A DNA stretch of 62,019 nt, counting the filler, from Circinaria calcarea (lineage: Eukaryota): assembly GCA_051942165.1 (NCBI GenBank). It is 17 parts of 17 records of this genome, joined end to end, with 100 filler letters (N's around TTAATTAATTAA, not from the genome) between each part and the next. Parts side by side here need not be neighbours in the genome. Positions count along the whole stretch, not along the records: positions 10,985 to 14,544 come from JAVECS010002749.1; 16 more parts are not named here. One strand, 5' to 3'. Of the stretch, positions 1-62,019 are shown piece after piece. Below the pieces are notes generated by a model, which saw nothing but the letters and a program-made list of their open reading frames with translations, had not been told where the DNA came from and made no database searches. Position 1 is the stretch's first letter. Each line of letters opens with the position of its first letter. The position numbers and the translations under genes were made by a program.

Positions 1-2
1 AT

Positions 3-1193
3 GCTGAACTATTAGACGAGGAGCTTCTAGAATTGCTCAAGGGGCAAGTTGGAGAAGCTCTAAAGTATTTCGGTGTAGGGACTCAACACTCGCCAAAGAT
101 CGTAATCACTAATACTAGATAGTCACATATTCGAGATGAATGGTCCGCTGAAATATTACTTGCACTTCGAGCGGTCCTCTTCAAATTGTCAATCTGGGAT
201 CACAACGCGTCGTATGGCGCGGCACTACAAAACCTTCGCTACACAGACGCACGACAGATGGGCTTAGTACCTGTGCTGCCTTCGCGATGGCAGAAATCAT
301 TTTACGGGATCTTAACTGTTGGTGGACGTTATGCATGGAACAAATGGGAAGACTGGCTTGTTGAGCAGGAAGGAGGATACGAAGAGCCAACGGCCAACGT
401 TCGGTTACTATCACGCATATCTTCCATGTTGTCGACTACACACTCCCTCGCTGCATTCGCCTCATTTTTAGTCTTCCTGCTAAACGGGCGCTATCGAACA
501 CTAGTCGACCGTATCCTGCGCCTACGCCTCACGCCACCTGTGAATCAGGTCAGTCGTGAGGTCAGCTTCGAGTATCTAAACCGACAACTAGTATGGCATG
601 CTTTTACGGAGTTCTTGCTATTTCTCTTGCCTCTTGTTGGTATCAGTCGATGGAGGAGATGGCTTGCAAGAGCATGGCGGAAAACTAAATCCTCGATCAA
701 AGGAGCCGACGAACGGGACGTAGATGATTGGACGAAGACAGGAGAGCTAGCCTTTCTACCGGAAAGAACATGCGCAATATGCTATCACGATCAGAATCCT
801 ACCTCTACTTCCGAAACTGAGATACTTGCTCTCTCAGGTGCCTCCGGTGGAGTAATCGGCTCTGCACAAACAGATATTACAAATCCATATGAGATTAAAC
901 CTTGTGCCTGCGTCTATTGCTTCGTTTGTATTGCTACAAAACTCGAAGCGGAGGAAGGAGAAGGATGGACTTGTCTGAGGTGTGGAGAGTGGGTTAAAAC
1001 ATGTCGGCCTTGGGCTGGGGATGTGTTGGAAGAAGTCCGGAGATCTAGCACTAGGAAGGCTGTTACCTTTTCCGATGAGAAGGACAAGGAGAAGGATTTG
1101 CAGGAACTAGATCCCAAGGAATATCTACATGAAGGTGACGAATCTAAAGAGGATAAAGGAGCCAGACATGAGGGACATCCCGACAGAGCTTGA
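3..1193 (+). CDS. PEX2: Peroxin-2, RING-finger peroxisomal E3 ligase (5' partial)
   Basis: Exon to 74 reads AELLDEELLELLKGQVGEALKYFG. GT-AG intron at 75-122. Exon 123-1193 has YGAALQNLRY, GRYRTLVDR, VSFEYLNRQLVWHAFTEFLLF and a split RING (CAIC ... CACVYCFVC ... CLRC). Confidence 0.95.
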
Positions 1194-2486
1194 TCTTTGG
1201 CATTCCCAATCATGTCCTACCTTTCTAGGTCATGCGGCTCTTATTGTGGAGATTGAAGGCTTGACTCTATGATCAACTTTTGGGGTTTCCTGCTGGAGAG
1301 GGGTGCTTGAAACGTTGATCCGTCGAAGAGCTTAAACAATCTGGTTCGGTAAGCAACGCTTGTCTCAAGCAGTCACTCCTAACTGTTAACATCTTTACCA
1401 GCATCAACTTACTACTATTCAAGGCTTATAATACTACGCACCTGCAACTTCCTTATCCGCTATTCGAATCTATCTCCACATACCGCAATTCTACTCTCGC
1501 TGGATTAACATTCATCCGAGAAGAACCTCGTCAGAATGCTCTGGAAGGCGCCAAGCCACCAGATCTTCTAATCCCCTGTCCAAAGCACACTATACAACAA
1601 GCGTCAACCATTCTCTCGACCTAGAGAAAGCACCTAGCCCCGCTATAGCCAGTGATTCTCTAAAGGGGTTAAAATGCGCCTATTGAAGATATGGAGCACT
1701 CGCTGACGGTATAGCGGACGAGATTGAGGACATGGGTAGGCATACCCGAGCAGTTCCCGTGGCTGTAGGAGTTAATGAGCATACGACTTTGCAGTGGCCA
1801 CCGTGGCTTAGATATTGATATCCCCTTTTGGATCCGCATGGTTATTCGCAGATCAGGTGGATGGTATACCCTGATTCGTGGAGCCTGTGGTCGTGTACTT
1901 ACGGCAACGGAGATATGTTACAATTGGCGTCGGGTTGGAAGTTATCGGGGGAACTTACGGAAGATGTCTAACGGTATAATTGCATGCCCAACGAAAATAT
2001 GTTATCGCAAATAGCCAACACACAATTACCTACAATAAACCTTTCTTTTCCTTCCCTTGAATCTTCATCCTTTTTGAACAATCCACGTCCTCACTTTTCC
2101 CTACTTTCCTTCCCTCGACCATCTCTCTAAGCTCCCCAACTCCCAATTCCAACCCCATATCCTCGTAACGTAAAACCCCCACCCCATCCGTCCTAAGTTT
2201 AATAGGGTTGGTTGAAAATGGACTTGGTGGGGTTTGGAGATGGTGGGCTAGGTAGAGAGATGCCTGGAAAAAAAACCGGCGAGCAGCACGCTTTACAAGC
2301 GTAGGAGGACACGGGGAGTATATATCACCCCGAATTGTTTGGGTTCAAATCCCATTACCATAGCGGCTTGCCCTTTTTACCATAGCGCTGCGGCCTGGTG
2401 GTACCGTACCCCCGCGGTCTATTTTCTAGTGATTGTTAAAAGTTTAGCAGGGAGTGGCTTAAACAATGCATCAAGACGGTATTCAA

Positions 2487-2594
2487 TGTGTACGCAATAG
2501 TCGATATATTGTGTAACGTATGTGTACGCAATAGTCGATATATTGTGTAACGTATGTGTACGCAATAGTCGACATATTGTGTAATGTATGTGTA
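2487..2594. repeat. 34-bp minisatellite, about 3.2 copies
   Basis: Unit TGTGTACGCAATAGTCGATATATTGTGTAACGTA at 2487, 2521 and 2555. The third copy differs by two C/T transitions. Confidence 0.95.
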
Positions 2595-2982
2595 AGTCGT
2601 ATGGTTCGCAAAGTGTGCGCAGCCAAGGCAAGGGGAAAACTCTGCAGCCCACGCTAGTACTAATACAAGCAATACATAACTTTCGCATGGTATATACAGT
2701 ATGCTTGGCTCTCCATTCAACAGTAATATCTTTCTTTTGAGTCAGCCACCGAGGCGTTGCAAGAGCGTCCATCCAGCAATTGATATACCATATCCGGCTC
2801 GAACTCTCGGATTCGGGGCGTGTGATTTTCCACCTTGAAATTGAAGCCGTTCTTTATAGCTAGCTATGGTAGCTGTCAACGGTCAATTTCACCAAATCGG
2901 AGGCCAAAAAAAAAAAAAAAAAAAAAATTCTGGTACGATTTCCGTACCGTAATCGTACCCCACTACTAGACCTGCCAGTCTA

Positions 2983-3562
2983 GTACCCGACAGTCGCTTA
3001 ATAGAAAACAGTCGCATAATAGAACCCTATTTATTTTCTATTGCGTATGTTTATTTCTTTATATATTTTCTTCATATACGCATACCGTGCACGCTTATAT
3101 TTAAATCAACGCCTGCCTTCAGCTGCCACTAATTTTCTGAGCTTTACCTCTTTCGTATATACTGCTTTTTCTGCTTTTTTTATAATAGCTCTCGCCTGCG
3201 CTATTTCATCTTCCTGCCGTGCAACGATTCGTTCACGTGTATTTTTTATATATATTACCCCCCCTCTCTATACTACCCTATTAAAACCTCTCTTTCTTAC
3301 TGCACGTTCCAACTCCGCTTTCTATTACATAATAAACTAATTTTTAATTAATTAACCAAAATAAGCTCTAGCTATAACTCTTTTCATAAATTTCTAAAAT
3401 ATAATTTAAAAATTAAGGGGTACTATTAATATATTATTTTTAATAAATACATATTCCATTTTGCCTATATATTTATAAAGCTCTGGAATAGTACGTGGCG
3501 TATCGAAAAAAAAAAAATTTTCAAGAAAAAAAGGGGTAAATAAACGTGATTGAGAAAATTAC
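2983..3562 (-). mobile_element. RIP-degenerated Fot1/pogo-like (Tc1/mariner superfamily) DNA transposon, 3' end
   Basis: Terminal region with internal direct repeat ACAGTCGC(T/A)TAATAGAA at 2990 and 3008, next to a TA. The minus strand reads AELERAVRKRGFNRVV*RGGVIYIKNTRERIVARQEDE..., resembling the basic C-terminal 'VQxGGvxy' segment of Fot1-type transposases, with stops explicable as C>T/G>A. Strongly AT-rich. Confidence 0.6.
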
Positions 3563-3662
3563 NNNNNNNNNNNNNNNNNNNNNNNNNNNNNNNNNNNNNN
3601 NNNNNNTTAATTAATTAANNNNNNNNNNNNNNNNNNNNNNNNNNNNNNNNNNNNNNNNNNNN
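3563..3662. other. Artificial contig spacer N44-TTAATTAATTAA-N44 (first of 16)
   Basis: Identical 100-bp spacers start at 3563, 7225, 10885, 14545, 18205, 21864, 25521, 29177, 32833, 36489, 40143, 43796, 47449, 51096, 54738 and 58380. TTAATTAATTAA places stops in all six frames. Contig lengths never increase along the window. Confidence 0.98.
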
Positions 3663-3664
3663 GC

Positions 3665-3916
3665 AAGAAGGAAGCGGACCTTGACCGGAAGCCTGAAGAC
3701 CCGGTGTTAACGTTGAAGAACCGGGGAAGAGGGAAGAATAGCAGTTTGCGCAAGTACTTGAGGAAGAAAGGCAGTAAAGGCATCATTGATGAGAGGACAC
3801 TGAAGATTGATGCCTTACGAAAGGACACCAATATGAAGGCAAGGAAGAAGTTGAAGAAGGCCGAAGAGGAGTTAGGCCCCGCATTGGGAAGGTTCGCGCG
3901 AAAAGGAAGTTATTAG
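3665..3916 (+). CDS. UTP7: U3 snoRNP/SSU processome protein Utp7 (BING4 family), C-terminal fragment
   Basis: KNRGRGKNSSLRKYLRKKG..IIDE...LGPALGRF matches the Utp7/WDR46 C-terminus. 5' end cut by the contig start. Confidence 0.8.
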   Translation, partial: KKEADLDRKPEDPVLTLKNRGRGKNSSLRKYLRKKGSKGIIDERTLKIDALRKDTNMKARKKLKKAEEELGPALGRFARKGSY

Positions 3917-5046
3917 TCACTTCAAATGATACCCAATCCCGCATAGTAACGGCGTTTGTATTCACATGAGCATAGTGATTAAGGTTTGGTAGTAGGTACG
4001 TTCGTCCTACTACCTATCCTGTTAGTCACATTCAACCTCAGCTTCAACCAAATGCTCCCTCGTGACCTTTACGTTTAGCTCGGCGCAAGTGCGGTGTTTC
4101 TCTCTCTGCATCTTGATGCCTCCACAACCCCTTTGACTCTGTCGTAGTGCCTTCTGCGATAAACCATTACGAACTTTTCCACACATCAGTACCTTTGGTA
4201 CGCTATCATTGGCTGCCGACAAAGGCTTGCCAAGTCGACTGCGCCTAAATGCAGTCGTGGCCTCCCTTTCCGGACTAAAACGCGGGAGCACTCACTAACC
4301 AGCCACTAGAGGCTAACTTGGCATGTTTAGGGCGATCTATGCCTTCAGGCGCAACATCGTATCTGAGGCGTCCGAAGCAGCCAATCATCAGTCGAGACAT
4401 TCTCTTGGAATGCATTGACTTTTCCAGAACCCCATCCGACGGATCCCGCCAGAGACGCAGGGGCGCACTAGCCTCAGGGTCTGGGCCAAAAGGTGGGAGA
4501 AAGGAGATTGTCAATTTTGCTTCATCGCTTGCAGCCACGGACGATGGCAGGTTCGGGCGACTTGAAATGGGCCAAGACGGGCAACTACGACTTGGGCAAG
4601 GGCTATGTCAATAAAGGCACTCGGACATGAGGCTCAAAGGGTGGTTGTGCTGGGTTGATTGGGCGATAAGGCCCAGCTATTTTGGGGCCTCCTCGATGGA
4701 TGGGGAACTCAAGTCCGATCTGAGCCACTCTGCTTTGTCTCAAATACCCGCACAAGATCAAACTAAGGGAAGAAAGCATAAGCGTCCCCCGGTCGATCTT
4801 GCCTCTGCAGAGGCGAACACGGTGAACTGAAAAGCCTATGGTGTTGCGCGTCTTCGGTCGGCCGCCGTCGTAGATTTTGCCCCTGGGTACTCAGACTCCG
4901 CTCTACTAGCAGGCCCTTTCCCCAATATCCCGTGCACCTCGGATTCCTGAACTCTGCACTGCTCTCAAAACCTCCTTTGATTGCAACATGCAGCAGAAGT
5001 TTTCCCATAGCTACTCTCGTCAACTTCCTTCAATTCCCCAGTCGCC

Positions 5047-7224
5047 ATGGATCGTAACCAAATCCTCAGTCGCCGGACCATCGAGGGCCGCATCGCGGAC
5101 GGTCAGGTTATTGTCATAACAGAAGGGAATGTCCTTCGACTCGATGGCTGGCTCGAAAAGCACCCGGGGGGTCATCTTGCTATCTTGCACATGGTGGGGC
5201 GAGATGCGAGCGACGAGATCAATGTGTAAATAGCCCATTCCACATCCGTCACATTATCTTCAAATGCATCCTCCCACGATCGGCCAGGGATGAAGAGCTA
5301 AACTTAAGCTTATTTGCGATGCTTGGTCTTCATGCGGCGTGGGCATGGTCATTATGTCACTGTTGGCTTCTTTTCATGGCTGTTGACCGGATTATCAGTC
5401 CGATCGCCTGGGGAATCTCTAATTTTGGCGGCTGACAAAACAAATTGTTACTGCAGGTACCATTCCGCCGAGACCCTGCGACTCATGAAAGCCTACCGGA
5501 TAGGCCGGATCACCCAACCCTGGATCAACTTCGAACCCCCCATCAGAGGAGGCGTTTACCGCAAACCTGTCGAGGAGGATGCCGACGGTGCCGTTTCTTC
5601 GGAAGATGATGACCTAAGCGTGGCTTCGAACTCGATTCTGGGATCCTTTAACTCGAGCAGCACCAGCCTCAACCTTCTCGATGCCTCACAACTCGAATGC
5701 AGCAAAGCTGGTTCGGATGCTGCCAAGAATCGCGTTTCGGAGGACAAGACCGGTAATAATGGAAGGGAAAGGGAAGTGGGATCGGATTCGGATTCGGACA
5801 CCTATCGTCGGCGGCCATTTCAAGCAGGAGATGACATCCAAGCTGCATACTCTCCGTCTCCTTCGCCTATCATGTCAGGGCTACATACTCCCGTCGACCT
5901 CATCGCATCCGAGCTGGCTTTGAATGAGGTTGGCCATGGCAGTGCGACAAGGAAATCTTCACATCCTGCGATCGCGGTGTCGCCAGCGCCTTATGCTTCT
6001 GCGGACATCTACTCGTCTATCGCAATACAAAAGGAAATCGACGACGATACCCGAAACTATCCATCAGTGGATCTGGAAACGCAACGAACCATCACTTTGA
6101 AATACCAAGCTTTACATCAGCGAGTCAAGAATGAGGGCTTTTATGATTGTCGATATACGGAGTATGCCAAGGAGCTTATTCGTTATTCTATACTGTTTGC
6201 GATTTTCTTTACTGCCCTGCGATATGAGTGGTATTTGACTTCGGCAGCCTTCCTGGGCTTATTTTGGGTGAGTCAATGGCCGGAACAGCACTGGGTTAAA
6301 ACCGCAGCTGACGATTGCAGCATCAAATTATGTTTACCGCTCACGACGCAGGTCATCGAGGTATCACCCACAACTTCATCGCTGATACCTTGATCGGCAT
6401 GTTTGTCGCGGACTTTTGCTGTGGCCTCTCAATCGGATGGTGGAAGAGCAGCCACAATGTGCATCATCTTGTTACAAACCACCCTGTGAGTCTTCTTCCT
6501 CTCGCTGCGTCATTGGATCTCAAGCACGGATTTCTGCACTACATCTACGGAAGCCTTGAGCAACTGCCTATCTTTCTCCTTCACATTTACTACGTACTGA
6601 CAAAATCCCCTGAATTCTCTCTTCAATCCTTCATTAATTTGCGCCTGTACGCGAATTCCTGTATTCAACTAAGCAAGAGCTTTGTCAGTTAGCAGCTGTC
6701 TCTCTCTTGACCATCTTACCATGCAAACCACTGCTAACCCCACCTTCCAACCAGGAACACGACCCCGACATCCAAAATGTCCCTCTCTTCGCCACTTCTC
6801 CTTCATTCTTTAAATCCGTGCACTCCTCCTACTACAACTTTACCTTCGCTTGGGATGCCTTTGCCTCCATCGCTGTCAAATACCAAAAGTACACGTACTA
6901 CCCTGTTATGGGCATCGCCCGCTTCAACCTCTACCTCCTTTCCTGGCTACACCTCCTCTCCCCACGTTCCGCCAACCTCGGCTCGGCCGCCTGGACTCGA
7001 CCGACAGAAATCGGCTTCATGCTCTGCTACTGGTTCCTGTTCGGTTACTGTCTCCTTTGGCGCTCCATCCCCACGTGGACAGAGCGCGTTCTCTTCGTCC
7101 TAGTCTCCCACATCATTACCATGCCCCTGCACGTGCAAATCACCCTCTCCCACTGGGGCATGCCTACCGCCGACCTCGGCGCCCTCGAATCTTTTCCCCA
7201 ACGCCAACTTCGTACCACCATGGA
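5047..7224 (+). CDS. SLD1: Cytochrome b5-fused sphingolipid delta-8 desaturase (3' partial)
   Basis: Exons 5047-5225, 5457-6267, 6321-6485 and 6755-7224 with GT-AG introns. b5 motif HPGG, His boxes HDAGH and HNVHH, plus PLHVQITLSHWGM and QLRTTM. Confidence 0.9.
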
Positions 7225-7325
7225 NNNNNNNNNNNNNNNNNNNNNNNNNNNNNNNNNNNNNNNNNNNNTTAATTAATTAANNNNNNNNNNNNNNNNNNNN
7301 NNNNNNNNNNNNNNNNNNNNNNNNT

Positions 7326-7727
7326 CATACCAACGTCTCCACTGCTGAAATGCGCGCGGAAGGTGGGATGAAGCACATTGAAGCTGCAATGAAAAACCTA
7401 GAAAAGCGCCACGAGGATCACATGCTGGTATACGGTGAAGGCAACCGAGATCGTCTGACTGGTCAACACGAGACTGGAAACATCGAGAAATTCAGTTGGG
7501 GGGTAGCGGATCGTGGTGCCAGTATTCGTGTTCCGCGTCAATGTGCAAAGGAAGGAAAGGGTTACTTCGAGGACAGGAGACCAGCTAGTAACGCTGATCC
7601 TTACCAGATTATTGGTATCATTGTAGAGACGGTAGGTCGTTGTGCAACCGCCAAATGGCAATTACTAACAAACACGTAGATGTTCGGGGGTTTACCAGAT
7701 AGCACCTTGGAAAAGGGCACCAACTAA
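7326..7727 (+). CDS. GLN1: Glutamine synthetase, C-terminal part
   Basis: HTNVST...RLTGQHETG...[13 protein letters not shown]...[15 protein letters not shown]. Intron 7632-7679. Last exon [15 protein letters not shown]. Confidence 0.95.
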
Positions 7728-8695
7728 GCCTTCTTCGTCAAATCAGAACTCTAAACATATGCCCTTAGTCTTAGAAATCTGCATCTGGTCCATGGTCGCG
7801 AAACTTGCGATCTTGATTTTTGGGGGCTTAGTCTTACATACGAGCCGCAATTGTGCTACACATGGGTAGTTTAGACGGTTTGGATGAAGCAGCATAGTTA
7901 CATATGTCTGCTCAGTGGCTTAAGATACCACTGCTACAGAATAGGGACCGTCAATAAATTAATTCCTATCGAATGACTCAACACACTTTGCTCCTTTACC
8001 TTTGTGAGAACTGGGTTCAACCTGTCAATTGTAGTATGAGAACCCTACTTTTCTATGCACATGTGCAGCTTATATCGCTATCGGTTTAAGACTGGTGGAT
8101 CGTGCGAGACGGTCAATGAGGTTTTCCACTCATAAAATAACTGGGTGTACACAATGATCACGCTGCAGAAGCTTTATTAAACTTATAGGATTAATGCGTC
8201 ATATGAATCTTCAGAATACTAAGATGTGTAATAGGCAGAAAATTTCTTAGGGGTAAGTAGTAAACAGAGAGAGAGAACATCATTAGGGTTTTAATCTCGG
8301 CTACGAAAGTTTCTCTTTTAAACGGAGCTCCTGGGTTTAGGGCGTTTGACATGTTTTAAATGTGTACCTGGTACACTACTGCTGAGACCCTCGTAGGAGT
8401 ATATGAAGAACTACGGCAATGGTCATTGTGTGGTGTTGAAACCGTTAATGAGAAATATGGTGTCCCGAGAGCTATTTTGAACCAGTTGTATTTTTATCAC
8501 CTTATATGTTAAACTAATCTACTCCCAACCCTACCCTCCTCTAGTTATTCGGCACTTGAGGCACTGAGATTCCTTCTATTCTCACTATGGCTACCCTGCG
8601 TCATTCGTCACTCACCTGGTCACTGTTCACCTGAACTTGAATCTCAAGTTGATACCTCTACATAACCACGGAGAATCCCTAACCAAAGCCCGAAG

Positions 8696-10884
8696 ATGTC
8701 AACACCGTCTTCTACCCCCCATTCTCATCCTGCTCCTCCACACTCCAAGCCAACCCCCCGCCCCACGAACCAAGGGCTCACACCCAATTCCGTTTCCGCT
8801 TCATCACCTCCGGCAAGTGGTCCTCGCTCTGTCCCCTCGCCAGCATACCTCAATGCCCCTTCTACGTCAACGGCTTCTCGCGGGGGAAAGTCACCATACA
8901 AGGCACCTGCGACGGGGACGCCGGGTTTGACCGGACTTGCAGGCACACCGGTGGGGCTTCCTACGAGCAGTCCTGTTGCTGGAGGGGTGCTCGGAGATGG
9001 ACGCGGAAGAGGAGGAAGAAGTGGTACCGGAAGTGAGCTTGGATTAGGAGGGGGAACACCGGGTGTCAGTGGATTAGGGGGCCTTGGGATTGCGAGCTTA
9101 GGCGATGGTCTGGGTGGTGGGCAAATGGGTCACGGGAGGGGTGTGGCCGGAGTAGCGGGATTAGGATTACTAGATGCGACAAGCCTGGGCGGGCTAGGTA
9201 TCAGAGATAACGAGCAAGAGCGACAGCGCAGGTTAGCTGGCATAGTCAACCTGCTAGGGACGAAATGGGGGCGAGTCAGCCAGGAGGGGGTGGAAAGATG
9301 TGCGAGAAGACTCGGTTTAGAACGTCTATGGGAGTATGGCGGTTCATATGCTGTTTCTGGGGAGAAGAGTGGGACCCTGAGTATCGCTGGAGATGGCTTG
9401 TTGGTCGAGGTGGAGTTTGTGGGAGAGGCTGTGAAGGGCGTGGTGTTGAGTCTCCCGGGCAGTGGAGAGGGAGTTGCGAGATCGACGGGAGGAGGAGCAG
9501 AGATTTTGAGGAAAGATCTTTCCGGCGAGGGAAAGCTGGGTTATACGTATTTGGATGCATTTGCAGAAAATCTGGCGGGGTTGGCGAGGCTGGATCAACT
9601 AGGGAAGGAGGGAGTGAGCTGTTTCGATGCGATTGAAGGGGTTTATGGGAGCTTGTGTAGGTTGTATGAGTGGGAGATGGAGAAGACGAGACAGGACGAG
9701 ATGGAAAGGGAGAGGATTGTAAGAGAGGTTCAGTGCAAGCAGAGCGGAAGACCGAGGATGCACGCCGATGGCAAGATTGGGCTGCGACTGGATTACTGGA
9801 TGGAGAGGAGGCTTATCCCTTCTAGAAAGAGAAAGGCAGACGAGATGGAAATTGATGAACCGACGAAGCAAGACGACATCGAACCAGACGAGAAATCACG
9901 CGTCTGGTCTGCACTAATCGACTGCGAAGCTTCGCCTGCTGCGCTTTATCCATCAATCCGAGTCTCCGACGCCTGGGTGTCCCAAAGCGTTGGAAAGACA
10001 ATGTCCATCGATGAAGAGCTCTTCGCGTCCAACGACCGACTCATCGACTGGCTGGATCCTCCACCCACTTTCGTCAACCAGCAAGATCCTCAAGGCGATG
10101 CCATGAACATCGACTCTGCCACCCTACTTCCCACCCGCCTGCCGAACATCCGCTTCGCTGCCCGTCTCCACCCCCCAGTCATTGTCCCCTTGCAAACCGC
10201 CATTCAGATTTACAGCAGCGTCGGCGCGCCCTTGATGCAAGACTCCATACAGTCCACCACCTACACCTCTCTCCTCTTCCCCACAGCCAATTCGTCACAG
10301 CCACCACCTGGACCCACAACTCCCTACTCGGCGAATTCCACCCTCCACTTCTCCAAAATCATCCATTCCTTCTCCGCAGAAGACAGCACGCCCATTCCCC
10401 ACCACCACGACTACACGCTCTTCACCCCGCATCACGACTGGGCGCGCACCATTTCGGAAATCCCCTTTGAGCATCCGCGACAGCTGACCCTCCTGCTTCC
10501 CATTCTCCGCCAATGGGCCTTGCTGGGCAGCATCCTCCAACGGACCTTCTCCCCCAATTCAACAAATAACACGCGAAATCCCACCTACCATAACCGCGAT
10601 CGCAAATGTCCGCGCTCTTCCTCCTCCTCCCCTCCGCAAACACCTTCAGACACCGACTCATCCCCTTCCTCTTCCTCTCCCCCTTCCCCTTCATCCCCGA
10701 CTTCTCCCTTTTCCTCTTCTCCCCCTTCCCCACTGTCGTCTGCACCTCCCTCGCTTCGCAAAATCGACATTGCGCTCTCCTTGCATCCGCTCCCGCGGCT
10801 GACGGTCATCACGACGGGCTTTAGTGCGACAGTACAGGTTGGTGCAAATGGAGATGTTGAAGTCGTGGAGGGGGAGGGTGACGG
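8696..10884 (+). CDS. MED1: Mediator complex subunit 1 (3' partial)
   Basis: Long uninterrupted ORF. S/T/P/G-rich N-terminus, then ERQRRLAGIVNLL..GRVSQEGVERCARRLGLE..TLSIAG..LLVEVEF, SGRPRMH..IGLRLDYW and EIPFEHPRQL..LLPILRQWA, all typical of fungal Med1. Confidence 0.85.
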
Positions 10885-10984
10885 NNNNNNNNNNNNNNNN
10901 NNNNNNNNNNNNNNNNNNNNNNNNNNNNTTAATTAATTAANNNNNNNNNNNNNNNNNNNNNNNNNNNNNNNNNNNNNNNNNNNN

Positions 10985-11656
10985 GCTCATGCTCAATAGA
11001 TGGTTAATCCGAGGCTAGTGGAAGTCCCAAAAACCAAAAAAAACTACCATACCGAACTTGACATTAAACCGCCAAAAGTGTTGTTTTCCGCTCCATGACC
11101 GATCCCTCCAACGACCCCCTATCCCACCGAATATCCGCCCTCGGCATCCGTCGATCAACCCAGCCATCTATTTCCGTCTTCGACGTCGAAGTCTGCAACG
11201 AAAACTCAGACTGACTCAGGCGAAGACGAAGAGGGAACAGGAATAGGAACGGTGAGGGTAATGGTGCTGGGGTAATGGTGCCGGGGTGATAAGCGCGGCT
11301 GTATTTACGGGTGTGGGTGCGGGTGTGGGTGGAGGAGGAGAAAGAGGAGGAGGATACTATTTAAAAAAGAGCGATTAAGGGCTATATATATACTACATGA
11401 GTCGTTTTTGAGACGATGAAAAGGGCCAGGGAAACGAGAGGAGAAAGAAGAGAGAGGGGAGAGCTTGGAGCAAATTCAAAAACTCTCTTGCTTTCGGGGG
11501 AACACGCCACAGATTTTTCAATTCAAGCCTTGGAAAGAAATTCTCGTGCTGTTGCTATGCTATGGCTACCTTCCTACCTGCTCATGCTCATGCTCATGCT
11601 CATGCTCAATAGATGGTTAATCCGAGGCTAGTGGAAGTCCCAAAAACCAAAAAAAA
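10985..11656. repeat. 59-bp perfect direct repeat (10985-11043 and 11598-11656)
   Basis: GCTCATGCTCAATAGATGGTTAATCCGAGGCTAGTGGAAGTCCCAAAAACC-A8 occurs twice, 613 bp apart. The second copy is preceded by (GCTCAT)n. The first copy starts at the contig edge. Confidence 0.93.
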
Positions 11657-12269
11657 TAACTTCCACGGGATATCCATCCATCCATCCATCCGTAACGTCA
11701 ACATCCGTTAGGAAAAAAGAAAGCGGGCCAATCTGCACATCGCCCCTTTTTAAATCTCTAAGAACCGATTTTCCATTTTTCCGGGGGTTTTTGCCGGGGA
11801 GGATAGGGGCCCGTAAACGCGCCTCTTTTTTTTGGCTTCCTAAGGGACGAATAATAGTTTGGTATAAGTTACTATTACACAAAGTGAACGGAAAAATTGG
11901 TAGTACTTAGAATTGAAAGAGAAAAGGGGTGGGGTTAACGCGCATAGCATGGCGCGTGGCATGTGGCGCGTTGCGCAAAAATCACTCGATTAGAAATTAC
12001 TCGCCAGCCATGCGCGCGCGCGTTAGTGCCACTCTGCTGTACGCTCACACATGCTCACACACGCATTTCTCGCAAAAGCGCCCACACACGCGAAATAAAG
12101 GTGCCAGCCCAGCCCAGTCCAGCCCCGAAAACCGCGGCCCCCCCTTTTCCCCCCTGAGAACTCCATGCGATTACGGCTAGAACCCCATACTCCCGTAACC
12201 CGGCGCTGATGCTGGCTTTATTCCGGGGGGGTTTTTTTGGGTTGCGCCCTGATCGAAGGTTCTCCCTAT

Positions 12270-12374
12270 GTTGAGCGTTGAGCGTTGAGTGTTGAGTGTT
12301 GAGTGTTGAGTGCTGAGCGTTGAGCGTTGAGCGTTGAGCGCTGAGCGTTGAGCGTTGAGTGTTGAGTGTTGAGC
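12270..12374. repeat. 7-bp tandem repeat (GTTGAGY) x15
   Basis: Directly visible. Variants are GTTGAGC, GTTGAGT and GCTGAGC. Confidence 0.95.
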
Positions 12375-12468
12375 ATTAAGGGTGGAAATGTTTCAAAGTG
12401 CATAAAAATGCCGATGGATGGAAAGAGGGAAAGAGGGGGTGAAGGGATTGGGGGAAGTCGACCGACTG

Positions 12469-14085
12469 CCCCACTTTTGCTCGACGTTCAACGGTTGAAG
12501 AATAAACCCTATTGAGGCAAAAAAGGGAACTCGGTAAAGTAAGTGATCTTCCATCTTAATTTCCGTTCCGTGGCCGGGTGGTTTAAAGGATAAATAATCC
12601 GGCACTGAAAAATTTACCCCACTTTTGCTCGACGTTCGACGATGGAATGGAAAAACCTCAAAGTGGTTAAAGGGAGTTCGCTAGAAGCAACCTTCGGTCT
12701 CATTTCCGTTTCATGCTCGGCGGTAGAAGCAATAAAGCTTCCGGAGAGGTAAAGAGCTCGCTAGATTTCAGTGCTTTTTACCCCACTTCTGCTCGACGTT
12801 CGACGATGGAGTGAAAAGACCCTCAAAGGGGTTAAAAGGGCTCGCTAGGAGCAAACCTTCCGTCCTGTCTCCGATACTAGAAGTAGACCTTTCCGGCGAG
12901 GTAGAGCATTTGCATTACCCTTTTTTACCCCACTTTTGCTCGACGTTCGACGATGGTATGAGAAACCTCAAAGGGGTAAGTGGCTGGCAAAGATAGGCAG
13001 GGCCATAAAGGGAATGAGGGTTCGACTGGTCGCTTAGTACATGTAGTCGCTTGGCATGAATAGACAATTTGCCACACCACTCAACGATGAACAATAAAGT
13101 ACAGATGTTCAAAGGTGTAAGTTACTGGGAAGAGAGTGGAAAGGACAAGCAGAAGGGCATGTAAACAGAACAGGTCTATGACCTCATACTAAAGGCAGAG
13201 AAATACAGCCCCACTTCCACTCGACGTTCGACGATACTGTCCAAAACCTCAAACAGGGCAAGTGGCTCGCCAAGTAGTAGTAGTAGCGAACTCCAGTAGC
13301 ATGACCTAATCAGCCACTCAACGTTCGACGGTAAAGTTGAAAAACCCCGAAAAGGAATCGTGCCGTCACGAGAACAAGCCTTTAGGGCTTTGGCCATCTA
13401 GGGATGTTCTTCGACGTTCAACGAAGAGGTTGGAGAACCTCAAAGGGGTATGGCGTGAAACTCCTCCGGAAAAGTGGTGCATTCAATCACACTGGGTGGC
13501 AATGGCGGGGTAACTTCGACGTTCAACGATTGTCCAGGAAAACCCCAAAGCAGCAAGGGCTAATAGGCGAGCGAGAAAGAGAAGCGAGATGTTTGATAAC
13601 ATGTGCTGATAGTCTCACATACTTACCCCTTTCATGTTCGATCATGATCAAGATGTTAGGACCAGGAAATAAAAAAAAACCATGTTGCATGGTTGTAGTC
13701 CTAATTAGCCGCTTGACGCCAGATGCTTGACACCAGACGCCTGAATATGTGACGCTGGGAAACTTTCATAGCAGCCAGTAAATATGGGGTGCATAGCTGT
13801 TCTAGCACGACCCGTGCACATGCGGGGTCTTTCGACATTCAACGATGGTCCATCAGATTCTGTAAAGGGCAACGTCTCATTACATGAGCCGAGGCAGGAA
13901 AACGTTGGTGAAATAAATCTAGGTTCCAGGTATCTCTCATCGGTTAAACCATTGTCCACTGATATCTAACTAAACAAAGATTAGCCGCCGAAGTCGAAAC
14001 ACGCTTGGAAGCTTCAATGCATATTTATAGAAGGCGGGGTGTTTATCGACATTCGACGATGATCCTAAAAAACCCCAAAGCAGAC
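12469..14085. repeat. Degenerate tandem array with conserved bipartite motif TCGACRTTCRACGAT-N(5-8)-AAAACCYCAAAG
   Basis: Core starts at 12481, 12629, 12793, 12940, (13081), 13221, 13318, 13411, 13516, 13832 and 14046, with faint copies near 13727 and 13937. Spacing is 140-164 bp on the left and about 93-107 bp on the right. Confidence 0.88.
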
Positions 14086-14210
14086 AAACCGGCGCCGGTG
14101 GAAGCCGAAGTCAATAGATCTTAGGCTTGAGAGCTTCTTGTGACGACATATGAACAATGCGTACCAAACGTAGTATATATCCATTACTGATCCCCTTCAA
14201 CTGCAACGTA

Positions 14211-14543
14211 CTATGCATTGATCTGTGGAACTTCCTCTTCCTCTATGTTCTCCAAATCCTGTACACCATCCAACCTCTTCACCAATTCTCCTGCAAACAC
14301 ATTTCCCACATCCTCAAGCTCAACCCCTTTCACCCCCTCTTTCTCGAAACTAGTCGTCTTCTTTCCAACAAGTCCACAAGCTACAATTCTGTCAAACCAC
14401 CCTAAGTCTGTACTTATGTTTATTCCCACCCCATGGCTTGTTACATTCCTTCTCAAGTGCACACCCACACTCGCAATCTTGTCGTCCTCTGATGTCCATA
14501 CTCCAGGGTTCTCGGTCGTGAACGACTTTATACCATAATGCAA
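14211..14543 (-). CDS. LIP2: Lipoyl(octanoyl) transferase LipB, C-terminal fragment
   Basis: NPGVW..KIASVGVHLRRNVTSHGVGINI..FDRIVACGL are LipB motifs. Confidence 0.92.
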   Translation of the reverse strand: MHYGIKSFTTENPGVWTSEDDKIASVGVHLRRNVTSHGVGINISTDLGWFDRIVACGLVGKKTTSFEKEGVKGVELEDVGNVFAGELVKRLDGVQDLENIEEEEVPQINA

Positions 14544-14656
14544 ANNNNNNNNNNNNNNNNNNNNNNNNNNNNNNNNNNNNNNNNNNNNTTAATTAATTAA
14601 NNNNNNNNNNNNNNNNNNNNNNNNNNNNNNNNNNNNNNNNNNNNGCGTGGTTGATC

Positions 14657-17438
14657 ATGTTATTTGTGCTATCCACCCTTCTGGCCCTTACTGCCGCTGT
14701 TCCCTCGAATTCTCGGCCTGAGCCATGGGGTCCATGGACTGCCAAGTCGCACTCCCTCCGCCGGTCCAAACGACAGACTGGTAGCACGTCGACGTGCGCA
14801 TCAAGTGCCGAGTTTGCTGTCAAGGCACCGCAGAAGAACATTTTCTTGGGACTGACCGACCAGGAAGCGGCGGACGTAACGTCCTTCCTGCATGCTCAAG
14901 CGGCTCTGAACCTGACATCGGTCGTGAATGCGACTGCGTATGTCCCCGAAAGCCGTTCTTTTCAAAGTTGACAGTTATTAACGGGAATCTCCAATAGCTG
15001 GGACAATGTTATTTTAACCGTCGAGCTCTTGCAACCCAACAAATCCGACGCGCTCTCCTACCTGGATTCAGGCGCGCAGGCCCCAGCTCGGTATGCCAAG
15101 ACTACGTTGCAATTCGGGGCAACCCTGGAACCGTACATTCAGGAGTACATGGTAGGGCCTTTGCCCGCCACTAATGGAACCGCTACCAATGGGACTGCCT
15201 CGTATGCCGAGTTGAATTATATCTACAACAAGGGATCCGGTCGTCAACGCGTATACAATGCGGACGCGCTTGCTTTGGCAACTTTCAACGTCGAAGTGGG
15301 TGCTGGAATCGCCGACATCACCCAAGCATTGCTCAATGGTGTATGTAAGATCCTTTGGACGCTTGAGAGAAATTGTTTTAACAAACCCGACAGACCGCTA
15401 CAGGCGCCGCCAACGACACTCTGTTAATCGCGGGCAGCGACCCGCTAATTCATGAAAATGGGCGGGTAATGCAATGGAATGAATTTTACGGCCTTCGGAC
15501 CGGCGAGCTGGCCAGCGAAACGCTTCTCCCGACCGGTCTTCAGTTCAAAATCGACGTGACTGGCCGCGATCCTTCGCAATGGTCCGTCAAGGGTTGGTAT
15601 TACAACGGGCTCTTCTGGACAAGCATCGAAGACTTTCGCAACGCCTTCAACTCTCCAGACTTCCTCAAGCCTGGCCCCAACGTCGACGGAGCATGGACGA
15701 GCACAGATCAACAGGGCCCGTTGCTACCTCATGACGAGCTGTATCCGCCAGTCACCGTCCAACCAGACGGCAGGCGCTTTGGTGTTGATGTGGAGGAGAA
15801 ATATGTAGAATGGAGTAGGTTCAACTGAATGTCTTTATTGAACGTCTGTGCAGCATGACTGATACTTTCGCCAGTGGATTTCAGTTTCTTCATCTCTACC
15901 ACAAGGGATACGGGCGTACAACTGCACAACATCAAATACAAAGGGGAAAGGGTGATTTACGAGGTTGGCCTCCAAGAGGCGATGGCGCACTACGCTTCTT
16001 CTGACCCGCTCCACTCCACCATTGCATATTTGGATAGCTACTACGGATTTGGTCCCAGCACTTGGCAGTTAGTCGACGGATTTGACTGTCCGGCATATGC
16101 AACGTACTTGAACACCTCGTTCTATGCCAGTGAGACCTCGCACACGCATCCGAACAGTCTCTGCCTTTTCGAAGCCGATGCGGGGTACCCTATCCAGCGC
16201 CATCTGTCGGCGAACTATGTCAGCGCTACCACAAACATTGTCTTCAACTTGCGAAGTGTAGCCACTGTTGGTAATTACGACTACATGTTTGAATATGCAT
16301 TCCATCTCGACGGCTCAATTGCTGTCACTGTACGCGCATCTGGGTATATCCAGGCTTCTTTCTTCTCCAATGCGAGCGACTATGGATTCCACATTCACGA
16401 TAACCTTTCGGGAGGTCTTCATGATCACGTTTTGAACTATAAGCTTGATCTAGATGTGTTGGGTACTCAAAACAGTTTGATGAAAATGGCATTAGTGCCA
16501 GCCACCGTAACGTAAGACTCGTCTATCTGCATCTCCTTCTGTACTGATGTCTACAACAGTTATCCTTGGGCTGGAGGCCAGCCGCGAAATACGATGAAGC
16601 TTGAGAGATCCTTTATCACCTCTGAGGATCAAGGAAAACTTGATTTTGCGCTGAATGGTGCTGTCATGTACAGTGTAGTCAACAAGGATGCGCCCAACGA
16701 GTTTGGAGAATATCCCGGTTGGAGGCTCGCGCCGAGTAAGCCAACCATATTGACTTTTTCTTCATACCCGAATACTGATTGGTTATAGACAGCGGTAACA
16801 TGGCCACATTGACGGCCCAAAACTCGACGAGTCTTGGACAGGCTGCCAATTGGGTATCGCATAACCTTTTCGTCGTCCAAAGAAAGGATACCGAGCCCCG
16901 AAGTGCCTATCCGTACAATAACTTGGATGTCGACAGTCCGGTGGTGGATTTTAACAAGTTCTTTGATGGCGAATCCTTGGATCAGGAAGATTTGGTTATG
17001 TGGGTAGCACCAGAGTAATATTTCTTGCGTTCCGCCCTGCTGACTCTATCTTCAGTTATTTCAACCTCGGAATGCACCACGTACCCAACACCGCCGATCT
17101 TCCGAATACCGTATTCACCGTACGTCTCATTCTCCATTCTTTGTTGTCCCGTTATGACCCACTAACCTTTGTCTTCCCAGAGTGCCCAATCCTCGATGCT
17201 CATCGCGCCCCAGAATTACCTCCCCAGCGACCCATCCCGACAGACCATCCATCAAGTCCGCCTGAACTTCTTGGACGCCAACGTCACCGATCAGTTGACG
17301 TTCGGCACCAAGCAGCCGACGTGCATGCTGGATACGTCCAGCGTCGCGCCTGAGCTCTCGTCGTTTGTGGGCGAGGTGCTGATCCCTAAGTATCCGTACG
17401 ATCCGCTGAATACGATTGAGACGAATCCTGGTGGGTAG
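14657..17438 (+). CDS. Secreted copper amine oxidase (TPQ-dependent), 8 exons
   Basis: Exons 14657-14937, 14998-15340, 15394-15814, 15875-16511, 16560-16735, 16789-16999, 17056-17119 and 17181-17438. Hydrophobic N-terminus, YLDSYYG, TPQ motif NYDY, copper ligands HDH and GMHHVP. The start may lie upstream of the contig edge. Confidence 0.93.
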
Positions 17439-18392
17439 AGTGTGCATTTTGAGAGAGCGGGAGAGAGAAAAGGAAGGGTATGGTGGGTGGAGGTTGTTGT
17501 GTATAGAGAGTGGTGTACTTAGACAGATGAGGTGGTGGGCGTGGGACGTGGCGGAGGAGCAGGAGCGCTGCTCAGCGCTCTCAATCTTTCCAAAATGTTT
17601 GATAGATGTAAATAATTACATATCAAGTCTCTATGCCAAAAGTACTTGTACATTTCATTTCGTCCGTCTTGGTCTGGATGCTCTCCTGTTCCCACTCGAG
17701 TCTACTCAGAGCCCTTCCTTGATCATGCACCCCTCTAAAAACTCTACCCGCCAATACACATGCTCATACCTGTTCTTCTTTTCTATGGGCTTCTTGTTAT
17801 CAGCTCGGTTTTTTTCAATCTTCTCCCGTCCTTTTCCACCCCTGCTTTTTTTTTCTCTTTTTGATTTCTCTTCTTCCCCCATTCCCCGTAAACCCTTCAT
17901 CCCCAACCCTCTATTGACCTCTACCCTCTACTGGTATTTGTTGTTGGAAGTCATAGACCGTGGCATGTGTTGCATAGGATGTCCATGCTCAACACTCCCT
18001 ACACACACCATATAAGCACTTTTTCGTTGCATAGATAACTAAGTAGTTACACACTTGTACATAGCATAAATGCCATCACACATTATTGCATCTTCAACAT
18101 TTGTTACATCTCCAAGAATACTGGGCGATGCTGCTGGCTAGCTTTGGACTGGGAAAGCGGGGACTAGGAAAGCCGGGGACTCTGAAACCCAGGGACTATG
18201 AGCCNNNNNNNNNNNNNNNNNNNNNNNNNNNNNNNNNNNNNNNNNNNNTTAATTAATTAANNNNNNNNNNNNNNNNNNNNNNNNNNNNNNNNNNNNNNNN
18301 NNNNTGGTCTCCATACTGTCTACGCTCGTCGGCCCATCATTTGAGGTATGAAATAAAGTTTGCACTGCTTGCTATCATGAACAAGACTCAAA

Positions 18393-21011
18393 ATGCCCTA
18401 TAGCGCGGAAAATGAACGCTCTGAGAGTTTCTGGAGAGCTGATAACGAAAATCTCATCCAAACTCGCAATCGTTCCAGGAGAGATCACCTGGTAGATGGC
18501 CAGCAGGGATCGCGTCAGACTACAGGGTCAATGGCAGACAACCTTGCAAACGCATGTAAAAAGGGATATAGCCTTACGTGCTTAGGATCCAATCGTCCTG
18601 AGTCTTCAACGCAGTCTTCGGTCTGTGGTTATCAAGCAGAAAGCTTCCGAGAAGAGTTCGCTGTTGGAAGGGGTGGTTGGTGGAAACGGCAAATGCTGGT
18701 AGACCGCAGTCTTAGGTTGATGGCGGGCCTCATGACAGTGTTTGCAGCCATCATGGTCCTGACCTGTGCGGTTTACTTCCGCACCTTCCTTCAGCGGGAA
18801 AACCGTCACTCAACTTCAATTGGAGCAAAGATCGGGGAACAATGTGATACCGTGGAGACTCGAACAACGGTATGTCTTTGTAGCAATTTCACCGCAATCC
18901 TTAATCACTGACATACAGTTTCTTCTTTCCAGGTCCTTAACCTGTTAATCAACATAGCCGCTACGATGATTTTGGGCATGTCCAATACGTATCAGCAGTT
19001 GGCAACATCACTAAAGGTCGATGAGATCAAATGGGCACTTTCAAAACGAGGAGACTCAAGGGTTGGGACCAACTCGCCAATGGCCATCAACGACAAAAGA
19101 AATGGAAAGCTAACCTCATGGCTTGCATGGTTACTTCTTATCTCGACTTCCTTGGTGAGCTATTGACTTCGAATTAGGCCTGCCTAATGCAACTAAAATC
19201 TTTGACACAGCCAATTCACTTCCTTGCCAACTCTTTCATCGGGCCTTCTTTGTTCATAAAGCCATCCCGCAACGTTGAATATATACCTTTACCCTTTTTG
19301 GAGAGGCGATACAGCAACTATGGATACCGCGATGAATACTCCGATGGGCGTGTCTATGGATTTGGCTGCTGGACTGCATTTAGAACTGGCAAGTATCAGT
19401 TCTCATTCGAAGGATCTACAGGCCCAGACTTGCAGAGTTTAGTTACCTATCCGACGATTGATGTTTACTACGATAGCATGAATTGCACCCGGTACCGTAA
19501 TGAAACAAAAGATTTAGCCGCTGTCGAACAAGAGTGGATGTCGTACAAGCATAGTTTCTCTCATCCACTCTATGGACATTGCATGGGTACTGGTACCTAC
19601 TGCAAGGGAAAAGGAACCCCCAGCGTGGCCTGTCGTACCAGTGTGCGAATGCAAGCTGCTTTGATTCTGGCTGGATGTCTGGTGGTCAAAGCGATCTATA
19701 TGATTACTGTTAACCTAAAAGCCCGCCGAAAGGTCAAATCAAGCTGTCTAACGTTTGGAGACGTAATCGTGGCCTCATCCCTGGATGACAGGTTGCGGAT
19801 GCGAAACGAGTGCATGGTCAACGCTGGGGATGGTTACCGTCATCAGACCAGTCATCTGTGCCACAAACATTGCAAAGACTCAAAGCCATCCGTAAGTGGC
19901 GACGACCTTGGTCACTGCCAGAAATGCAGGAGGTTCAACACCATCGACAAGGCTTCCAATCTTGAACACCCGGTCATCGCCATCAAGTTCAAGAAATCTC
20001 TTATATCCAACCTTGGAGTCACGGCGGTGACACAGATGATAATTCTTATGTTTGCCTCGCTCGCTATGATTGGTTCGTCCTTGGTGCTGGCGGTTTTCAT
20101 AGGTATCGGTGTAACTGAGTGGAAACGTGATTGCAGAGAATATGGTGCTAGTTGGCATGGTGACTGTAAATTGACGCGAGGTGCATATCTCAATCTAAGA
20201 TATGGCGGATGGGGAGGCTTCAAGTCTTCAGCGACTATTGGTTCTCTTCCCATCAACAGCCTCTGGAGCGAACAACTTTCGTTCGTAATCTCCAACGGAC
20301 CACAGCTTCTATTCTCCATGCTCTACCTTTTACTGGTCTACAATATCACGCTCATAAGTATGGAACACGATTGGGGTAAGTTCGAAAGAGAGCGTCAAAG
20401 ACTCCGATGTACGCTTGTGACAGGAAAGACGTTCAAACAGTCTTATTTCCTGCAGTTGCCAAAACAGATTATTCTTCCGTTGATGGGGCTTAGCTCTCTG
20501 ATGCACTGGCTGCTGGGTCAAGCTATCTCTACAAGGGAGACTGTCTGGTCTAATGCTGACCTCAGGTACTCGCATTCCAAATACGATGTGAGTCATCCAC
20601 CTTCATCCAGATCTCCAGCTTCCGGGACAATTGTTTAATATAAGGCTGCTATAGATTGTCTACGCGGTCTACCCAATCTGGCTGTCTACGGTACTTATGA
20701 CGGGAATGACGGCGATCTGTTGGTGGGCATTCACCTACAAGCGGGAAGGTTTCATGCCCCAGATGTACGGATCTATCCGCGCATGCTGCGCGGCCACTAC
20801 AGAACTAGACCACTTTACCGAAAAGGGGATTCAATGGGGTGATCGTAAGTTCTCTACGGGTATATCTGCTCAGATGGGAATTGCTAAAGGAAATTCAGTT
20901 GGTGCAGGTGAAAGATTCCGACACGCTGGCTTCTCTTCCGGGACAATCAGAGAGATTGAGCCTGCCGAGTTATATTGCGGGCGCGAATCCGGCAAAGAAA
21001 AAGCTAGTTAG
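18393..21011 (+). CDS. Multi-pass membrane protein, DUF6536-like
   Basis: Exons 18393-18869, 18933-19154, 19211-20587, 20655-20844 and 20899-21011. Motifs LLINIAATMILGMSNTYQQL, GDSRVGTNSP, PIHFLANS, TFGDVI, SNGPQL, SYFLQLP, MHWLLGQAI and QWGD..HAGFS. Confidence 0.75.
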
Positions 21012-21963
21012 GGGGTTCAACAAGTATGAATGCATATATTCGCGCAATCAAAGACTGGAGGGAATTTCCCCTGAATTGGATTCAAATCTCAACAACGCTA
21101 CTTTTGGTGGTCTTGTGGTGTCCCCCTTTCTGTTTTCTAACTATGCTTAGGTGGATACAGTTAGTTCATCTACCTAAGCTGCATTTTCGATTACACTCCG
21201 CAATCGCCGACCAGTCCTTTTGATAGACCGACTTGAGCGAATTACTACATTACCTACCTTCTCTCGCCGCCAGTAATCATGTTTTTTAAATTGTGGCTTC
21301 CTATCCCTTTGCCTCCCCCCCTTTTCCCCCTTCCCTCCGTCATCGTGCCATGTACGCCTCCCAACCGGGTCCGTGGCAGATGACATGCAATATACCCTCA
21401 CCAGAACCAGGACATCTGTTTCTCCGAACCCGTACAATCAACAACTGGGTTAAAGACGGAATCGCATTCTTCCCATTGAGAAATATATATTCGGTGGCAC
21501 CCGGCAATGGTTCCCAATCACTCTGCTGTGCTAACCCCCCCCCCCCCTTTTCTTCACGAAACTACTCCTTATCTCGTTGGGAATTTCCCCTATTCTACAA
21601 GCCTCCCGGCCATCCTCATTCCCTAGAGAACATCACAGCATTCTCAAACGTTAGGCCCCCTTTGTTCTGAGAGATGAGGCACTAGGACGTATGTTATAGT
21701 ACCAGACCACATGAGCGTGAAAGAGTTCGCGTTGGGTGGCATCTGTCCTAGATTTTCAAACCTTACACTCATCCCTTCGTTCCCAAACGCTTTTTCCGCA
21801 CTTGACAATGGGGACTGGGAGTCCCCCTTGATGCTCCCCCCGAGTTCGACTCGTATTTCCCCCNNNNNNNNNNNNNNNNNNNNNNNNNNNNNNNNNNNNN
21901 NNNNNNNTTAATTAATTAANNNNNNNNNNNNNNNNNNNNNNNNNNNNNNNNNNNNNNNNNNNN

Positions 21964-22929
21964 CTCCATAAGGCGAGATAAAAGGTCTTGATTCATAGGA
22001 CCCGATACCTCTGACTTGCTCACCATGGCTTGTCTTTCTGCCATTCGTGTGGCTTGAAACACAATTTGGGCCGAATCGGGCTGCTTGAACAGCCGTGACA
22101 TCAATGGAGTCCATTTCAAATGGGTGTCGACCCATGGAACCTGTCCAATCTTGAACCATATTAGATTCCAACTTATATATGTAGAGTTTCACGACCTACC
22201 AATGCAACTCTATTGAAATGTATATCGACATCATTAATAATATTATCCACGTCCTTGCCGGCTTCTAAGAAGCCATATCGTTTTGAGAATGTTAATTCAC
22301 CCAAGGTGTCGTATACAAACATCTCAAGCTAGGTACCGAAGTCACAGGCTTTACCATGAACGTATAACTCGTCAATACGACCGAAGAAAACGCTAATTGA
22401 TGTATCGACAAAATTCTCAAAGGAAACCATATTAGTCATCGAAAAGATCTTGGCGACAGGTTTCTTCAATTGACGGTGGAGATCGGCTGGCAATGGTGAG
22501 ATTGTACCAACCATAGCTTGGCCGTTCACATATGGAAGGATGACTTTGTAAAAGTCGGATTGTCAAGCGATCATCAATAACAAGAATTGTGCAAAACGAA
22601 GCCTAGGTTTTTGCTGTCATACCTTTTGAAATTTGTAGGTATATCGCGTAGATGGTGGGAATCTCTGCGGGGTCTGCTACCGACACCATGTTTGGACCCA
22701 GACGAACCAGTTTCCCATACTCATCGTGTAGAGAAATATGCGTTAGAAACTGCTTCTTGGTCCAGGTCCAGTACAGACGAGGCCCATTGGAGATTGCTGT
22801 GAGCAATGGTCCAGGGACAGCTCGAAGCCTATAGTAGGTGCGCAGAAGTTCTACAGCGTAAATTAAAAGAACTGTCCACGCAATGAGAGCCAGAACTCCG
22901 ACTGGGAGGTATTCTCCGAAAAAAGCCAT
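21964..22929 (-). pseudogene. Cytochrome P450 pseudogene (3' end beyond contig)
   Basis: N-terminal anchor, LRAVPGP, LHDEYGKLVRLGPNMVSVADP, SDFY, FVD, TLGELTFSKRYGFL and DLLSRL. Lesions: frameshift near 22640, first intron acceptor reads CAA instead of CAG (~22560), and TAG at 22329-22331 in place of the conserved Trp of DFGxW. Confidence 0.85.
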
Positions 22930-24035
22930 GCTGGATAGCTGGTCAAGGAGTGAACACAGCGTGTGCGTTCTGATCGTGTTGGCAATCCATAGCTATAGAC
23001 TGGGCGCTATTGTTTTGGAAACGAGCAATCAGCCCTCAGAAATCAGCGATCGACGGTCACCGATCACCGATCAGTAGCCAACAGCCAGCAGCCAGCAGCC
23101 AGCAGCTAGACGGACTGCCTTCAAAACAGCATTCATGTACTACGCCGCGCTGCATTGATTTTCAAGGTTGGATGGAACACCTGAAAAATGCAGGGAATCT
23201 CAAAGGCTGAGTCGCTGAGCCGTGATAGGCGGCCTTGCTCGATCAAGCTTTGTTACGTTATCCCAGTATAATTATGAACGCTAATGCAGGGCACCGCCCT
23301 GCCATCCGCAAATGCTTATCTTGACCCCAGTACGAAAAAAGCGAGCAATGCAATGTTGCAGTAAAGTAGTAGCCTTGCTCCGTAAAAGCTGGTTGGATGT
23401 CTACCCCCGAGCCTCTTTCTCGGAAGCACCCTCCAAACATCCACCCACACCATCGTCTCCCTTTGCGCCTTCTGATTCGCTCAAGTTGGCACGCGGCGTA
23501 CCGTATTTAACCCTTCCGCGGAATGCTCCTTAGTTAACAAACGCAAAGGGGCCGTGAGACTCGGGAACAAAATGCCGCAGCAAGGCATGCAGTGGTTGCG
23601 GCGTGGATGCAGCATATGCATTGAATGCACGGACGGAACAAAGCTACAAAACCATAGGCGCATGATCCATAGCATTAATACTCATGTCCATGAACTAGAA
23701 TCGTTCCTCCGTTTGCGATTTCATTGCCACAAGTCAATGTAGTTACCAACCCCGAGGACAGAGAAGCCTTTCAACCCTGGTTCTGCTGCTTCGCCTGTTT
23801 CAAATACCTTAAGATAGCACAAGATGAGTAGCTATTTGATATCTCAACGATAATCCTTATCATCAGATACATCATCTAATTTACGATAACGAAACTTAAT
23901 CATCTTCAAGAACACCTATCGTACGACGTTATCTATATATTTCAACTTGCCGGCCTAAGCACGCATACCGTAACCCTCAAATCCTTTACTTTTCTCTTCT
24001 ACGTGATTCGTGATATCCTGCAGCTAGTACTCTAA

Positions 24036-25365
24036 ATGCCTGACTCCAAGGGAGGAGTTATTGCGATCGGAGTTGTTTTCATGGTTCTACCGACAATAGC
24101 AACAGGGCTCCGCATTTGGGCCCGTTTGATAAGCCGTGTAAAATTGGGAGCTGACGACTACCTCATTTTTTTCGCTCTGGTCCGCTTTTACCCCGAGGAA
24201 CTTCCGTTGATTATATTATTGACACTTGACAGGCTTGCTCCTTAATTGCAGGAATCTCGATAATTATCTGTGCTGCTATTGGAGGCTTAGGATCTCATAT
24301 TTACCCCTCGGTTAAATCAGATGGCTCTTTCGTTCATACCAATATATACAGAGATTTTAGCTTGGTCAGTTTTTTCTCAGGATGGTTGAATCCAGCATTG
24401 AAGTTCCAACTAACCTATATACTTCCGACAGTCCAAATGGGTCCTTCAAATTTTCGCGACTCTTACTCTTGGCTTCACCAAACTCTCAGTCCTCCTCTTT
24501 TACCGTAGAATCTTCTCAGTACTTATATTCAAGAAAATTACTAATGTCTTCGCTATCTTTATCATTTTATGGACAGTTTCTTTTACTGTTAGTTTGGTTT
24601 TTCAATGTCGCCCCGTTTCGGCCTTCTGGAACTTCTTTGAATGGGAAGCTGGAAATCATTGTTTCCATCTATATCGATTCTATTTCGGTATTACAGTTTC
24701 GGACTTGATCTTCGACGTTAGTATTCTCGTGCTTCCTATGCCCATGGTTTGGCGTCTTCACCTCCCGATGAAGCAAAGATTGAGTGTGGGAGGGATTTTC
24801 CTCCTTGGAGCAGTGTACGTTTTAGTGGTCAAAGAAGATTTCAAACCGTGCTAATGCATACTGATTATAGTGTATGCGCTGCAAGCATTATTCGTCTTGT
24901 ATTCTTTTTCGACTCCACCAGTGCCCTTGGCTCATTGGACTACACATGTAAGTCCTATTCTTTAAATATAAAGTCTGATTTTAATGATTCGCCCACACAG
25001 ACTCCCAAGCCCCACCCGTATACTGGACATATATCGAGGCCGCTATGGCGATCGTCGGTGCCTGCCTTCCAATGCTACGTCCGATATTCTTGCGCAACGG
25101 CAACTCTGTCTCGAATGGCTTTGCAAACCATTATAGTGGTAAGAGGCTCATGACCAAATGGCGACATATTTATCCTTTCAACTCAATCAAAAAGGGTACA
25201 ACATTGAATGATGGAAGCAGTGTGTCTCAGTTTAAGGATGATAGCCTAGATAAAGGGATAGGCGTCCGCACTTACATCCATCCAGTACCACTGCGAGACT
25301 CGGCACCACCTGCAGATGGGATCAGGGTCCAAAGAGGGTGGGAAAATCAGAGACAGGACGTATGA
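24036..25365 (+). CDS. PTH11-like (fungal rhodopsin-domain) seven-TM receptor without CFEM
   Basis: LRIWAR..LGADDYLI, TKLSVLLFYRRIF, FQCRPVSAFW, DVSILVLPMPMVWRLHLP, FLLG, IE..MAIVGACLP.LRP. Introns at 24180-24232, 24365-24431, 24815-24870 and 24948-25000 give an intact frame. Confidence 0.9.
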
Positions 25366-25384
25366 GTTCTGCAATAATCTCTAT

Positions 25385-25520
25385 TGCGACAGTGGGCTTC
25401 TGCGACAGTGGGCTTCTGCGACAGTGGGCTTCTGCGACAGTGGGCTTCTGCGACAGTGGGCTTCTGCGACAGTGGGCTTCTGCGACAGTGGGCTTCTGCG
25501 ACAGTGGGCTTCTGCGACAG
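25385..25520. repeat. Perfect 16-bp tandem repeat TGCGACAGTGGGCTTC x8.5, running off the contig end
   Basis: Directly visible. Starts 20 bp after the receptor stop codon. Confidence 0.97.
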
Positions 25521-25621
25521 NNNNNNNNNNNNNNNNNNNNNNNNNNNNNNNNNNNNNNNNNNNNTTAATTAATTAANNNNNNNNNNNNNNNNNNNNNNNN
25601 NNNNNNNNNNNNNNNNNNNNT

Positions 25622-26241
25622 CCTCACAGCTCAGCAATACCGGCTGGTTCCTTCTCAAAGGAAGGAGCTACCCTACCGGAAGTCCTCACAAATAGAGAAC
25701 ACACGACAAAGGAGAATCATGGACCTCACCCACCTGACTCGAGCATCCAGAGCTACAGACGACATCCGTAAGAGCCTCGCGCCCTTTACCTCCGCTCCTG
25801 CCGCATGGGGGACCTCACTAACAAAAGCTACTTACATCTAGCCCCTACCAATCTTCCCACGATGCCCCTTCGCACGCCTCTCTCAAACCCCGCACCCGTC
25901 CCAGAGTAGCCGTCACCATGATTACCCGCGTCGCCGGCTCAGCCATTTCAATCCTCCTCAACGAAGCATTCGGCGTCATCATCGATACCATTGGGTCAAG
26001 GCACCACGACGTCCCGATGCCTAGTACCGATGATGGTGATCCTGTGTTCAAGTGGCACGGGCGCGAAGGTTACGTCTTCGAGGCGTGGAACGACCGCCAG
26101 ATGACTTTCGGCACGCTCAAAGACGCTGTCGCCGAGACGTATCTCTATCTGCATACGCATGGGTGGGGCGAAGCCTTTATTACGATTTGGGATGGGGGTC
26201 TGCAGGTCGGGGAGGCGAGGATCCTGGGGCCCGTTAAATAG
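25622..26241 (+). CDS. Small secreted protein of unknown function (5' partial)
   Basis: Exon to 25767 (..SSA|IPAG.., end of a signal peptide). Intron 25768-25841 with CACTAAC branch point. Then SLKPR and a C-terminal domain ending QMTFGTLKDAV..YL..GWGEAFITIWDGGLQVGEARI, a pattern I associate with expanded lichen-fungus secreted families. Confidence 0.65.
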
Positions 26242-26710
26242 GGGTCGAGTATTCAATGTCGGGCGTTTGTGGGAGCGTATATCTTACTGGCGGTAATTTA
26301 GATGGCGCTTTTGGGGCCTCTTGTGTCATGTAGTGTAGGACTGCATCCCCTTGAATACGAGCCAAACAGATTTATATTCGGCCGTTCTATCCGATGGTTT
26401 CTCGGCCCTTATACCCATAAGAGTAGTATTTATCTGAGTTTTCCGGTGTATACGACTGGGACATACTCTACTAAACTCAAAGATACAAACTTGGACTGCC
26501 AGTTGTGAGAAGCCATCGGATAAGGGCCGTAGTGGGGAACCTAGTTGTTCTGATCTAAATTGGTTCCATTACTTCAAGTAATCACGAGGAGAAAGAGAAA
26601 AGAAAACAACGGACACAACACGCAGTTACGACGCAAACTTCCTATTACGCAGACAATACTACTCCAGTCTCGGTCGGCCAACCACATGTTAACAAATCTA
26701 GTTACCCCAT

Positions 26711-27211
26711 CTACCCAACCACAGAAGTCCCTACCAGTACAACCACCACAACACGCACACTCCAATTCCCCAAACCCCACCCACCCACCTGACCCCAGCC
26801 AAAGCCAGAGCCAAAGGCCACCCCAGACGCAGCACCCATAAACGGCTCTACAATCTCTCTCGTAATACCTGTCCCATTCGCCCTCGCCCTCGTCGTCGCC
26901 ATTGCAGTGGCAGTGGCAGCAGCCGTATTCCCTTCCGGTTTCGGCCCCATCGCGCTCGCAATCAAGTCGCCTAACCCGTCGGCCGCTGGAACAGCGGCGG
27001 AGGATTCCACCACTATGACAAACGCATCCGCGGTTCCGCTCGCGGCATCATGCGGTGAGAAAGAGAAGATAACGCCTCTGATGGTTGGAGTGGAGTCTTG
27101 GGGGAGCGTGAGGGTCCCGGGGGAGGGGAGAAGGGGAGAGGACGGGAAGATGGAGGGGTTGGCAAAGGAGAGATGGGCTGAGGGATTGCAGAGAAGTTTG
27201 AGACTTGGCAT
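26711..27211 (-). CDS. Possible GPI-anchored or cell-surface protein, or a relic of one
   Basis: A/T-rich stalk, NGT sequon, 'EPFMGAASG' and a hydrophobic C-terminus. No clear signal peptide. Start uncertain. Confidence 0.3.
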   Translation of the reverse strand: MPSLKLLCNPSAHLSFANPSIFPSSPLLPSPGTLTLPQDSTPTIRGVIFSFSPHDAASGTADAFVIVVESSAAVPAADGLGDLIASAMGPKPEGNTAAATATAMATTRARANGTGITREIVEPFMGAASGVAFGSGFGWGQVGGWGLGNWSVRVVVVVLVGTSVVG

Positions 27212-27989
27212 GCTAAGAGTGAAATTTGGTATGTTAATCAGGCTTGGATAAGGTACCCACACTGAGCAGAAGCAGGTATAAGAAATAGCCAAGCAAGTGT
27301 AAGGGGCATTAGAAATAACTTCAAGGCACGACACGTTTCCATGCCTGACTGGGCGATACGCCTCTGTCCTTTTCGAAGTTATCTAGTAGAAATGTCACGA
27401 ACTAGTCGATGTGTATAGGAGCTGAAGTTTTGGACAGAGCCCATTTAGAAATCCGAAAATGGATTTTCTTTCAGATACTACCAAAGAGCGATTACCCGAA
27501 GACTTGACGGTGCTAATGGAAAGACCAGAAATGGTTTTGCGAGCAGGCGGTCCTTTGTGCATTTGGTTCGATATTGCCTTAGCTCACACCAGTCTTCAAG
27601 TAGAGATCCGTCATCGATGCTAGTAGGGAGGGCCATTGTATGCCTTGCGGTAACGTCAGGAGCTGAATCGAATCACTTTGAGGCTTCGGGGATTGTCCCG
27701 TTCGACCAGCTCTCTACCTTCAGGACGTATAGGAGTACTCCAGTTATCTAATGGGTACCGCGCTAAATTACCTCATGAGCCTCGGCTAGGCTCGCTAAAA
27801 ATTTACCGCCAAATAAACTCAGAAACGCTACTCCACAAGGCTAAGATGGACACGCGAGATTGTTGACACAGTCTCGTCCCGATGCAAGAAATGGCGTATC
27901 ATAGATCGGTATGGAAATGATAGTCATACGAATGTGTGGTCATTTGTGGGAACATTGAACTCTCATGACTCTGTGCATGATCTCTAGGA

Positions 27990-28708
27990 ATGGGTTCATA
28001 CTATGATATCGACGCAATCCTAACCGACGCTCAAAAGGTCCCATGTACCTTTGAGATCGATGTACCAGGCCTTGGTTACATTGACGGCAATGCCGGTGGT
28101 GATGTAAATTTCCCTACACGTTATCTGAAACCATGGATAAGCTGATTCAGTTCCCAGATGAAAAAAGGAAATCAGGTCTCTCTCCCTCTTTGGCTCGGCG
28201 GATTCCTGGCCCACCAGCGCCTCGGATCTTCCCAATGCGTGAACCTTGATCTCCCTACGTCACTTTCTCCTCGCGTCCTTAATGCCTTGAAGGCGGACCC
28301 AAAAACCGTGGACCTGCGGGCATTGGCATCTCATTTCTATGAGCTTGCCGCAAGAGTACTTGATTTGTTCGAGGAGGATGAGATTGTGGACGTTTTGAGC
28401 GAAGTATGCTATGCGTAGCACCATACTCATTAATCCGGCTATGAAAAGGCTCTGATATATGTTGTAACGAGGTAGACGTTCAAGAAACGGGCGGCTGAGA
28501 TAGCGGACCACGCTCACAACACACAAGGGGCCCTTGGGGAGGGTGTGGAGTTTTTGAGGGGCCTAGATGAAATGGAGAGGCAGTGTTAGGACATCAGGGT
28601 ATTGGTTTGGAAATTTGGGCTGATTTCCATATAATAGTGTTCCGATCTGCTCATGACAGCTCCAAAGCTATGCGAGTTTGGATGGGCGAATTGAAGAAGA
28701 AGTCATGA
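27990..28708 (+). CDS. PSF3: GINS complex subunit Psf3
   Basis: Exons 27990-28103 (MGSYYDIDAILTDAQKVPCTF), 28158-28403 (LPLWL, LNALKADPKTVDLR), 28476-28584 (FLRGLDEMER) and 28638-28708. Confidence 0.95.
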
Positions 28709-29277
28709 AAGTGAACTGCGCAGATATTCGAACGGGATATCATGGGAATGGCCTCGCTGGGGTTTCTCAATGTACAAAGGAATCAATACACAGTCGACAG
28801 GCGCGAAACATGTTCAGCTGAGCATCCCGGGCGTCCCTTCAAGATTAATATTGAGTCCAGGAGAAGAAAACCTCTCGCTCATACCGAACTTTATCTACGA
28901 TACTTTTCAGCAAAAGCGGCCATAAGAGTTTTCCACGCTTCAGTGCGTATGATAAAAACTAAAGTTATGAGAGTAATGAGATTCACTATATCCTTCACCG
29001 ATGGCCCCACGGAAACCTGACATACTGTCCATCCTACGTATTTCTAGACTGCTGCTCTCTATTTCTAATCTGGTTGGCGAAAACATCGGATCCATCAAGC
29101 AAAGTCCCCAAATAGGAAGACGACATCAAGAAGGTCGTCATGCTTGCCATGTATAACTTTAACTACATATCTATCCNNNNNNNNNNNNNNNNNNNNNNNN
29201 NNNNNNNNNNNNNNNNNNNNTTAATTAATTAANNNNNNNNNNNNNNNNNNNNNNNNNNNNNNNNNNNNNNNNNNNNC

Positions 29278-32176
29278 AACTATTATCCGACTCTTCGGCC
29301 TACTCCGCCTATATCGGGAAGATCAACGCCTTCCGTCGCACAAACCTTGGTGGGTCCAAACAAGCCCGCTTCGACATCACAAGTCCCGAGTAAATCCTCG
29401 ACACCCGCCAATGACAGTTTTGCCAACCTCGTCCCCTTCAACGCCTCCCACTCGCTCAAAAATGTTTCCCTACAGCACCGGCAGCAGATGCTACAGGAGC
29501 AACGAGAAAAACAAGAGCTGGACAGGAGGAAGGGATATGACATACGTTATGGCATGCAGGACGCCAGCATCTGGAGTAAGCTGGGCGATGGAAGGGCTAC
29601 ACCGGACAGAGTTACCTCGCCACCTACTTATGCAGGAACGGATGAGTACGGGGGACGGAAGCTTTCCACGGCTATCAACAAGCCTTTCGCCGGTATCGAC
29701 ATGGCTTCAGCGGCTAAATCTACGAGGACGTTGTCTGGAGATGAGGATGACCTTCTAGCAGCGTTCGATGCTAAAGCCCCGGTTGATTCTTCCAGCAATT
29801 TTCCAGTGCCCATCAACGGGCGGGATAGTCCGATGTATGGTCAGACGACCTCGAGCTCAAACCGTTCGACATTGCAGGAAGTGGCAGGTCTAAACGGACA
29901 TCCGGAGACAAGCCTTGACGAGGACCTATTCGGCCTTGGGACAACGAGATCAGCAAACGCGACCTATCCCAGTCCTCTCAGTCAAGATCTTCAAGATGAC
30001 GACGTTTTAGGCTTACTGGGAAAGCCACTGTCGGAGATGCCTACGCAGCAATCAAAAAATGTCACGTCTCCCGACCGCGAAGCTTCTGAAGCGATTTCTC
30101 CGTGGAATAAAGCCATTGCAGAGCTCGTAGATATGGGCTTCTCTCCAGAGAAGTCACAGCGTGCCCTTCAGAATACAGATACCGGCTTTGATATCCAAGC
30201 TGCGGTTGGGTGGCTTCTTGATCAAGCCCACAACGAATCTCGACAAAAACCCCGCATCCGAATGCCACCACGTAGAATCTCTGGGGAAGGAAAGGAGCGT
30301 CAGTCAGGTACTAGGTCTCCTCCGAGAGGTAGTCAAGAAGACAGCGCTCCTATACCGGCCTGGATGCGCCAACAGAGCCGATCCAACTCTTCGCAAAGGC
30401 GACAGGATAGCAAGTCTCCCGTAAATGGAGACAAGGACCCAGGAAAATATGCAGCGGAGATAGGCAGCAATCTGTTCAAAACAGCGAATTCGTTATGGAA
30501 AACTAGCACAAAGAAGTTAAACCAAGCAGTGTCGGAGCTCAACTCGGACAGTGATTCGACTCAACCAAAGTGGATGCGAGAAGTACAGAGCGGGCAACAA
30601 GAATCTAGGAGAAGAAAGCAACCACGACAGTCTGATAAGCAGATTGAACCCGAGATTCTGTCTACTAAGGACTCCCGCACATCTTTCCCGATATCGAAGG
30701 AACTAGATATGACTGATGAAGCCTTGATGCTCGAGATAGCAGACGCACACCCAAGGGTTCGTCAGCAGCAAAAGATTTCTAAGCCTGCGTCCAATTTAAA
30801 TCACGATTCCTTTTTTGCAGAGGATCGCCTTCCTACGGCTTTAGAAAAGTCGCGCATTTCGGAACCAGCTATGCCAAAGCTCACCCAACATAACAATATC
30901 AGAGACCCACGATCAAAACTGAGCCGACACGCCCTTGAAGAGCAGACATCTCAAGCCTATATCAGCCCCGCAAGGCGAAAACGACCTGTCCCGGAACCGC
31001 GGACTGCTGGAGAAGATCTTATTGGTGATGCATCTTTCAGTCCCATGGTAACTTCTCACGCTAGGCCTAAGCCTGCTGTACAGGTTCAGACTCAAAACCC
31101 GCCTTCTGTTGCCCAAAAACCCACAGCGACAGCTCGTAAAGTCCCTCCTCTTTCATCTATTGCCCTTCAAGCCTCAACGTCTCATCGACTTGCAGGTACA
31201 TCTGCATATAAGCTTGGCAATTATGCCCAAGCTACTACGTCATACTCCTCTTCCCTTTCTTCTTTGCCCGTAGCACATCCTCTTACGGCTGTATTGCTTA
31301 CAAACCGAGCCCTCACTCATCTTAAGACTGGCGACCCCAAAGCATGCATTTCTGACGCTGACGCTGCTCTTAATGTTATCGGCCCTTCCAAAGGCGAGAG
31401 TGAGTCGATTGAATTAGGACCTGAAGAGGGAAGTAAGGAGATGGCAGCTTTCTGGGGCAAAGCCATGACTCGTAAAGCTGAAGCACTGGAGCAGCTCGAG
31501 CGATGGGAGGATGCAACAAAGATATGGAAGGAATGTGTGGAAGCGGGGGTCGGAGGCAACATCAGCATTCAAGGAAGGAATAGGTGCGAGAAGGCTGCTG
31601 GTGGTAGCGGTAGCTTGCAAGGCGATTTCGCTGCACACAGACCTCAGCCTGCAACACGGAGACCTCCGAAGCCAAAAAGCTCCGTTATTCAGGATCTCTC
31701 CGGAAAACAAGGTACCACCATGGTCTCATCCGCCGAAGCAGTGAATCGGCTGAGAGCTGCGAATGCCCAAGCTGAGCGGGTTGATGACGAAAAATTCGCA
31801 CTTGCAGACTGTGTTGATGAGAGACTCACCAGATGGCGGAAAGGAAAGGAAGGGAACCTAAGAGCGTTACTTGGGAGCTTAGATACTGTTCTATGGGAAG
31901 GGGCTGGGTGGAAGAAGGTAGGGATGGGCGAGTTGATTGTGCCGGGGAAGGTCAAGGTGGCTTATATGAAGGGGATATCAAAGGTTCACCCCGATAAGGT
32001 ATGTTTCTCGTGTTGCATTGTGGAATATGCTAGGCCGTGGTGAGGGGTATAAAAGCTAACTGGGAGATATATAGTTGCCTACGACCGCTACGACAGAGCA
32101 AACGATGATTAGCGGTGCGGTTTTTAGCACGCTGAATGAGGCGTGGGATCGGTTTAAGAAGGAGAATGGGCTTTAA
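29278..32176 (+). CDS. SWA2: Auxilin-like clathrin uncoating factor (UBA, TPR and J domains), 5' partial
   Basis: UBA (AIAELVDMGFS..AAVGWLL), TPRs (LLTNRAL, KAMTRKAEALEQLERW), GKEGNLRALLGSL and J-domain VHPDK. Intron 31999-32074. Last exon ends LNEAWDRFKKENGL*. Confidence 0.9.
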
Positions 32177-32609
32177 TGCCCTAATAGTGTATGCTTTCTG
32201 CTACCTGGATGTTTTCTAGCATGGCAATACTCGTATATATAGATCGATAGCCTAGCTGGAGAATAGCATTCGGGAACTTTGAGCTTCTGGGACGAATCTA
32301 TAGCTTAGTGATGGCGTCTCACAACAACTTCGATCTTTCTGGTGCTTGTGTGCTATTTGTACTTCTCCCACTAGAAAGATGGGCATCCCTATGACTGTGG
32401 TAGAAGCCGGAGAAAGCCTTAAACAGGATGTTCATTTAGCCTGTGTGTACGGTGGCTCGAATCGAAGTCATAGAAGACAGGACGGGAAAAGGCAAGCGCT
32501 AATGGGATTTGAATTCAATTCTGATGATATTCCCGGCCTGGTTGCCTTTCGGCGCAATAGGTAGTACGCGCTCTCATAGAGGTGGGATCGCCACTTCGTT
32601 TGCATTTAC

Positions 32610-32832
32610 GTTATTAATACGGTGGCATGAATAAACCTTACAAAAAATTTTGAAATTTTTTTTAAACTTTTATTTTCGGAAAATCATTTTTCAATTTCGC
32701 ACACCCCAGTTTCTATTATTTTTATTATAATAATTATTATAATAATAATAATAACGTATATAATTAAATAAATAATTTAAAATAATATTATTATAAAAAT
32801 AAAATTTTATTATTTATTTATAAATTTATAAT
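32610..32832. mobile_element. Very AT-rich RIP-like repeat relic at contig end
   Basis: Abrupt shift to near-pure A/T with TAA/TTA runs. No family can be assigned. Confidence 0.45.
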
Positions 32833-34558
32833 NNNNNNNNNNNNNNNNNNNNNNNNNNNNNNNNNNNNNNNNNNNNTTAATTAATTAANNNNNNNNNNNN
32901 NNNNNNNNNNNNNNNNNNNNNNNNNNNNNNNNGTGGTGAAGGCACAGTATGTAATGTGTAGTAATAGCATCAAACCAAGGCGGAAAAAATGTGACCTGAT
33001 GTTTAGCATGTAGTTGGGGCGTCTCAGTGATTTTTGCTGTGCTCAGAATGATAGGTAAGCGCGGAATAATCGTGACACAGCCAATGCATACCCTGCACGG
33101 AAAGGGTCTCTGGCCTAGCCTTAACGTAGCTCCGTTGCATATAACAGAGCTATGCTATACTAGTAGATCTTTTCTAAACAATATCAGGGTGTAGATTTTA
33201 TGCCAACATTGTAGGCCTACCACCTGGTCCTTATAATACTAAGCTTGAGGTATCGGTGCCGGGCTCCCGTACATAATAATCTCTTACAGAATTCATCGAA
33301 ACGCCTGTGCCAGACGCTAAGGCAAAGCCAGGCGGCGGTAATGTTATCAAACGAGCAACACCAACAGCGCAGGCGCTATTTCTCCCGAGTTTGAAACCTG
33401 AACTTCAGCTCGCGCGAGGATAGGTTGGTTGCATAGCAGTAGCCGCCCGCAACGGCGGGTTAGCCAACAGGGACCCTGGAGATTTTTGTAGGACCGATTC
33501 AAGGATTGAGTTGGCAGGCTCATGTTATAATTATATACAATCTTAAAAGTCCCTGGTGAAACCCTTGAGGCACGGTCGGCTGCGGGCACTGTCAACTGTT
33601 TCTGTGCCGGAAGACGCCCAAGCGCAACAATAACAGGGCCGGCATGATGCATCCCAGACCTTTCAGCAAATTAATTGTGTTATCCCAGGCAGGACTTACT
33701 GCGGCAATACGAGTGCTAGGGAGGATGACTGATATTACCAATTTTAAGACTTTATGTTCCCCTTTCTATTTTGTTTTTGTGCAGCGAGAAAGGTTTAAAA
33801 GTCAGGCGAATTCCCTTACCTGTTCTGCAGTTCGATCCTTGCGAGTTGTTAGTCAAGGTGGATCCAGGTCTTCTCTCTGATCTGATTTTAAGGTTGGCTT
33901 AGTCGTTGGTTCAAAGCATTGCCCAAGGTGGCGAAGAATGCATACGTCGACCAAACTTTGCCCTTGATAGAAAGATACTGTGGGAGGTTGTTGTTAAGTG
34001 GTGAATTCTGCATTGCTATTGGGTAGTATATCCTGCGTTGCTGTTAAGTGTTAGAACATGTTTGCTACTGAGTAGTGGATCCGGCGTTTTTCTCCCAACC
34101 TCAAGGCGGCGTCAAGGTCGTTGGTTCGAGGCACAATCCAATCTAAGTGAACGGTCAAGACGGAAGGGGAGAAAGAAGATATCACTAGTGAAAATAATTG
34201 CACCTTCTCGGTCAGCATCAAACTACAAGTACTCCCAGCAGGAACCTCTTTCCAAATCATTCAATCGTCTCTCAATTCACTCCAAAGTCCCATCTTCCAG
34301 CCTTCACTTCAGTATTACGCTAGGCGCGTTTTATACTTCCCACGAACACCAGCATTTGCTATTCGATATTTGCGTTGCAAGCGCACTCGCGAAAGCCAGT
34401 TCCATCCATTCTACAAGGTAAGCTCGAAGCCCGCACGACCGAGTCTGCCCCTTTAGACCTTCAAACTTTGTGGTTGTTGCTTCTTATGATTTGACTCGGG
34501 GCTTCTGCATGTTCATCTTTAATATTCTACAACAGAGATTCTGTCTGCAGCATCTGTA

Positions 34559-35037
34559 ATGGCAGCCTTCAAGACTTTCATCGTTCTGTTCCTACTCTCG
34601 CTGGCGACACATACTTTGGCCGTGAGAGTCGCCTGCGTCGCATATTACAACGGGGTTGCACTCAATAGACAACCAGAAAGGAGTAAAGAAAAGAATTACA
34701 AGGTTATAGATGACCCTAACAACTCGATTTTGTCAAAGATAGGCAGCTGGTCCGGTGGAAAATACAAGGCGTCCAAGCATCCCGCTATTGGAATTATTAC
34801 TGTGACGAATTACTCGGACGCCGCAAATAAAGGAGCAGCCACTCGATGACCCAGGATATGCTACACATGATTAACCAGGGCCTGAAAAGTTCGCGATCCC
34901 CCTCTCCGGGCGGGTCAGGCTCCAAGTCGCCGAAGCGGCGACGCGATATCGACTATAACTTTGAGCGACGTGGCTCTGACCTCTGGTATAACTTCGAGCG
35001 ACGTGGTCTTGACGACTATAACTTCGAGCTGTATTAA
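34559..35037 (+). CDS. Small secreted protein with C-terminal Kex2-type repeats, split into two ORFs (34559-34849 and 34846-35037)
   Basis: Signal peptide MAAFKTFIVLFLLSLATHTLA. Probable 5'-UTR intron 34418-34535. The ORFs overlap at ATGA 34846-34849. ORF2 ends KRRR-DIDYNFE-RR-GSDLWYNFE-RR-GLDDYNFELY*. Confidence 0.75.
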
Positions 35038-36588
35038 CAAAACACCGTTCGGCTATTGTGGTGAAGCCAACGTGGCTAGACTGAAAGGCATGGATTTCGC
35101 GATTGGTTTTGGGCGCGAGTATAGAAGGACTGGATGGTTTTGATTATATACACATAAATACACATGTAAAATAGCGATTAAGCAGTACAGCAGCAGCGTT
35201 AAAGTTGATTATTACGTGACCTTTATATACCTTTGTAGTTAATCGATAATGCTACACACCCTTGTTATTTTTCAATATTATTCAGAACCTCGAAGCCTGG
35301 TAGAAAAGCAATATCAGGGGTTATTATATTAATAAGTAAATGAAACTGCAGATACGCATCAAGCCAACTGCCCTCTCCAATAAATTAACCTGCTTCGCCA
35401 AAAGAAAACGATAATTTCTTCATTTATATACTTGCATAAACGCGGTGAGGTTTTTGAAAGTTGCATAACCTAGGAGATGCGTTCGATAACTCAAGCATCC
35501 GCTGGATGCAATTTTAATAAAATAGAGGTTGTGAAGCACTCTATGCCTCAGGTTACTATATTTGAAGACCTAATACCCGAGGTATAGGCTACCCTCTCAT
35601 GCTCTACGCTTAGGGGTGGTGATACCTCGCTTAGTTGGCGTCTTGGTGTATAACGAAAACCTTTCACGCACACACTCCTTCTTCTGTACTAACTAGCTCT
35701 CGTATGGGATAGTGCACATAGCCACCGTATTGCTTGTGCCTCACATTGCCAAATACCTTCTCCTTAAATACTTTTCAAGTAAAGTACTCTGTGGCCTTAT
35801 AGGTGGAGGGCAAAAGCGACTAAACTGGAACGGGGGCAGGTTTGTTATTTATTTTGGCGCATACACACAAGGACTTGCTGGATTTCGAATTCCTGCACAC
35901 ATAAACACCCTGCTTAGCAGCAGACACATTATGAATAGTAATCTGGGTAGTGCAGCAGCAATATTGAACTGGGCATTTATGTGATTTCTACATGCACATT
36001 CACTGTAGCAGTCAGTTCAAGCCATATACCCTCTAATCCTTCGCCATTTAGGACCTCGATACCTATCTCGGCAGCGTCCTTGCCTATACCTTAAGAGCAT
36101 AGCGGAGCACCCTAATTCCTTCACAATATCGTTCTTTCTTCTGACTCGGCTGTCAACACGGATCATCGTTGAAGTTCTCTACTTTGCGGCCTCGGCCAGC
36201 TCTTCTGTTTCCGTATCCGTCATTTTGAGTCAATAGCTATCGAGTCTTTTTGTGCCGGTTTCGTTGGCGCTCGGCGATTTCTATCAGGCACACGGGGCGG
36301 CCGGCCGGCCCTCCCCAGTGGCGCAGACGAAGATGAAGAAGCTATTCAAGGGAATTTCGTCGGAGGTGAGTTTGGAGTCAATGATGGCGGGTCATTCCAA
36401 GTCGGAGGTGACTTTGGAGAAGGTCAGAGGCGTGCCTGAAAGGTTAAGGGAGAGACAGATTATGGTAATTGCGTAAATGAAGATGGAANNNNNNNNNNNN
36501 NNNNNNNNNNNNNNNNNNNNNNNNNNNNNNNNTTAATTAATTAANNNNNNNNNNNNNNNNNNNNNNNNNNNNNNNNNNNNNNNNNNNN

Positions 36589-36801
36589 GCCATGTGCCTC
36601 GGCCTGCTGCGGCCGGACCTCTGGAAACCGTCCACCAAAGTCCGCGAGGTGCTCGAGTTTGCGCGCGGCGTGCTGGGCGCGCCGATCGCCGAGGATGCCG
36701 TCGAGGCGGGCATCGGCAGGGAGTTTCGCGAGGAGAGGACGGCGTGGGAGAGGAAGGCGAGGGAGTGGACGGGGATGTATGCGAGGAAGGATGGGAAATG
36801 A
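36589..36801 (+). CDS. Ubiquitin-conjugating enzyme E2 (UbcH7/UBE2L3-like), C-terminal fragment
   Basis: Active-site CLGLL..WKPSTK, followed by L..P...A...AREWT..YA. Confidence 0.85.
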   Translation, partial: AMCLGLLRPDLWKPSTKVREVLEFARGVLGAPIAEDAVEAGIGREFREERTAWERKAREWTGMYARKDGK

Positions 36802-37238
36802 AATGAGATGTGGAGGGGAGGAGTGTTGATGGTAGCAAACGAGGAAGTGCTCTTCGTAGCGTGAGCTTGGAATAATTTACGGGAGACGAGAATACAGCCA
36901 TGGGAATACGAATCATGAAGAAGCTACGGCGCGCTCATGAAGGGTATCACGTTTGGAGCTGAGGGTATTAGCATTCGATTGCAGCAACTCGCTTTAAAGA
37001 CTGCTAGTACAATATTCAAGTCCAATTCCAAGACACCGCGTCTATAACTTTGCCGCATAAATTTCAGCCGCGTTCTTTACTTTACTCCGCGTTTGCCAAC
37101 CCTTTGCCTGGCCTTCCATGCAAGGACCCCTTGATTTCGTAACAAGCGTAGCATCATGACAGTGAACAAAAATAATATCAATTATAAAAAATATTTTTCC
37201 CGACGCAAATGCCAAAACCTCCATTTGTAATTTTCCAC

Positions 37239-39470
37239 TTACCGTCTAGCGTCAGCGTGATGGCTGAGTAATTGCGATTCCGGGTTGGGCGACGGCTCCG
37301 GCGATGGAACAGGTATATCCAGTTCAAACCTGGGCGAGTTCAAGCTTAACACGTAGGACGCGGCGCCTGGGCTCTGCGCTCTGTGCGTCGCAGGCCGAGT
37401 TACCGGCGATTGAAATGGTGAGGCAGTCCATTGATGACCGCCTTCTAGCTCTACGTCGGGAGACGGGAATGGGTACCTAGTTCGCGGAACAAGACCACCA
37501 GACCGAGAAGATGACGATCGGTGAGGATACGGTTCAGGCGGCGAGGGAAAAATTTGCGAGGTTTGGGTGCTGAGATTAGGGCTAGGTATCTCAATATGCG
37601 TGCTGAAAGTTGTTCCCGAGAATCTATCGGGAGGCTCCGGTGATTCCATTTCCGCTCGAGCTTCGGCTGCGTGTAATTCAGCCGGTTTGCCATGGTTAAT
37701 GCCAAGCTGGTTAGAGTAGTTGTTTTCTGCGCCGGTGTGGTTGATCGGATGGAGCTCATGGCCGTCTACCTCTGCAACGCTAACGCTTGTTAATTTATGG
37801 CCATATCGACTCGATTCGTAACCGGTGTCACTTTTAGTTGGGGCCTGTGTGGCGGGTAATTCCTCTCTATTATGAACGTCATCTTGGTGCTGACCATTCT
37901 TCTTCTTCCGGCTTCTTTTGCACAGCATATATATCGCAATGCCGGCAAGGATGGTAGCGAGGGCAACCATGGCGATAGCGATACCCGCTATAGCAGAGGT
38001 GGGTAGCCCGTTAGAAGAATTGTGGGTAATAGTAATAGCAGTGGAAGAGCTGGGACTTGCGCTAGAAGATGATGTCCCCGTAGATGGATTTGTGCCCGTG
38101 CCTGCGCCAGTGCTAGTACTAGTACTGGTGCTGCTGGTTGCTGGTATTGGGACGATTTGGGAGTTGGCTGGAGGAGGGAAGACGCATTGTGATACGGAGA
38201 AGTTCCCACGTTCATAGTCGGCGGTCAAAAACCTGTGAAAAGATTAGCAAACAATTGTGGACTGCCTAATCTAAAAGTATTGCATACGCTTCTTGGAGGA
38301 ACGTTCGACCCAGTGTATACTGGCTGGCATCGTTCGCTTGGCGCAAGGGGAAAGATCTTGACGCTTTTTTCAATATGGGCGGACCAAGCTGCTGATCAAA
38401 GCTCTGGTAGGGCAGCACAATGTTCATGGAAGGTCCATTGTCCTTAGAGTTGCCTATTCGGAATGTAACGTTTGCGTTCTGCTCGAGTAATGCATCATGC
38501 TCTGTCTCGTTCACCAGATATCGCGCACGGATTGGATCCCAGGATATCCCGAAAGCTTTCTCGAACGCTGTGCAAGCCTCGAGAGGAAGCCATATATCTG
38601 GAACAGTGGAGTCAATCAAGGCATAAATTCCACCACCCGGGAGCAGAGGTGTAGTTGATGGCCCATTGGAGAATGAGATGGACTGCACACCAACCACCAG
38701 TTCGCGGGATTGGGTAGGGGAGAAGCCAAAGAAAACATCGTTAGGAGTGAACCTTGAGACGTCATGGCCACCAAGCGTCAAGCTTGCAGTTGTGTTTGAC
38801 CCTATCAGGTATTAGATCATTCGCAGTATAAACAGAAAAGACAGCCCTCACTATAAACGGCACCCGCGGTATATCCATAAGAAAGACTAGGTATCTTATT
38901 TTGATCTTTCAAAGACTTCAGAAAGCTAGGACCTAGATTTTGATTGACAGCTCTAGGTGAGAGTCCTAGGTTTCCGAGATAGAAATCCTTAGTCGCTATA
39001 GCCGCCACGACTTGCTGATCTAGTGTAATGTTTCCAGACTTGGAGGAGATCCCAAGCGTATCGAATCCGTAGTTGCCAGCATTAAAATGCGCCGCATCAT
39101 CACAACAAGTGAAACCCAGGTTTTGTTCCGCCACCAGTGGCCAATTCTTCTGGTCTTTCCAGGTCGTTGATCCTGCTCGGTTGAACAGGTCACCGCGGGT
39201 ATCAGCGCAGTTTGGTACTTCATTTGCATCGTCCGTGCAGCCGTCTCTCGCAACCACCCATGTCTCCGCTACTAATGTAGACACGAGGACTCGCATGTCT
39301 TGAGCTGGATTACCAACTCGAATTCTAAAAGAGGACCACCAGCCATCGTTGCCGTCACTTGAAGAACGGGTGCCTGGTCAGTAGGTAGAGCTGATATCAC
39401 GAGACTATCAGGGTGAGCCTTACAATTGTCCACTCGGCTCGACAATAATAGGCGCGGGAGGCACCGCCAT
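37239..39470 (-). CDS. Single-pass membrane A1 aspartic-protease-like protein (probably inactive)
   Basis: Exons 39470-39424, 39357-38852, 38801-38288 and 38232-37239. DGNDGWWSSF.IRVGNPAQ, YLGNLGL, IPSLSYGYTAG, LIDST and TLGRTFLQEA, then an S/T stalk, TM helix AIAGIAIAMV.. and a P/S-rich tail. Confidence 0.88.
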
Positions 39471-42400
39471 CGATATCAAATACCGGTATCACTGTTGGAC
39501 GCAAAGACAAGAATGAAAGTAAGAAAATGAAGAAAACGATTGCAGATGCCAACACAGATCGACACGGAGTATTAACGACTGGGTGAGTAGTCGATAGAAA
39601 AGCAGTGAACGAGGGACGTCTCGCAGAGCAATAGCCGCGGAAAGGCACAAGGCTATGAAGAACAGTTTGCGCAGAGCAGCCTTCTAGATATGATCCCTTC
39701 CGGCGACGGATGTATGGAAGGAATCGCTCGCATGCATGCAGTGCTTACCTATGTTTAACTCTCGCCCTCCGCCTGCTAATGCCATAGCCCTAAGTTAGTC
39801 GAGTCCGGACAAGTCGATCGGAGGGTAAATTCTAGATCGGTGGAGATCAACATCCACGCCGGAAGCCGTATGATACGCAGAGGTGGTGTGGTGGGAGGTG
39901 GTGCCATCGAGTCGGTGGGAAGGGCAAGGGTGGGCATTCCTTCGCCCATTGGAGCCGTCGAGTCATCGTCTTTTGCTCGCAGTTGCACGACACACTCTAG
40001 CAGCGGTCTCGATGTGCTTTGCCGCAATCTCACGTTGAACCGTCAGCCTCTCTGTCTGACCGTCTTCCCAGAGATGGCTAAAAGCAAAAGCAGTGCCCAA
40101 ATGCAAGGCAAGTGCGGGGCACCTGTGCTTCCTAATCGTGCTNNNNNNNNNNNNNNNNNNNNNNNNNNNNNNNNNNNNNNNNNNNNTTAATTAATTAANN
40201 NNNNNNNNNNNNNNNNNNNNNNNNNNNNNNNNNNNNNNNNNNGGATATGGGCGGAAAAGGAGCAGTGAGGGGTTATGGGCGGAGATGAAGTTATGGTTTG
40301 TGTGTGGGTGTGTGGGGGCGGGGAATGAAGAACGGAGATGGAGGGAGGAATCCGGCGCCGGGGGTTGAGATGTAGAGCAGACGACTTAGGAGCTGGATGA
40401 GCTATTGAACTTGCGGGACCTATGCGTCATTTCCCAAGCTCCATGTTTAGGTTTTCAGTTTTGCTTGAGCTGTCAGCTGCCAGATTGTAAGTTCTGTCTA
40501 CGGACGGAAGTCTAAAGATTCGATCCGTGGAAACGTATCAAGACAGCTTGGGAGTAGGTTTTTCTAGTCCCGGTGGCTCAACCTGGTTCTGTTCTCGAGG
40601 AGACTTTTGCTCGAGAACGGTAGTTTCCAACAGACACCCACGGTTCTGTTGCTGAGCACGGACACGTGAGGGAGATATATATAACTTGGGGAACCCGCCC
40701 TCTCGCGGGCAATGATCACCCCCAAAATCCCAGGTCTCGGAAAGATCGTCGTACGCCAGACCAAAGGCCATTTGATTTGGTTTGGTTGTTCCGATCCGCT
40801 CTGCTCCTTTTGTAGCATTGGCTTGATATTTGGTACTTTTGTGGCTGATTCTTTCGGTCCCCTTGTGCTACCGGACCAGACCTCTCTAGGGTTGCCGGAT
40901 GAGGCGGTCAGACGGTCATGCTCCTTTGGCATAATCGCCGGCGATTGGAGCTGATAGTCCTGACTGAGGTAAGGTGCGCCTGGAGTTTCTTGCGGAATCC
41001 TCCGCCATGGGAGCTTGCGGTTAGAGGGGAGGTGGGTTCCCAGGATGAAAGCTCGCTGCTCCTACCGTGGGTTGAGGATTGGAGACTTGCGGTGTGTCGC
41101 GGTATGCTATGTAACTTGGGTAGACTATGGAAGTGGAGTCAAGAAGAGTAGAGCAGATGTGTCAAAGTGGGTCGGGCTGTCTGACAGCGAGATAATGTTG
41201 CACCTCTGGTACCTACGCATCAGCATGCTGTCCCTTTGACACTGTACTGATTGACGATTTGAATCTTGCAGGGTTGGGATGCGGTATACTCTTGCCACAG
41301 TGGGCATGTCATATTTCACGGCACAATACTCTGGGAGGCCTTCTGGGCATCCTTCTTGGACCTTCTCCTTGATACTTTCCACTTGCACCGCCGCCATCCT
41401 TTCTCCAATAATTTAAATTCTCAACAGGCACTGAGTGGTGGGCTTGAATCATGGTTTAACTCAACTCCTCTGGCAATATAATCTAGCCCGAGCCTGCAAT
41501 TTTCAAGCTATAGCTTCGTTCACGGAGGCCAACATTTCCAACCACACTTCAAAAGAAGATATGGCAAGAAAACCGCACGAAGAAGGGGGTCTTGGGGAAG
41601 GATATCCGACGTGTGATTACCTTTCATCTAGATACAGAGGCTGATTGGGTAAAGAAGCCGGGCGTTTTTACGCAGACTGCTACCAGTAGGTCTTTGTTGG
41701 ATATACCCGAGGCATGGAGTTGGACAGCATCTCGCCTACAATGATAGGGGTACACCGCTTCTTTGCCATTGGGCGCCTGTTACTGCTGTTTTCTAACCCA
41801 GAAGTGGCCAATGATCTGTTAAGAGTACATGCACATTGCTACGAGCGAGCCTGTCGTGGGCCAAGTACATACTCAATGTTTTAAAACTGTGTCGCACTCT
41901 TGTGATCTACTACAAGCGAGTCTTACCCCAGATCTTAGCGGTCTTCGACAGCTGCCGCGATAAGGCTAAAGTAGGAGCGGCTAGTCTGGCAGGGCAAGAT
42001 CGTCGCTCGGTCGAGTCAGTACTAAAGCCATCCGATCAAAGATGGGGTTGAAAGGGAAAAACCGCCGACTGCGAATGCAACCCTAGATCGTGAGCAGGCG
42101 CCACCGTAGGCGGCTTGACGGCGGGAACAGTGCGGTCTCCCACCCGCCTCACCGACGTCGAGTGGCCTGGAACGGGATAGACGAGCCCGCCTGTCATATT
42201 CAATTCGGCCAGCTGGAACATACCACGATCAAGCTCTTACACACATCGCTTTTCATCGGGGCTAGATGGAGGACTGGAGGATCGAACAAACATCCAGGCC
42301 CAGGGCTTAGGAAGGATCGGCCGAGGTGGGATGAAATGGAATTCTAGTGGCTGGCCGGAGAAAATTGATAGTCAAGGCCGAAAGACCGAACCCATATCAA

Positions 42401-42473
42401 GGCCCTCTGCACAGTGACGGCCCTTGAGGATGTCGAGGACACTCGTTGTCTTTGACAACCTCCTTCATTCGCC

Positions 42474-43795
42474 ATGGATGGCAAATTCCAAAGAACTCCG
42501 GCCTCCAGCATTGTCGACCTACCGGGCTCACTGCCTGTGGCGCAAATTGCAGAAGACGTGGATCCTGAAGCAGTGGCCGTACCTTTTATCCAACAGTTGA
42601 GCTCGATCGGCGCCGATGCTTTTACAGAAGATGCTTTATGGCGTGACTCGTTTGCTTTGACCGGCACTCTGAGAACCTTTTTTTCTGCGGAATTAATTGC
42701 GACTGCCTGGAAAGACACTACCGGCCATCGCTCTCCATCCAACTTTGCGCTGACACCACATTCCGGGCACGTCATGCGACTTGGACCAGATACAGCTTGG
42801 GTAGACGTAGCTTTCACGTTTGAAATTGAAGCTCAGCCTGCGACGTTATGTTCGGGCTTCATCTCCCTCGTACCGGACAACAAGGGTGGATGGAGAATAT
42901 GGCTGTTACGGACGATCCTTGAGCAATTGAAGGGGCATGGCAACGTCGATATCCTGAAAGCACAAGCAGATATAGCGAATGGAGCACCCAACGGTATCGA
43001 GAGGAGTCCTGAATCGAGACACTTTGAGTGTGTTATTGTAGGCGGTGGTCAGGCTGGCCTAGGTATAGCTGGTCGCCTTCAGGCTCTCGGACTGTCGTAC
43101 GTTGTTATCGATCGAAACGAGCGTGTAGGTGATAGTTGGATGCTGAGATATGACTCGGTGAAATTACATACGGTAAGGGAATACGCTCATCTACCGTTCG
43201 GGCGAACATTCTCTGCTGAGGAACCGAACTTTCTTCCCAAGCAAAACCTAGCAGCAGGTTACCAGAGATATGTCGATAAATTTGGGATTGTGAGTATCCA
43301 TGTGTCTCGGAAAATTTGCGGCTAACGGAATATCCCCCACCAGAACTTGTGGCTCTCCACTAATCTAGACTCTGCCCATTGGAGCGAAGGGAAGAAGACA
43401 TGGACGGTGAAGATACGGCATCAAGGCGAAGAGGAGAGCATTACGGGTTCCCATTTGATATTTGCTGTCGGCACTGGCGGCCAGATCCCTAGTATACCAG
43501 AGTATCCGAATCGAGTATGCAGGCATCAACTTATCGACGTTTGGATTGACTGTTAACCCTCGGATTTAGGACAACTTCAAAGGCACGATCATACACTCCG
43601 TCTACTACAAGTCGTCAGTTCCATGGAAAGGAAAAACTGGCGTTGTTATTGGATCCGCTACTACTGGTCAGCTTTCTTCCAACAAGCTGCCAGATTTATT
43701 CAGCTGACTCCTAATGCCGTAGCTCATGATGTGGCAGAGGACATGATCGAGGCTGGTCTATCTTCTGTCACGATGGTACAGCGAGGACGTACGCG
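42474..43795 (+). CDS. Flavin-containing monooxygenase (class B) with N-terminal extension (3' partial)
   Basis: F..DALWRD..ALTGTLRTF N-domain, VIVGGGQAG, W..RYDSVKLH, HSVYY and GVVIGSA.TAHDVAEDM..TMVQRG. First intron 43290-43343, with two more downstream. Confidence 0.9.
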
Positions 43796-43895
43796 NNNNN
43801 NNNNNNNNNNNNNNNNNNNNNNNNNNNNNNNNNNNNNNNTTAATTAATTAANNNNNNNNNNNNNNNNNNNNNNNNNNNNNNNNNNNNNNNNNNNN

Positions 43896-44803
43896 AATGG
43901 AAGTGGTGGAGGAAGTAGTGGAGGAGGTGGAGGCTTAACAGGTCAATTGATGGGCAGCCTCCTGGGAGGCGGTAAGCCGCATAGTCAACAGCAGCAAAGT
44001 CATGCATCCGGAAGTGGTGGAAATTACAGTGGAAGCAGCGGTTCGGCACCGGCCAATCAACATGGAGGCTTGCTGGGTCTCTTGGGCGGCCATCATTCAT
44101 CATCGGTATGAAGAATTCAGCTGCAATCCCATACCTCGTTTTCTTACAAGTCTTCCAGGGTAACAACAACTACGGATACTCATCGAGTGGCCAAGCATCG
44201 TCTACCGGAGGTTATTCCGGCCAGCCACCCCCAGCAGCATACCAGCCACCAGGACAACAACAGAATCAAAGCCAATATGGATCGTCAAGTAACCAATCGA
44301 AACCTTCAAACCTCTCGCAGCATCAGCAATCCTATGCAAGCACCCAAAATTCTGCTACATTAGGTCCATCAAACCCTCCATATACCAGTCCTCCCCAAAG
44401 CCAATACGGTGGCTCGAATCCCGCCGCACCAGGGTTCGGCCAGCAAAGCTCAACCTATCCACAACAGCACCAAGGCCCAGGCTATAGCCAATATCCGCCG
44501 CAGCCGCAACAGCAACAGCAACAATATCCCCATCAAACGCCAAATCCGCTCACATACCCGGTCCCTGGGCAGCCAGCTCCTCAAGAAATGTATGCGCCAC
44601 TCCCATCTCAAAGTAGTCGCCCAAACCAGCAAGAACCATCATACCCAAATCCAGGGACTGGCTACCCGGGCCAACAAATCTATGGACAGCAGGGTGGTCA
44701 AAATTATGGCCGTCCGCCCCCGCCAGCTTCTAGTGGCTATGGCCAAGGCGGAGATCAGTACAATAGCTATGGAGCTCCTCCAGCACCTGGATGGAGAGCA
44801 TAG
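43896..44803 (+). CDS. G/S/Q/Y/P-rich low-complexity protein, C-terminal part
   Basis: Exon 43896-44105 (GGLTGQLMGSLLGGGK..GGLLGLLGGHH), intron 44106-44158, exon 44159-44803. The frame is consistent across the splice. Confidence 0.75.
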
Positions 44804-45553
44804 TGCTCCTTACCCCATTACTTAATGCAAGAGATGGGTGACGCTTGGATACAAAATGAGGGCACAATAGCTATATGACCATGGTATACAGTAATAGATC
44901 AACATGTCTCTCGGTCTGATTTTGCTATGTAAGATTACTAGGACTGTTGCGTTGGGCTTGCCTTAGACTTTTTTCATCTTAGCTCCACAAAAGGATTATT
45001 CCCACCCGATATTATGTAATCCCTTTTTGAACATACGCACCATGGTTAAGATGCGTTGTCTGATGACATGCTGCTGAGCTGCGCGGACTTGGGGGGCTCC
45101 CTGTCTTGCGTGAAATTCAACTCCAGGGTAGTTGCAAGGGCCTGTCTCCGATCGACGACTCATGGTGATGCGCTTAGACCTTTCACTTCGAGAATCTCCT
45201 GTTTGAGATTTTTCGATATCTTCGTTGAACTTCGAGGCGTGCTGTCAGAATTTTTGAGGCGGCTTGATTGTCAAGAGCACCAGGGAGTCTGATAGGCCGC
45301 ACGGACTGTACCCAACAGACCAGGGCTGTCGTCGTGAACCTGACTGGAGCGCTTACGGGAGTATGCGAAGCCTCTAATGTCGGCAAGTGGCCGAGCTCCC
45401 GATAAGGTTTCACTAGCTGTGAACCTTAATGGAGGAGGTACTGTACAAGGGCTCGACTTGTGTGGGTGTCAAAAAAGGTATTTCGATACAACGGCCATGT
45501 GCAAGCTGTCCAATCTCTAAGGCCATGTGCGCGCGGTTGGTGGGGGATTCGGG

Positions 45554-46135
45554 GAGTCCGGAACGTGCCACCCCCCATTTCTGGGGGGGCTGGCATTTTT
45601 CTTGCATAATTCGCATAAAAAATTAAGCGAACGTCAACTACCCCAAAACGAAGCTAGTATAAATTCGATTTTAGCGTGGCTTAGGGCCATCAGTTTATCT
45701 ACCTATTATTTTACATATTAATTTGGGTATCATTTAATTTATTATTTTAAGTATCATTTTGGGTACCTATTTACATATTATTTTAGGCACTATTTTAGGT
45801 ATTATTTTAGGTCTCATTTTGGGTACTATTTTAGGTACCATTTTATATACTAATTCAAATACCCTGAATTATACGCTGCGCCACTGCCAGAAAAGATCTT
45901 GCTAATGCTCTATTCCACCTTCTTTTCTTCATTCCACTTCTTATTTTAAATACAGTGCTTGGGCGGTGTAAAAAGCTAAAGATTAGCTGCGTAAATCGCT
46001 GACTTTAAAATCCTTAGTACCTTTTAGTGTATAGAGCTAATAATTAGCGGATCGTGGGTGGCATTTTTTCGAGATGTCAAAAAATTAAGCGAAAGCCAGC
46101 TACCTCAGAAATGGGGGGTGGCATGTTGTAGACTC
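45554..46135. mobile_element. Non-autonomous Mutator-like element (MULE/MITE), 582 bp
   Basis: 41-bp TIRs with 34/41 identity, starting GAGTC. Perfect 9-bp TSD GGATTCGGG at 45545-45553 and 46136-46144. AT-rich interior with 12-bp repeats. Confidence 0.92.
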
Positions 46136-47016
46136 GGATTCGGGGCAAGTTCAACGTCGGCTACGGATCCCAAGTTTTCCATGTGACTGTATAGGGCGTC
46201 GTCATACCTATATTCTATCATGAGGTCGTACGATATTAAAGATTACAGGCTGGACTACATCTCTCTTAGCCCCCCGGTATCACTGGTGAATAGTTGTCTG
46301 AGACTGTCAGATACAAGTCTACAGGTCCTCTTAGTCGCCTTCGCCATCATGCTACTCCGATTCTGATACTGATAGCTATGGGCTAGAGCATGTTCTTGCT
46401 AGAGACATAGAGAAGATTTGGCTCTTCTGGGCCACCGGAGCACGGCATTTTTCGTCCTTCAGTTCACGGAGCACTATCTGTTCGGTGGCGGTAAGGCTCA
46501 TCAACCATCACGGTACTCTGTCCGGCTTGAAACACATCCTCGACAATATCAGTTGGCTATGCCATGTTGATGAGAATTTTTACGGGAACTGTAAGTGGTA
46601 TTCTGGGTATGCATTATGCGTGGTATGTGGGAATTATCGCGAAGACGATCGGAGGAGGTAGGGATGTTGGAAATCAACTGGCGTTTACCACTCTTGCTCG
46701 GGGGATTTAAGATATCCTCTATATATTTAGAAATGTTTATGGAATACGTCTACGATTGCTGCTTGTATTGCTTGATTCCCATGCTATCCTGCTCTAACAC
46801 GGCCGCAACTGTTACCCACCATGACTTCCTTTACCTATTTAATATTTAATGGGTACATAAAAACAGATATCTAGACGTCTTGGGAAGCCCGGCTCGAATT
46901 TTAATGACTGGTCGAACTTAAGCGAGTAAATATGTCGGAACTTTCAAGAGCATATCAATTTAAATTCTTAGTAGTCACGCATCTCGCAGTACGACATTCT
47001 TATTACCATAGCTGCT

Positions 47017-47411
47017 ATGGCATCAGTCTATAAATCACTGTCCAAGCCTAACGGTCACAAAGATAGCCCAACCAATAATGTTAAGAAACCCAAGCAAAGA
47101 GTACTCATCCTTAGTTCTAGAGGAGTAACATATCGGTTTGCCCAACTTCAAATCAATTCGAGGAACATAGGAGTTCTAATATGTTTTTCGCAGGCACCGA
47201 CATCTCCTCAATGACCTCTATTCCCTCCTCCCTCACAGCCGCAAAGACGCAAAACTGGACACGAAAACTAAGCTTTACCAACTTAACGAACTCGCAGAGC
47301 TCTACAACTGCAACAACGTTCTATTCTTCGAAGCGCGCAAGGGCAAAGACCTTTACATATGGATGAGCAAAGCGCCCAATGGACCTACAGTCAAGATGCA
47401 CCTACAAAATC
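47017..47411 (+). CDS. BRX1: Ribosome biogenesis protein Brx1 (3' partial)
   Basis: MASVYKSL..KQRVLILSSRGVTYR, intron 47136-47193, then HRHLLNDL..LPHSRKDAKLD..LNELAELYNCNNVLFFEARK..PNGPT. Confidence 0.96.
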
Positions 47412-47548
47412 GTATGCGCCCGCATCTCGATTCCTACCTACAAGAGACNNNNNNNNNNNNNNNNNNNNNNNNNNNNNNNNNNNNNNNNNNNNTTAATTAA
47501 TTAANNNNNNNNNNNNNNNNNNNNNNNNNNNNNNNNNNNNNNNNNNNN

Positions 47549-48413
47549 GCTTTTATAAATTTAAATAATAAATTCGAGAATTTTATTATTTAACTCGGCG
47601 GTTTTATATTTTATAATAATTAGAAATATTATAATTAGGCGTTCGAGTAGTATTTATATTTTTAAATTTAATAAATAACGGCAGCGGAAAAAGGCTTTAA
47701 AGAATACCCCGCGGAAAAAAAATTTACCGGAAAAAATACGATTTTATTAATTTTATAGAAAGAAATTCTATATATATAAATAAAAAAATAATAGGTTTAA
47801 ATCTATTAACGTTTTAAACGCGTATAAAATCTAAAAAAAAAAACGAAAAATAAAACGGAAAAAAAATTGAAAACCTAGAATAAAAAATAATAATAATATT
47901 TTAAGAACGGGTGATTATAATTACACCTAGGGCGAAAAAGAAAATATTAATATTTATATAATTAAGAACCTTTTCGCCGGTTAAACGTATATATATCGAG
48001 GTTTTTTATATTTTAATACTTAAGCGCAGAATACGCGCACGGAGGAATCTCGCGGAATAAGATATATAGAAGGTCGAGGAGGTCGAGGATATTAAAAGAA
48101 AAAAGAAATAATATAGTGGGCAGCAGCTATAGCGAAGAAAGGGTCGTGGCGGGCGATAACGGAAATATAGAAAACGGCAGCAAGATTAAATATATAAATA
48201 TTAATAATAAACGGAACGATAAAAAGAATAGAGTATTTATTTATATAATTTAATAGCTTAAAAAGCGCGCATATTGAATGTGCGAATACGCTATATAAAT
48301 TTATAATAAGGTGTCCGAGTAGCGAAATAGGGTGTTATAATAGCCCAGGGGTGTCCTATTAGTAAAGAGGGGTGTTTTAGTAGTTGGATGAGGTGTCAAA
48401 ATAGACGAGACCC
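47549..48413. mobile_element. RIP-like AT-rich DNA transposon end with phased subterminal repeats (Mutator-like)
   Basis: AT-rich block ending sharply at ..GAGACCC (48413). Five GGTGT-N5-TAG motifs at 48310, 48331, 48350, 48371 and 48392. Confidence 0.6.
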
Positions 48414-48982
48414 AGATCTCAGCCTCTGCGTCGAAGAACAAAGCTAACCGATAAATGCCTCGTGGGAGCGTGACTGACATACGAATTGCGGAGCTCGGGG
48501 ATAATCTGCGTGTTTGCCTAATTACCTCCGCACGGAGTACTTCGTATTGCCTTTGTATGGGTAGCGTGTCATTTTCCCTCTGTTCCTTCCAAATTATTCA
48601 ACTCAACTACCTTGGCACACTTCTCGTCCGTACTTGGATACCGGGCATTATGTCTCGAACACTCGACACGGGTAGTTGCAAGCAAACTTCTGGGCAACAA
48701 TTTTTCTATTGGCTGGACTAGCCCGCGTGCCCCATGGCATTACACCCGAATACCTGGATAATGTCTCGCAGAAAGATTGAAATACGAGTTTGGACAAGCT
48801 GGCTGGGTGTGAACTCTCCGGCCCCCTTTCAGCACTGTGCATATTCGTGGCGTAGATTAGCATCGCACAAGTCTGATGGCTTATGTTGACCATTTTACCC
48901 CTCTTTTTCGTTGTCTGCTTCTTACCTATCTTTATATATATTCCTAATTCCCAGCCCTAGCATCAAGCTACACAGCCAACAA

Positions 48983-51095
48983 ATGGATTACTCGGGTTAT
49001 TACCCGGGGCTACCAGGCTCAGGAGTACTCCCGGAGACCTCCGACAAAGACCTATGATCCACCATACTATCCACCATACCCTCAACCCTACCGTCCAACA
49101 GGGCAGCTGCAGCCCGAGTACGTGACGAACGACTTACGTGGCACAGGAAAGCGTATCCTGTGGACTATAAATCTTCGCACAGGGCAAAAAATGATAGATG
49201 AGGAGCAGGGATTACCTGCCATAGAAACAAATGGCAAAAATCACATGGTAGAATATAATAAGCTAAAAGCTCCGAAGGACTTTATTCAGCGCAATGTCGA
49301 ATTGCTAGAAATTGTTCAGACACGGTCTATTCCGGAGGACGAGGAAAAGGAAACGGTGATATTGACTGAGCGAGACATAAAAGGCGACGAGAAGGGTAAT
49401 TTGGTTGCTTGCGAGACCCGCTGGATGTAGGTCGATCTTTCTCTATCGGCCTAATGGGACGTAGTCCACTCTGACGCTTTGACAGACATATTCGAAACAA
49501 CCCAATGTCTTTGGACGAATTCCAGGTTAGCGAGGCGACCTTATTAAAGAGAAGTCGTCGACATGGGCTGACATCTCTAAGGCTGTGGCCACAGAAGCTC
49601 CTGGGCTTGCAAAACACGAGATTGGTCTTCTTCTTCGCCTGCTGAGGCGTGTCCGGCACAGTTGTGAAAAGAGTTTTGTACATGGCAAATATCTTTTACC
49701 GGTTGCCTACCGCTACGTCGGGAGGAAAACAAATCTTGAACCTGAAGAGCAATCAAGGGCAACTTTCTTCTCGTTTCCTTATTTCTGCCTCAGACCCTTG
49801 AATACGTCGAAACATCTTGGCAGGCATGCGCCTTTATATCCATCTAGAGCACTTTTACAATCCCACTACCGTTTGGAGTCGACCGGGGACCGCGACAAGG
49901 AACAGGTGGTTCGTAAATTGGGTCATTGGAGGAATGGGGAAGCTCTCCATGTATCTCAACTCTGGTGTACGCTAGTCGATCGGAGTACGTTATCGCCTTT
50001 TATGCTACGTTAGAGCCTAACGGGAACTAATCTTTATAGATAATATAATTACGAATACAGATCTTGACCTCTCTGACTTACTTGGGAAGAACATAAGAGT
50101 TGAGCCGTATTCGGCCACTACCCCAGGCCAGGCAGGCCTATCAATTGTCCAGTATACCGACTTGGAAGGACAACTGTACTTTTTCCCTGTAGCTCAATGC
50201 AAAACCTGGTTTGTAAGTAAACCCGATCCCCATGCACAGCCTCAAGCGAAATTGCACTCCCTGTTGGTTTTACATGTAGAAAGGTCTTTCATCAAGGTTT
50301 TATAATGTCGTGGAGTGGGGAATCAGTTACACGCACTATACCTTAGCCACTCGTTTGACTAATTCAACCAAACAGGAGCTACTTCAAAAGATAGAGCCTA
50401 CTGTTCGTGGATCATTGGATCGGTACGAACTCACTGCTGAGGATGGTCAACTGGTCACCGAGGAAAATTGGTCGAAACGAGCCGAGCAGGAAGAACCCTC
50501 TCGCATACGCTTGACGTTGACACGCAAAATGGTTCCTAGTTATAGCGAGAGAGAGGACACGGAATCGGACGAGAGGTCTTCCGAAACTTCCTCCAACATA
50601 TCCGAAGAATGGCATAAGCTTCGGGAACAAAGCTTGCGCAAAACAGATAACTCAAATCTCATCCAACAATCACATTCGGAGGCTCCAAATAGCGTGGAGT
50701 CAGATGAAAGTGCGGCTAGTAATCCCCTTACTGCCTTCCCTCCAAGGTCAACGCAACCTTCTGCAATCAAGGGGCGTCCCACTGTGACATTTACCGCTCG
50801 GCCGCATTCTCAAGAACCTTCCACGCTAGGCGAGACCCCTTTATCGGTTAAATCAGATAGCGAAGCAAACAACGAAAAAATGGATACTACTATCCCAGAC
50901 ATTCCTCAATCTGCTGACTCCGAGAAGCGCGGGTCAACCGAGTATCTAAGTGCTGTTGGCCTCGATGAAAATTTTACCTATTCAGGTAGATTAGGTGGCG
51001 CACATGGTTACAGATCAAAATCATCACATTACTCTGCTAGACGAGTTTTGTACGAAGAGGATGATGTGGTGCCAATAACTAGATATTCTCGTCAG
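48983..51095 (+). CDS. Large hypothetical protein resembling the N-terminal half of fungal CorA-like-domain proteins (3' partial, start uncertain)
   Basis: Spliced frame: RWIH..MSLDEF, EKSFVHGKYL, ATFFSFPYFCL, RALLQSHYRLEST..RDKEQV, LHVSQLWC, YFFPVAQCKTWF and YELTAEDGQLVTEENW, then an S/E-rich tail. Four GT-AG introns. Confidence 0.65.
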
Positions 51096-51202
51096 NNNNN
51101 NNNNNNNNNNNNNNNNNNNNNNNNNNNNNNNNNNNNNNNTTAATTAATTAANNNNNNNNNNNNNNNNNNNNNNNNNNNNNNNNNNNNNNNNNNNNTGGAT
51201 AG

Positions 51203-51391
51203 ATCAGAGAGATGCTGGATTTATCCGCGAAGAAAGGGGTCAAGCCATGGATCCAGAAGAGGCCATTGAAAGAAGCAAACCAAGCAGTGGTGGATATGGC
51301 TGCGAACAAGGCAAGGTATCGATACGTGCTCGTCAAAGAGAGTCATGTCCAGGAGAGCCAGGCCAACGGCGCGCAGACCAATGGTGCATGA
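51203..51391 (+). CDS. NADP-dependent (cinnamyl/ADH6-like) alcohol dehydrogenase, last exon
   Basis: After an AG acceptor: IREMLDLSAKKGVKPWIQKRPLKEANQAVVDM..KARYRYVLV. Confidence 0.8.
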   Translation: MREMLDLSAKKGVKPWIQKRPLKEANQAVVDMAANKARYRYVLVKESHVQESQANGAQTNGA

Positions 51392-52654
51392 TTAGAAACT
51401 GAAAAGGCTAGGCCTGAAATTTAGCTGCTTTCTGTATATATTTAGGTTACTAGTTAGACATGGATGAAAATTCCCCCTATTATACAAGCATTAAGCTTCA
51501 GTGACTAAAAAAGGTGAACATGATTTATTCTATGTTATAGCATGCTATGCTCTCACAACAGTTTCGACAGATTTGAAAAGTCTGTGAAGGAGATCGATAC
51601 ATGATAATTCAATCCCAACGCCTTTCGGGGGCTGGGGCGCAGAATTCGTTGATGAAAAAACAATCAATGCATAAAAGGGTTGGCCCGTTCTCACTATTTA
51701 ATTTCAAGTCAAAGATTCCATCCCGAGAAATGTTCATCATGACGCTGCAGTCTAGCCAAACGAGGCCGGTGAACAGAAAAGTCGTTGCCGAAAACGATAA
51801 TGTGATAGAGGACTTTGCTCATCTAGAAATCATGGCTCGTTGAACAAATACAAGACATGGTTTAAAACGCTGATGACAGAAAAGCAGTCGCATCCCACGC
51901 CTTCACCTTCACCTCCACCGCCACCAGCACTAGCACCAAGCAATGTCCCCCGCCTTCACAGCTCCTGCAGGGTAAGAACGGTCGCCATCACCGGCGGCCT
52001 GACCGCCATCGCCATCGCCATCGGCTTCGTCCAGCATGGTTTCCAACCTCGCCGTCAACTACCTTGGCGGGTCTGGGCGATTGAGGCCCCTACTCGCGGC
52101 GCTGCGGGTCGGAGATTTCATAATACGAAAGCCGCTTCGTCGCCGTTGCCGGCCAATATGAACGGAACTCGAGACCGGGGGGGCGGGGGGCGAAGAGCTC
52201 GTTCGCTGCGGTAGTGGCCAAGGCCTCCAATAGTGCAGCCGGTGTAGTGCAGTGTTTGCCAAGGCTTCATATAAATAGCGTAGGAAACTCTAAACTTCCA
52301 TTCCACCTCACAGTGCCTTTTTAGTTGTGATCCATCTCTTCTATGGTCTATAGGACCTCGCCTATAGTCTGTGCTTCCGGACTCGGTGCGCGGAGGGAGG
52401 AGAATTGTTGATGCGCAGAGAGAAGAAAGTCGTAATTTAATAAGCATATTATAAAAAACTGTAGCTCGGGGATTAATATAGCGCTAAAACTGTATTCAAT
52501 TATCACGACCTTTTTAGGTGTGATGTTTCTATAAATTACACGACATGTGGTTGAAATTTACCTAATCCGGCCTCATTTCTGGGTCCAGAAATATTAGATT
52601 TTAAATTTTCCCCACCACTAATCTCAACCTAATAAATTAATATGCTCTGTTGCT

Positions 52655-52860
52655 TTCAGAGCCTCGCCCGAACATTACCCGTTGTGATCCAAAACTTTGC
52701 ATTACATGGTCAAGCCAGCATCCCGTGAGCATATCCGAACTATGCCAGGAGTCCACGTCCCCTTGCTCTGCCTGTGTTGGCAGAGGCTCGATCTCTGAGA
52801 AAGCTTCTGATATCTTCATATATGTCTTGGAAAACGTTGCGCCAGACGCTCGTGGGGTAG
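52655..52860 (-). pseudogene. Fragment of an amidohydrolase-2 sugar lactonase (L-rhamnono-lactonase-like)
   Basis: KTYMKISEAFSEIEPLP ... WLDHVMQSFGSQRVMFG resembles the 'YMKLSG.FSE' and 'FG..R.MFGSDWP' motifs. Both ends are missing and SDWP is lost. Confidence 0.55.
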
Positions 52861-52959
52861 CGGCAGATTCTGGGTGATCCTGAATTCAACGTCACGACGT
52901 CATCTCTAAACAACCAGCAGCAATCAGACGGTCGAAAAAAGCATCAATATTTCGAAAAG

Positions 52960-54036
52960 ATGCTGACCATGGCCGTTCCTCCTCCGGGCATCTACGTTCC
53001 CGTGCCGACCTTTTTCGTCCCCAAAGCTGCTTCCAACTACAATGCCTCCGCAGCGCCTCTCGACCTTCCAACCCAAGCCGCCCACGCTATTCACCTAGCG
53101 AAATGCGGCATCCGAGGTATAGTACTGCTTGGCTCAACAGGTGAAGCCATCATGGTCAGCAACGACGAACGAAGGTCTCTTATCGGCCATGTAAGGCTAG
53201 AGCTTGAAAATGCCGGATTCACGAATTACCCAATCATCGCGGGGACGGCAACACAAGGCATTGAAGATACCGTGCAGCAGCTCAAGGATGCGAAAGACGC
53301 GGGCAGTCAATGGGGCTTGGTTCTCGCACCCGGATACTTTGCGCCTGCTGTCAATCAGGATGGAATTATATCTTGGTATACAGCAATCGCCGACAGGACT
53401 CCAATCCCCATTATGATGTTCGTTTCCTCCACCCACCGGTTCCTTTACCATACGTATCTAGCCCCAGTCTAACCCGCATCTGCATCGCACAGCTACCACT
53501 ACCCTGCCGTCTCCAACAACCTCACCTTCACCCCCTCCACAATCACCCACCTCGCCGCCCACCCCAAAATCGTCGGTTGCAAGCTCTCCCACGGTAATCT
53601 CTCCCACCACGCCCAAGTCGCCTCCTCCCCCAGAATCTCTCTCACTAGATTCGCTACCTTTACCGGTCTCGGGCAGCAACTGCTCGCCGTCCTGGCCGTT
53701 GGTGGCGCGGGCGCAATTGACGGCATCGCAGGCATGTTCCCGCGGACCGTCGTCGCGTTGTACAACGGCTATTCAGAGGAGAGCATGAATCGAGAGGAGC
53801 TGAGGGAGTTGCAGTATAAGATCGCGCGGGCGGAGGAGCTGATTGTACAATGGGGGACTGTGGGAGTTAAGGAGGGGGTGAGTCGGGTGCTGGGATTTGG
53901 AGAGAGGGACGGGACGAGACTGCCATTGAAGGGGGGGTTGCCGGATGGGGAGTGGGAAAGGTGGAAGGAGGCTTTTGCGGCGTTAGAAAAGAGGGAGAGG
54001 GAGTTGGCGGAGGAAGCCGGAGAGCATGGGAGGTAG
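52960..54036 (+). CDS. DHDPS/NAL-family class I aldolase
   Basis: PPGIYVPVPTFF, GIVLLGSTGEA, intron 53418-53492, IYHYPAVSN, and Schiff-base Lys in HPKIVGCKLSHG. The start could be 52969. Confidence 0.92.
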
Positions 54037-56677
54037 GATGGTTTTGAAGAAAGAAGAATAAGCGATTGTGAAACCCAGAGAGCATCGACCTAAGCACCAA
54101 TTCCATGCATAGGCACCCATACAAATCAGGGTACGGGTGGGACTAAAACTGCTTCTCTTCCCCTCTTCCTCTCCCTCTTTTCACAGTTCCTCTATCCACT
54201 CTGACGAAAGAAATAAACGCCTCTTACCATGTATCCCGCCCGCCCTCTTCCATTCCAGAGCTAGGGCTAGGGCTCTCCCACCGGTCCCCCGGTCCCAAAT
54301 AAACTATCACACGAGAGTCACCTTATCACTGCGAACAATGAGTACCAATCACGGAAGCTGCGCTGCGCAACCTTGACCGGGAAGCCCCCTCGGTCCTTAG
54401 TTCTTTTTGGCTCGCGTAGGGTTATTTCGAAAAACTCATGTTAAGAACTTTATGGATTAAGCAAAAGGAAAAAGAAAGCTATGGTAGCTCTACTCCTGTT
54501 GTTTCATAACGACGTGAACTTTCAACCCCCCTAGTCCCCATCTCGACACCGCTCCCTGATCAACCTATCAACTCACCAGCTCATCCGGACTGAGCATACT
54601 GCTCCGCTTATAAGGCCTTCGCGCAGGGTGGTACGCTATGCCCCTCCCACTTCCCTCGGTCCCTTCATAATCGCTCTTCCCCTCACTCTCGCTCTCGCTC
54701 TCGCCAGCCTCGACTACTCCGCCCCTGTCCCTCACAGNNNNNNNNNNNNNNNNNNNNNNNNNNNNNNNNNNNNNNNNNNNNTTAATTAATTAANNNNNNN
54801 NNNNNNNNNNNNNNNNNNNNNNNNNNNNNNNNNNNNNAGACGCAAACGGCCATGGAGCAGTGGAACATTTCCAACGTGCGGATGGCGGTGCAGGAGGCGA
54901 GGCTGAGGAGTCCGGTGCCGGAGCAGGCGGATATGAAATATTCTGATTAAATATAAGTTGGGTTACACAAATAATACATGTGCATGAGGGACAAAAAAGG
55001 TCCGAGGCATGGCATAGCGAAGCAAAAGCGCATCGAATGTGTACGATAAATATTGCACCCAAAAAGTTACAAGTAACCAAACGGAAACGGATGCCCCCCA
55101 AAAAAAGGGCGGTGCCAAAGTTGATGAATCCGTATTGGTTAAATAAAAAGCACACAGTAGAAAACCAGCCCTGGTAGGTAGTTCAACTCCATTCGATTCG
55201 ATTCGCTACAGCTACAGCTAGTGTGACGCTTCCTTCATCCCACATCCAACCCCTCAACCCCAAAAAAATAACCCACTCGAGTCCCCATCCCTTCACTTCC
55301 CTTCCCTTCACTTCATACCGCGGTCGGCGGCTCCCGGATTCAGGAACCTCAAACCTATACTGCGATATTTGTATGGCATGGGCCTTGGGGAACTTCAACT
55401 TCAGCTTCGTTTTCGGGTACATCTATCTATTCCTGGAAGTTTGAAAAGGGTTTTCTATTTGGCCTCTTGTGGGTACGGGTACGGGTTTATCGGTTTTGTG
55501 TTTTTTTGTGGATTTTTTTGGGTGGTGGTGGTGATGGTGATAACGGCCCCAGGGAAAAACATGGGCATAATTTTGTGGCTTTTCTTTTTTTTTAAAAAAG
55601 AAACAGAAAAAGAAAATTGTATGGTAGGGGATTTAATTGCGGAGTTGGATGGGATTGGGAAAGGGTGAACTGGGAGAAGGAAGGAAGGATCGGGAATTAT
55701 TCACAGAGAGAGAGAGAGAGAGAGAGAAAGGCCCGTGGTTTTTTGTTTATAAATTACCATTTTGCCGGGGGGTGGGGGATACTACTACCATATGGTACGC
55801 AGAGTATGATAGAGAATGGAGATATTGAGGGGAAGAAAGAACTTTTCGCATATTACAACTTTACACATCACACACATCACACACACATACACACATGTAT
55901 TCCCTATTCCAGGCAGAGAGGCAGAGAGAGGATTATGTGTTTTTCTTTCATTCTTTCTTTCTTAACGCTCGGAACCGAACCCGGAATCGGAAAGCCTGTT
56001 GGAGGAGAAGAAGGAAGAGGGGAAAGGACCCTCCCGTACTCCCGTACAGTAGAGAATTTATCTTAGCAGGTTAGTGTTGGTGCTGTGCTTGTGCTGTGGG
56101 GTGCTTGGTGAGATTTGTTTGGCTATTGATTTGGATTTGGGGGGGGGGGTTGAGAAGTGTGCTGGGAAGAAGTTGGGAAGTGTATTGGAGAGAGAGGGAA
56201 TAGAGGCAAAAAAAAAGAGATAGAGTAGAGAGCACCAAGAACAAAGAGATTTAGGGGGACAGACCTATTCAAAACAAAATACGGCACCCCATCTCATTTT
56301 TTTCTTTTCCCACTTGACTTTTTTACTTCCACTTCCAGTTATGGATGAGTTTATCCTATCCTACAACCCGGACACATGGCACACTTTGGTTCACTGCAGC
56401 CCTTTCAAAAACTCCCAATTCCCGTAGTAGTCGTCCTGGTCGGACATTATGTACAACTACAGTACACACACCCGCCATCCCCGTTATTCTTAAAGATGGG
56501 CCCGTATCCTCGCGTCCTTTGCTCTCACATTCACCTCGCACCTCCGCCTTTTCTTTTTCTCCCTGGATATTCCCTCCTCTCTACTCTACTCATCTCCCTG
56601 TTCCCCCTTCCCTACCTCTGTTATCCCAACTTTCCCAACCCCCATTTCCATTACTACCACCCTCTAAACATCACAAT

Positions 56678-58379
56678 TCACGCACCCACCCTCTTCGATC
56701 TCCTCCTCCCGCTCGTCGCATCTCCATCCCTATCCCCATTCTCCCTCTTCCGCGCGACTGCTGGCTTCTCTTTCTTCTTTGTCGTCGCCTGTGCGGTTGC
56801 GGGTTTGGTTTTGGTTTTTTGGCGTTTGTTAGGCGCAGGTGCGGGGTCTTCTTCTTCTTCGTCTTCGTCATTGGAGTCAGTGGCGATGTTGAGGCCATTG
56901 CGTGCCGAGGGATTAGCCCTTTGCTTTTTAGAGTTGGAAATTTCGGCGCTGGGGTTCGGGGCCGGAGGTTGATTTTGCGAGGAGCGGGATGAGCGTTTCT
57001 TTGGGTGTTCCAGGAGATCGTGATCATTTGCATCCTCTAGTTTTGACGGTTTTGTAGGGGCAGGGACAGGGGCGGCGCGTTTCCTGCCTCGCTTCGGCTT
57101 TGGCTCGTCTATTTCTTCTTCTTCTTCGTCGTCGACTTCGTGCTCACTTGCGGTTTCTGCTTTAGCTATTCCTTTGGCTGCTTTTTTAGGTGCGACACGC
57201 TTCTTTCCCTTTTTCAATTTTTCCACTTCTCCCGCTTCTCCATTACCCTCGTCCTTGACATCCCCAGCTACCGGCCCCGTTTTCTTCTGCACACTAGGCA
57301 CCACCGCGCTGGTACGACCGCCGACAGTCAAGAAGACTATCTTGGCGCCGTTGGGTAGTTGATTCGGACTGTCCTTTTTACCTTTTCCCCAGCGGTGTTT
57401 GAAAAGCCAGGTTTCGGGGAACTTGCTGGAGTCGGCGAGGGTAGAGACGGCAAGGGAGCAGACGTCGTGGAGGGAGGTATAGAGACGGGAAATTTGGGCC
57501 GGGGAGAGGGTGTTGCTGTATTGTTCAGGGTGGATTTGGGCGTCGTAAAGGATTTCATCGCTTTTGATCCGAGGTTAGTTTTATCAAGACTAAGGAGGGG
57601 ATGTCCAGCATGGAATTATGTACCCGACCCAATTTCCAACACCACTGATGTTGGCCTGGTCTAAGAGCAGGGCCTTTACTGGAATCTTTTTACTCTTCAA
57701 CTTATCCCGTAGCCATTCCTCGGTTAAGATGTCCTGGTCGATAACGGGATCAGGTCCATTCTCCTTGAGTGGCGAAGTGTTACGCATTTCCTCGGCTGGA
57801 CAATCGATGAGTCGTATCCGAGCGAATCGACGGGAGTCAACAAAGGCGGCTTCACTCCTTGGGGTTTCGACGGTCTCTAGAGCAAACTTCCAGTACTTGG
57901 GTGGCCAAGCTTCGTCGGGATCGGGGGTGGCATTGACTTTGTATTTGCCGGTTTCGACACCGCGAAGTTTGAACCAGCCTGCCATGCCAAAGTGCATGAG
58001 GGGGTGTGGAGGAGAAGACATGACCATCCTAGAACACCCTATCAGTCATTCCCCTAATGAGTCCTTTGAATACGAGAATGAGCAGGGCATAGGAGCGCAT
58101 GAACAAGTCTGTAAAGCACAGGCTGGCGTCAAAGTAGAATGGGCAAGTCCATTTCGCCAATACATTGGAAGTTCAATAAACTTTTACCAAGATAAAAAAT
58201 CTATTGATAGATATGGATGGACACAGAACCCCAAAAATAAACACAGGCGTCCTACCAAAAGTACTTTCCCTGCTGCTTCGCATCCAAGACTTTCTTGCCT
58301 GTCAAGGCCTTTTCGAACTCGGCGGCCGAAGTGCCAACCTTGCCAAAGACATTCTCGTCATGCTGGGCCCTGACGACGG
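56678..58379 (-). CDS. Formamidopyrimidine-DNA glycosylase (fungal/plant-type Fpg/MutM), 5' partial
   Basis: Exons 58379-58256, 58028-57624 and 57560-56678. QGKYFW, MHFGMAGW, FVDSRRFARI, H2TH KALLLDQANISGVGNWVGDEILY, VGGRTS, then a long K/E-rich tail. Confidence 0.93.
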
Positions 58380-58479
58380 NNNNNNNNNNNNNNNNNNNNN
58401 NNNNNNNNNNNNNNNNNNNNNNNTTAATTAATTAANNNNNNNNNNNNNNNNNNNNNNNNNNNNNNNNNNNNNNNNNNNN

Positions 58480-58779
58480 GGCGGGGGGTTGGGCTATTAG
58501 GTCTGTGGTGTTATCAGCTTTCGTTACGGGGACGCGTTCTCGGGTTAGAGGGGGGAGGAATTCCGTACAGGCGGGTTCCTCGGCAAAGACATTGCTGGTA
58601 TTATAGTAGTAAACTCCTGCTGCCGCGAGACCCCATCGTACTACACTACTTTTCCAGCTCCGAGACTTTTGCTCCGGTGGCGCGGTACTGAGGAGTCGCT
58701 GCCGCGTAGAGGAGCGGAGGGCGGGTAATGAGCGGTAGAACAGAGAGCGTGCAGCGGTTCTATACAGTGTGGGAGGCAT
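58480..58779 (-). CDS. MIA40: Mitochondrial IMS import protein Mia40, N-terminal fragment
   Basis: Arg-rich presequence, then RSWKSSVVRWGLAAAGVYYYNTSNVFAEEP as in filamentous-fungal Mia40. Intron 58568-58503. The CPC and CX9C motifs are not in the window. Confidence 0.7.
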
Positions 58780-59105
58780 GCCAAAGGAAAGTGATGTACA
58801 AGATTGTTTGATCCGAGTGACTTTGAGAGAGGACAAACGTCAAGCTTGGCGATCTTTAAACATTTTTTTGGTCAGCAAATGGGCTCACGCGAAGCGGAAG
58901 TGCCTCCGGGAGATGACGATTAGCGTGGGGAACGGATCTTGAAGAGCGCCGATCTTTGAGCTGCAACTTCTCCAATGATCTAATTGGATATGTCCTTAGA
59001 ATATGCCATTGAGATGTCTTTTCATTTTGCACGTCCATCGCTCAGTTAGAGAGTGCACAACTTCGGGGTTTTGATTTTTCATCCTGTCCAGCCTTCATCT
59101 GCAAG

Positions 59106-60469
59106 ATGTCCAGCACCAGAAGTGGCTGCCAATCACATTCTGCCGTTGTACAGAACTCTAATGTCAAACACAAAAGCACTGAAGGCGTTCAGAGAAAAGA
59201 GTGGAATCCTGCGAAGTTTCTCTCTAGAATAGCAGGGCTTGATGATCCATATGCAGTAGTGATTTTAAATCAACCAATCGAGAACGTACATCTCTTTCTA
59301 CAGGTCTGCCGCCAAGGTCAGTCATTCTTCACGGGTAAATTTTTTTTTTAAAGCTGATCACAGCCCCAGCTCTGTATATTGTCTGTGCAGACGGTGGCGC
59401 CAATCGGGTCAAGGATCTCAACCTGTCCGAGACAGATGAAATAAGCTGCGTCTGTATTTGACATCGAAGCCTTAAGACACTACTGCTGATAGTGGTGCAG
59501 AAGATTGATGCTATCTGCGGTGACCTCGACTCCTTACGGCCAGAGGTTGGGCAGTACTACAAGGATTTAGGGTCCCATATTATAGAGGACCCCGATCAGT
59601 ACTCAACGGACTTTACGAAATGCTTAAAACATATTAATAATATTGCAACAGCCCCATCCCGGCATAGCGATGAAAAGCCTAGATTTGAATGGATGATTCG
59701 TAGCTCAGCTGGTACTTTTGATGTCGCTGTCATTGGTGGGTTTGGCGGAAGAGCTGATCAGGCATTTTCCCAAATGCACCACCTCTACTCTGCTAGTGAC
59801 GAAAAAGGAAAGCATTACAATGACATTTACTTAATTGGAGCCGAGAGCATCGTATTTCTCTTACACAAGGGACTGAACAGGATTCAGACACCAGTCGCAC
59901 CTAAATTCTTGGGCGAATGCATTGGTATCATACCTATTGCACGGCCATCCATCATTACCACTCGAGGGCTCGAGTGGGATGTTGACAAGTGGCCAACAGA
60001 ATTTGGTACACAAATCAGCACGAGCAACCACATCAGGGCCAGCCATGTTGAAATTGAATCGTCAGAGAAAGTCCTCTTTACCATCGAGATTGCGCAGAAG
60101 CCAGGGCAGGAGAAGGCTCACCATCGTGCCAAACGCCGAAAGATCAGCCATGATCTTGACAATTCAAACCCTGCTGCTGAATTAGTAGAGGCAGCGAATA
60201 CCCTGAGCACAGGCATGGAGAGCTCGTCTACTTCCTCGAAGAATCAATCGAACGGCCCCGTGCCGTCAGTTTCGAGCGCAGACATCGCTAAACGGTTAGA
60301 TCGTGTCGAGAACCTGCTAGACAGAATGGTTACCATGTATGAGGAAACGAGCGAGAACCAACAGATAGAGTCCAAAGCAAACGCCACGGTCCTACAAACA
60401 GTCCTAGAACTTCTCCGCAAACCCAGCAAGAAAGAGGAGATGGACAAGGCAAGATTAGCCGAGAGCTAG
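59106..60469 (+). CDS. THI80: Thiamine pyrophosphokinase with C-terminal extension
   Basis: Exons 59106-59316, 59370-59449 and 59501-60469. VILNQPI, CADGGANR, ICGDLDS, DQYSTDFTKC, GGFGGRADQ, TRGLEWD and ISTSNH. Confidence 0.95.
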
Positions 60470-61151
60470 TCGAAAATAGCTCGTAGTTGGCCACCCTTCA
60501 CTTGCTCGCTCGAGTTATCATCCCAATTCTGTCACCGCGTTGGCTCATCAACGTCGCCTATGGGTTTCAACCAGACGGGGGTTGTGCAGTACATGACAGA
60601 ATGTATGGATGGGATGATGGGGTCGGTAATGCTGTTTTTGATGCATAGAAGACTACCCATTACCTTTTTTCGATCATTCTTACCCCACTAATCGATAGTC
60701 TGCCTCTAGAGTAGAGTAGAATAGAATAGAGAGGATTACTATAGCAACAAAAGAGCTAAAAGTTGGACTTGAAAAGAACAGAGGCCTTCTAGCCCACAAT
60801 TACTTCACCTGATATATATTCTATACGTTTATACAAGGTAAGTAACTGGTGCCAAAGGTCAAGAACCTTACGCTAAAGCTGCCTGGTAGGATCCATCGAT
60901 TCACATTCACCAATAAAGCCAATGGAAACTTATCACTCTAGGATAAGCAGCGCGGCTCGAGATTGCTCCTTTGGCGCGGTCAGATTTTCCATCGTCAAGA
61001 CGACATTTTGAATTCATTATAGCAAAAGAACCATCGTATGCACGTTTCCAATATGCCCGCTTTTTTAAATGAACCAACCCGCATCTCCAACCGGTTTCCC
61101 ACACACCATATAGTACATAAATTCTCCCCCTCTCCTCCATCCCTCTTACCC

Positions 61152-61935
61152 CTAATCCCACCCCTTCTCCGGCCAGCCTTCGGGCATGGTCGAATACGGC
61201 GGTAACTTGTACCGTCCCTCGCAGGCCCTCTCCGTGCAGGTGAGGTTGCAATAGCCAAACGTCCGGCAGTAGCACTCCTGCGCCGGCGGGCAGTGCACAG
61301 CCGCTTTCCCGAAGATCATGTGCCACGAATACTCCAGGATGCGCCCGCTCGTGTTGTCGGCCAGATCGGTCGTCAGGAGCCAGTCCCGGTAACGGATGTA
61401 ATCGGCCAGTGGTCGGGCGAGGATTCGGGACTTGGTGACGGCGAATCTGGTAGGAAAGGGGAGGGCGGGTTAGCGGAGTTAAAAAGAGTTGGAACTGAGG
61501 GCATCGGGGGGAAAATCAAGGGAAATTTTTACTTACTGAGCACAGCAGCCCACGCCTACCACTTCGGGCACGAGCATATCGGGGAAAAGTTCCATGAACG
61601 CAGCTCGGTACTGCGTCTCCGACTCCTTATCTCCCACTTCATACTTCTTGTTCGGGTGGATCTCGGCGGGACAGCCGAGCGTCCAGCAGCAGCGCAGATT
61701 GGCGTAGCCTTCTTCGTGGATGTGGCTCACTCGAAGGTTCTGGAGGACCGGGATGCCATCTATGGCACACAAAAACACGGGGTGTCAGTCCTCCGGTTTC
61801 CAAAAATTTAAGAGAGGAGGGCGAGAGGATGAAGAAACCGTACCGTACATCGGATCGTCATTGTGCCACTGGTACCGCAAACTATGCAGGAAGACCGTCA
61901 CGTTGGGTAGGTTGTTGTAGTTGTCGATGATGAAA
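61152..61935 (-). CDS. DUF3431-family protein (5' partial)
   Basis: Exons 61935-61844, 61759-61537 and 61446-61152. FIIDNY..LP..VFLH..RYQWHNDD, GYANLRC..GCP, CCAQFAV and SGRILEYSWHMIFG. Confidence 0.88.
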
Positions 61936-62019
61936 CTGTTAAACTCCCCTTTTGTTCAGCATTCCACTGCTAAAAGGACCCTCCAACTCCGCGCTTCCCC
62001 CCAGCTCGAACCCGTACCC

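Follow-up and report, generated by a model that had tools for sequence, protein, structure and literature searches.

Diverged tandem repeats that keep a conserved box are a known form of DNA organisation, and in alpha satellite DNA the CENP-B box is such a conserved short box. The satellites of Meloidogyne carry CENP-B-box-like motifs, which are candidates for promoting rearrangement (PMC3694981). Myb-type proteins bind polar barrier or terminator arrays in S. pombe, where Rtf1 recognises four repeated motifs within the RTS1 element of about 450 bp (PMC10473836), and in mammals, where TTF-I binds the Sal boxes downstream of the pre-rRNA unit (PMC5368702). In S. cerevisiae, Reb1, Rap1 and Abf1 form roadblocks at which RNA polymerase II and DNA polymerase delta are stopped (PMC5052057). 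The locus analysed here, ~1.8 kb of non-coding DNA adjoining the lipoate-pathway gene LIP2, is a further case of a diverged tandem repeat with a conserved box. Like the Meloidogyne satellites, it consists of head-to-tail units of near-nucleosome length with low identity outside short boxes.

A one-directional array at the 3' end of LIP2

The window, by which we mean the whole stretch of DNA analysed (62,019 bases), chains 17 unrelated contigs of ~3.6 kb, so that the true neighbourhood of the array is restricted to 10985-14544. The array-bearing contig is delimited by linkers (44 N, TTAATTAATTAA and 44 N) at 10885-10984 and 14545-14644. Its sole recognisable gene is a Pezizomycotina-type LIP2. 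Positions 14211-14543 of the - strand encode the C-terminal part of an octanoyltransferase (Pfam LplA-B_cat, PF21948, E 9.1e-9) with 274 homologues, and the best relatives, at 85-86% identity, are Pezizomycotina proteins known as proteins only; Atlas matches of LIP2 were obtained at 0.93-0.94. To the left of LIP2, 3.2 kb of the contig contains many microsatellites and no recognisable gene. The features of the locus and of the single copy found outside it are as follows.

10985-14544, no strand: array-bearing contig, 3,560 bases; the flanking window DNA belongs to other contigs
12247-12392, - strand: unit 0, inverted box with a core of ~15 heptads (TRF, TCRACRNTCRACR matches, GGAGAACCT)
12465-12518, + strand: unit 1 box, core at 12481 with 1 mismatch, poor second box (E 1.8e-10)
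12613-12666, + strand: unit 2 box, exact core at 12629, exact AAAACCTCAAAG (E 4.2e-14)
12777-12830, + strand: unit 3 box, exact core at 12793 (E 1e-12)
12924-12977, + strand: unit 4 box, exact core at 12940 (E 4.6e-13)
13065-13118, + strand: unit 5, decayed box, core at 13081 with 5 differences (E 0.11; family D6)
13205-13258, + strand: unit 6 box, exact core at 13221 (E 2.8e-10)
13302-13355, + strand: unit 7 box, core at 13318 with 2 mismatches (E 5.9e-9)
13395-13448, + strand: unit 8 box, core at 13411, contains GGAGAACCT (E 1.4e-10)
13500-13553, + strand: unit 9 box, core at 13516, GCGGGGT prefix (E 2.6e-10)
13816-13869, + strand: unit 10 box, core at 13832, decayed second box (E 2.3e-9)
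14030-14083, + strand: unit 11 box, core at 14046, GCGGGGT prefix (E 5.5e-11)
14211-14544, - strand: 3' part of LIP2 (octanoyltransferase), cut by the contig end (Pfam PF21948, homologues)
45202-45237, - strand: solo two-part box on the contig at 43896-47448 (nhmmer E 1.6e-4, 17.5 bits)

The ten clear core copies reported in the preliminary description are real: TCGACRTTCRACGAT recurs ten times on the + strand at 12481-14060. When up to two mismatches were allowed, 12 matches to TCGACRTTCRACGAT were detected in the 62,019-base window against 0.28 expected, and none of 100 shuffles reached 12; the two matches outside the array (23050, + strand; 45221, - strand) are weak. The core-to-core distances given earlier (148, 164, 147, 141, 140, 97, 93, 105, 316 and 214) are exact, the series counting a faint copy at 13081. 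In the left half of the array the spacing is 140-164 bases, which is close to the nucleosome repeat.

The gene context of the array was also described correctly. Because the LIP2 stop codon lies at 14211-14213 (- strand), the array is situated downstream of LIP2 and its boxes point at the 3' end of the gene. All 11 boxes on the + strand share this orientation, downstream of a - strand transcription unit, and the last of them (unit 11) is 127 bases from the stop codon.

The second part of the motif and both prefixes occur as claimed. At up to one mismatch, AAAACCYCAAAG had 7 matches in the window (0.93 expected), six of which are in the array, each behind a core. The left prefix CCCCACTT precedes the cores at 12481, 12629, 12793, 12940 and 13221, the right prefix GCGGGGT those at 13516, 13832 and 14046, and the cores at 13318 and 13411 have neither. 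The left units have prefix positions in common that are absent from the right units. The resulting module of about 40-55 bases comprises two TCRACR heptads in 7-base phase, which make up the core, followed by 7-11 bases and AAACCYCAAAG, and often has a C4/G4 element upstream; within the array, core and second box lie at distances that differ by single bases. Among the proposed faint copies, three in number, the one at 13081 is supported by the profile (E 0.11 within 231 bases) and by its distance to CAAAGG and then GTAAGT, which is the same as in unit 4. The others were not substantiated; the long gaps at 13557-13831 and at 13873-14045 yielded no copies to the profile search.

Differences between the cores were said to be mostly CpG>CpA changes, and G>A at the four CpGs does account for 10 of the 15 differing cells, with C>T in none; the C positions of the core are invariant and these G>A changes fall on its four R positions. 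The motif was also emphasised as CpG-rich. The CpGs are present, but this is unremarkable in itself because CpG is not depleted in the contig DNA (observed/expected 0.91-0.94). The TpA/ApT ratio of the contig is 0.85 and the (CpA+TpG)/(ApC+GpT) ratio 1.09. RIP or methylation decay was considered and rejected, as no RIP signature was found in the dinucleotide ratios of the contig (CpG, TpA/ApT, CpA+TpG).

Conserved box, diverged linkers and copies beyond the direct row

The 10 clear copies share 89% identity in the core, and the 38-nt box has an identity of 0.76 compared with 0.36 in shuffles, whereas linker identity (0.46, or 0.44 in the 42 pairs outside units 1-3) stands at the level of shuffles (0.44). 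The central claim, that the motif persists while the linkers diverge, thus stood, and the linkers are not as conserved as the motif. The homology of linkers 2 and 3 was likewise evident in local alignment against shuffles (z 10.3), but it is not confined to this pair: linkers 1-2 (z 8.6), 1-3 (z 3.2) and, weakly, 4-6 (z 3.3) are also related, the remaining 51 of 55 pairs having z values of -1.9 to 2.9. The single strand, the spacings of 93-164 bases or multiples thereof and the homologous linkers of units 1-3 demonstrate head-to-tail tandem descent. Moreover, units 2-4 have in common a 42-nt stretch of 90-93% identity (family D3), yet linkers 3 and 4 cannot be aligned (z -0.5), which rules out uniform neutral decay.

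The 7-bp minisatellite adjoining the array at 12270-12374 (TRF: period 7, 15 copies) reads GTTGAGY on the + strand and TCAACRC on the - strand, and it is an inverted unit of the array (unit 0), overlooked in the preliminary description, whose core has expanded to 15 heptads. On the - strand this unit has a C-rich prefix, then the heptads and then GGAGAACCT, which occurs twice in the window, at 12257-12265 (-) in unit 0 and in unit 8. The heptad pair TCRACRNTCRACR had 20 matches in the window, all at the array locus, against 0.13 expected, and ten of these are on the - strand in unit 0. The 15 heptads of unit 0 imply that the core is slippage-prone. The variation in the inverted minisatellite is again R in the orientation of the motif, that is, C/T on the physical + strand. 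The occurrence of R variation in both orientations indicates that the variant pattern tracks the motif and not the DNA strand.

Outside the array, one solo box, likewise overlooked before, was found in the other 57 kb of the window, at 45202-45237. It contains both half-boxes, and its score of 17.5 bits was reached in none of 100 block shuffles of these 57 kb, the best shuffle scoring 11.9. In the array, the solo copy and the inverted unit alike, the same short distance separates the second box from the core before it. A possible gene begins ~40 bases after the solo box (ATG 45163, - strand, no Pfam match).

The two-part motif had no matches in the metagenome contigs or in the viral contigs scanned, and its single match in prokaryote genome contigs, which falls within a 469-codon ORF in a bacterial MAG rich in GC, was dropped, as about 0.3 matches are expected by chance according to our estimate. 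We also inspected metagenome loci anchored on LIP2, of which 80 were kept out of 93 encoding a relative (31-60% identity); the underlying scan used exact 8-residue words, by which relatives at 85-86% identity could be missed. Over 81 LIP2-anchored loci the core pattern matched in two (L025 and the bacterial L001, the latter from the genome scan). An array was present in none of the loci, so they carry no information on orthologous flanks. Across 8.4 million papers, the exact core string led to a single one, on synthetic CpG oligonucleotides, which has no bearing on the array.

Possible origins and roles of the box

The preliminary description had named three candidates for the array, and of these a regulatory or boundary array of protein sites fits best. 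We tentatively favour a tandem duplication in which the box has been kept as a candidate docking module for a sequence-specific DNA-binding protein, although we consider this possible rather than probable. According to this proposal, an old head-to-tail duplication in a Pezizomycotina fungus would have produced units of ~95-165 bases, with one inverted unit at the left end; the linkers of the units would then have drifted to randomness while the module of about 40-55 bases was retained, presumably by selection. The module would be a putative docking site for one or two such proteins and may be used elsewhere in the genome too, the array locus being a dense one-directional row of 11-12 sites. 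Its most plausible role would be that of a boundary, or of a chromatin or polymerase barrier, separating LIP2 from its neighbour. Possible leads to the protein are a likeness of CCCCAC and GCGGGG to the CreA/Mig1 site SYGGRG, of CAAAG to HMG-box sites and of TCG-N5-CGA to AflR-type zinc-cluster sites. Use of the box throughout the genome is an extrapolation from the one copy outside the array in 57 kb. The most far-reaching version, in which the box would be a lineage-specific genome-wide cis-element read by a DNA-binding protein and the array a polar barrier that meets read-through transcription or replication forks where LIP2 ends, appears to us a long shot.

A selectively neutral, decaying tandem repeat, in which the box would drive its own turnover by heptad slippage together with short-tract conversion or unequal exchange among the boxes, is rather unlikely in our estimation and nearly as likely as the docking module. 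The core of unit 0, grown from 2 heptads to 15, is in agreement with such turnover, and so is the pattern of resemblance along the row, where neighbours are most alike (linkers 1-3, boxes 2-4) and decay increases rightwards. The prefix positions common to the left units lie outside the core and point to recent homogenisation; recent duplication or gene conversion of this kind is able to mimic selection. ORFs crossing the box in three of the six frames had no true relative in protein searches, and a precedent exists in nematode satellites that are otherwise 32-64% identical, where motifs at the junctions of monomers are conserved and have been proposed to promote rearrangement (PMC3694981). However, conversion within the array fails to explain why the solo copy on another contig retains the half-boxes and their spacing. 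In addition, the C positions are fixed and the R positions variable in both orientations, and the second box has been retained although it has no internal repeat to drive slippage, all of which argues against a neutral repeat.

The second earlier candidate, the remnant of a mobile element or its internal or subterminal repeats with the box as a transposase or recombinase site, is improbable. It would account for the three settings in which the box is seen, namely repeated in direct orientation, inverted beside the array and alone on a different contig, and it agrees with the richness of the array contig in microsatellites and with its lack of a recognisable gene over the 3.2 kb left of LIP2. 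Nevertheless, the 7 non-LIP2 ORFs (5 on the array contig and 2 beside the solo box) contain no domain, transposase-like or other, and on the 3.56-kb contig no pair of terminal inverted repeats frames the array, the 15 inverted pairs of 14-21 nt being scattered. The subterminal repeats of En/Spm-type elements are also much more closely spaced than the array units, which are 93-164 bases apart over 1.6 kb.

Slightly more doubtful still is a transcribed non-coding locus (a small-RNA cluster, an independent long non-coding RNA or a tail produced by read-through of LIP2) with the box as a processing or binding signal in the RNA. The array begins 127 bases past the LIP2 stop codon, so read-through RNA would contain the reverse complements of the boxes, and the flanks of the box show slightly greater self-complementarity than shuffles do (longest stem 5.36 on average vs 4.45 ± 0.27). 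However, non-cognate pairs of flanks are nearly as complementary as the cognate ones (4.78), and a hairpin around the core was dropped for this reason. RNAalifold predicted 0 pairs for the + strand and, for the - strand, 3 pairs that are all invariant, the fold z-scores of single units ranged from -3.0 to +2.1 and were mostly near 0, and no tRNA and no Rfam match at E ≤1 were found except one at chance level (16.8 bits). The consensus of C/D-box snoRNAs consists of the C box RTGATGA and the D box CTGA. RTGATGA had 0 matches on both strands of 12400-14150, and a C/D-box snoRNA cluster was discarded on this ground together with the Rfam and folding results. The polycistronic small-RNA locus put forward earlier as the third candidate was thus not supported: Rfam matches did not rise above chance, neither strand gave a consensus structure, and a C box was absent.

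A decayed repeat-protein gene (STF[DN]D), rightly set aside in the preliminary description, is for practical purposes refuted: one open stretch of 86 codons (12736-12993) does hold two boxes in one frame, but each frame of 12400-14150 has 18-32 stops, the cores fall in all three frames (spacings modulo 3 of 1, 2, 0, 0, 2, 1, 0, 0, 1 and 1), the distance from core to second box changes by single bases, Pfam gave no match to any of the 7 non-LIP2 ORFs, and the two-box ORFs gave 3 word candidates on the + strand and 1 on the - strand, none of them scoring. A HMMER search of 1.84 billion representatives returned 3 matches, all perfect-repeat proteins with about 4-6 bits per stretch, which we rejected as summed chance similarity.

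Relation to known systems

If proteins do dock at the box, the array would be a ready, highly multimerised bait for a fungal DNA-binding factor, and it could serve as a test case for the effects of rows of bound factors on nucleosome phasing, transcription termination and fork progression. If the box has been kept by slippage and conversion alone, the locus would be a clean, small example of a tandem repeat that mimics selection. Should the polar barrier be true, it would represent an RTS1 or Sal-box type device outside the rDNA and mating-type loci. The general importance is modest, as a single lineage and a single locus are concerned so far.

The layout of repeats and variable linkers resembles a CRISPR array, an identity that was correctly dismissed earlier: the host is eukaryotic, the repeats are 89% alike, the linkers are unequal (39-262 bases) and partly homologous, and there is no cas gene on the contig. 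The boxes of the Meloidogyne and alpha satellites and the box described here may all bind protein or promote rearrangement. The satellites differ in that they form large heterochromatic blocks, whereas the array is a single stretch of 11-12 units in the 3' flank of a gene, and the sequences of the boxes are, as far as can be told, unrelated. With RTS1 and the Sal boxes the array shares multiple motif copies in one orientation, with unrelated DNA between them, downstream of a transcription unit; this likeness is one of architecture only, and the array locus is neither rDNA nor a mating-type locus. The roadblocks formed by general regulatory factors are comparable in that DNA-bound factors act as physical barriers downstream of genes. 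Those known are single sites, and a row of 11 would be unprecedented among them.

The array and its copies

With up to two mismatches allowed, the core of the two-part box (TCGACRTTCRACGAT) was matched ten times within 12481-14060, always on the + strand, whereas 0.28 matches were expected when both strands of the entire window are counted. This bears out the array claimed in the preliminary description, whose core spacings were exact once the decayed copy at 13081 (unit 5 of 11) was counted. The second box, which follows the core after a short gap (AAAACCYCAAAG, up to one mismatch), was matched seven times in the window, six of them in the array (0.93 expected). The profile of the ten clear copies recovered those copies with E values from 4e-14 to 6e-9, matched 13081 only marginally and gave no match in the two long gaps of the array. 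Thus, of about three faint copies described previously, one (13081, +) is supported and the others are not. In the information profile, only the core of 15 bases and the second box are conserved, along with, less strongly, the prefix upstream of the core. The left-half spacing of 140-164 bases is close to a nucleosome repeat.

Two further details of the units were observed. In units 4 and 5 the second box is immediately followed by GTAAGT (12975-12980 and 13116-13121), a 5' splice-site-like hexamer; since it is absent from the other units, it is probably an inherited trait of that sub-group and not a signal. In addition, the prefix GCGGGGT of the right-hand units (13500-13553, 13816-13869 and 14030-14083) is nearly the prefix ACCCCAC of the left-hand units (12465-12977) in reverse complement, and in the right-hand units it could also base-pair with the second box, at its CCCC. 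This prefix may be a separate site that was flipped, or the likeness may be fortuitous.

Heptad structure and substitutions of the core

The core, previously described as a near-palindrome, consists of two TCRACR heptads in 7-base phase and is not essentially palindromic. The heptad pattern TCRACRNTCRACR was found 20 times in the window (0.13 expected): ten matches are the array cores (+), and the other ten (-) lie inside a 7-bp minisatellite at 12270-12374. Read on the - strand, the minisatellite is preceded by a C-rich prefix and followed, after 4 bases, by GGAGAACCT, whose one other occurrence in the window is at the corresponding place in unit 8. These features identify the minisatellite as an inverted unit (unit 0, 12247-12392, -), which stands head to head with unit 1 and has its core expanded from 2 to about 15 heptads.

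As the preliminary description stated, the core variants are mostly CpG>CpA: of the 15 differing cells, 10 show G>A at one of the four CpG positions, and C>T was seen in none. Unit 0, too, varies at R when read in the motif orientation. The asymmetry therefore tracks the motif and not the DNA strand, which favours position-specific constraint over strand-biased mutation; as the events are few and partly inherited between units, they do no more than hint at such constraint. The DNA shows neither CpG depletion (observed/expected about 0.9) nor a RIP signature.

The contig, LIP2 and the solo box

The window is made up of contigs, each about 3.6 kb long and ordered from larger to smaller, with joints of 44 N, TTAATTAATTAA and 44 N (17 occurrences, 3563-58479). 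The array lies wholly within the contig 10985-14544, so window DNA beyond those bounds is unrelated sequence of the same assembly, and gene neighbourhoods spanning the joints are not real.

14211-14543, - strand: C-terminal part of LIP2 (octanoyltransferase; Pfam LplA-B_cat, E 9.1e-9), at the right contig end
11256-11354, 11579-11608, 11672-11691 and 12104-12125: short tandem repeats left of the array
45237-45202, - strand: solo two-part box on a different contig (profile E 1.6e-4, 17.5 bits), both half-boxes at the usual distance

Among 274 LIP2 homologues the top two were metagenome proteins (85-86% identity), followed by named proteins of Pleosporales and lichen-forming Lecanoromycetes (60-76%), a ranking that makes the host a Pezizomycotina fungus. 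Microsatellites are abundant in the 3.2 kb left of LIP2, where no ORF had a Pfam match (five ORFs of the contig tested). To the left of the array, a 1.3-kb stretch that is gene-poor to an unusual degree for a fungal contig holds no credible ORF and is dense with short tandem repeats (the 14-mer GGGTAATGGTGCCG in 2.3 copies, CGGGTG, GGA, TGCTCA, ATCC and CCAGC). An exact 59-base duplicate (10985-11043 and 11598-11656) begins at the first base of the contig, starts within a (TGCTCA)n microsatellite and stops at a run of A; it has the look of either an overlap in the assembly graph or a local duplication. Elsewhere in the window, a perfect 16-base tandem repeat (25385-25520, 8.5 copies, 100% matches) reaches the last base of its contig and is probably why that contig ends there.

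When the remaining 57 kb were block-shuffled 100 times, no shuffle reached the 17.5 bits of the solo box (best shuffle 11.9). The solo box is oriented towards a Q/P-rich ORF (43985-44803, +), whose stop it follows by about 400 bases, and it lies about 40 bases before a putative ATG at 45163 (-); neither ORF had a Pfam match. The array is oriented in the same way to LIP2, although two cases amount to an anecdote. On the same contig, 470 bases from the solo box, there is a diverged AT-rich tandem repeat of 12/24/36 bases (TATCATTTTAGG-like, about 12 copies, 45704-45845). Neither metagenome nor viral contigs yielded a match to the box motif, and its single match in prokaryote genomes lay inside a bacterial gene, at chance level. 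No array was present at the LIP2-anchored metagenome loci, which were of 31-60% identity only.

Possible origin and role of the boxes

The array arose by tandem duplication. Core identity among the ten clear copies is 89%, and the 38-base segment of core plus second box gave 0.76 matches per base (0.36 when shuffled), whereas the linkers between boxes gave 0.46 (0.44 when shuffled). In local alignments the linkers rose above the shuffle level for units 1-2 (z 8.6), 2-3 (z 10.3), 1-3 (z 3.2) and, weakly, 4-6 (z 3.3), and for no other pair; units 2-4 have a 42-base stretch in common (90-93% identity), yet the linker of unit 3 does not align with that of unit 4. This contrast between box and linker, together with the uneven divergence of the linkers, means that uniform neutral decay cannot account for the present state of the array.

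The contrast, the fixed two-part geometry, the solo and inverted copies and the position-specific tolerance of the core led us to propose, tentatively and as the best reading, that a sequence-specific DNA-binding protein docks at the box, a module which tandem duplication has multiplied at this locus. The observation in the preliminary description was confirmed and extended, and its interpretation is partly upheld. The main rival, only a little less likely, is a neutral repeat in which slippage and short-tract conversion keep the boxes similar, as has been suggested for the junction motifs that are conserved in nematode satellites (PMC3694981). Such a repeat agrees with the expanded heptads and with the near-identical left units, non-core positions included; it agrees less well with the solo copy and with the C positions, which never vary. 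That the array is a mobile-element remnant seems improbable, and a role at the RNA level slightly more so: Rfam gave no match above chance, there were no tRNAs, no consensus fold was found on either strand, the stability of unit folds was not above shuffles, and the array region has no C box. The complementarity of prefix and suffix (5.36 versus 4.45 ± 0.27 in shuffles) was nearly equalled by non-cognate pairs (4.78), and nothing was made of this slight excess. A coding repeat, already set aside in the preliminary description, can be rejected almost with certainty, as the cores occupy all three frames with 18-32 stops per frame, the distance from core to second box shifts by single bases, and ORFs crossing the boxes have neither a Pfam match nor a true homologue. 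The likeness to CRISPR is superficial, as had been noted, given the eukaryotic host, the unequal and partly homologous linkers, and LIP2 as the sole recognisable gene on the contig.

Diverged tandem repeats retaining short boxes are of an already known kind, and the box sequence of this locus appears to be new, with no match in the collections searched. Any function given to this row of sites is an inference. In architecture the array resembles polar barrier arrays such as RTS1, in which the Myb protein Rtf1 binds four repeats within about 450 bp (PMC10473836). Its layout is also like that of the Sal boxes, which sit behind the pre-rRNA unit (PMC5368702), and its architecture is similar to that of the roadblocks formed by general regulatory factors (PMC5052057).
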